From Eledone cirrhosa (Eukaryota): DNA of 64,000 nt. Each line of letters opens with the position of its first letter. The stretch's first letter is position 1. The stretch spans positions 14,570,001 through 14,634,000 of the forward strand of contig OZ024747.1 in assembly GCA_964016885.1 (NCBI GenBank), in the 5' to 3' direction. The position numbers and the translations under genes were made by a program. Below are positions 1 through 64,000 of this stretch, in pieces. The notes below the pieces were generated by a model. The model worked only from the letters and a program-made list of their open reading frames with translations, was not told the origin of the DNA and made no database searches.

Positions 1-700
<700 letters not shown>

Positions 701-787
<87 letters not shown>
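701..787. repeat. (TTA)n microsatellite / LINE tail
   Basis: Perfect TTA run. Confidence 0.95.
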
Positions 788-1723
788 CTTCTATATACAT
801 TGCAAGTAAATTAGTTTCGAATTTGTTGCTATAGTAGTAGTTAACCTGTTGAGTCTAGGAACCCCATCCCCAACCATTCCTCCTTCGTAGTAATTATGCT
901 TTTATTCTGTTTGTTGTCCTGTGGTGTTTGAATATTATAAATCTTTTATATAGATTCGATGTAGTCTTCTGAATTGCTAGTCATCGTAGGACAGATTCAT
1001 CGATTTTATAAGCAACTTTTATTTCGTAGCATCGGTAAACTTTATGGATGGACTCATCTGTTATTTGCGCTGTGATCATCGATTATCTTTCCTTTGTACG
1101 ATCTTCCATTATATAATTGTGATGTCAAAGTTCAGCTCCGAGTAACATTATTTTATAAGAATTGTTCTATTGTTCTAAAGTGTTTCATTAGAAGCACATA
1201 CTTAAAACAAGCTTTTCTAAGTGTATTTTATAACTATGGGATTATGAAATAACAATAAGGTTCTATTAGCTACTAAGATAATAAGATTTGTTCATGGCGG
1301 GCAAATGTTCATTATTTTTATTGTCTATTTAGATAATGATATGGATGTATGCAGGCGAGCATGCATACATGTATGTTGCACATCTGTCTATGTGTGTGTG
1401 TGTGTGTTGTGTGTGTGTGTATGTGAATGTGTGTCTGTGTGTGTGTGCGCGCGTGTGTGTATGTATATATATATATACGGAGAGAAAGAAGAACGTGGTG
1501 TGCGTACATATTTCCAATACAGAGAGCGATAGCACACACTTATATACATATGTATGTATGTGTATATGTGTTTATATATATATATATATGTATAAATATA
1601 TACATGTGTGTGTGTGTATGTGTAAATGTGTGTGTGAGCATGTTTATGAGATGGAAGAGTTTGTAATTTTGCAGTTGATCTAAATCATCGCATTGAAATA
1701 GAACGCCTATAATCACACAAACA

Positions 1724-1791
<68 letters not shown>

Positions 1792-1810
1792 CATACCTAC
1801 ACATATATTA

Positions 1811-1986
1811 TAATTGTTTCTACTTTTGGCACAAGGCCAGCAATTATCCCAGTGCATTACTATTACTTTATTTTATCGACCCAGTAAGGATGAAAGGCAA
1901 AGTTAACCTCGGCGGAATTTGAACTCAGATCATAAAGGGCCGTAACTCTATGCTGCAAAGCATGGCGTCCAACCCTCCACCGATAT
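1811..1986 (-). mobile_element. tRNA-derived SINE family A (~190 bp, Deu/Nin-like central domain)
   Basis: Reverse complement of the window consensus GGCGGTGGATTGGCAG...GAGTTCAAATCCC (B-box)...CTTTGCCTTTCATCCTTACGGGGTCGATAAAATAAAGTACCAG...GTAGAAACAATT. Confidence 0.85.
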
Positions 1987-2409
1987 TATAATGAAAACAC
2001 ATCTGCGCTCCAGCCTGAGAATTTTTATTTAGTCTTTTCCTATTTCCTAATGAGTTCTCTATGATTGGCTTTGAACAGTAGTATACATAAAACTATGTCT
2101 ATATTAATATTTTAAGGCCTTAATTACCCTATCACTGGTATGAGAATGGTCGTACTATTGGCGTATTGTTTACATGCTTAACTGTGGTCGTAAAGTTTTA
2201 TGGGACTGGTAAGAAAATCACGGATTTTCTGATCAGTATATTTTAACGGATGAAACATTGCAGTTATTATAACGTATATCATGTCGTATCTGAATGATAA
2301 TTTTGATGTATATACTAATATTAACAAGTCGTGAATTATTCACGCTGTATTGAATGGAATTTTATAAATAACTATAACGTTATCAACTAATGCAATCCTA
2401 CGTAGGTTT

Positions 2410-2890
2410 GATGCATGTAAGGGTAAAGAACTCTGCGGTCATGAATGACCATAGGATTTGCCCCTTGAAAGTTCCCCATCGAGGCACAAGTCCGGACAAG
2501 GTTGTTTGTGGAAGACTAGCAGTCACCCATGCACACCAGTTTCCTCTCTCCACGCCACCGATGTTGTCCAAGGGAAAGGTAATGGCTGATACAGCTTAGC
2601 ACCAGTGACGTCGTAACCCCACTGAGTCACAAGTCAAGGCAAGGTTATTGGTGGAAGATCAGCAGTCACTCATGCATACCAGTCTCACTTCTCCACCCCA
2701 CCGATGTTGTCCAAGGGAAAGGCAATGGCTGATGCAGCTTGGCACCAGTGACGTCAAAACTAGTTTCTACAGCTGTATGAACTCGAGCAACGTGAAATAA
2801 AGTGTTTCGCTCAAGAACACAACGCAAAGCACGATCCGAGAATCGAACTCATAACCTCATTATTGTAAGCCCGGCTCTCTAACTACTAAG
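2410..2890 (-). mobile_element. tRNA-derived SINE group B with internal ~135-bp tandem duplication
   Basis: Minus-strand tRNA-like head (GGTTATGAGTTCGATTCTC, B-box) and conserved GCAACGTGAAATAAAGTGT..GCTCAAGAACACAAC block; ~2482-2614 is repeated at ~2625-2755. Confidence 0.75.
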
Positions 2891-3529
2891 TGAGGGTGTG
2901 TGTATATCAGAGTGTGTGAGTATGTCAGAGTGTGGTAGTATGTCAGAGTATGTGAGTATGTCAGAGTGTGTGAGTGTACAGACACAAAATATACAATGAT
3001 ATTATAACAATCACAGCACTATCCGAAACATTTATGGTCACGTTCCCATAAAAGAAAAATAACATCAGCAGAAGAAAAAAAAAATGACGCGCTATTTACC
3101 AGAGTAAAATAAGTAGAAAGTTAAACACCCGGAGTAAGATTTAAAGCAAAACTTTATGTAATGACCTATATTTATAACAATTTTTTATGCTTTACGTCCA
3201 GGAATCTCAATGAATTTTATATATAATAATGTATGTATATGAGAATGAAGCCCATACATGTATAACAAAGAACATACCTATGTATATATATATATATATA
3301 TAGATATATATATATGTTTGTGTCTGGTTATCTGAGTGTTTGCTTTATGTGTTTAATAATATGCAATTATACACGGTTGCATGCACATATTCTATCAACT
3401 GTATCCCTATGTAACCTATTATACTAATTGAATAGGTAAATGCCTACATATAACACTTGTACATAGAGATAAACAGGTACATACACATAAGACGATCTAT
3501 TTAGCTATCTATCTGTTCATCCATGTGCA

Positions 3530-3696
3530 TATGTATATATATATATATATAACAATATATATATATATATGTGTGTATATATGTGTGTATATATATATAT
3601 ATATATACACCCATAAGCGTATATGATATATATATATATATATATACACATATATATATAAATATATATGTATATATATATATATATGTATGTATG

Positions 3697-3727
<31 letters not shown>

Positions 3728-3783
3728 CCATAAGCGTATATTATATATATATATATACACATATATATATATAAATATATATG

Positions 3784-3850
<67 letters not shown>

Positions 3851-3904
3851 CCATAAGCGTATATGATATATATATATATATATACACATATATATATATA
3901 AATA

Positions 3905-3958
<54 letters not shown>

Positions 3959-4015
3959 AATATATATATATATACATACACACACACATATGTTTATATA
4001 TATATACACACATAT

Positions 4016-4078
<63 letters not shown>
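3530..4078. repeat. (TA)n-based array with ~120-bp higher-order period
   Basis: Non-TA marker CACCCATAAGCGTATA recurs at ~3608, ~3725 and ~3848 inside TA/CA mosaic. Confidence 0.85.
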
Positions 4079-4080
<2 letters not shown>

Positions 4081-4488
4081 TCAGCGGTGTGTGCATGCTT
4101 ATGTGGTTGAGAGTGTGCGCGTATGCATTCGAGTTAGTTGGTTCTGCCAATAATAATGAGGCATATTCCGGTATACGTGAAGAGTCAACTTTTTATCCCT
4201 GATCACAGCCACCTTTAAAAGGTAGCAAGGAGATTTACTAAAAACCATCTGTCATTTGTCAACACCTGACGATTAACACGAAGATCCGCTTTCATTCTTT
4301 GCTTAATATTTTTTTTTTAACAATTTGGTGAATTAAATATGTTTGCCGTTTTTTCTGTTGTTGCATTTTTTTTGGCATATATTCAGTCATAAATCACACA
4401 TACATGTAAAAATGTAAATATGTATTTACATATGTCCCAATACATAAATACATTTACATATATGTATGTGCCTGTACAACTGTACGAT

Positions 4489-4520
<32 letters not shown>

Positions 4521-4524
<4 letters not shown>

Positions 4525-4719
4525 AACAAATAAGTCCCCGACGGCTGCGCTCAAGCCGTTTCGACGGCTAATTCTGGACTGCAGTCCAGAATTATCCGTC
4601 GAAACGGCTTGAGCTCAGCCGTCGGGGTCTTACTTGTTCCTATTACCCACTCTACTACCCTAAGTATTGAGTACTTTGGTGCGTTATGGTCCACCTGGTT
4701 CCTTACCACATTTCCTTCG

Positions 4720-4721
<2 letters not shown>
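4521..4721 (+). mobile_element. Hairpin element family X, copy 1 (Penelope-like-derived; 3' half of a hammerhead)
   Basis: Palindrome 4521-4643 plus 78-nt tail, in (TA)n; GAAA (4601) + stem III ACGGCT/AGCCGT + GTC (4621-4623); same element at 8495 and 23436. Confidence 0.8.
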
Positions 4722-4766
<45 letters not shown>

Positions 4767-4784
4767 TATATAAATATTTATATA

Positions 4785-4896
4785 CTAATAACAATAAATT
4801 TGAAGACTAAATCCAAAGAGGGCTCGATAAGGATAAATATATATCAAATATATAAGAACCGTAGAGCAAATATTTAAGCTTTAATCTGTTATTTTA

Positions 4897-4900
<4 letters not shown>
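4785..4900 (-). mobile_element. Family Y short copy (tail + short inverted arm)
   Basis: Matches both termini of the 57461-59197 element (GAAGAC..ATCCAAAGAGGGCTCGATAAGG.. and CTTTAATCTGTTATTTTAATAAATA); flanked by (TA)n. Confidence 0.85.
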
Positions 4901-4955
<55 letters not shown>

Positions 4956-4972
4956 AATATATATATAAATAT

Positions 4973-5342
4973 ATATTATTCAAAATGTTAACAAATGAAA
5001 AATATTCACATAATCAAAATATATACTTTATTATATATATTTCAAAGGTACTGTGCTGTGTTTTTCAGTACGTCCTCATCAGACAAAATATATGATTTGA
5101 TATATGACATATCGCTACGGTCTTGATTATTCAATTCTCGTCCTGGCAGATGAAGATGTACTGAAAAAAACAGCACAGTACCTTTGAAATATATATAATA
5201 AAGTATATATTCTGATTATGCGAATATTTGTCATTTGTTAACATTTTGAATAATATTAAAAACACCAGGAAAACTAACTGTTGAGTGCTTCTATTGTAAA
5301 ACTGTATTCGTTGAGTAATTAACAAACCATATTAATCTTTGG

Positions 5343-5343
<1 letters not shown>
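4973..5343 (+). mobile_element. Family Z inverted-repeat + tail element with partial HHR fold
   Basis: Inverted arms ~4973-5082 and ~5147-5256, then an ~85-nt tail into (TA)n; arm reads CTGATGA (CAGATGA in the other arm)..GTACTG/CAGTAC stem..GAAA-ATATATA/TATATAT stem; stem I not evident. Confidence 0.65.
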
Positions 5344-6250
<907 letters not shown>

Positions 6251-7056
6251 ATATAATAATACATACAAACATATATCTGTCAGCATGTATGATTCTGATG
6301 AGCATTTTACTGTTTGTTGCCAGCCAATTATTGCCTCGTTCCTTCGGGCATTCTCAATAATTGATACCATAAACATTATCTAATTTGTAATGTAGCATAC
6401 TTATACGTTTTTTGTTTGTGTGTGTCTGTTTTTTAATACATCTATATTGACAGTAAATGGTATATACTTGTTATTATAGTTGTTGATGTCAATGTTGTTT
6501 CTTTAGCGAATTTCAGACATTTTATTTCTTTTTCAGTTTCTTTCCTTTTCTTTCTTCTTTCTCTCATCATCCTCTTTTCCTTTCTTCATCAACTCTTTTA
6601 GTTATTCATTCAGTTATTCTCTCTTTCTTTCCATCCCATCAGCTATTATATGTTCTTTAATATTTTATCAGTAAATGTTGATTCAAGTTTGTCTGTGATG
6701 TACTTACTTGCTAATGAAGTTGGTTACTTGCAATTTACCTCCCTTTTTACTCTCTGTTTGAATAATATATATAGATTTTATTTCTTATTCATTAATCTTA
6801 CTTCTTTTTTACATTGTCAAATATCCTTTCGGCGTAATATTTAGGCAAATTATTCCCAGTTAATAGTAATAACAACAACAACAACAACAACAGCAACAAC
6901 AACAACAACAACTACTACTACAACAATGATAGTAATAATAAGGTGAAGAAGAAGAAGAATAGTAATGACAATTACCGTATATATATTTTTTTATACATAA
7001 ATTACACACATATACAATTACATATATATATATACACAAATACACGTGTATATACA

Positions 7057-7219
<163 letters not shown>

Positions 7220-7423
7220 GTGTGTGTGTGTGTGTATATATATGTGTGTGTGTGTTTGTATGTGAATAAATCTGGACTCCGAAAAATTGATGTTTTTGTT
7301 TTATTTTAGTATTATTTTTTATTTATATTCTCCAATAATCATGGTTTATATAAATACCCAACTATTACATTGTTAACGAGTAACATTTTAAGTACAAGTA
7401 ATGTCTATATTTGCAGCGAGAGA

Positions 7424-7686
7424 TCTTATGGGGAGAATGCGCTGGCAATATGTTAGATAACTCAATATCATTATCAATAACGTGAAGTTGGGTTGCTCAT
7501 GTTGAGCTCTTCTGCTTACGGCCGAGAGTTCTTATGCAGACAATATGCCGGCAATATGATAGGTAACTCAATATCATTTTTTATGAATGGCTCAGATTGA
7601 GCTGTTCTGCTTACAATCAAGGGGTCTTATGAGGACAATACGCCGGCAATATGTTAGGTAACTCAATATCATTATCATGGGTGGCT
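7424..7686 (+). repeat. ~100-bp minisatellite, about 2.6 diverged units, interrupted by a SINE
   Basis: TCTTATG..GCCGGCAATATG.TAGGTAACTCAATATCATT..GAGCT.TTCTGCTTAC units start at ~7424, ~7530 and ~7626. Confidence 0.85.
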
Positions 7687-7689
7687 AAG

Positions 7690-7882
7690 GGCGGTGAATT
7701 GGCAGTATCAGTAGAGGGTCGGACGTGTCATGCTTTCTAGCATAGTTACGTCCCTTTACGGTCTGAGTTCAAATTCCGTTGTGGTTAACTTTGCCTTTCA
7801 TCCTTACGGGGTCGATAAAATAAAGTACCTGTAATGCACTGAGATAATTGCTGGCCTTGTGCCCAAAGTAGAAACAAATATT
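7690..7882 (+). mobile_element. SINE family A, full length
   Basis: GGCGGTGAATTGGCAGTATC...GAGTTCAAATTCC...GTAGAAACAAATATT. Confidence 0.9.
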
Positions 7883-7883
7883 A

Positions 7884-7962
7884 ATTGTTTCTACCTTTGC
7901 CACAAGGCCAGCAATTACCCAGTGCATTACGTCCGACCCTCTACCGATACTGCCAATCCACC
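7884..7962 (-). mobile_element. SINE family A, internally deleted, tail-to-tail with the previous copy
   Basis: 3' end (AATTGTTTCTAC..CAGTGCATTAC) joined directly to the 5' head (GTCCGACCCTCTACCGATACTGCCAATCCACC). Confidence 0.8.
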
Positions 7963-8323
7963 TATTAATGTTGCAATGACAAGTGAATTAGGATGTCAAC
8001 GTATCACATAAACGTATAGCCAATGAAAGAAACCTTTGATAACGTAGTCGTACATGCACAATTAATTAACATGTGGATCATGGGGCCTGTTCAATCAAAG
8101 CTGCTTTGTTGTCACATGTTTCCAAAGGAACACACACACACACACACACACACGCACGCGCGCGCACACATCAACACCCTCACGCACGCAGACACACACA
8201 GACACACACACACGCACGCACACACACACACACGCACACACACACACACACACACACATACAGACCCCCCCCTCACGCACGCACACACACACACACGCAC
8301 ACACGCATACACATATATATATA

Positions 8324-8464
8324 GTAATAATAATAAATGTGAAGACTAGAATCCGAAGAGGGCTCGATAAGGATAAATATATATCAAATATATAAAAACC
8401 ATAGAATTTCAGAAGATCCCGTTTAGGATTTTAAGGGATTCTTTGCTTAAACTTTAATCTGTTA

Positions 8465-8470
<6 letters not shown>
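8324..8470 (-). mobile_element. Family Y short copy
   Basis: Tail of the 57461 element followed by inverted arm piece TTTCAGAAGATCCCGT..GATTCTTTGCTTAAACTTTAATCTGTTATTTTAA. Confidence 0.85.
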
Positions 8471-8494
<24 letters not shown>

Positions 8495-8496
<2 letters not shown>

Positions 8497-8674
8497 GGAA
8501 CGAGTAGGACCCCGACGGCTGAGCTCAAGCCGTTTCGACGGCTAATTAGCCGTCGAAACGGCTTGAGCTCAGCCGTCGGGGTCCTACCCGTTCCTATTAC
8601 CCACTCTACTACCCTAAGTATTGAGTACTTTGGTGCGTTATGGTCCATCTGGTTCCTTACCACATTTCCTTCGT

Positions 8675-8675
<1 letters not shown>
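8495..8675 (+). mobile_element. Hairpin element family X, copy 2
   Basis: Palindrome 8495-8597 centred on CGGCTAATTAGCCG plus the same tail as copy 1; in (TA)n. Confidence 0.85.
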
Positions 8676-8725
<50 letters not shown>

Positions 8726-8796
8726 ATGCATGTGTATATATGGGGGTGTATGAGTGTGTTTGTGTGATGTGTGTGTGCGTGCATATGTGTGAACAC

Positions 8797-8920
8797 GCGT
8801 GGCTTAAGTTTTAAGGTATTCAGCTCACAATCGTAAGTCAAGATTTCGATTAATGGCGGCGGGCTGTGTACTTGAAACAAGACGCTATATTTAACGTTGC
8901 TCCAGTTCACTTAGTTTCCT
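8797..8920 (+). mobile_element. Old group-B SINE head
   Basis: GCGTGGCTTAAG...TTCGATT...TGTGTACTTGAAACAAGACGCTATATTTAACGTTGCTCCAGTTCACT resembles the 2410-2890 family. Confidence 0.6.
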
Positions 8921-9179
8921 GAATGAACTGTCGCAGTATTCACAAGGCCAGGCTCGCCAATATTGGGTAATGCTGAATCTCCCTTTGGAATATACAGCCT
9001 CTTGTATATTAATATCATGGACAGGATATCTCGTTGATTCTAAACACAGGAGAATAACAGAGAGGGTGTCGTTCTAAAAAAAGTGGATAAGTCTCGGGTA
9101 GTGGACAGTGATGCCGCGTCTTCCAATAATTAGCAGGCTCTTGATCATACTTGACACATGTACAATTTGTAGTTGACAT

Positions 9180-9221
<42 letters not shown>

Positions 9222-9430
9222 GTTGTGTGGGAAGAGTGGAATGGAAAGCGTAGGGTGTGTGTATGAAGATGATGTTATAGATGATGATAATGATGATGAT
9301 GATGATGAGGATAATGATGACCATAACGATGATAAAGACGATGACAGTGATGAAGATATTCATGATGAAAGCATAGCTGGTGACGGAGGTGGTGGTGGCG
9401 GTTGACGACGACAACAACGTTGATGATGAT
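9180..9430. repeat. Degenerate (GAT)n/(GGT)n trinucleotide region
   Basis: Direct inspection. Confidence 0.85.
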
Positions 9431-10368
9431 ACTTATTAGTTATTTCAGATAGATTATTATGCTTATCAAATTCATATATGATAAAGCTAATGAATTTCTC
9501 TATATTGGAATATTTATATTATTACAAATCATAATTTTCTTATATGATGCTTCATTGATATTTATTAATTATAGTTTTTGACTACTTTCACAATTAAGTG
9601 TGAAATGAAGGAGTGGTGAATGAGTAGAACTATATTTTAATTTAACAAGAATTATTAGTAATACTTTTATTTACTGAAATTCAATAATCATTTAAATAAC
9701 GCACGAGGAGAAACTTTAAATTATATAAGATTTCATTAAGCGATGGTTTATTAAAATTTTGTATAGTCAGTAATAAGTTGTACACTAGCGTATATATAAG
9801 TTAGAATATATAAATATTCTACAATGACAACACAATAGATAAAAGTTGATATATTGGTTTACAAACGTAAGATATTGGACATTGTCATAATTAGGAACAT
9901 ACTAGAAAATAATCATCTAAAAGTGCATTTAATTTGATTTGTTGGGGGGAAGGACTGGGCTTCGAAAACTGGAAGAAGTGATAGACTTTCACACCGGAGA
10001 CCTGGTGAGGTATTACATGTCAGTCATGTGGCGACAGCTGAGGTGGAACTCACTCTGTTAACAAATATCACAAATTATCCCATCCAATGTTTTGATGATT
10101 CTGCGCGGCCATTGCCTGAGGTTGCTACTTTATCAACCCTGGAAGGATGAAAAGCAAAGATAACTTCACTAGTACTTGAAATCAGAATGCAAGCAGCTGA
10201 AATATATACAATCAATGACGCCGGTAGTAATCTAACGACTTTGCGAATCGCTACAAATAAAATAAGTATGCTGTAGAAAGAATCCAATAATTAGTCACTC
10301 CATATTAGTCAATACTGACGATATTAGCAGAATGTATTTCATTTTTTATTCCAAGATTAGTATGACAA

Positions 10369-10681
10369 AGAGTCGCACCAGGTAGAGCCACCACTTCTTC
10401 GAATTGAGAGATCACAGCTCGAGTACTAAGGACATGCAGTTAGAATGATTCAGGAAAGAATCTCTGGACATATTTCCCGGGCAAAACTAGGCGATAGAAG
10501 ACCCAGGAGTAGACCCCGTACAAGATTGTTGGATAACATCCATGAGCCCGACTGGTCTTACTTAGGGATTCAGCCGGATCAACTGGAAAAGGTTACTTCT
10601 GACAGGACCCGCTAGAAGGAGTACTTGAGGTCTCTGCTCCCACAACCCTCGCAAGATTAGGTGGGCAAAGAAGAAGAAGAA
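10369..10681 (+). mobile_element. RTE-clade (Expander/Rex3-like) LINE 3' end, decayed
   Basis: Translates QVEPPLLRIERSQLEY*GHAVRM..RRPRSRPRTRLLDNI..LGIQPDQL..LRSLLPQP, the typical RTE C-terminus, and ends in (GAA)n. Confidence 0.85.
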
Positions 10682-10976
10682 TTTTAGGACACAGTTATAT
10701 TAACATCTAACATTTACATACAGGTTTGAATATAGGTTTGAATGTATTAGTAACTTTAGATAAATAGCTATTTAGAATTTAGAGAAATACCAACTTATAG
10801 TTATTATTCCGGTCTTAATAATTGGAAAGCGCACTTTCTATTTAGTAACATGACTGATATAGCCATGCATTGTGTGTATGTGTGTATGTATATATATATA
10901 TATATGCACATTTTAAAGAGTTACAGGGGGATGCATATATAAAAATTTCCAAACAAACATGGCGTTTTATTATAAA

Positions 10977-11169
10977 GGCTGGTGGATTGGCAGTATCGGT
11001 AGAGGGTCGGACGCCATGCTATGACGCATAGAGTTACGGTCCTTGCCATTCTGAGTTCAAATCCCGCCGATGTTAACTTTGCCTTTCATCCTTACGGGGT
11101 CGATAAAATAAAGTACCAGTAATGCACTGGTTAATTGCTGGCCTTGTGCCAAAAGTAGAAACAATTATT
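10977..11169 (+). mobile_element. SINE family A, full length
   Basis: Matches window consensus. Confidence 0.9.
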
Positions 11170-11476
11170 TTTGAATATCTGATCAAGCCCGATAAATCAA
11201 GATTTAGGATCAAAAGAACTTTAGTCAAGACCATCATGTTTTTAATAGAGACAGTGTTCCATACATCAGTTTTATATTATATGTTTAGCTAGAATGTTCA
11301 ATCTTACAACATGCTCCCTCATCCAGCTGACCCTATTGAGGATGCTGAATCCTTAGTGTGTATCCAAATGACATTTTACTTACCCCTCCGATTCCTTCTT
11401 TTCACTTAGAGCAATCGGGATGCCTTCTCTACTATATTCATATTGGTATTAACATCGCTTTTACTGCTGAAGACCT

Positions 11477-11590
11477 GTGGATGAGTGGTTAGAGAATTGG
11501 ATTCTCAATCGTGAGTTTGTGAGTTCGATTCCCAGACCAGGCGATGTGTTATGCCCTTTAGCAAAACACATTGTTTCACGTTGCTCCTTC
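11477..11590 (+). mobile_element. Group-B SINE head
   Basis: A-box-like GTGGATGAGTGGTTAG, B-box GAGTTCGATTCCC, then TTTCACGTTGCTCC block. Confidence 0.65.
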
Positions 11591-12692
11591 TACCTCGAGT
11601 TGCGACCGATAGATAGTATTAGCAATTGGAAAGACCAATGGAAACATTGTTTCCTCGGTCCGATTTGACGAAAGTCGGTCGTTCCACTTTTTTATTGCTG
11701 AATCCAGTAATTCTCTGATGGCGATGATGCTGATGGGGACGATGATGATGGCGATGTTGATGACGGTGACGATAAGGATAACAATGATGATGATGATAAT
11801 CATTTTCATCATCATCCATCCCATTTTCTGACTAAGCAGCCTCAGTAAGTGAATTATCTAATGTATCGGATATGGCCGATTGTGTGGTAGAGTGATGATA
11901 TGATGTCTAACCGAGTGTGTAGAATTTGTTTTGTTTTCTTTTTATTCTTTTGGTTGTTGTTTATTTACATTTAGGTTTTCGCTGTATATTTGGAAAAGTT
12001 AATAATTTTCATTATACTTGTCTTGATAAAAAAAACGCATCAAAATTATGTTCATATGCCGCCATATTGTAAAATAGTTTACCTTGCATCTCCTTGCAAA
12101 TGATTAGTTTTAGTAATTGAATTAGTTTTTTATATGTTCAGAAGGATTTACATTTCATGGCGAAGATCTTTCTAGAGACCTATTTGTATGTATTAATATT
12201 AATAAACATAAATAATAAATAAACTACAGATTTATTGATGGGGAGTTCAGGTGCATTTTAATCTGCAACAGCTTTTGCAGTTTTAAGAATTCGTTTAATA
12301 TTATTATCATTATTTATTTAACTTTACTTGTGTTTCATACTAACAATTTCTGGTCGCATTGAAAAGTCTGGAGAGAAATGTGTTTGAGATTCTTAACATG
12401 TTGTTGGTATACGGAACAAAGATTTCACATTTCTTTGTGACTCTAAAATCCATTTAAATTTCGTGGTTTGTTGTTAAGTGTACCATGGGGAAAACATACT
12501 AATTTACTCTGTCTATGATACAAGTTCAATTCTTAGTATAACTGCTTTAACTATGAAAAGTCAAAAACTGTCTTCGTATTCATTTGATAAGCCAGAAAAG
12601 GTGCTTCTCTGTGGTCGCTGGACATGCTAAAGTTAGCTGGCAAATTGCCCTCAAATAGCAGTCAATTCTCTTCACGCACGAAAGACACATTA

Positions 12693-12851
12693 AATAATTG
12701 TTTCTACTTTTGGTACTTTATTTTATCGACCCCGTAAGGATGAAAGGCAAAGTTAACATCGGCAGGATTTGAACTCAGAATGGCAAGGGCCGTAACTCTA
12801 TGCGTCAAAGCATGGCGTCCGAGCCTCTACCGATACTGCCAATCCACCGCC
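12693..12851 (-). mobile_element. SINE family A with 3' internal deletion
   Basis: TTTCTACTTTTGG joins TACTTTATTTTATCGACCCC; head ends AATCCACCGCC. Confidence 0.85.
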
Positions 12852-13849
12852 ATTAAATAATGAAGTCTTAGATTAATTGCCCTCCACTAAAAAGACGTTA
12901 TGGTAGCAGCTTGATGCTTATGATCTCACATATGGTCAATCCAGTCAGTCTTTATGTTTCACCAGCACCCCATCATCACCACCAGCACCCCACCTTCACC
13001 ACCACCACCTCCACAACCACCACCACCTCCACCGTGTTGTTTATACAAACAAATGAATGTCTGATCCTATGAACTTTTTCGGAAAGGCAGAGCTTATGAA
13101 ATGGTCCGAATGAGTACTCTGCTCTGCTAAAGGCACCCAAAATCCAGGTGGTGTTGTCATGTAATGGAGGTAAGCCAACTGACTGTAACCACGATGAAAA
13201 CAAATGTGTTATCTACGTTCTGATTCGAATATCACTGAAGCCTAGTTCGTATTTTAGAATTCCAGGAGTCAATAACATTTATAACGATTACGAAGTATCA
13301 GCAATCAAAATATTTATCTTCTGGAAACTTGCTATGATTCATAAACAAAAGAAATCAATATAGTAAACATGACAAGGTCGAATCAATGAGAGTGGTTGAG
13401 ATGTTTGACTTCTATTTGAGTGCATTCGAGGAGTTAAATAATAGTAACTTCATCTGTAAAACCTTTAATAAATAGGAAGTCTTTAATCGTAAATAATAAG
13501 GATCTTTAATGGTAGGTTATAAGATTCCTAGAACTTATGTTATAAGTTCAAATCCTTGTGAGGTCAACTTTTTTATTATTTCAGCAACTTTAAAATATGT
13601 ACCTGTTATATTTTATGTAGTATTAATATACTTTATCCTTTCTTTACAAACATTATCTCGTGAGTATAGTTAAAGAAATTAATCTCGCCGATATATAACC
13701 TAAGCAGTAAACTGATAGAAAAATATAGCTGCAAACAGAATGAGGTATGTCCCTGAACATAAACACATAACTAACATAGGGAACACAGATATATGAGGGA
13801 AAATATTGCTGATAGCTGGTGTATCAGCGTGAAGACAATAAAAATATTG

Positions 13850-14350
13850 TAAAATTATTCGTGAAATATATGAGAGGAGATAATAAAATAATACTCAGAG
13901 ATAAGGGAATTAAAAGGAAAATAACAAAGAAATGAAAAGATGAAAGAAAAACCAGACAAGAAGAAAGAAGATAAATGATAAAAAAAGATGAAAGAGAGAA
14001 GAATACCAGAAGACAAAGAAGTAGAGAGACAAAGAGAAAATATGATGAAATACAAATGGAGAAAACTGAAGGAGAATACAAGGAGGAATTTGTGAGAAAA
14101 GAAGGAAGGGATAACAAAGAATTGGAAGGGATAAAAAGAATTGAGACTTGAGAAAGAAGAAACTGACAGAGACCAATTGGGAAATATCAGTGGAAATAAA
14201 AACAAAATATAGGAATTAGATGAAAGGTAACAGAGGATAATGGAAAAAAAAACAAAGAAGGCGAAAGAAGAAAAAGAATGAAAATAGAGGAATTATTGTT
14301 GATAAAAAAAAAACTATATTGCAGGAGGATAAAGAATGATTTGATGAAAG
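13850..14350. repeat. Low-complexity polypurine (GA/AAG-rich) tract
   Basis: Strong A/G strand asymmetry; the ORFs here are compositional artefacts. Confidence 0.7.
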
Positions 14351-15136
14351 AAAATAAGTCGAACAGTTAAGAGAAACAAGAGATTATAATTATTCCAATG
14401 AAGAATCTAATATAAGGTTGAGATTATGCCTTTTATTCCTTTTTATCCATTTCTATTTCTTTCTTTCATTCCACCCTTTGTCAACACAATAACTAATTCA
14501 TTTCGTCGAAGGCAACATTCCTTTTCTCCCCACAAAATGTTTCCGATATAAAGATGTATCCCCCCAAATCTTTAACTATTAGTTATATCAATATACTTTG
14601 CAGAGGAACACAACAAACGTTATTATTTTTTACTGAATTCTTGCAGACAAAGACACCACAAGACTTTGTGGAATTTCACGGACTTTATTTGATTATAACC
14701 AACAATTTAATCTCTTCTCCACCGTGGTTTGCTTTCCTGTATAATATATTTTTATATTACTTCTATTTTCAACTCTTAAATCTTAACTCTTCCTCCCTAC
14801 AACTCTACCCTTCTATTCATCCACCTTTTTACGAAACCTACAAACGAACGAATAAATCAATATCTATGTGGTCACCTGATTTCCTCCTATTAGACACAAC
14901 TGCCAAACGCCCCTAAAATATCCCACTACTAATACAAAAAATAAACAGATCGAACAACTTGATACAGCTTCCCTGTATCAACGTTAACGCGATATGTTCT
15001 GAGGGTGGTGGATTGGCAGAATTGTTAATAAGACGGACAAAATATTCTATAAGATTTCTTCATATTCTTTACATTAAATAAATAAATAAATGAACTCCCA
15101 TACTGAATCAAGTCTAAAAAAATGTCTAAAGTCAGT

Positions 15137-15400
15137 CTTAAGCCAGAAGGCTCATTTGGCCGGTGCTTATCCCGGTTTCATGGCGTGAAGCGAGTGAGAG
15201 TACAAGACCGCTCCCCTGGACAAGATGCTAGTCCATCGCAGGGTTAAACCCCCAGCTATTGCTGGTACTTATTTTTAGCTGAGTATACTGGACAAACGTG
15301 AAATGAAGTGTTTTGCACAAGAATTCAACACGCAACTCAAGAATCGAACCCACGACATGATGATCGCAAGTCCAACACCCTTACCACTAGGCCACCTGCC
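15137..15400 (-). mobile_element. tRNA-derived SINE, group-B head with a different 3' part
   Basis: Minus head GGTGGCCTAGTGGTAAGG..GGGTTCGATTC (A/B boxes); ACGTGAAATGAAGTGTTTTGCACAAGAA block; distal CCGGTGCTTATCCCGGTTTC. Confidence 0.75.
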
Positions 15401-15757
15401 TTCACATACTGAATCAAACAATCATTTAATTATTTGCTAATACATATATAGAACATTTAACACATGGAATCTTCATTTTTGATTCCCTAACGTACTTATT
15501 TGTTCATGTATATTTTATCTCATTCTCTCTTTATCCCCCTTATATCTTCACTCGTTCATTCGTTCATTCACTCATTCATTTATTCATTCATTCACTCATT
15601 CCCCCACTCACTCAATCACTCACTCATGTAGTTAGTCATAATCTCACTCACTTTCATTCTTTACTATATTACTCATCCCCCTCACACCAACTTGTACACC
15701 TACTCCGACACATTTACCACAATAAAATTTCAAGAGAATATAGGTCGGAGAAACAGT

Positions 15758-16122
<365 letters not shown>

Positions 16123-16704
16123 ATATACTTATACTTACATAATTACGAAAAAGAGATATATATTTATACAGATATACGAAAAAGAGAAAGATACTGCCCG
16201 CTACTTCACGTCTACTTATATCGTCCTTACCTCACCTTACTACCGACTTTAAAGTTGGTCGGTTGCTAAAAATCTCTTAGGCGATAGAAGTTTGTCTTTA
16301 AAAGCGGCGGTCATCAAAAACCTGTAAAATCTTTCATTAACATTACAGCAAGACACATATTACAGAATACCGTGTTAGTTTTAGCATGCTACACCCTGCT
16401 GTCTCCTACAATATTATCTTATACTCCAGCTGTGCTAGCTTGACATTGAATTATTTTGTTATCAGAGTACTTCGTGTCTAAACACTTTGGCCAGCCCAGC
16501 AAGTGTTTAGACTAAATGCCACTGTAGAGGTCATCAGGCAAACATAACGTACGTGAGAAATAAGAAAGAACGAAATATACAAACATGCATACGTGCGCAC
16601 ACAAACACACGTATGCATACACTCATGCACACTCATATCTCTATATAGTTATCGAAGTATAGATGAGAGAATTTTCATCGTATCAGAATATCTCTCTGTA
16701 TAAA

Positions 16705-16763
16705 AACACACACTCGCACATACACACACATACATACACTCACACAGACATACACTCGCACAC

Positions 16764-16862
<99 letters not shown>

Positions 16863-16985
16863 CGCGCGCGCACACACACACATACACACTCACACACACA
16901 CGCACACATATGTATATGTATATATTTATAAATATATGAGTATATATGTGTTTGAGTGTACAATATTGAGTTCATGTCTGTGTAA

Positions 16986-17058
<73 letters not shown>

Positions 17059-17095
17059 AAGATATATAGATAGATAGATAGATAGATAGATAGAC
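16705..17095. repeat. (CA)n followed by (GATA)n microsatellites
   Basis: Direct inspection. Confidence 0.9.
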
Positions 17096-17721
17096 AGTGA
17101 ATAGATAAATAGATGGTATATAGATAAATATATAAACCTAGGTGTACATATCGAAAATATACAGTGTGAAGGGAAATAAGAGTAGGAATGTAGTGGGGGT
17201 GAGGAGGGGATAAAAACGCCAGTATAATGAAATCTGAAGAACACACGCGAGTCATCTACCTTGCGATCCGTCTTTACATCCTTATCTCTAGGGTATATAA
17301 TGATAAACTTATAGGAGTTGAATTATAGTCATGTGGAGATTATAATGGTTCTTACGCAGAGACAATATCAGAAATACATATATTTATGTATTATTTTATG
17401 TAGAAAAGAGTGAGTCGATTACATTCTTCCTCAGTGTATTACTGGTATTTATTTCATCATTCCCAGGAAAGATGAAAATAAAAGTATTTTGTTTGACATT
17501 CTTAATGATTCCATTCTCCCATCGTTATATTATTTAACCGTTTTGTAAACATCCCAACCAAAACTATCTCTATTTCTCTGAAACAAACCCATCTATTTTA
17601 AAGAGATCTAAACTAAATTGAAGCCTCCCAGAATAATTTTATATTAGAACATTTGTTTATTCTATGTCACCTTACTTCTATGTCATCTAAATATCATCTC
17701 AATGAAATCATAATTTTAGTA

Positions 17722-18052
17722 AATAATTGTTTCTACTTTAGGCACAAGGCCAGCAATTACCCAGTGCATTACTAGTACTTTATTTTATCGACCCCGTAAG
17801 GATGAAATGCGAAGTCGACTTCGGCGGGATTTGAACTCAGATCGTAAAGGGACGTAATTATGCTGGAAAGCATGGCGTCCGACCCTCTACCGATACTGCC
17901 AATCCACCGCCTTTATATATATATAATTTTAGTAAATAATTGTTTCTATTTTAGGCACAAGGCCAGCAATTATCCAGTACATTACTGGTACTTTATTTTA
18001 TCGACCCCGTAAGGATGAAAGGCTAAGTTAACCTCGGCGGGATTTGAACTCA
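17722..18052 (-). mobile_element. Two tandem SINE-A copies (17722-17911 full, 17935-18052 truncated)
   Basis: Both are preceded by the identical flank ATAATTTTAGTAAATAATTG (TSD-like, nested insertion at a tail). Confidence 0.85.
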
Positions 18053-18829
18053 ATGTATATGTACATAGTGGGTAAGTGAGACAGCATCCATGTGTATATA
18101 GACATGTAAAGAATGCCGGAAAATAGGAATTTCCCTGTAAATATGTTCTATCATTGACACAAGGTCAGCATTTAGGGAGAAAGTGAAAGTAGATTATCAC
18201 GATCCTAGTACTTAAATGGTACTTTAATTGTTTTTTAAACGGGAAGATAAAAAGCTATGTGTACTTCGTCAAGATGTGACATCATGACAAAAAGAGTCAT
18301 AATTTAATACCGCAAACCATTTTGTCCGACTCTCTACCTACACCGCTAATCCAACCAAACATCAAACTAACTGATTAATTGAATTAAGGATCAAAATATC
18401 AACATGTCGTATGCCGTATCAAGAAAGCTATTACATATGGTATGTGGTACATTGTGAATATTATGAGCAACGTTCAACTTCTTCGTGTTATATCTACAAT
18501 AGTATAGCCATTTGAAATTAAGCCTATTAAATTTTTAATGTTGACTCTCTATATTCACTTAAGCGTATAAATATTTAACAAGGTTGTTCAAGGTTATTAT
18601 TAATGGACTGTAACAAGTGATTCTAATATGAAACAAGTTTTCGATATATCCTCCTTATAATAAGAAAAATATATCAGCTGTCCAGTCAAGTGCCTGACTC
18701 CATTCATACATACATAGGGGCTGCCAACTCGTTTTCGAGTACGGCCACTACTTTATATTCATGTAGGAGAATCCCTACCGATGGGCTGAACGAGTGTGAC
18801 TTTTTAGTCCAGCCAGCGACTTGAAAACT

Positions 18830-19322
18830 CTGGGAAAAACACTACACTTGTGACAATTATTGACACATAGTGCTGGGCCCATGGTACCATGTGACGACAG
18901 GTGCAGAGAGATCTCCAGATATAAAGCAATGCCTGTGCCGTGAAGCTTTTATAGTGAGCAAAGGCACTGCACAAAGCCAGTCCCACTCTCTTAACCAAGA
19001 TGATATTTACCAAAAAGAAGAACAAGTCAACATCATTGGATACCATCAGAGTTGCAGGTGTTATATCAGAGTTTTCCTTCTCCTAGAATTCTGCCTTGAC
19101 AAAGACTAAGGGGTCATCTCTCCCGGTGATTTTGGATGGCCATTGACTCTTAAGAGCTCCTTTGCCCTTTCACAGGTTTTGATTTTAGTCCTGGAGGATG
19201 TCCAAAGTCACCCTCCTCATCAAGAAACCTTGGTGGGGTTGCCAATTTAGTCGCCAACGACCCGACCATGGGACAGGTTGTACTGGGATACATGTTACCA
19301 GTAGCACCAATTGGTGACCTGA
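18830..19322 (-). mobile_element. Probable RTE-clade LINE 5' region, decayed
   Basis: GC-richer block with GAGTTTTCCTTCTCCTAG and TTTAGTCGCC..CGACC..ATGGG motifs that I recall from antisense RTE 5'UTRs; no intact ORF. Confidence 0.4.
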
Positions 19323-19425
19323 CATATATATACATACATACATACACACATACATACATACACACATACATACATGCATACATATATATATATATATATA
19401 TTATTATTTTTATTATTATTATAAA

Positions 19426-19569
19426 GTTACGGCCCTTGCCATTCTGAGTTCAAATCCCACGGAGGTTAACTTTGCCTTTCATCCTTACGGGGTCGATTAA
19501 ATAAAGTACCAGTAATACACTGGCGTAATTATTGGCCTTGTGCTAAAAGTAGAAACAATTATTATTATT
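19426..19569 (+). mobile_element. SINE family A, 5'-truncated, (ATT)n tail
   Basis: Matches consensus; ends GAAACAATTATTATTATTA. Confidence 0.85.
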
Positions 19570-19881
19570 AGAATGTGAACAACAGAAAATATCACTACTC
19601 CATTACCAAAGGTTTCTGGATCCCAGACAATAATAATATACGTCGTTGTGTTGCTCACTTTTTGATTGGATAGCTCTGTTCTATAGAGAGAGCACTCTTT
19701 TTTCCTTCGCTTTCCCTTCGGAATTACCTTACACACACACACGCACATATATAGCTGATCGCTCCGTGATAAACAGGCGAAACTCCAGATTAATAAGACT
19801 CACTATTTAGCCTTAATAAAATCAATATAATATAAATATGTGTGTGAGTCAGTGTGTGCGTGTGTGCGCGCGTGTGTGCGC

Positions 19882-19928
<47 letters not shown>

Positions 19929-22136
19929 CGTGTGCGTGGGTGTGTGTCTGTCGGTCTCTGTGTCTGTGTGTGTGTGTGATGTAAGTAGAGACTAAAGCGC
20001 AATTGCGTTTTCAATGCTTGATATGAAGCTTTATAACATGATGATGCGTATTATCTTTATCTTTATAAGGGTAGTGAATTGCTTTCAAACTAGAAATGAA
20101 ACCATCTATAGTCTCAGCTGTGCGGAAGCCTATCTTTTGCTCTACGCTCCATGCCACCATATAATCAGTAATTAATATAATTTGCTGCTAATAGAAACCA
20201 TTAAGAATTTAAAACTATAAAGTGCTTATGTCTAACAACATTGGTATTCATTGTGTTATTTCGTACCTCATTGAAGCAATAACAACACGTCAAAATAAGC
20301 ATTACTAGACCTCCTTAATGACATGAATAGGAGCAAGGGGATACGTATATAGATAATTAGATATACATACACATACACATACACCGAAACACACACACAC
20401 ACACACATGTATATTTATAGAGATATAGATAGATAGACAAATAGAAACCTACATATATATATATATGTGTGTGTGTGTGCGTATATATGCGTATATATGC
20501 GTATATTTATATGTGTATATATATATGTGTGTATGTATATATATATATAAATATATATATATATGCACCTATTTAGGAATATATACGTTATATTCTACCA
20601 GTAAATAACACGAGTGTCAATTTATAATATTCTTTTCTTCTGCTCCTTTTGTTCGAATTGTCCGCTGGGATTTGATTTGTATAGATAGAAGTTAATGCCA
20701 AAATTTAGTTATGAGAAAATAATACGAATAAATAAAAATAATTCAATACATAATGGAAGGAAATATAATGAAAAGCAAGATCCTCTCGAGAATTCTTGGA
20801 AAACATAAAGAATGATGCATTTTGTTAGGGAATTTTGATTCATAGAAAATATGTATATTTTTTTATGTACTTTGTAAATTTCTTCCTCATAATTCGACAA
20901 TTAGCCACAGGCACACACAGTTTGTAATTAAGGGAAACTCCCCAGTTGGTATATAATACAGCATCTACTTTGTCTACACCGTATAGTTAGTTATATAGGA
21001 AGAAAAATAGATATGTTTATATTCGTGATTAATACACGAAGAAGGGCCACTTAGAAATGTGTTACACGCGACAGGACTGCAGCAGATTTTCATTTTTCCA
21101 ATTAATTTTCATTTTGAAACGAAAAAATCAGATAATTGGAAAGATTCGCCAAATGATAAAGACATTTAATATATTTATAACTTTTGTGTATATATTCTTA
21201 AAGCCAACGTATTATTTTCCATGCTAACAATTTCTTTTATTATTTATTACTGTTATTCAATAATAAAAGCGTTAGCATTATAATTATCGTTATTCTTCTT
21301 ATTATTATTATTATAATATATTCAATAATCATACTTTGTATTGCGTGCTTTTACTGCACAGCCGAGCAAACTCTGTGGGCCTTGGCTCTGTGTAGTGTTT
21401 TGTTTCCGTTTTGTCTTTCTATTGTATTTTACGTAACGTGTATGCAGTTTCTAGTAGTGCTATTTTCAGCGTTACCTAGTAGTGAATATTAGTCAGTCCT
21501 CGGCTTTTGATTATGAATTTACTTGCATATATTTTAATCACTCCCAAGACATATGTTATTGTAGCACTTGTTTCTATTTTCAGTTCATTGCATTCTTCTT
21601 TCCAATTTCTAGATATTCATATTTGGAAAGCAATTCCAGCGCGGAAGAGACATTTCTGACATTTAAAAACACAAAAACTTGTTGATTTTACTCTATCATT
21701 TATCTATTGTCAACCTGTTCCTTACACTCTCTATAAACTGGTCAATAACTAAATTTTGACGTCAAGAAATAAAAGATAAATATAAAGTAAAATTAATAGA
21801 CAATCAGATCTCTTTAGTTTCAACACACGGTCTCGGATCAAGTCATTTCCTAGTCATAAACAACTCCGAAATATATGGGGTATAATTTCTACATGTCTTT
21901 GAGAAATCTTTTGTACTTCTATAACAAGACACTGGCACTCTCTGTCAACAGAATCCTGTTGATTAACACTGATATTCCTCTCAGTGTGTGTGTGGTGTAT
22001 CTAAGAGTTTGGTCACTTTGTTATTCCTTGAGACATGTTCTAATGTATGCTTATACATGCGCTTTTCTGTTGCTATTTCATAGAGTTGGCATAACATTGC
22101 AGCTCTTTTATGCCTTTAGATACATTCTTTCTTGAT

Positions 22137-22167
<31 letters not shown>

Positions 22168-22264
22168 CACCACCACCACCACCACCACCACCACCACCAC
22201 CAACACCACTACTACTACTACTACTACTGCTACTACTACTACCACCACCACCACCACCACCACC

Positions 22265-22327
<63 letters not shown>
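22137..22327. repeat. Alternating (CTA)n/(CCA)n compound trinucleotide repeat
   Basis: Five alternating blocks in register. Confidence 0.95.
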
Positions 22328-22328
<1 letters not shown>

Positions 22329-22369
22329 CCTGATTACTGGAAACTGATAAAGGTTTGCTAACGTTATTT

Positions 22370-23060
22370 ATTGGCTGTATCGGTGGAGGGTCGGACGCCA
22401 TGCTTTTCAGCATAGTTACGTCCCTTTACGGTCTGAGTTCAAATCCCGTCGAGGTTAAATTTGCCTTTCCTCCTTACGGGGTCGATAAAATAAAGTACCA
22501 GTCATGCACTGGCTAATTGCTGGCCTTGTGCCAAAAGTAGAAACAGTTATTTATTGGATAGACCCCCACACATCGGGTATAGCGTCCATCATTGTTTGAT
22601 CTTACTGCAGCAACTAGTGCAATATACAAATTGTTTGTAAATATAATTGTTTCTACTTTTGGCACAAGGCCAGCAATTATCCCAGTGTATTACTGGTACT
22701 TTATTTTATCGACCTCGTAAGGATAATGCACGGTAAGAATAAACGAGATAAACGAGATAAATTGATAATTTAATTATAAAAGTGCGATTATATTATATTT
22801 GCATCATAGAATGCGTTTGAGTAAAAATTTACAATGTTTTAATAGTAAATCTAATTAGGATAGATTGATATATAATTGTTTCTACTTTAGGCACAAGGCC
22901 AGCAATTACCCAGTGCATTACTGGTACTTTATTTTATCGACCCCGTAAGGATGAAAGGCAAAGTCAACCTCGGCGGGATTTGAACTCAGATCATAAAGGG
23001 ACGTAACTATGCTGGAAAGCATGGCGTCCGACCCTCTACCGATACAGCCAATCCACCGCC
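22370..23060. mobile_element. Cluster of three SINE-A copies (22370-22550 +, 22644-22724 - partial, 22873-23060 - full)
   Basis: Matches to consensus in both orientations. Confidence 0.85.
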
Positions 23061-23096
23061 CGCCAATAATGATCACGAAAAGTATTAGTGGTTAGC

Positions 23097-23413
<317 letters not shown>

Positions 23414-23435
23414 TATATATATATATATATATATA

Positions 23436-23737
<302 letters not shown>

Positions 23738-25325
23738 GTCTGTGTGTGTGTGTGTGTAGGTATATAGTTTCCTATCCTGAACAAGCAAGGGCTCCAAAGG
23801 AAAGAAGTAATCTAACTGAATGGGAAGGAGTGACTCCCCAATACACTTCGACATCTAAACTACATAGCACTAATTCACTCCACTCCGCATTGTAGCGTAA
23901 CTTAATTAGCATTTAATTCTCAGAGGTAGTTAATTACATAATATTTCGATATATTATAGACATTCGTCTTCATTACATCATGTAACTCCTAGCCTCTTCT
24001 CTTTATAGACAGTGTTTACAATAATTTCTAATACTTCTTGATTAACGGACTATAAATATTTTGCAGTATTTAGTTATTACCTTTATGAACAATTATATTA
24101 TCATTTACGTTATATTGTTAACATGTTTGCTAAACATATATTGAAATAGATTCGATCGACTGCATTTCTTCTTTCTCACATATTATTGGCTTTGTAGCAA
24201 AGTAAAAATGTGAACCTTTATCAGAAACGAATGCAATTGGGTGGATGAACTGATAGATACAATTTTTAATTTTCTTTACTTTCGTCAGTTTACGATATGA
24301 GTTCAAATCTTATCAGATGTAATCTTATTCTTGTATCCATCTGCTGGTGAGAAACCTGTACCTTGTATATAACGTTGATAATTCAATCTACTATAAACTT
24401 CGAATTTAAGTAAGAAATCATTATTTATGATACATCGTGTACAATGAAAATTACCTGAGATAAATATTAGCATCTGAAAGATGGAATATTTAAATATATT
24501 CGAATCCAAATTTCCATCCTAGAAATTTTAATAGAGGAAGATGAAAAAAACATTTAGGATTCGCAATTTGATTTTTTTTTATGTTTGTGATTTTATCTTA
24601 CTTTTACATTTATATAGTCATGTTTTAATTCTTTGGGAAATATATGTAAATTAAGAAAAATGAATTAAATATATATTGGTATTAACTATAAACGGTCAGA
24701 AGATAATTACCATGACAAAGTAAAAATAGATAAAACATTAATTATGTTTCGATAGAATAAGTATGAAATGCAAATACGCTTACTTGGTAACGTACATAGT
24801 AAATGGAATTGCGTTCAAGATAATTTTTCGCTGTGCTGCAGTTCTAAAAGAAAAAATAATATGCAGAAATCTAATTGGTTTCCGTATATTTTGTATAATG
24901 TCCCGCAGTGGGAGCAGTGCTTCCCTGAAAAGAAACAGAAAAAGGGAGAGAGAGTGAGAGAGAGGGGGTAGAGGGACAGAGAGAGAGACAGAGGGAGAGA
25001 GATAGAAAATGAGGGAGAGATATTGAGGGGGGAAAAGAATAATGGAAGAAGGGAAAGACAAAGTGTGTATGGTTTTTAAAAAAAGAAAATGAATAAAATT
25101 AGATTCAACATATATTCATTTATATCTCGATGTTAGAGCAATAGCCAAAGGGTGTACAAACTGGAGTGTACCTGTATCACAACATATGATGGTGACGACG
25201 ACGACGACAATGATGATGATGATGATGATGATGATGATGGTGGCGGTGGTGGTGAGGATAAAGAAGAAAAAAGAAAAATTAAACTACGAATAAAATGAGA
25301 AAATTAAATGAACACGAATATCGGC

Positions 25326-25359
<34 letters not shown>

Positions 25360-25404
25360 TTGTTTATATGTGTGTGTGTTTGTTTATATGTGTGTGTGTT
25401 TGTT

Positions 25405-25436
<32 letters not shown>

Positions 25437-26054
25437 CATATATATATATACATATATATGAAAATATAGCGACATACATATATATATATATAAACAGAGA
25501 GAGAGAGAGGGGGGGGGGGAGTGAGTGAGAGAGAAAGAAAGAGAGGGAGAGAGAGAGGAGGGGAGATGGATAGATAGATAGAGAGAAAAATATTTATGTA
25601 TGCGTATATATAGACATTTATTTCAAAAAATCAATTGCTATCCTTTCCTATCTTCCTGTTTGGGATCCACACTTCCGTGAAAGAACGGTCGCATTCATTA
25701 GCGGACCCTTAAGATGCTGCTTAGAAATGCGCATATTCATTGAAAATTATTAGTTGAAATTTTGCCCAAGCATCTTCGTCGCCAAAAATACAGCTCTGGG
25801 TATGAATGTAAAGGTCAAGAGTGTTTAAGAAAGTTTTAAAATTGAAAATATTTTTCTCTAAACGCAAATTATTTATCGCTTTATTTACTGAAAAATCATC
25901 ATGAACAAGCCATCAAGCCATCTGTAATATATGATTTCAATTCCATATTACCTACTTCGCTATTGCTTAAATTCATAAATGAATTAATAAATAAATAAAT
26001 AGATTCATACAGAAATAGCAAATATACAGATTTGTTTCTATGCCTAGATGCCTG

Positions 26055-26056
<2 letters not shown>

Positions 26057-26141
<85 letters not shown>

Positions 26142-26207
26142 TATATATATATATATCTGTGTGTATATATATATATGTATACACACAGATATATATATAT
26201 ATATATA

Positions 26208-26245
<38 letters not shown>

Positions 26246-26275
26246 GATATATATATATATATATATATATATCTG

Positions 26276-26324
<49 letters not shown>

Positions 26325-26375
26325 CACACACACACACACATATATATACACACATACACACACACATACACACAC

Positions 26376-26425
<50 letters not shown>
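26057..26425. repeat. (TA)n/(CA)n mosaic
   Basis: Direct inspection. Confidence 0.9.
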
Positions 26426-26428
<3 letters not shown>

Positions 26429-26846
26429 GATATCTATAAATAGATACTTGCATGCATAGAAACGTTTACGCACAAGAATATATATATATATATATGTAAT
26501 TGTGTATATATATATATTCACACCATAATGATAAATATACAAATTTCACTGTCTGCCTTGATGTTGTACAAACATTAAATTTGTTAGTATATGTTTGGGC
26601 TTGTTTTTTCAAATATATATATGTTTGTTGGTTGTTGAGATGTAAATAAAACATGTACTATATTCCTGCAGAATATCCATATTTGTGTGTATGTAGTTGT
26701 ATCGGTACATTATGCTTGTACGTTGGTATCATGTATAGACATAATTGCTTGCATAATAATTATGAGTAACATACATATGAATATATACATGCTTTCATAT
26801 ATGTTGTTAGTGTATATAGGATTGTTCATACATACACATACACACA

Positions 26847-26923
<77 letters not shown>

Positions 26924-26937
26924 GAAAAGTATAGAAA

Positions 26938-27021
<84 letters not shown>

Positions 27022-28541
27022 GTGTGTGTATGTGTATATACAGAGAGAGGGGAAGAGGGATTGAGTGAGAGAGAGAGAAAGAGAGAGAGAGAGTGAGAGA
27101 GAGAGAGATGTAGAATTAAATATATATATTCGTGAATATATTCTTTTTAAACATTTGTATATAATCATATATTCCTCTGTCGTATTGCTAATATATATAG
27201 CTGCAAGATAATATATTCCATTATACATATTTCTTATTCTGAATCGTTAAATTGTTCGAAACTTTCAACTGTTTACCAGAAATAATTGTATGACAATATG
27301 TTTATTCTCAGTATTTATTTGAGACTGTGTACGATGATATTATTCACTATATATCCATATTATTCAAGATATATCCATTGAAATGTATTTATATGATTCA
27401 AAAATCCATGTGAAACTACGGGAGTTGATGATGAAGTTGTCCCTTACTTTTCTTTATATCCTTGTAATTGGCGAAATATTTATCCCCTATAGGGTGAATG
27501 TTGTCAGATACTTGCCTGTGGTCATGTTGAGGGACAGCTTTTAAGAGTTTCACTCAAAATAATCGACACCAGAACTATCGTTTTATATTCGTTTTATCAG
27601 TCCCTTCTTTAAATAGTGAGAACCCAATGACTTGAAAGAGATACTACATGGCCTCCCGACCGACTCTAGAAGAATTGCGCCTACTTACTGCCTATTAGCA
27701 TCATTTATTTAGTGCGGTTCCATTTAACCCGGTACCAAGTTGTTGCGAAGCATTCTAATAAACTATATTGTCAATCCTGTGCCCAGACTATATAAATGCA
27801 CTAACATGTAAAGAATGCCCCACCTCTTAGATAATTTCAACCGTATTGTTTTTTGTTTTGTTTTCATAACGTTAGGTTCACACGCACATTTTTCAAATAT
27901 AGACACACTTTTATGCTTAACACAATTGTTATCAACGACAACACCATCATCTACAACAAAAGCAACAGACAGAACTGTAACGAAACGGGGAGAAAGATAA
28001 ACTGTGAATCACTGACAGAATAAATCTGAAAGAATTTGTGAGAAAATAATTACCAGTAACTACACCAACGCTACAAAGAAACCCTGAACTTTGTATCAAG
28101 GGCAAAAATAAACGGTAACAAATTTGTTTTTGCTGAGTGATCGCTGGTGAAGTATAGTCGAGAGACATTTAATGTTGTACGATAATTTCTTATTATGGTA
28201 GGGACATCTTTTGAACGATGTCTTCAAAGAGACTAATAAATAAGCCGAAGGTGTGTCTTGGTAGGTAGATTTAAGATATCTCAATAATGCTATAACGCGG
28301 TTAACCCAAACCAAAATGGATTTGAGGTTTTATCAACTTTATATGTATTCATGATGTGTCATGTCTACAAGGAAAACTCTACAAGGAATACTCTATCGTT
28401 ACAATTAAATGGATTTCATTTATTTACAATGAAGAAAATATCTATATTTATGACTGCTTTTCAACTAACATCTTTGCGTATGTTTGTGTATGCTTGTTCG
28501 CGTACATGTGCTTCTGAGTGGGTATAGTTATATACATACAT

Positions 28542-28647
<106 letters not shown>

Positions 28648-29785
28648 GAGTGTGTTTGTGTGTGAGTGATTGTGAGAGAGTTTCAATTAGAATCAGAACT
28701 TTTCAAATCATGTTGTTCCTAAAACAACTCCCTAAAGAATGCCTCAATAGATTTCATTTCAAAATGATACATTTCACTAATATAGGCACTGCATATGGAC
28801 CATATCTAATGATGTATTTAAACTGATGTTAATGCTTCCATTAAGGATGTTTAGAATTTGTTGTTTTAGGCTAAATGTGGTGTTGTTATTCATAGCATGA
28901 TGTACATAAATTCTTCTTTATATAACAGTTCAGTCGATAAATTATATTGCAATACATTTGTCAGTTTGCAATTTATATCATTAAGGTTCTTCTTCCGTTT
29001 TTCAACCAAGGATATACATAAGATCTCTTGTTTTAGAAGAGAGAGGTGGGAGAGATGAAAAGAGTTGGGGGTGAGAGAGAGACGGGGAAAGGGAATTGCT
29101 ACTTCTAGATTGGCATTTCAATCATTTATTCCAAAAAGATAAACATCTATGTTGATCTCGCCGGAATATGAACTCAGATGAAAGAAGCGAAATGCATACT
29201 GTAAAGCCTCCTAACTGACCTTTTACCAACTCTGGCAATTCACAAGCATTTCTAATACATACACCTCAATGATAAGGTGTGTACGGGTTTACAATTAAGT
29301 CCCACATTAGTGGTCATATACAGGAACAACTTTAACAGCAAGGTTATTCATAAACATTCCCATATCTTACATATTATGTATATCGTTATTGCGATTAATA
29401 CGGAAAAACAGAGATGGACTAAATGATTTCGAAATTCAACAGAACAGAATCAGAAATTCAGACCACAACACACAACATCATCCTATTTTGATGTAACACT
29501 AAGAGTAGGGAGAAAACATATGACACCACAACATACTATAAGTTTCTATCTATTCATAAGGCTACAGAGTGTTTCCATCAATGTAAAGTATCTGTAATAT
29601 AAATCCATTCTGAAGAAGATATTTATATTTCCAGCGACTAAGAAGATTTAATAAAGGAAGCCATATGAGTTAAACAATAACAGCAGAGCGCGACGGAACA
29701 CACACGCACACACACACAAACACACACACATACACCCACACACCCACACACAAATATATATATATATTCTACCCGCCGAAATGCG

Positions 29786-29861
<76 letters not shown>

Positions 29862-29867
<6 letters not shown>

Positions 29868-30270
29868 AACAGAAATAAGAACACAATCGGTACAGTATAT
29901 GGAAGGGTTATATTAGGTTAACACTTGATATAGCAGGAAGAGGATCTTAACGTTTCGGACGCTAGTCCTTCGTCAGAAGAAAGAATGAGAAATAAGAGAG
30001 ATTGAGGGGACGGGTGGAGTGGAATTGGAAAAAATGTCTTTAGATAAAAATAACAAGTCCATACATGTTGACATCTGTGTGTGGGTGTGTGAGAAGGGGC
30101 GGACTGGCAAGCTCGTCAGCTTGGCTGATGGTGAGTGGGCCCCACTGGGAGCCACGGCATTACTTTAGGCACCAATGCAAAAGCATCCCTTTCAAAGAAA
30201 ATATCAGAAAAATCCTGTAGAAAGAGTAAAAAATTAAATAAAAACCAAATAAAACAATTAAACACATTAT
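29862..30270 (-). mobile_element. Penelope-like 3'-terminal fragment carrying a minimal hammerhead
   Basis: Unique block between two (TA)n tracts containing the HHR at 29945-29980; boundaries approximate. Confidence 0.55.
29945..29980 (-). ncRNA. Minimal type-I hammerhead ribozyme (Penelope-type)
   Basis: Minus strand: TCTT-CTGACGA-A-GGAC tagc GTCC-GAAA-CGTT-AAGA. Stem I TCTT/AAGA, perfect stem II, palindromic ACGT stem III that can only form as a dimer. Confidence 0.75.
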
Positions 30271-30310
30271 ATATATATAAATATATATATATAATATAAA
30301 TATATATATA

Positions 30311-30896
30311 AAATAATTTTCGCTCTACATGGCTGAATACAATGAATGTAATCTGAGTTTTTCGAATATTAATAATAATATTAGATTCGTTTGCAATTAT
30401 GCAAACAAGCCTAATTTTTAAAACCATATCAGTAGAATGAGCCCCTCATTCTTGCTCTTATGCTGGCATGTGAACAGAATTGCAGACACTAATGTTTCTG
30501 GGTATTACTCTTCATCAGTACAGTCCACTGTTCACCTAACAACTGTCAGAGCTAGTGAAAATATATATACTATTTTCGAAAATATACAGTGACTGATCGG
30601 CCTGATTTGCATATTAACAGACTCGCTGATCAATCATATCTGCATATTAGCAGATCTACTGATCAGCCAGATTTGCATATGGGCGGACTGGCCAGTCAAT
30701 TTCCTGTATACGAGCGATCAATGACCGGCTTTGACATATTCAAATAAAAAATTTTAATATTTGTTTACATGCCAACCCAAGAGCAATAATGAGGGGCTCA
30801 TTCTACTGACATGGCTTTAAAAATGAGGCTCGTTTGCATAATTGCAAACGAATCAAATATTATTATTTATATTCGTAAAACTCAGATTACATTTAG
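30311..30896 (-). mobile_element. Inverted-repeat + tail element with HHR (family W)
   Basis: Arms 30345-30476 and 30762-30893 are diverged reverse complements; ~35-nt tail on the left; (TA)n on both sides. Confidence 0.75.
30481..30522 (-). ncRNA. Type-I hammerhead ribozyme fold with degenerate stem II
   Basis: Minus strand: TGTA-CTGATGA-agagtaataccca-GAA-ACA ttag TGT-C-TGCA. GUC triplet, stem III ACA/TGT, stem I TGTA/TGCA. Confidence 0.7.
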
Positions 30897-31119
30897 ATAT
30901 ATATATATATATTGACAATGTACGAAGCAGAATTTTCGCGTTTTGACGCACTGAATATATATGTAATTATATAAGTATAAAGGACAATGGAACTGAGAAA
31001 GGGGCAGGGAGCCATGTCCCCCCCCCCCGCACCCACCCACACTGCAATTATATTTTCTTCCCAAACTACCACATCACACCTATTTGTATATGCGCTACAA
31101 TTTATGTACATGTTATGTA

Positions 31120-31345
31120 GATATGGAAGGGAGAGATAGATATAGATGCGAAGAGGGGGAGAGTTTTGTTGTAATTGAAATAGAGAGATGCAATTGAAGA
31201 GAGCTCCGTGTAGTAGATATAGAAAGGGGGAGAGTTTGGTGTTAATTGATATAGAGAGGGGGTTGGAAGAGAGTCCGGTGTAGTAGATATAGAGAGGGGT
31301 AGAGTTTGATGTTAATTGATATTGAGACGGGGATTGGAAGAGTTT
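31120..31345. repeat. ~68-bp purine-rich minisatellite, about 3 units
   Basis: TAGATATAGA..GGGGAGAGTTT..GTTAATTGATATAGAGAG..TTGGAAGAG repeated. Confidence 0.8.
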
Positions 31346-31379
31346 TTTTAGGGTGGGAAAGGCTTACTAAATTAACCCA

Positions 31380-31859
31380 TTACTTGTCTGGTACTTTATT
31401 TTATCCACTCCGGAACGAGGTAGGGCAAAGTTGACCTCGGCAAAATTTGAACTCAGAACGTAAAAAAAACGAGTAAAATAATATTTCTACTTTTGGCACA
31501 AGGCCAGCAATTACAACAGTGTATTACTGGTACTTTATTTTATCGACCCCGTAAGGATGAAAGGCAAAGTTAATCTCGACGGATTTGAAATCAGATGGTA
31601 AAGGGCCATAAATCTCTGCTGCAAGGCATGGTGTCTGATGCTCTAGCGATACAGCCAAACCACCGCGTAAAATAATTGTTTCTACTTTAGGCACAACGCC
31701 AGCAATTACCCAGTGCATTACTGGTACTTTATTTTATCAACCCCGTAAGGATAAAAGGCAAAGTCAACCTCGGCGGGATTTGAACTCAGACCGTACAGGG
31801 ACGTAACTATGCTGGAAACCATGGCGTCCGACCCTCCACCGATACTGCCAATCCACCGC
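31380..31859 (-). mobile_element. Three head-to-tail SINE-A copies (old partial 31380-31460; 31479-31665; 31671-31859)
   Basis: Consensus matches; GTAAAATAAT recurs at each junction (TSD-like). Confidence 0.85.
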
Positions 31860-31986
31860 GTAAAATAATGCTAAACATTTGTTCAACGCTATAACGATTT
31901 TGTCACTCCATCACCCTAATTAGAAACATCAACTGGGGCGTATGCTTTTATTGTCAGCACAACCCTCCGAAAGTATACACCCACAC

Positions 31987-32081
<95 letters not shown>

Positions 32082-32194
32082 CGTGTGTGTTTGTGTGTGT
32101 GCGAAATATTTCCGTAGAAAAGGTAAATGAAAGAAGCGTGCTCTATGTACAGAGTTATTCAATTACGTAATAAATAACATAATATTATTATATC

Positions 32195-32265
<71 letters not shown>

Positions 32266-32797
32266 CACATACATATACATATATATACACACATACATAT
32301 ATATAGACATACATATATATAAATAACATGTATATATGTATGTATGTATATATATATACATATATAATGAAAGAAAGAGAAGACGTTGTTTCAGTCTATG
32401 AAAAGGCTTTCAACGGTATTAATGAAACTAATTGACTGTACACTAGTATCGAAGTCGTTTCACTGAATTGGTTCACCGAAAGTTCTTTTGCAACCGCTAG
32501 ATTTATTAACACAATTAACTTAAAATCTCATCTCTTTTGTAACTCCATTATTTGTATCTGCCAATTTCCTTAGCGACAGTATTATCAATTATGAGTTAAA
32601 TATTTAAATGTACTGCATCTCACGTATTGAGATCAATATACCGCGTATGTATATTCTATCATATCAAATATTTCTCAACGTAACTGACTATATTTCACTC
32701 AAGGTAATTGCATTTTATTAAGATTATCGTCTACAGGGTCTTTGGATATTGATGAAAACGACTAATCTGATTTCATCCTATAATATGTTTATGTTTA

Positions 32798-32935
32798 GGC
32801 GGTGGATTGGTAGTTATTTTAGAGAGTCGGATAGAATGCTGTACAATATTCGTTCCGATATTCTGACTTCAAATCTCACCCATATCAACTTTACCTTTCA
32901 TTCTTTAGATGCCGATAAATAAAGTACCAGTGCTT
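32798..32935 (+). mobile_element. Older diverged SINE-A relative
   Basis: GGCGGTGGATTGG..TTCAAATCTCACC..CCTTTCATTC..GATAAATAAAGTACCAG. Confidence 0.6.
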
Positions 32936-34002
32936 GACTGGACTTGATTCTTTCTCCTCCCATTCTCTCTTTCACAATATTTCTCAGGAAAAAATCACCT
33001 GCCTTTAGACACACATATAATTCCATCTGGAGTTAAGGGCCATGAATGAATGGATGCACATTAATATGTGTATCCAAATAAATGAAACAAATTCGATAAT
33101 CTTTTTTACCATATTTATTTAGACTCTTCTTGAAAGAGTTACTAGATCTCTTAGAAATAGCAACCAATCTCTCCTAAAAACATTCAAATGTTTAGAACAA
33201 AGAAATTTATATTATATAATGTACTCATAGATGCACGCTTCCTGAAAAAAGTAGCTAGCAGGCTTTGATCATAGGTCAGTTCAAAGACCAACTTTCCTGC
33301 AGCGAATTCCCAACTCCTCTATATGTGAATATTATACTGAAGAAAACTGTAGACAGTTTCACGTTTTATTCAAAACAGATCGTTATTTGCACCTTCTTAT
33401 CTAAATCTTTTCTTTTTCTTTGTAATTTGATCCCATTCATTTCATTGATAATGTGTATTTAATTGGCCAACGTAGCATCGCTGTATGAATTAGGCCACAT
33501 TACGTGAAATAACTCATATTGTAATGGTTTATTTTCTAAATCCTGACATGTTAAAAGAACTTTGACTAGAATTTAAATAGGTCTTTTAGACAGAAATTCT
33601 TCCTATTTGCCATATAAAATTTTACAACACATAGAATTTATACTGAAATGTATCACAAACAGTAGGACACTGTTTCCATTTTTTGAAAATGGAGCACAAT
33701 TAAACATGAACATTTATAAAACACACAAAGTGGATACATCGCTTGAATAGTTCAATTGCTTTAGTTATGACCATAGTCACATCAAAAGTACTTTGTTAAT
33801 GTTTAAATCTAGTGTGCTACAATCTGTAAAGACTCGAACAAAATGGCTTGTAGTGATTAGTTAAGGCCTTTACGCTCTGAAGTAAAATACCACCGAGCTC
33901 AATTTTAACTTTTGACTTTCCGAGATCGATAAATACCAGGAAAATACTGTGTTCAATGTAATCAGCTGACACAACCCCTGTCAAATTGCTGACCTTATAC
34001 CT

Positions 34003-34620
34003 ATTTTAGAAAGGATAATTAACTACCCCCTTTTGACGTCAATCTAAATATCTAGAAGTCGTATTTCATGATTCTGATATTAATAAATTAAATAATTGTT
34101 TCTACTTTTGGCACTAGGCCAGCAATTATCCCAGTGTATTACTGGTACTTTATTTTATCGACCCCGTAAGGATGAAAGGCAACGTTAACCTCGGCGGGAT
34201 TTGAACTCAGATCATAAAGGGACGTAACTCTATGCTGCAAAGCATGGCGTCCGACCCTCTACCAATACTGCCAATCCACCGCCCTTTTTCTTTATTAACC
34301 ACAAGGGTTGACACAAAGCATAACATTAAGGTCTTTCGTCAAATCGGACTGAGGAAACAATGTTTCCATTAGTCTTGCCAGTTGCTAATACTATCTGCCG
34401 GTCGCAACTCCAGAGATTTTAACTCAGACGAGGTTAACTTTGCCTTTCTTCCTTACGGGGTCGATAAAATAAAGTACCAGTAATACACTTGGATAATTGC
34501 TGGCCTTGTGCCAAAAGTAGAAACAATTATTTTAATTTATTAATACCAGAATGATGAAATACGATGTCTAGATATTTGGATGGACCTCAAGAAGAGGTAG
34601 CTGATTATCCTTTCTAAAAT
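34003..34620. repeat. Inverted duplication (34003-34193 / 34429-34620) of a SINE-A 3' half plus ~90 bp of flank
   Basis: ATTTTAGAAAGGATAAT..TCTAGA.GTCGTATTTCAT..AATTGTTTCTAC is mirrored at 34530-34620; the left SINE is full length (34091-34283, -). Confidence 0.85.
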
Positions 34621-36358
34621 CGATACATTAAAATAATAATAAACTATATCAGCTGTAGTTTCTCTCTACCATTTCTAGTTTTGAACCTGTATTTAATCAA
34701 TGTAACTAAATAGCTAGCCTTTATTTTCTAGATTAAAATAGAAAGAAGTCATAGTTAATCTCACTGAAATTCGAATTAAGAAGATAAATGGACGTAGCTA
34801 AATACACAAATGATTATAGCATATAGCTTCTGATATTGCTAAATTCCATTAGTTAACAATGATTTCTAAATTATCTAGAAAAATAAATATTCTCGAGGGG
34901 TGTATATTTAATTAAAATTATTTTATTATTTGAGGATGGATTCTTTATCGAATCCTAAAAGCTGGAATGCAAAGTCGGCCTTGCCGAGATTAGAACACAC
35001 ACCGTAAAGGGAAATAATCTCTCCTTCAACTGACATAGTTATCTACAGTTCCATTAATAGAACCAGTTCTAGAGTACTTAATACATGTTATTGATTGTAG
35101 AAGGATAAATGTCAATGTTTACACCATCTGGGTTTAAACCCACCATAAAGTGATAGAATTGTTTCACAACCTGTCTTTCTTCACCCTATTGCCCCTTTAA
35201 CAAGGCTACCAATAGCAATGATAATATTTATGGGATTTCTATTTTAACATTTTAGTAGGTTTTACACCGAAACAATAGCATTGAAAACGTATCACTTTAA
35301 GCATCAATGATACTCTTTATATATTTCTTATACAATAGCATTTCATAGGTACTTTGGGTCCTTAATGTTTCCTTAAAGATGTTGATATTATTGAATTTAC
35401 GGGCAATCAAATAAAAATAGTGATCAACAATGTAAACTATTTCATTTGTATAACTACAAACTCACCAATTGACCAAGCTGTTGAGAATTTGATCATGTGT
35501 GAAGATATCAACAAATATCATACAATCAAATTACATGGATGACTGCTTTACAGAATTAGATTGTCATTCAGCTAAAGGCTGCATAACACTACTGTCTTGA
35601 CATTCCGCAATTTCTTAACCAAGCATCTGTTGAGGCCCGCCCCACTCCTTCTTGTTTTAAAGCAAATTAAACATTATGCATGGTTCAATAAGTTATCTCT
35701 TATCTCAAAAGCCTTTGTTTATTCCAAAATCACGCAAGATTTAATCCAAACTCAATCTTGAATAACATCTTGGCCACTTCGATTATTGGCTATGCCACTC
35801 ATTTTCATGGTCAGTAGTCAATAACTAACGTAAATTTTATAGAGCACATTCTTGGTAGTCTCCATTCTTCCGATTCACTTTGTTCTATAGCTATAAGCTT
35901 TCATTAATACATCACTGTCTTGCCTTTCAGACGGCTACCACAAAAATTAGCTCCTCCCTATGAAAATGCCAGCTGGGGAGAAGGTTGGGAGTGATGATGG
36001 AATAATTTATTACTAAATTGATTTATTTAATTTCCATTCTACAACTACGGTAGCTGTTGAATTTAGTTCTTTAGTGACGAGACGATAAATGATATTTTAA
36101 TAATGACTGTGGAAAATTGTATCTGGAATTGAGTAAACCAACTACATATCGAATGAAAATAAAATGAAAGCTGATGAATAGACAAATGAAAACATGTGTA
36201 TTGCCATTGTGTACAGTCTCCCAAATGAATATGCTTCAATCCCCCTCTCACTTTCTTACAAAGTTTGATATCAAAACCTGGTTTTCGATAAAACAAAGCA
36301 GTATGTCTTATATCCGTTACTATTTAAATTGGAATATGTTTTATTATTCAATTGACTA

Positions 36359-36560
36359 GGGTGTAGTATTGGCAGTATCGGTCGAACTTCGGACAACATG
36401 CTTCACAATATAGACATAGAGCCCTATACGTTCTGAGTTCAAATCTCGTCGAGCTTAGCTTTGCCTTTTATCCTTACGGGGTCGATAAAATAAAGTACCA
36501 ATAACGCACTGGGGTCGATTTAATCGACTTTCCCCTTCACAAAAGCAGAAACAATTATCC
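36359..36560 (+). mobile_element. Older SINE-A subfamily with GGGGTCGATTTAATCGAC 3' hairpin
   Basis: Consensus head and core, different 3' segment. Confidence 0.75.
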
Positions 36561-37015
36561 AATCGACGAGAAAGGAATTCTTTTTTATTGCAATCCATAC
36601 TTGTTTCGTAGTTGGCAAAATAAATACTGGCAGCGAATTAAGGCGTCGAATGATGTTCGAGCTCTCGGTGGTCTAAGATCAAATCCAACCAAAGCCAGTA
36701 TTGTCTTTTATCGTTTCAGGGTCTCTCTTTTTCTTTCCCTCTCTGGAGAAAAAGGGCTATTGAAGCTCGAGGGGATTGGCGTCACTAGGTTTTATGAATG
36801 AATATCATACAACGTTGTTAGATATCAGTAAATAAATACGAGATATACACTGTCAATATTCCAATCGACTCTACATCCCTTTCTCGAATTCGATCTTATG
36901 ACAGGAAAGCGAACTTCTTAATGAAGCAACCGCTGAGATAGGAAACGTATTGTGTAGGTGTTTTTGTGTTGATTATAATTTTATATTTTATTAATACAAT
37001 AATTATTATAGGACA

Positions 37016-37831
37016 CTAGCAGTGGTACCCGGCGTTGCACGGGATAAGGTATTTTGGAACGCGGGCCGTTAAAAGACCCAATCGTGGAAAAACTGCATGC
37101 CTGGACAATATGTAAAGAAATGTTTTTGTGCATAATGCCTTGAAATTTCCGGAAAATCGGCTAGAGGTAACGCCTCCGAAAAGCCCTAAAAAGCTGAAAA
37201 AATGAAGTTTTTCACCTAATGCGGGCCCTAGGCCATAAAAAAGTTGAATTTTTCTTTGCTCACGGTATGAAGAAGAGACTGACTAATGCATAATTACAAT
37301 TTCAAGGAAATCGGTTTGAGGTAACGCCTAAAAAAACCCCTCAAAAGCTTAAAAAACGCAGTTTTTCACCTAATGCGGGCCCTAAGAGATGAAAAAGTTG
37401 AATTTTTTATGTGTATAACACTCCCTGAATCATAAGTAATACACATGTAAAGTTTGAAAAAAATCGGTTGGGTACTTCACTAGTTTTAGGGATTCAAACT
37501 CACATACACACACACACAGACAGACATCATCAGGGAAGTGACGTAATGCAGACGGCCAGACATACAGACAGATATTATAAGGGCGCGACGTTATATGTAT
37601 GTATCTATTTAAAAAGAGAAAAACTAATAATTATAGAGATAGATCGCTAAATCGCCTAATGCGGTCTCTAGGGCATTGAAAATTTGAAATTGTTTTGCTC
37701 AGAACACTCCCTGAAACATAAATATTACATGTGCAAAGCTTGAAAACAGTCGGTTGGGTGGTTCTCGAGTTTTAGGGATTCAAACTCAGACACACACACA
37801 GACAGATATCCTCAGTTTTTTTATATATAGA
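37016..37831 (-). mobile_element. Non-autonomous Helitron
   Basis: Minus strand starts TC(TATATATAAAA) and ends with hairpin CCCGTGCAACGCCGGG, 8 nt, then CTAG, sitting between A and T; internal ~175-bp repeats (CACCTAATGCGGGCCCTA) and a (CA)/(CAGA) tract as in Lep1-type Helitrons. Confidence 0.8.
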
Positions 37832-37839
37832 TAGATAAG

Positions 37840-37970
37840 CATGGCTGTATAGTTAAGAAGTTGACTTCGCAATCACACCTTGTTTCGCAATCACACAGCA
37901 TGATACCTTATTTTCGCCTCACATTGTCAATGGAATTGGTAGACGGAAACGTTATACAGGCCCGTCGAAT
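37840..37970 (+). mobile_element. Decayed group-B SINE
   Basis: CATGGCTGTATAGTTAAGAAG head and TTGGTAGACGGAAAC..GCCCGTCG 3' part. Confidence 0.5.
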
Positions 37971-39330
37971 AGACTGTAACTCAATTGTACAGCCTTGCCA
38001 TGTCATTTTCACTCGAGAAATGGTTTGAGAATGCACGTGTGTGTCGCATACTCACCGACTTCACAAGCTAATTCAAACATTAGGTCGTTCATTTAATCAA
38101 ACAACTGAACGTTCATACATCATCATCATCGAAGAGACAATCCATTACAACAAACATAATTAGATAATAAAGGCAGTGAATGACAGAATCACACATTAAT
38201 ATTAAGTTGTGAATACAAAAATATTATGGTGTCATTACTGCAGAGATATAATAATTCTGAAACATGTCCAGAATACTAGCCGAAAATATTAAAAGAATAT
38301 TAGTCAGTGAGTTAATGATGCGTATTTTCTCATCGGGTCAGTATTTTTCATTATATTTTTGATGCTCACTACATTATGTATGTTAACAAAATCTTAGCAA
38401 TTATATTTTATACAAATATTGTTAATTAGTAATTAACATGAGTGCTTAATATTTTTTTTCTTATCTCACATTACTTAGTTACGTCGGATAGAATGTTTTG
38501 CAGTAGTTGTTCCGGGTCTCTCCGATTTGAGTTCCACTCACGCTGAGGACACTATTGTCTTTTATCCTTTTGTGGAAGAAATCGGCTGTGTTCAAATCTA
38601 GAGAGAGATGCGATCCGCAAGTTTTAAAACGTCACTAGGGCACCCCTAGGCATTCAACAGTATTTTGTGTCCGTCCGTCCGACCGTCCATCCATACATCC
38701 ATCCATCCATACATCCATCCATCCATACATACGTACATGTTTCCGAAGAAATATATGTGCTGTAAATTTTCCAATGGCCGAAATCCGTTAAGCATATCCA
38801 TAGAACGTAAGAGGTGATGAGGTTAAGCTTTGAGTTTTCTCTTTTTTCAACAAGTTTTGTTTGTTCGGGAACTTGCAAATTGCCAGCAAATTGCCAGGCA
38901 AATTGCCAGCAATTTAGGTGATGAGAAGAACTTTATATTATCGCCCCAGAGAGGATGAAAGCAAAGCTAACCTCAGTGGGATTTGAACTCAGAATGGTGA
39001 AATATAGTAATACTGATTTCTAATATTCTTGGTAATGCAATTTATTACAATGTTCCCCGTACATGATAGGGACTTTATTTTATCGACACCAGAAATATAT
39101 AAACTAATTTCGACCTCGATTCAACTTGAACTCAGAACATATGAACGTGTGGCGGAATAAAGAACATTTAACCCCTGTCACACGGCATGCTTTGGATAGT
39201 TTCAACCTGGCGCGGCCCATCTCTTTCCATGTCGGAACACCACCGATTTCTGCCAGTGAAAGAATGAGAAAAAGACAGAAAGAATGCGTGTATGTAAGAG
39301 AGAGAGAAAGCGTGAGAGAAAGCGAACGAG

Positions 39331-39401
<71 letters not shown>

Positions 39402-40907
39402 CAACTCAGTATTACACACGTATTTTATATATCAAACTCGAAACAATGAATTGAATAAGTTGAACTCGAGGGTATTTGAACAAGCACCGAAGTATTTTTA
39501 ATCCACCGCTCTAACATCTCTGCCAATTCACCATCTTGTATCGAAATAATATAAGTATAAAGAGATATAATGTAATAATAAACAGCTGAATATGTTCAGC
39601 ATTTTTTCTCTTATTCAATTTTAATATGTATTTATCAATATTTTTCATATAAACTTTCAAATAGCAAATCATCAACGAAACACGTACTTATTTACATTTT
39701 GCTTTCACCGAAAGGAATGTAGTTGGAAGATTTCTTACTGGCTAAATTGTTTACAGAATTTTATTTCGTCTGTTTAAGTCCAAAATTCAAGTCTCACCAT
39801 AGTTATCTTTATCTTTCTTCAATCCGGGTTCTATACAATAAAGTGTAGCAATAGGAAATAACATATAAACAAGTGTATAATATGCTATATGGTTTTTGCG
39901 TATTTAGGGTCTCTGCTCTTCTGTGTGAATAATTAATATTTGAAAATAATATAATATTCAAGAATAAAATAAGAAATACTTTTATATTAAAACGAAAACG
40001 TTATCTTAAAACATGTTAATGTAATTTATATTTTCCAAGGAAATGACAATGCTGTAACACGAGAGAAAAGTAAAATGGCTGGAAGGTATGGATTAAACAG
40101 TGGAAGTAGTTTACAGAATACATACAATGTTATACATATTCTCTCAGTTTGATCGGAAAGTATGTCGTTGAATGTTCTCAAGAAGCAATAATTGGATTCA
40201 AAATAAATATACATTTTTTTAAGCTTCTCTATATAATATCGGTAATATTTTCTGTTTCTGTACTGTCGAAAACAGTTGCGAGATTGTCAGTTATGAATAC
40301 CATGTTGGATACCATGTCAGCTCATAGATGTAGCAAAGCAACTATGATTCTTGTTACCCCTATCCAGCAGCTTACCCTCACAATCTTTTCTCTTATAATC
40401 ATTATCCCAAGAAGACACCAGCTGTCTTCTGTCAACAGAAAAAGAGAGCTTTTACAAAATATCGACTCCTGACCTATTACAATATTTTCCAATATCTCAA
40501 ACGTAATATAGAACGTAACAAATAATCACTTTCTATAAGACATCCACTCTTTAACTGTTTTGGTAGTCCTATATCTATTGTGTACTTCCAGCGTCACTTG
40601 TTACATACTAATAACTAAGAGCTCGAGATAATTCCGGCCAAGTTGGGACGAGGAGATTAGGGATATCAGCGAAACATCTGATTATGTTTGCCATTATGAA
40701 GATTTGGACTTCAATACTTTGAATCTCCTGTACAGGAAAAATGTTGACAGCATGCTCCTTCGTGGGATATGTCAGTGGTCCCAAATAGTACTCTAATGTA
40801 ACTCAATGTGGGGGTTGTCTCTCCAGCACGCTTCCGTATTTCAGCAAACAGTCCTCAGCGATATCTAATCAACATAATTAAAGCAATACGATATCATTTA
40901 TAAAAGT

Positions 40908-41092
40908 CGGTGAAATGGCAGTATCGTTAGAGGTTTGGAAGCCATGCTTTCTAGCGTAGTTACGTCCCTTTACGGTCTGAGTTCCAATCCCGTCGAGGTT
41001 AACTTTGCCTTTCATCCTTACGGGGTCGATAAAATAAAGTACCAGTAATGTACTGGGTAATTGCTGGCCTTGTGCCAAAAGTAGAAATAACT
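40908..41092 (+). mobile_element. SINE family A
   Basis: Matches consensus. Confidence 0.85.
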
Positions 41093-41427
41093 ATTTATAA
41101 CAGATCCTTAACTATCTGTAAATAGGCGTTATTCATATGCAGAAACCTAGTAAAATACCCAGTATATATGTATAATTTTACAAACTGAGACGATATCACA
41201 GCTTGCAATGAAGACATAACAGTATACTATCAATGAGCAACATCACAACATACACATTACAAACCACTTAAACACATACATACGTGCAAGATTCCTGCTT
41301 ATAAACGCCACAGATCTACAATTCTCCAGCTTTCTTCAAATGCGGTGTCTCACAAGTCTAGTTTTCCTATAATAGCGATCACGGGTTCATAATACAGCTA
41401 CGGCTTCCCAGTAAAAGGAAGCAACAG

Positions 41428-43168
41428 TTTTTCGACACGAAGCACGAAGGCTGCGTTGTCAGAAGCAAAATACGTGCTCTAGGAAACGAGGGGGCGACAG
41501 CTGTTAGCTGGGCCCGCGTGACAGAAGCCAAAAGTGGGATTAAATCCACTATCCGGTCTTTGAAGGACCAGGATGGACGGGTGATCCTTGAACCTGGACA
41601 GATGTGTGACGCCTTTCAAAGGCACTTTGCACGACTGTTCGGGAGGGGTGGGGTCCGGATGGGGATGGGGATTTCGGTCCATACCTCGACGGCCTACCGC
41701 GTCTTTCGAACGAGGAGGCGAAGTCCCGCGAAAGGCCGATTTCAGCTGCTGAAATAGGGGACGTACTGAGGCAATGCAGCAAACGTAAATCCCGGGTCTC
41801 GATGGTCTACCATACAAACTTTATGTAGCGATGCCGGACTTTTTCTCCCATCTCCTCGAGGCGGTCTACTGCAACTGGCAACAGAACGGGAGAATTCCCT
41901 GTTCTGTGACCAAGGGCGTAGTCTCGCTAGTGAGGAAGGACGAGAACAAGTGGGATGAAATAAGTAATTTCAGGCCCATAAATCTGCTAAATGCGGAGTT
42001 AAAGATTTTGGCCAAGGTGTTAGCAAAGAGGTTGGCGCTTGTCGTGGGCAACCTGGTGGGAGATGCGCAGACATGCGCTATCACGTCCAGGTCCATTCAC
42101 GACAACCTCCACCTTATGCGATAAGGTAATTCTCACCGGTCAACCGGTGTGGGCCCCATTTGTGAGGCGAGCCTTTCCGAGACTCGTCTCGCTTACCGAG
42201 CTGCAATCCTGGGTCAAGCAAAAACCGAGAAAACTGGGCTCCTGGCACACGGAGTGTGCTCAGGCGCTCACGGCTCTCTGGCAGGCGGACCCAGCTATCA
42301 GTGGAGACTCCACCTCGACATTCCATAGAGGGTTGATCAGCAGCAGTTGCGACGACACCACCGGAGTAGCCCTAGGCATGGGCGAGGAAGAACTGGCCAG
42401 CTTGTTCGGTAGGACATTTGGCCCGGGACCGATGGACAACTTCCAGAAGTCCCTGGCCTGGCAGTGCTACCGTGGGGCTCTGCCCGTTTGAGACAAGCTC
42501 TACAGACACGGGCGCCCACGTAGGGACCCTTTGAAAAAGATCTGTCCGAGATGCGTGCGCGGCAAGGAAACCGTAGCGCACGCATTGGTACACTGCCCGG
42601 GCGTTGCTGACTTGTGGGGCTATGTGGAACGACTGATGTCACGGGTGGGACCAATCCGGTTGACCACCGAGTCCATCGTTACGATCAAATCGCCTCCCTC
42701 CTTCTAAAAGGAAGGAGAGGCGGTCTTCCTCTGTGTAATAGCCATGGTGAAAGAGGTTGTATGGTGGACGCGTTTGAAAGAAATACGGTCGGACGCCTTT
42801 CTCTCCGGCCAACAACTGGTCCTTTTCTTCCGATATCATTTCGGAAGAAGGATCAGGATGGAGAGAGAGGTGCTCCACCCCAGCCAGTTTTATGAAAGGT
42901 GGGTGAAAGTGGCGAATATGGCCCGTGTGAATGGTCCTTCTCTCTACATCAGCCTGTAGATGGAAAGAATAGCAGAAGGGAGCACCCTCTATTTGTGCTC
43001 CCGAGGAGAAGGGTTGCACATTCTTTCGGGGGGTGTGCGACCAATTGAGGACTTCGATTGTTCTATTTTGTTTGTTATATTTTTGTGCTCGTTTTATTGT
43101 ATGTAAACTTCCCTCCCTTTGTATTTGTCCCAATCTTTTATGCCCTGGTGGCAAATAAATAGAAAGTT
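41428..43168 (+). pseudogene. Tx1-clade LINE copy A: 5'-truncated ORF2 remnant with ~0.9-kb internal deletion of the RT core; (CTAT)n tail
   Basis: Paralogous to 43635-46270; FRPINLLNAELKILAKVLAKRL..IHDNLHLMR joins directly to ..LTGQPVW at ~42122; CPRC..ETVAHALVHC zinc knuckle; frameshifts and stops; AATAAA then CTAT repeats. Confidence 0.9.
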
Positions 43169-43204
43169 ATCTATCTATCTATCTAACTATCTATCTGTCT
43201 GTCT

Positions 43205-46200
43205 GCAGCGGAACATCTAGATTGTACCTAGATAGTGTTCTAGTTAGAAAGAAGGATAGGGACATGTTAAGCTGTCCACAAATGTTCATGGTTGCCTATT
43301 CAGATCACAAATTAGTGACCAGATTAGTCAACCTTGACAAAACCCATAGACAGGGACCCGGCTACTGGAAGCTGAGCTCATCGTTACCGATATGCAAAGC
43401 CTTCAGTAGACGGATTAGCACTTTAGTTAAGCAGCTCTTGACAGGGGCCATTGTCAACAACAGATGGTGGTACTCTCTCAAGAGGGCAGTTAGATTAGAC
43501 TCGATAGGTTTTAGTAAAGAATTTGTGTTAGATAGAAATAAGACCGAAAAGGAACTGGTAGATAAAGTAGAAGAGGCACCTAGGAGTGGAAACGTAGCCA
43601 GCGTGCTAGCGACGATAACGGCCTTGGACGAGTTCTTCGACGCAAAGCATGAAGGCTGCGTTGTCAGAAGCAAAATACGTGCTCTTGGAAATGAGGGAGC
43701 TAAAGCTGTTAGCTGGGCCCGAGTGACGGAGGCGAAAAGTGGCAACAATTCCACGATTCGGTCTTTGAAGGACCAAGACGGACGCGTGATACGTGAGCCG
43801 AAGCAAATATGCGCGGCCTTTCAGCGGCACTTTGCTCAACTGTTCGGGCAGGGCGGCGCGCCAGGAGGGTCTATGGATTTCGGTTCATACCTCGACGGCC
43901 TACCGCGACTCTCGGACAGCGAGGCCAAGTTCTGCGAAGGGCTGATTTCGGCCGCTGAGATAGGGGACGCGCTGAGCCAATGCGGCAAACGCAAACCTCC
44001 AAGTCTCGACGGTCTACCCAACGAATTTTACGTAGCAATGCCGGACTTGTTCTCCGGTCTCCTGGAAGCCGTCTACTTCAACTGGCAGCAGAACCGGAGA
44101 ATTCCCAGTTCTGTGACCAAGGGCGTAATCACGTTAGTCAGGAAGGACGAGAACAAGGGGGATGACATAGGCAACTTCCGGCCCATAACTCTGCTCAACA
44201 CAGAGTTACAGATTTTGGCCAAGGTGTTGGCAAAGAGGCTGGCGCTTGTCGTCGAAAACCTGGTGGGAGAAGCGCAGACATGCGCAATCACGACCAGATC
44301 GATAGACAAAAACCTCCACCTCATGCGATACATCATAGAGAGGGTATGGTGTAAACCTAGCTTCGGTGGGGCCCTGATCAACTTGGATCAGTCTAAGGCT
44401 TTCGATAGGGTTGACCATCGTTACCTGGACGCGGTGCTCGAGGCGGCAGGCTTCGGTCCCGTGTTCAGAGACTGGATTGCTGCAATGCACAACAGCAACA
44501 TCTGCTCAAGGGTCAAGGTGAACGGCTACCTCTCGGAGCCGTTCCATATCACGCGATCCATCCGACAGGGAAGCCCTCTCTCCTCCCTTCTGTACGCACT
44601 GACTCTCGAGCCACTACTGCGGAAGTTGGAGCTATTGCGGGGCATCCCTTTTGAACCGGGACTGCGAAAAGCGGCGGCGGCCTACGCCGACGACGTGACA
44701 GTAATGGTGTCGAGAACCTCGCAAATTGGGGAGATCGGCACCTTACTGGAGGAATACGAAAGGTTCACAGGAGCGAAGCTGAATCGGGACAAATCCGTCG
44801 GTTTGCAACTCGGAACGTGGAGAGGCAAACCGATGCCTTCCGATTACGTCGTCGGACGATGGACGGAAGTACCGGTAAAGCTGCTCGGGGTCTGGTTTGA
44901 TCCTGACCTTCAGGTGGAGAACTGAAACGAGGTGACAGCCAAGGTGTTTGCGCTCATCCAGGAGTGGGCCGAGTGCAAACTATCCTTGAAAGGTCGAGCG
45001 GAGGTGGCGAACACTTTTATAGCGTCCGTCATCTACTACCGCTTGATCGTTGTGCCTTGTCCAGCCAAAACGCGCACCAAAATGGAGCGCGCGCTCTTCC
45101 AATTCCTTTGGAAGAAACGGGCTCCTTTAGTGAGAAGATCCATCTGCTGCCTACACCCTTCAAACGGAGGGCTGGGGATGGTGTGGCTGACGATGCGCAA
45201 ACACGCGCTCAGGCTGCGGCACCTCCACGTATTTCTCACCAGACAACCGGTGTGAGCCTCGTTCGTGAGGCGAGCCTTCCCACGACTCGTCTCGCTGACC
45301 GAGCTACAGACCTGGGTTAAGCAAAGACCGAGGAAAATGGGCGACTGGCATATCGGATGTGCTCAGGCGCTCACAGTCCTCTGGCAAACGGACCTGGCGA
45401 TCAGTGGAGACTCCACTTCGACATTCTATAGAGGGTTGGTCCACAGTAAGTGCGACAACACGCTCGGAGAAACTCTATGCGTAAAGGAGGACGAACTGGC
45501 CATTCTGTTCGGTAGGACCTTCCGCCCGGGACCAATGGACAACTTCCAAAAGTGCTTGGCCTGGCAGTGCTACCGAGGAGCTCTACCAGTTCGAGACAAG
45601 CTCTACAGACACGGGTGCCCGGGTAGGGACCCTTCGAAAAAGATCTGTCCGAGATGCGTGCGCGACGAGGAAACCGTTGCACACGCATTTGTACACTGCC
45701 CGGGCGTTACCGACCTGTAGGGCTATGTAGAACGACTATTGTCACGGGTGGGACCAATCCAGTTGACCACCAAATCCATTGTCATGATCAAACCGCCACC
45801 CTCCTTCAAAAACGAGGGAGAGGCGGTTTTCCTATGTGTTACGGCTATGATGAAAGAGGTTATATGGTGGACGAGGTTAAAAGGGCTGAGGTCAGATACC
45901 TTTCTCTCCGGAGAGGAACTGATTCGTTTTTTCAAATATCATTTTGGAAGAAGAATCAGGATGGAGAGAGAGGTGCTGTACCCCAGCAAATTTTATAAAA
46001 GGTGGGTGAATGTGGCAAAGATGGCCCAAGCCTGTAGCTTGAGGAAAAAGAGGAAGAGAGGAAGAGAGTACTCACTCTTGGTGCTCCTGGAGATGAGGGT
46101 TGTACATTTGTCGGGGTGTGTACAACCCCTGTGTAACACCTCCCCCTATTGGGGATTTCAATTGTTATTTGTTATTGTATTAATAGTTTTATTTTCATAT

Positions 46201-46268
46201 ACCTGTATGTAAACTCCTCATTTGTATTTGTCCCCTTCTTTTGTGCCCTTGTGGCTAATAAAGACATT
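43205..46268 (+). pseudogene. Tx1-clade LINE copy B: ORF2 (APE endonuclease C-terminus, reverse transcriptase, CCHC knuckle), one frame with three premature stops, plus 3'UTR
   Basis: YLD..SDH (APE end), GPGYWKL (Tx1 linker), LDGLPNEFY, FRPITLLN, LDQSKAFDRVDH, RQGSPLS, AYADDV, GGLG, CPRC..HAFVHC. ORFs 43222, 44932, 45265 and 45739 are all in the same frame. 17-bp TSD TATCTATCTGTCTGTCT at 43188-43204 and 46269-46285. Confidence 0.95.
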
Positions 46269-46599
46269 TATCTATCTGTCTGTCTATTTTTCTCGTTCTC
46301 ATACACATATATTGTTTATTCACTTAATAGTGTTGATGTGTAACTAGTAAATTAATGAAGAACATAGTACATTCTATTCCGCGAAGTATTGAGTAGTTTT
46401 CTTTGTATATGTAAGTTTCGTTCTCATGAAAAAATAAATACAAACATTTCCCCAGTTTCCAGCTACCAAAGTTAACCTGCGGTGTATTCATGAACTCAAT
46501 ACTATATTAGAATACACGTGTACTAGATGCCTTGCAGTGAAATCGACCACGGACCACCGTAGTTTCAAGGCGGACGTTTTAACCACACAAACACGCGTG

Positions 46600-47300
46600 A
46601 GTAGATGATGGCTGTTCGCATTGTTCCCGAGTCATTTTGAACATATATGATTTCTATTCAAATGTATCATTGTTACATTTCTGATTTATTGCGTGTGTAT
46701 ATAAGCTATATATTTTCAGTTTTGATGGGGAAATGTCTGCATATGTCCCGAGGGATATAATGGTACATTAAGTCCTATTCTCTGTTTAGGTGGACTACGC
46801 AAGCAGGAATGTATGGTGTGAATGATTCTTTATGCTTCTGGCAGAATCTGTCATTGACGTACGTTCTAATTTTATTATTTCATATTTGTAGATTTTTAGT
46901 GTTGTTTCAGTTTTTGTTGGGTTAAAAATAAAGTCCAGTAAGATTAATCCTGACCTGTTTTGCTTCTAGTCCAGAAAGTGTTTAATTATTGTTGGTATTT
47001 ACTTCGCCTCGATTTGTTTCTGTTCAATCGTGTAGAATAGTGATCATTGTGGGGGATATTCTCTCCACTTTTCTTTAATATCTTTTGCAATGTTGCTTTG
47101 AGCTTTTCTGTTATGTCTCTGTATTTTCCATTGTTTTCTATATTTTAATTTTGTCCGTTCAATGTCACACCAGCTTAAGATATACTGAAATCTTTGCAGA
47201 TATGCTTCATGACAAAGGTTATTATATTCTGATTTAATGCATCCTTTATGAAGCTACAGTTTTAGAAAGATTGTCACAGTATCGCAAACAATCAGTATGT
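46600..47300 (-). mobile_element. Ancient, heavily decayed R4/Dong-like fragment (post-RT and CCHC region)
   Basis: Minus frames give KEKWREYPPQ, NTKNLQ, DRFCQKHKESFTPYIPAC and DICRHFPIKTE, loosely like the Dong CCHC region; many stops. Confidence 0.4.
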
Positions 47301-47872
47301 TTTACTGGCTATTTGATTAAATCTACAAATATTAGTCATTCGATAATAAGGGCGGAGGATTACCAGAATTGTTATAGAGTCAAACAATGTGCCTCGTGGG
47401 ATTTCGTTATGCTAACCATTGACACCCTTTTAGGTTAATTACGCGATTTATAATTTCTGAGACTATAAATAAATTAACAGTGAAGAACTGAGGTCTATAT
47501 AATCGGTTGTTCCAGCCGTCCCTGAAATTTCTCTCTTTGGGCATACGATAGAAAAATTTTGGATTATTAATGTCTGTAGAAGTTTGCACTCAATTAGCTG
47601 GAACATTTATTAATGTCAATGATTGCAATAATCAACTCTCAACAAGTTAGCAATTATTTGATTAAACAAAATGAACCAACGCGGCTTTTGTTGATGTTAT
47701 TGTTAGTGATGGGGATGTTGTTTAAATAGAGATGAAATCTGATAAAGTATAACTGTGATCGAAGTAGTTATAGCTATAGCCATCCAAATCATATCCATAG
47801 ATAAGGTCTCGTTTGAGAACGCAACCGGATCAGTTGGAAACGGAAAAAGTGGGCGAAGAGGAAGGAGATAAA

Positions 47873-47906
<34 letters not shown>

Positions 47907-47939
47907 TTATCTTTCTCTCTCTCTCAATCTCTCTCTCTC

Positions 47940-48960
47940 TCGCTGGTCGCCGTTTGCTAGACGCGTCTTTCTCCAGCTCATCTCCTTGTCGGAGACCGAG
48001 AGGGAGTACTTGGTAACTGGAATGTCTTCAGGTGCTCACAGCCCTCGACCAGTCGGACAATGTGATCGGTGGAAACTCCATCTTGGCGTTCTATAGAAGA
48101 TTAGTAGAGGGGAAGAGCGACGACGTACTTGGAGAAACTCTAGGCGTCGACGAAAATCAACTAGCCAATCTCTTCGGAAGAACTTTCGGGCCGGGGCCTA
48201 TGGACAACTTCCAGAAATCCCTGGCCTGGCAGTGCTACTGAGGAGTTTGCCAGCTCGGGATAAACTCTACAGGCATGGAGGTGCCGTCAGCCGGGCATGT
48301 CCGAGATGCGCGCAGGGCGACGAAACCGTCCTGCACGCATTCGTCCAGTGTCCGAGCATTGCTTATTTGCGGGTTTATGTCGAACACCTGCTGTCACGTG
48401 TAGGACGGATCCAGCTATCAGCTGAGTCCATCGTGAGGATTGCCCCGCCCTCTTCATTTAGCCGGGAAGGGCAGGCAGTTTTTATCTGTCTGGTGGCCAT
48501 GGCGAAAGAGATAGTATGGTGGACACGTTTGAAAGGGCTGAAGACGAGCACTTACCTCTTCGGTGATGCCCTGATTAACTTTTTCAAATTTCATTTGAAA
48601 AAGGAAAATCAGGGTAGAGCGGGAAGTGCTCTCTTCCCAGCATTTTGTTGAAAGATGGATGAGAGAAGCAAGTATGGCCCGAGTGAATGGGCCTACTCTG
48701 AGTACGTGTCTTTAAATTAAAGGTGGAAAACTGGGAGAGGGCACTTGCCCTAGTGGTCACGGTCACTGTGGCCTTTTACTGGGCTTTCTCCACAAATGTC
48801 CCTCGGAAGTCTCCCCCCTATTGGGGAATTTTTCATTGTTATTTTTTATTACATCCTCTGTTTTTTTTACACGAAGAAATGTCCATTTGTACCGTCCTGT
48901 ATTGTCCTGTACTGTCCTTAATGTCTACTTTATGTAAACCCTTGTGGTTAATAAAGGAAT
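47940..48960 (+). pseudogene. Tx1-clade LINE copy C (different subfamily), 3' part of ORF2 + 3'UTR, (TTA)n tail
   Basis: FGRTFGPGPMDNFQKSLAWQCY..RDKLYRHG..CPRC..HAFVQC..KEIVWWTRLKG; ends AATAAA then (TTA/CTA)n; 3'UTR shared with 241-700. Confidence 0.9.
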
Positions 48961-49374
48961 CATTATTATTACTATTATTATTATTACTATTATTATTATT
49001 ACTATTATTATTATTACTATTATTACTATATATATATGAGTGTGTGCGTGTTTGTATGTATGCACATCCATGCGCATTCAGCTTCGTATATGTGGGAATA
49101 CATAACATTTATTTGCCTAAAACTACATATGCCTTGTTTGCAAAGTTCAATTTTATACGCATGGGCAAATAATATGCTGTTGTAACATTCGTTACACACA
49201 TGATTATCAGATTCATGTAAAATAACAACACGATCTTGTCTTGTACAGGAAGTAATCTTTAATCAAATGCCAATAATTAGATACAAATATATTTAACCCA
49301 CCACGTTCACCTACAAAACAAGACACACACAAACACATACGCACACAAATGCACACACAAACACACAAACACAC

Positions 49375-49780
<406 letters not shown>

Positions 49781-50451
49781 GTATAGATAAATAGATAAGT
49801 AGATATGTATTCACACACATACGTAAATAGATAAGTAGATATGTATTCACACACATACGTAAATAGCTGCCCGCAGCATTAACAAACAACAAGATTATCA
49901 TAGGTAACAACAGCCTAGATATTTGCAATAAATACATAAATACATAAATATACCATAACATTTCATCAATTAAAGAAGAAAAAAAAAAAAAGCAGCAATA
50001 TATACAAGAAAATTATATACAAACATTTAAACAAAAAATAAGTTTACCATAAAACGCTCACTAGCAATAGTCATTCGCTAATCATTTGATGGGGAAATTA
50101 GAAAATATTGTATACATGTAGATTATTATAAAATTAGTTTTCAGATTTAAAAAAATATATATATATTCAATTCTATTAGCTATTTGAAAATTATTCTATG
50201 TTCTATTTTGAATCATATAAATAGCGGTAAAAGGTAAACTGAAGGAAATTGGTGAATAATACTTTTAGTTATTTTACATAAACCCTTTACATTTTATGTA
50301 TTTCACTTTTGCCATTAACTTCTGTCTATATTCTCTTTTATTTTCATTTTCATCCGCCATTCTGCTGGCTGTCTCTCATAATAAAAGCATTATCATTTTC
50401 TATCTATCTATATATCTTTTATTCAATACACAAATGTGTTATATATATATG

Positions 50452-50486
<35 letters not shown>

Positions 50487-50511
50487 ATATATATGCTTAA
50501 CCACCCATATG

Positions 50512-50548
<37 letters not shown>

Positions 50549-50607
50549 GAATATATATATATGTAACTGTATATATATATATAATAAATTCGGTTATCGC
50601 CGTAATC

Positions 50608-51583
<976 letters not shown>

Positions 51584-52005
51584 TATACATTGATATATAT
51601 ATATACATTATACATTGATATATATATATACATTGATCTTTAAATTACGTTCAAGGCCAGTAAATTTGATGGGGGCGGGCATCGTTGAGTTATTCCACTC
51701 CAGTACTAGACTGGTGCATTATATTATGCACTCTGTAAGGCAACATTAATCTTTGTGGTATTTGAACACAGTATGAAAAGCGCCAGAACAAATATTGCAT
51801 TGGCATTTTATCTGACGCCATATATATAATACATCTATCGACCTACCTATCGATATTTCTATCCATGTATATGTCTGTTTCGCTCTTAAAATGCATATAT
51901 TTATTTCTCTCTCTGTTTTTCTTCGTTTCCCCAACTTTCTCATTATCATTGTGCGTATTTGTGTTATTAAGCACAATATGATTTTAAACGCACATCCAAC
52001 TACCT

Positions 52006-52612
<607 letters not shown>

Positions 52613-53480
52613 AAGTGTGCGTATATATATTTTTGTGCACGTATTTTTCGTGTGCTTATTTGAATGTATCTGTGTGTGCACGCGCTCGTGTGTTTCTTTA
52701 AAGGTATATCTATCAATCTATCAGTGTTGTATCCATTAAATACTTCCTGAATACATAAAATATAAAACGGAATAAAAATTGTATTATACGTTAATATGAA
52801 TTATTCATTTGTTGGCTGATATGCAAGTAGTTATAATGTGAAATGATATTGAAATATGTTAGTAGAATATAAAGATGAAAATTTTGATGCAAGAAAATTT
52901 AAACAAGTACAGATGTGGTGATAATAATAGTGATAATGATATCAATAATAATTATCAGTGAAATATTTTGCTTCATATTTGTTGGAACAATTTCTTTCAT
53001 AATTTTTGTGTTTTTTCTGTGTGTATTCTATCCTTATGATTTTATTTTGACTTTGATAAACGACATAAGGTGAGTTTAGTTAACTTCATAAAATAATTCA
53101 ATTTTTGAAGAATTTGAATTTATGTTTTAGTTTTATATATTTTTCTTCGGGTGGGGTGTGGGTTGCGGTGAACAGATTTGTCTTGATTTCTTTTAAAATG
53201 TTGAAATATTTACGTTTCTATTAGCAATCAAAGCAGATAATGTATCTTCCATTATATTGGATGCGCTGGTTATTTAGCTTGAGAAAAAGATAAGAAAACA
53301 AAGTACATCAAAATAATTCTGATTGAAACCTGTATTGTATTGAAGCAATAATAGAGAGAAACGGTAGAGATAGAGAAGGGGAAATAGAGAGAAATAGAGA
53401 TAGAGATGGAAGTGTAAAAGTAATGAGTGAGAGGAAGACAAAGATTGATAGTGAAAACATGTAGAAAGTGAGGCGTATAT

Positions 53481-53519
<39 letters not shown>

Positions 53520-53520
53520 A

Positions 53521-53710
53521 ATACTTGTTTCTACTTTAGGCACAAGGCCAGCAATTACCAAGTGCATTACTGGTACTTTATTTTATCGACCCCGTAAGGA
53601 TGAAAGGCAAAGTCAACCTCGGCGGGATTTGAACTCAGATCGTAAAGGGACGTAACTATGCTTGAAAGCATGGCGTGCGACCCTCAACCGATACTGCCAA
53701 TCCACCGCCC
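53521..53710 (-). mobile_element. SINE family A, full length
   Basis: Matches consensus. Confidence 0.9.
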
Positions 53711-54146
53711 TTATAGATAGTGGTGTGTATAAGATGTGTGAGATGTGTAGAATGAAGGGAAGATTAGAAGAATAAAAATAATAATAACAATACAAGAGAG
53801 AGAGTTACCTTGGGAGAGATTTAATAGTCCCTATATATTTCGGATTCACATCCATCAACTGGGGTTTTTTCCGGGGTGGGGGAAAAGGTTGTCTGTCGGA
53901 CAACTCGGAACTCTCTCTCTTGTGTTGTTATTATTATTTTTATTCTTCTACTCTTCCCTTCATTCTACACATCTCACACATCTTATACACACCACGCATC
54001 TCAACGTACACCCACTTACATATCTCTCTCTCCACCACCGGACCTTGTTACCCGGAGATTTACCCATTTGCATTGTCGAGGCTTCCAAACGACTTATAAA
54101 TATTTACTTATTGTTCCACAATGCTTCAAGCAAACTTCAATACTCT

Positions 54147-54215
<69 letters not shown>

Positions 54216-54599
54216 AAAGAGGGGGGGATAATGAAGACAGGAAAGGAGGAGAGAGATGGTGAACAAATATATCCAGCATAAATTGAAGGAAGTGAGTTTG
54301 GGTATGTACCACCATAATAAAATAATTGGAAGATATCATTTGAAAAATTATGAAAATATCATAGAATTGTTGGTGGTGGTGGCGTTGTGTGTAGTTGTTG
54401 TCGGTGGTGCTGTGTGTAATGATGGAGTTGATGAAGTTGATTGTGGTGATGGTGTTGGTAGATTATGTGTTTATGGTTGTAGTGGTCTTGGTCCTGGTAG
54501 TGATTGTGGTTGTTTTTGGTGGTTGTTGGTGGTGTGAAGAATTAAAAGACTTCAAATTGTTGTCTTCTCGTGGAAATATGTAAGAAGCTTTATAACGCT

Positions 54600-54772
54600 G
54601 GCACAAGGCCAGCAATTACCCAATGTATTACTGGTACTTTATTTTATCGACCCCGTAAGGATGAAAGGCAAAGTTAACCTCGGCGGGATTTGAACTCGGA
54701 ATGGCAAGGGCCGTAACTCTACGCGTCAAAGCATGGCGTCCGACCCTCTACCAATACTGCCAATCCATCGCG
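54600..54772 (-). mobile_element. SINE family A
   Basis: Matches consensus, lacks the extreme 3' end. Confidence 0.85.
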
Positions 54773-54773
54773 C

Positions 54774-54811
<38 letters not shown>

Positions 54812-54812
<1 letters not shown>

Positions 54813-55152
54813 TGGCCTGCCCATTCGACACGAGAGTGCAAGAGAAGGAGAGGGAGAAAATTAACCGATACCAGGATTTAAAGTGGGAGGTAAAAACGAT
54901 TTGGAACTGCCATGATGTCAAAGTGGTCCCGATTGTCATAGGCGCACTAGGTACTATCTCAAAAAGTTTCCAGGGGTGGTTAAAGAAAATAGGCCCCGCC
55001 ACGCTTTTTGGAACGCTTCAAAGGGCATCCTTCCTGCGAACAGCAAGAACCCTCCGATACGTCCTGAATATCTGAGGCTGCAGGTAGTGGCTTGATATTC
55101 ATTTCAACAAACTTTCCAGTTAACTAACATCAATGACTGAGACTCAAAGAAC
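54812..55152 (+). mobile_element. R4/Dong-clade retrotransposon 3' end (restriction-like endonuclease C-terminus + 3'UTR) in (TAA)n
   Basis: Open frame VACPFDTRVQEKEREKINRYQDLKWEVKTIW..VVPIVIGALGTISK..LQRASFLRTARTLRYVLNI* (stop 55073-55075), the RLE tail with K..Y..L and VVP.VIGALG motifs; (TAA)n on both sides. Confidence 0.9.
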
Positions 55153-55169
55153 AATAATAATAATAATAA

Positions 55170-55218
55170 TAATTGTTTCTACTTTTGGCACAAGGCCAGC
55201 AATTACCCAGTGCATTAC
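55170..55218 (-). mobile_element. SINE-A 3' fragment
   Basis: AATTGTTTCTACTTTTGGCACAAGGCCAGCAATTACCCAGTGCATTAC; its (ATT)n tail is the flank of the Dong element. Confidence 0.8.
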
Positions 55219-56089
55219 TCGAAACAGTGAAAGGAAAGTGAATATTTAATCAATTGTGACAAACTTAAATACTATATTTAAAAGACACTTCAGAGACGTA
55301 ACTAAACGTTTTAAATTCGCAATTGAATACTGTGAAAAGGAGTTTTGAAAACTGATCCTCCCACATAGAGACAGAACATATTTATGCAATGGTTTACGTT
55401 CACTAAATGTGATTTGGTATCATTGTCATTTCTGATTCTTTTTCCTCCATCTTTTTTGTGTTTGCTTCTGCTAGAAAGCTTTTGTAGTATATTTTAGTTT
55501 AAGATATCTTGTTTAAGATATATTTAAGATATTTTGTTTCATTCTCAACAAGATTTGGTTTGCATCAAAGAATCATGGGAATATTAATTTTGTTTCCAAT
55601 TCGTCTTCATATGTTCTTTTTCCTTTTACCATTTTCATATCAAAAGCTTTGATAGATACACATGATATGAATTTTATCAAATATTTCTATAGAAAGTTCA
55701 CAAAATACAGCTTCAAGCAGCTGTTTTGTCACACACATATATGATGAAAATTAAAAATATCTAACTGGGTAGTAAAGTATATATAATAAATATTAAAACA
55801 AACGAGTTTTAAATTACAATAGATGCATTACTAATATAAGATATTCTTAACATAAAACAACGATATTAAGCCAATATTTCGATAAAAGGATAGACTACAT
55901 TGTTATTTATTTATATCATAAATGTAAGAAATTACAATCAAGTATGTTTTGCTACTATTAATGAGTTCGCAATATGCATTTAGTTCAACACATAATTCCC
56001 ATTAGCATTGCCGTTATATATACACATGCGCACACGAGTATAGATATGCACATACACACGAACACTCACTTTTATATACGTCACCGTTG

Positions 56090-56157
<68 letters not shown>

Positions 56158-56199
56158 TGTGCGTGTGTGTGTGTGCGTGTACTCTCCTTCCTCGTCCAC

Positions 56200-56616
56200 T
56201 TATTTCTTAGAGGGTTGTGGAGGGGGGGGGGGGGAGAGTCTTCAAACACTCCTTCCAGCAGGCCCTGTTAGGTAAAACGTCTACAACCGATCCGGTTGAA
56301 ATGCCCAAGCGTGATCAGCCAAGCTTATGGATGTTTTCCAACCATCTTGCACGGAGTCTACTCCTGGGTGTCATACCGGTTGGTTTAGCCCGTAAAATCT
56401 GCCGAGCGATTCATTCTTGAGACATTCTAACTACATGCCCTTAGTATCGCAGCTGTGATCTCTTAATCAGATGTAGCCTCTCTATCTGGAATGACACTCT
56501 GATCTCCAAGCTACGCACGCTTTCGAGTAACGTTACGCTGAATACCTTTCAGATGAGCCTCGTTTCAGCCGCTTGTATTCGTGATCGTAATCTTTCGGTT
56601 ATTATCCAAAATTCAT
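56200..56616 (-). mobile_element. RTE-clade (Expander/Rex3-like) LINE 3' fragment, decayed
   Basis: Minus translation WIITERLRSRIQAAETR..VRSLEIR..IKRSQLRY*GHVVRMSQE*IARQILRAKPTGMTPRSRLRARWLENI. Confidence 0.85.
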
Positions 56617-57091
56617 TACGATCTATGATGGATAGTTAGGATATAAGCGGGCAACTGCCGAATGAATAACAAACCCCAGACTAACAGCAATAAACTTCTA
56701 GAGGAGATCGCGTAATGTGTGACACCTGTAGTACCCCAAAAATCTCTTACAACTGACTGACATATGTATGATAACACAAGGAAAGGTCGCCTTTAAAAAT
56801 GCCTAGAGTTTACGCGTTTGACAATGTAGCAGATTGGTGACTGGCGCTTGTGTAGTGTCTATGTTTCACACGAATAATTGAGAGGAGGCTTCTTCACTAC
56901 TTTATATACTGCCAGTAATTTTAATTGACGTTTGAACGAGAGATATTTTGTGGAATTGACCTTACAGAATGTTCTGTATATTTTTGTCTATTAAGACGCC
57001 GCTTTTGGCGGAACAAGAATTTTGTAATGACCATTGGACTGTAGCGCAATGGCACTGATGAGGATGTTTGGCGTGACAAAACACTTTTGTG

Positions 57092-57096
57092 TATAT

Positions 57097-57195
<99 letters not shown>

Positions 57196-57199
57196 CATG

Positions 57200-57249
<50 letters not shown>

Positions 57250-57253
57250 CATG

Positions 57254-57349
<96 letters not shown>

Positions 57350-57396
57350 CATATATATATACATATATATATACATATATATATATATACATATAC

Positions 57397-57457
<61 letters not shown>

Positions 57458-57460
57458 TAT
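57092..57460. repeat. (TA)n/(TACA) mosaic
   Basis: Direct inspection. Confidence 0.9.
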
Positions 57461-59896
<2,436 letters not shown>

Positions 59897-60831
59897 ACTT
59901 TTTCTAAATTACCTGCCTCTTCATGAACTCTCTTGTTATATCCCCAAAGGGAAAGCATAATTAACCATAGGCGGCCATCTTTCTTTTCCACTTTTCTCAT
60001 GACAGGCTGAAGAAATTGGCGCCCAGAACCCAACGAAACTTGAGTACCTGTTAATGTGACTGTTGTAATTATATACATATATATATATATATATATATAA
60101 ATGTGTGTGTGTGTGTGTGATATTTTATCGTCAATATCCCAACGTTAATGACTATATTAATAAGTGATCTCTGTAAACAATGTTTGAGTAAATCCTGTAA
60201 AATACCCCTTGGGATAGAAAAAACACCTGAATATTGGCCCCTGTCACGAATAGACCGAGTATGTGTATTCTCCCTTACACTAAGTATTGTCTGTTAACCA
60301 ATTTCCGTCATTTAGAAGGTCTTAAGCTAGAAGACTGACCATCTGGTAGACTTATTAGGAAAGTTTAACATATACTTGAAAGGTAGTTATCCCATCGTAT
60401 ATCACTATAACAATAGTCTATCTTTATAAAAAGTAGTTGATGAAATCAATTCAAGTAATCCTGGAGACAGTAAAAAGCAGACAGAGGCGCCTGGACATTT
60501 GAAGTACAATTCATCTGAGGGACTTCTACGCAGTTTCCGAGAACTGAAGTGTTCATTCACAAGGCTTCAGGTGACCCATGGTTCTAGTTAAGGTAGTTGC
60601 CAGAGATGTAACAGAGCAGGATGGAACCTGAGATTTCATGACTACGAAGCAAACTTCTTAAGTATTTAGCCATGTCGCCCTACATATTTATCTATTACTG
60701 GTAAACATTTCTAAATCGTAAATTTAGTTAAAGATTCATTTGCTTTGTTCGTGATAAAAAATGATTTCAATAATTTCAATGTAGAATTAAATATATCTCA
60801 CATATGTAGAATTAAATATGTAGAATTAAAT

Positions 60832-61580
60832 ATACGATGTTGTACAGTTAATTTTTAACTTTTATTGTTTTCGCCAGAAATAGTCGACACAGAAATAAAA
60901 GTGATGAACGTTAAAGAAAATAAACATCATTAAAAATCAAAATTAGTAAAATCTCATGTTAGCTTCAATACTTTTAATAAATAATATCAATAACAATAGA
61001 TATCTGAAATGGTTTGTTGCTAATATGATTATAATTCTTCTGCCTATTTGGCTGTTTTGACATTTTAAAATATATTTATATGTAAACGACGTTAAAATTT
61101 GTTTCATCTCAAATCCCCCTCACACGTTTTATTCCTGGATATAAACGTTTATCCACACTACATTGAATATAGGAAGCTTAATTTCGAAGTTACATTTACT
61201 AGTGTAAACATAATTATTTAAAAGAATGATCTCTAGAGATATCATTAAAACTCCAAACAAATTATAAATCTTATTAACGTATCAGACATTTTATAATGAT
61301 CTCACATCTTCAAAATCTTATAATGGCCTCACATCTTCAAAATCAAAACATTTTATAAATATATGTTTATTTGATTACTTTGTATTTACCATGATAAACT
61401 TTCTATTGTTATTGATATTATTTATTAAAAGTATTGAAGCTTTTATTAAAAGTATTGAGATTTTACTAATTTTGATTTTTAATGATGTTTATTTTCTTTA
61501 ACGTTCATCACTTTTATTTCTGTGTCGACTATTTCTGGCGAAAACAATAAAAGTTAAAAATTAACTGTACAACATCGTAT
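60832..61580. repeat. Near-perfect ~170-bp inverted duplication (60832-61000 / 61402-61580) with 400-bp spacer
   Basis: ATACGATGTTGTACAG..GCCAGAAATAGTCGACACAG..AACAATAGA is mirrored; small templated repeats at the junctions. Confidence 0.9.
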
Positions 61581-63614
61581 TTGATATTTTCAACCATGTT
61601 ATTTAACAGAAAGAAAAAAAATGTGACATTCTTTTGAGTATGGAGACTAGGCTAAAAACTGCATTCAAACGATTTCAATATTGTCCACCCAGATTATGAC
61701 ACAAATTAAGATCTGCAAATGACGTCTTTTCTTTTTAGCACACACAAATGTCTTTTGAACCTAAATTAGATGTCTTTCTGTTATGTTTCCATTTTTTTTT
61801 CTGTTTGTTTCAAGCTTTTATTCTGCTTATTGCAGAGGCAATACTGTCTGTATGTATTTGTGTGTGTTGCCATGCGTCCCTACGTATTAGCCATTGTATG
61901 TTAATAAAGCATTGCATTTTCTTTCGATTTCTTTTATTGTATTCGCCATATTGGCTATTCAATAGCTTATATTCAGTAGTTTGTTTCGTTATATTTTTAT
62001 TTTACATTTTCATTTGTTCTCTTCTATAATTTGCCTTTTTCTATTATGACCAATGTTTATTTGTCTCTTAGCAAATGTTCGAATGCGCTGATAGCTACTA
62101 CTTGACACATGGGCAGCTGAGTATGACATGAGGGCCGAAGGATTCGAAATAATTTCTATGAGAGCTGAAAGTGTCCCTAAGACGTTATGTTTTGTTATTC
62201 CATTTATAAGGAGTGATATGTCTTTACAAATAAATACAATTGATAATGAAATTGCTCATGTGGTGAACAATGATCCTGACTCAAAACATCATCACATAAA
62301 ATATGAACCTAACATATTTATGTTAACATATTATATGAAATAGATATCACTGGGGAAATGGCATACATAGGATAATGATACAGAGATCGTTTAATAACTA
62401 AATAACTACCATTCTGCATATGAAAAAGAGATTTTCTAATATAAATTTATTTTATCTTTTTATTCCTCAGCTTATAAGAAGTTCAGGATGATTGATCACA
62501 AGAAAAATAACAACAATGCCAGGCAACATTAAACAATGAATGAGTGTGGAAAATATTTGAGAGATTATTCTTGTTTGAATAATGTTTAACCCAGTATTAC
62601 TTTCTATGAGAGTTTTCAACTAATAGAAATTTAAAAGCAAAGAAGGCAACAACCATAGCAGAAACCGACGCGATATCATTTAGACGAGTAAACGACTTGC
62701 AAGTATGATCAGCTAATTTTCCTTTGAATCATAATGTGTCAACACAGAAAAGGAAGTTAAAGCTTAATCTCAACTCGAATTAATCTCCCATAGAAATGAC
62801 TGGAGTATCACAACTTGCTTGGTAAGGCCTAATAAGAGGATCAAGCAACGAGACCGAACAGTTTATTTGAAGGCAGCCGTTCTTGATAGGAGCCTCCCTT
62901 GTGTAGGTCAAATATTCACCAATGGGTAAATGTTTTCTTTTGATGCTACTTCATAATGGTTTCTATAATACAAGGCACTTGGAAGTAAAATAATATCTTG
63001 GGAAAGCTCCAGCCAATGAGTTTTATATATACCTCTATCTACACTTACCTTCACAGCTGTGTACGAACCAACAAGTAACACACAATCACACAACCTTATA
63101 TACACCCACATACAGCTTCGTACTCACAAACACTCAAACACACAAACACAGAGACATACACACACACACAGAAACACACACTTCTCTCTTCAATTTACAT
63201 ATACACATACAGACCCTCATAGCATCGTACGGACGAATAACAAACACACACTCACGCACACACACACACACACACTCACGCACACACACACGTGCAAGCT
63301 TATACGCTCTATATGTAAAACGATATATTTCCTTTTCACCTAGACGCGTTCGATCACCGAATTCTAAAACAAGGTTATCTTATATTACAACGCCAGCATC
63401 AATCGTTTTCCAAGAGATGGCGACAAGAGTAGACCTGTTTTTTTCGTTTCTGCCACTGCCCACTCTCCTCTATTTCTTCTTTAATTTCTCATTCTATTTC
63501 ATGATGAAAGACTAATGTCCAAAACTTTAGGAGTCTTTCCATACTATAAAAAGCGTAACTCTAATAACATATTCGTCATTGTACTGTGTCGTTTGCTTTG
63601 TTATTTCTGATTTT

Positions 63615-63616
<2 letters not shown>

Positions 63617-63685
<69 letters not shown>
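63617..63685. repeat. (CA)n microsatellite
   Basis: Direct inspection. Confidence 0.95.
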
Positions 63686-63690
<5 letters not shown>

Positions 63691-64000
63691 GTATATATAT
63701 TCATTTAATATGGCTAAGCAATGAGCCTTGTTATGCTGGAGTTATAAATGAGTCATAATAAATGAATATTTAAACTTTACTTCGGTATACAGTAATTTTC
63801 ATTACGTCTGTCAATAATACGCGGTTACACGTATATATATATATATATATATGATATATATATTTCTTCCTCTCTCCTCACCATTCACCCCCCCCCCCCC
63901 CCTGTTCTTCTTTTCCCTCCCTTTTATCTCCTTTTTTTCTCTCCTTTCTCTTTTCTTTTCCTCCTGGCCTATTGATTAATAAAAGCCCTTGGGCGCGCCC

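Follow-up and report, generated by a model that had tools for sequence, protein, structure and literature searches.

In a 64-kb stretch of the Eledone cirrhosa genome (the window), we found three short palindromic units that are the shortest insertion form of a Penelope-like retrotransposon, probably generated by twin priming, run-off of both cDNAs at the 5′ end of the RNA and head-to-head joining of the two products. The first of these stubs, read from the sequence as a 120-bp palindrome with 4 mismatched pairs at window 4522-4641, is extended by an 80-nt tail to 4721, giving a unit of 200 bp between (AT)n runs. Two further stubs lie at 8496-8675 and 23437-23613, and each unit comprises 177-200 bp, with a palindrome of 97-120 bp followed by the 80-nt tail on the right. 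An initial annotation had described three copies with different centres, and the palindromes and their centres were found at all three places. Its reading of the right arm as the 3′ half of a hammerhead ribozyme also holds, as the 3′ strand of stem II, GAAA, stem III, GUC and the 3′ strand of stem I are all present; the 5′ core and the 5′ strands of stems I and II are missing from all three stubs. Element positions count as +1 the A of the hammerhead loop II motif T[T/C]AGTC (L191:1259; window 4583). The features of the window copies are as follows.

4493..4521, unstranded: (AT)n target microsatellite, left flank (sequence; family ends abut AT runs in independent reads)
4522..4581, minus strand: inverted arm, element +59 (short end) back to -1, presumably cDNA from the proximal short start site (junction mapping)
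4582..4721, plus strand: forward arm, -1 to the long (tail) end, presumably cDNA from the long start site (junction mapping)
4582..4587, plus strand: junction hot spot in hammerhead loop II, +1 being the A at 4583 (conservation in 90 parents; end distribution)
4593..4600, plus strand: 3′ strand of hammerhead stem II, with one substitution at 4595 (parent alignment)
4601..4623, plus strand: GAAA core and stem III, then the predicted GUC cleavage triplet, which would be cut after 4623, +41 (parent structure)
4624..4628, plus strand: 3′ strand of hammerhead stem I (parent structure)
4642..4721, plus strand: 80-nt tail, present in one arm only (comparison with parents L191, L196 and others)
4722..4762, unstranded: (AT)n target microsatellite, right flank (sequence)
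8496..8675, plus strand: second stub, both arms ending at +8 with a 4-nt overlap (junction mapping)
23437..23613, plus strand: third stub, short arm ending at +7 and tail arm at +15 (junction mapping)

In the first copy both arms stop at -1, 11 nt 5′ of the 3′ strand of stem II. The outer ends of the stubs are fixed at +59 and about +141, both internal sites of the element, and 56 of 65 fold-backs combine one short end with one tail end. Loose family ends also abut AT runs in independent reads (L191:1319 and 1399). The family is abundant: within the window a 13-mer core is matched 6 times where 0.13 matches are expected, and across the 3.0-Gb genome an arm 32-mer has 20,808 exact matches, a tail 22-mer has 27,821 matches and the fold-back pattern, defined by two exact 14-mers, occurs at no fewer than 16,017 sites. 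The stubs are themselves probably inert, and they supply the genome with a minimum of 16,000 near-perfect DNA hairpins. Raw reads of three other samples also contain strand-switch joints of the stub kind, which makes an artefact of assembly unlikely. Read pile-ups in RAD libraries at L191:1266, 1255 and 1207 were set aside, as they lie at or beside AATT sites and are likely to be restriction cuts.

The initial annotation had taken the palindrome to be a retrotransposition product of a hammerhead-bearing parent, and such parents were found. On the strength of its protein motifs, the parent is a Penelope-like retrotransposon of the EN+ type with the protein motifs of the Hydra clade. One parent (L102) has a 710-aa RT and GIY-YIG frame, a tail-bearing forward arm and a 1,866-bp inverted arm without tail; the frame has no Pfam match at E<=0.1, and its assignment rests on YRDD and a C-terminal VIY...YIG. 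Its protein has DKT at residue 109 in place of DKG, and a CxCX5C linker, CxxC and CxH at residues 564, 662 and 690, with no match to a CCHH-like motif. Section 11 of PMC8557442 describes the Hydra clade, including DKT, CxCX5C, CxxC and CxH, and the likeness extends to the lack of CCHH, the (TA)n target of the parent insertions and the hammerhead. In this motif-based comparison the parent differs in having RWR (residue 27) where the clade has RWK, a unit of about 3.5 kb against less than 3 kb, a U3-A8 or C3/A8 ribozyme core and a loop II of about 39 nt. A partial pLTR tandem, an inverted 5′-truncated copy and a tail at one end were all found in the parent family, and in the ORF-start copies the tail runs on into the 5′ UTR and the ORF, with an ATG at about +236. 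Four ORF-start copies within 60 kb (L322-L325; G000:C20, 16.25-16.32 Mb) have the same +86 junction and are likely to be a segmental or tandem duplication of one insertion. Elsewhere, L093:5388-6176 is a retrozyme-like head-to-tail tandem of 207-231-bp units with the ribozyme 3′ half.

Among the first 30 loci examined, 9 are non-folded, and their common upstream sequence completes a type I hammerhead motif: stem I is followed by a core that reads UUGANAA or CUGANAA, then by stem II, which closes a loop of about 39 nt, and by GAAA, stem III and GUC. Genome-wide, 3,552 sites match the 5′ half. The expectation of parents with a 5′ core upstream is therefore borne out, but the canonical CUGANGA (C3-G8) core that had been predicted occurs in 0 of 90 distinct parent copies, where UUGANAA (U3-A8) is found in 58 and CUGANAA, with a C3/A8 mismatch, in 31. 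The U3-A8 core is a variant described from Penelope elements (PMC4209133, in the part available). When the named hammerhead structure was placed on 10 parents, 96% of cells were paired, compared with 17-54% when it was slid; in the parent alignment helix 2 is paired in 100% of cells and helix 1 in 98%. Covariation is no higher than in shuffles (57/500 and 208/500), and Rfam gives no hammerhead match in the window or four parent loci, its matches there being microsatellite or hairpin matches to microRNA models. The GACGG..CCGTC hairpin annotated as stem II has to be given up: its GACGG strand merely mirrors the right arm, and the true partner of the 3′ strand, CGGCUA, lies about 39 nt upstream in the parents and is absent from the stubs. 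The predicted cut site at +40..+43 is the 5′ end of 4 of 57 ORF-bearing copies (L194, L311, L328 and L181), against 0.5 expected (p=0.002). These copy ends may be an indirect sign of hammerhead cleavage in vivo, and they suggest that the 5′ ends of RNAs can leave marks as copy ends.

All 100 tail sites listed in the first 24.7 Mb of C1 were mapped, exact tail matches only being used. Their tail arms end beyond +46 in 16 cases, at +40..+46 in 4, at +19..+39 in 11, within the 3′ strand of stem II (+9..+18) in 8, at -4..+8 in 49 and at -10..-5 in 4, and the remaining 8 read through. Counted by insertion, the 5′-most end falls at -10..+8 in 61 of 100 and at -45..-11 in none. Exact-match mapping of 65 fold-backs placed the end of the longer arm at +1/+2 in 26 and at +3..+8 in 19; a further 12 reach -1..-4, and none ends at -5..-45. 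A further sample on C7 (264 kb, 18 sites) gave 7 ends at -4..+8, 0 read-throughs and 11 shorter or unresolved arms. Of 10 stub-type strand-switch joints in independent runs, 9 have one end at +1..+7, and the summed depth of contigs in run X1 drops by about 30-fold from one side of +1 to the other. A few junctions sit deeper in loop II (L099, L307, L166, L272 and L280), and at site 493017 (L035) a stub arm from -1 is joined, as read by eye, to forward 3′ UTR from further upstream, as expected of a template jump after run-off.

When this part of the RNA is met a second time, it is usually crossed. Of 61 tail arms reaching +8 on a first pass, 53 end at -10..+8 and 8 read through (two of these being one insertion), whereas among all 89 ORF-start copies found, 50 reach loop II again; 47 of them continue past it and 3 end there, one of these having been reassigned by eye (Fisher p=3e-19). 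Long arms also pair with long arms: head-to-head pairs within 8 kb occur for 48 of the 100 listed 5′-core matches, against 13% expected if arms were independent, and there is 1 tail-to-tail pair among them. Because second passes read through and long arms pair, the stop is set by the template rather than by chance stalling. Either arm can extend further: at 38 clean junctions this is the short arm in 15 cases and the tail arm in 18, with 5 ties; the excess is at least 3 nt in 9 short and 14 tail arms, and in long copies it reaches kilobases in both directions. Arms share a subfamily signature in 48 of 50 stubs (28% by chance), although this concordance may be inflated by conversion within palindromes, so both arms were usually copied from one RNA or one source. 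In L059 and L029 the two arms of one stub have different subfamily signatures, which suggests two RNA templates in one insertion.

The site at which the arms end is itself conserved. Over the subfamilies of the 90 distinct parent copies, positions -4..+9 are kept and the upstream loop varies, although part of this variation reflects shifts in length, the profile being unaligned. In a diverged family TTAGT lies equally far from GAAA, and both of its stubs seen (2/2) join at the same +1. The motif T[T/C]A+1GT looks initiator-like, and we take T[T/C]AGTC at +1 to resemble the invertebrate initiator; by eye against the consensus, no canonical DPE was seen at +28..+33. From this motif and the arm ends, +1 is likely to be the transcription start and hence the RNA 5′ end. 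Penelope pLTRs hold internal promoters of the initiator type, according to the accessible portions of PMC2377424 and PMC3846280. Beyond +1, T runs of 4-17 were seen by eye in 11 of 25 T-preceded truncated arms, against 3 in the parents, which fits untemplated A-tailing of the finished cDNA. A G that might derive from a cap occupies -1 in 13-14 of the 64 arms compared, though the partner arm can account for 6 of these.

The order of events that we favour would be as follows. The transcript would start at about +1 in the upstream pLTR, inside hammerhead loop II; the element protein would cut both strands of an (AT)n target, one cut end would prime at +59 and the other at +141, and both cDNAs would run off the RNA 5′ end. 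End joining would then trim or A-tail the cDNA ends and join them head to head. We infer priming on both strands by analogy with the Penelope enzyme of the anole, for which cutting and extension take place on both strands of the target, with two internal start sites that bracket the tail (PMC11167929, in the part available). The parentage, the outer ends at +59 and about +141, the sharp -1/+2 boundary, the second-pass read-through, the pairing of long arms with long arms and the fact that either arm may be the longer are seen directly. Against run-off, a common full-length RNA started at this promoter predicts more full-length copies ending at +1 than the 3 of 50 that do so, and the model would therefore need a cutting step by the downstream hammerhead. 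A +1 transcript would lack the ribozyme 5′ half at its front, and the complete downstream hammerhead would presumably cut off the distal start sites. The cut transcript would yield only stubs, and long copies would come from read-through, longer or circular RNAs; circular RNAs have been proposed as a source for such copies (PMC4209133, in the part available). More tentatively, the hammerhead may be a switch, in which mRNA from the loop II promoter gives strong-stop stubs and read-through RNAs, cut by two ribozymes and circularised, give full copies, twin priming being obligatory; this extended reading is possible but doubtful. If it were true, the stubs across the genome would preserve, as fossils, a map of where the RNAs of the element had their 5′ ends.

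The initial annotation proposed that the enzyme stalls in stem II and that the self-complementary cDNA ends anneal there, with the fold exactly at the stem. Junctions do cluster within about 15 nt of stem II and a 4-nt overlap occurs in 6 of 65 fold-backs. The enzyme, however, copies 3′ to 5′, so such a stall should end arms at or 3′ of +11..+18, whereas the mode lies about 10 nt further 5′, in loop II; 8 of 100 tail arms end in the 3′ strand of the stem against 49 at -4..+8, and the main class ends only once copying has passed the 3′ strands of stems I, III and II. The same RNA is crossed in 47 of 50 second passes, and the proposed stem is the mirror artefact noted above. Annealing of the ends must be minor, since the overlap is 0-1 nt in 33 of 65 and never more than 4 nt. 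We therefore regard the stall in stem II as scarcely credible, although the initial annotation was right that the junctions are not scattered. A roadblock in loop II, in which a bound protein or a weak inner hairpin stops both enzymes in one RNA-protein conformational class with no RNA end involved, is unlikely but deserves more weight. In both parents folded (2/2), the region of about -21..+5 is predicted to form a weak inner hairpin with +1 in its 3′ strand, and a roadblock would explain the scarcity of full-length copies ending at +1. It accords poorly with the 47 of 50 second passes that cross the same sequence, with A-run additions that begin right at +1, and with the diverged family, in which a different loop stops at the same +1 (2 stubs).

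It is also rather improbable, somewhat more so than a roadblock, that the stubs are a self-propagating non-autonomous family, short RNAs from stub centres or 3′ pLTRs serving as templates and the palindrome being rebuilt at each insertion. This would need no cleavage step, and it would suit the greater number of stubs than of 5′-core copies (16,017 palindromes against 3,552 core matches) and the one signature that is commonest among stub arms (50/152), whose stem III variant accompanies it in only 1 of 48 parent segments; that variant does, however, occur in a long copy, and stubs are without the sequence 3′ of the tail that the anole enzyme required in vitro (PMC11167929, in the part available). 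A single cDNA that snaps back and copies itself is very unlikely, even though self-priming on an antisense template is the published proposal for the inverted junction (PMC3846280, in the part available), the arms agree in subfamily signature in 48 of 50 stubs and a few centres are perfect palindromes. Since either arm can be the longer, by at least 3 nt at the clean junctions and by kilobases in long copies, each may hold sequence missing from the other, which disfavours a single snap-back, and the discordant arms in 2 of 50 stubs weigh in the same direction. Least probable apart from the stall in stem II is a boundary made by a splice acceptor or by later collapse of long palindromes. The +1 motif does read as an acceptor (T[T/C]AG|T), with a pyrimidine tract and AG, and an intron that ends close to the ribozyme is described from other Penelope elements (PMC4209133, in the part available); yet the arms retain the AG (modes +1 and +2), have no upstream exon in common and, in the reads, no skip joint to +3 is listed. 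Collapse would not produce a one-base boundary with A-tails, and long head-to-head palindromes of kilobases persist at 98% identity.

In LINE-1 twin priming, two primers per insertion give an inverted 5′ part, and the second primer anneals at variable internal sites. Stubs differ in having two fixed starts and in that one and the same segment of RNA is covered by both arms. Close relatives are the EN+ Penelope-like insertion units, which consist of a pLTR, an adjacent inverted 5′-truncated copy and a single terminal tail (Craig et al. 2021, PMC8557442; Arkhipova et al. 2013, PMC3846280; both in the parts available). They resemble the family studied here in their head-to-head arms, one-end tail, partial tandems, microsatellite target and pLTR hammerhead, and on this structural comparison the stub is the known unit of inverted copy plus tail at minimal size. 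In contrast to those published descriptions, the tail is about 80 nt rather than 30-40, and most copies are 200-bp stubs with inner ends piled at one site. The anole Poseidon element PAc, studied in vitro (Frangieh et al. 2024, PMC11167929), is likewise similar in its two internal RT starts bracketing the tail, its AT-rich target and its hammerhead upstream of the start sites; it belongs to another clade, and head-to-head joining and a run-off hot spot are not described in the available part of that paper. Non-LTR retrozymes (PMC7229834; bioRxiv 10.64898/2026.07.22.740005) are also short, non-coding, hammerhead-derived, of high copy number and kin of Penelope pLTRs, but in the accessible text they are head-to-tail tandems with whole ribozymes, whereas stubs are single head-to-head units with the 3′ half only.

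The family, the anatomy and the two start sites are already known. In a literature search with thin coverage of subscription journals and of Repbase reports, no description of a fixed inner run-off stop or of stub-dominated families was found, and neither appears in the available parts of PMC7229834, PMC13282606 or bioRxiv 10.64898/2026.07.22.740005. How Penelope inverted and tandem ends form, and what the hammerhead does, are stated as open questions in the accessible part of PMC8557442. With stubs numbering in the tens of thousands, the statistics of their junctions speak for two-primer synthesis rather than the published self-priming, and they point to one base as the RNA start. Joining at a fixed RNA end would explain how Penelope-like elements build mirror-image ends.

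The window holds several other elements. At 4973-5256 lies a second, unrelated head-to-head element with arms about 83% alike, whose left arm, in minus-strand orientation, shows a CUGAUGA core and after it a long stem II and GAAA; it probably represents a further Penelope family with a hammerhead. A GC-rich LINE-like ORF is present as two partial tandem copies at 41426-46286, with RT motifs in a 588-aa frame at 43159-44925 and further pieces at 246-766 and 48019-49029. A 190-bp SINE-like repeat, present in about 15 copies between 1810 and 55219, has about 50 nt in common with the Penelope parent 3′ UTR and forms short fold-backs at 7831-7930 and 22471-22723. Finally, long terminal inverted arms are found at 30345-30893 and 53720-53995 (132 bp at 91% and 87 bp at 98%).
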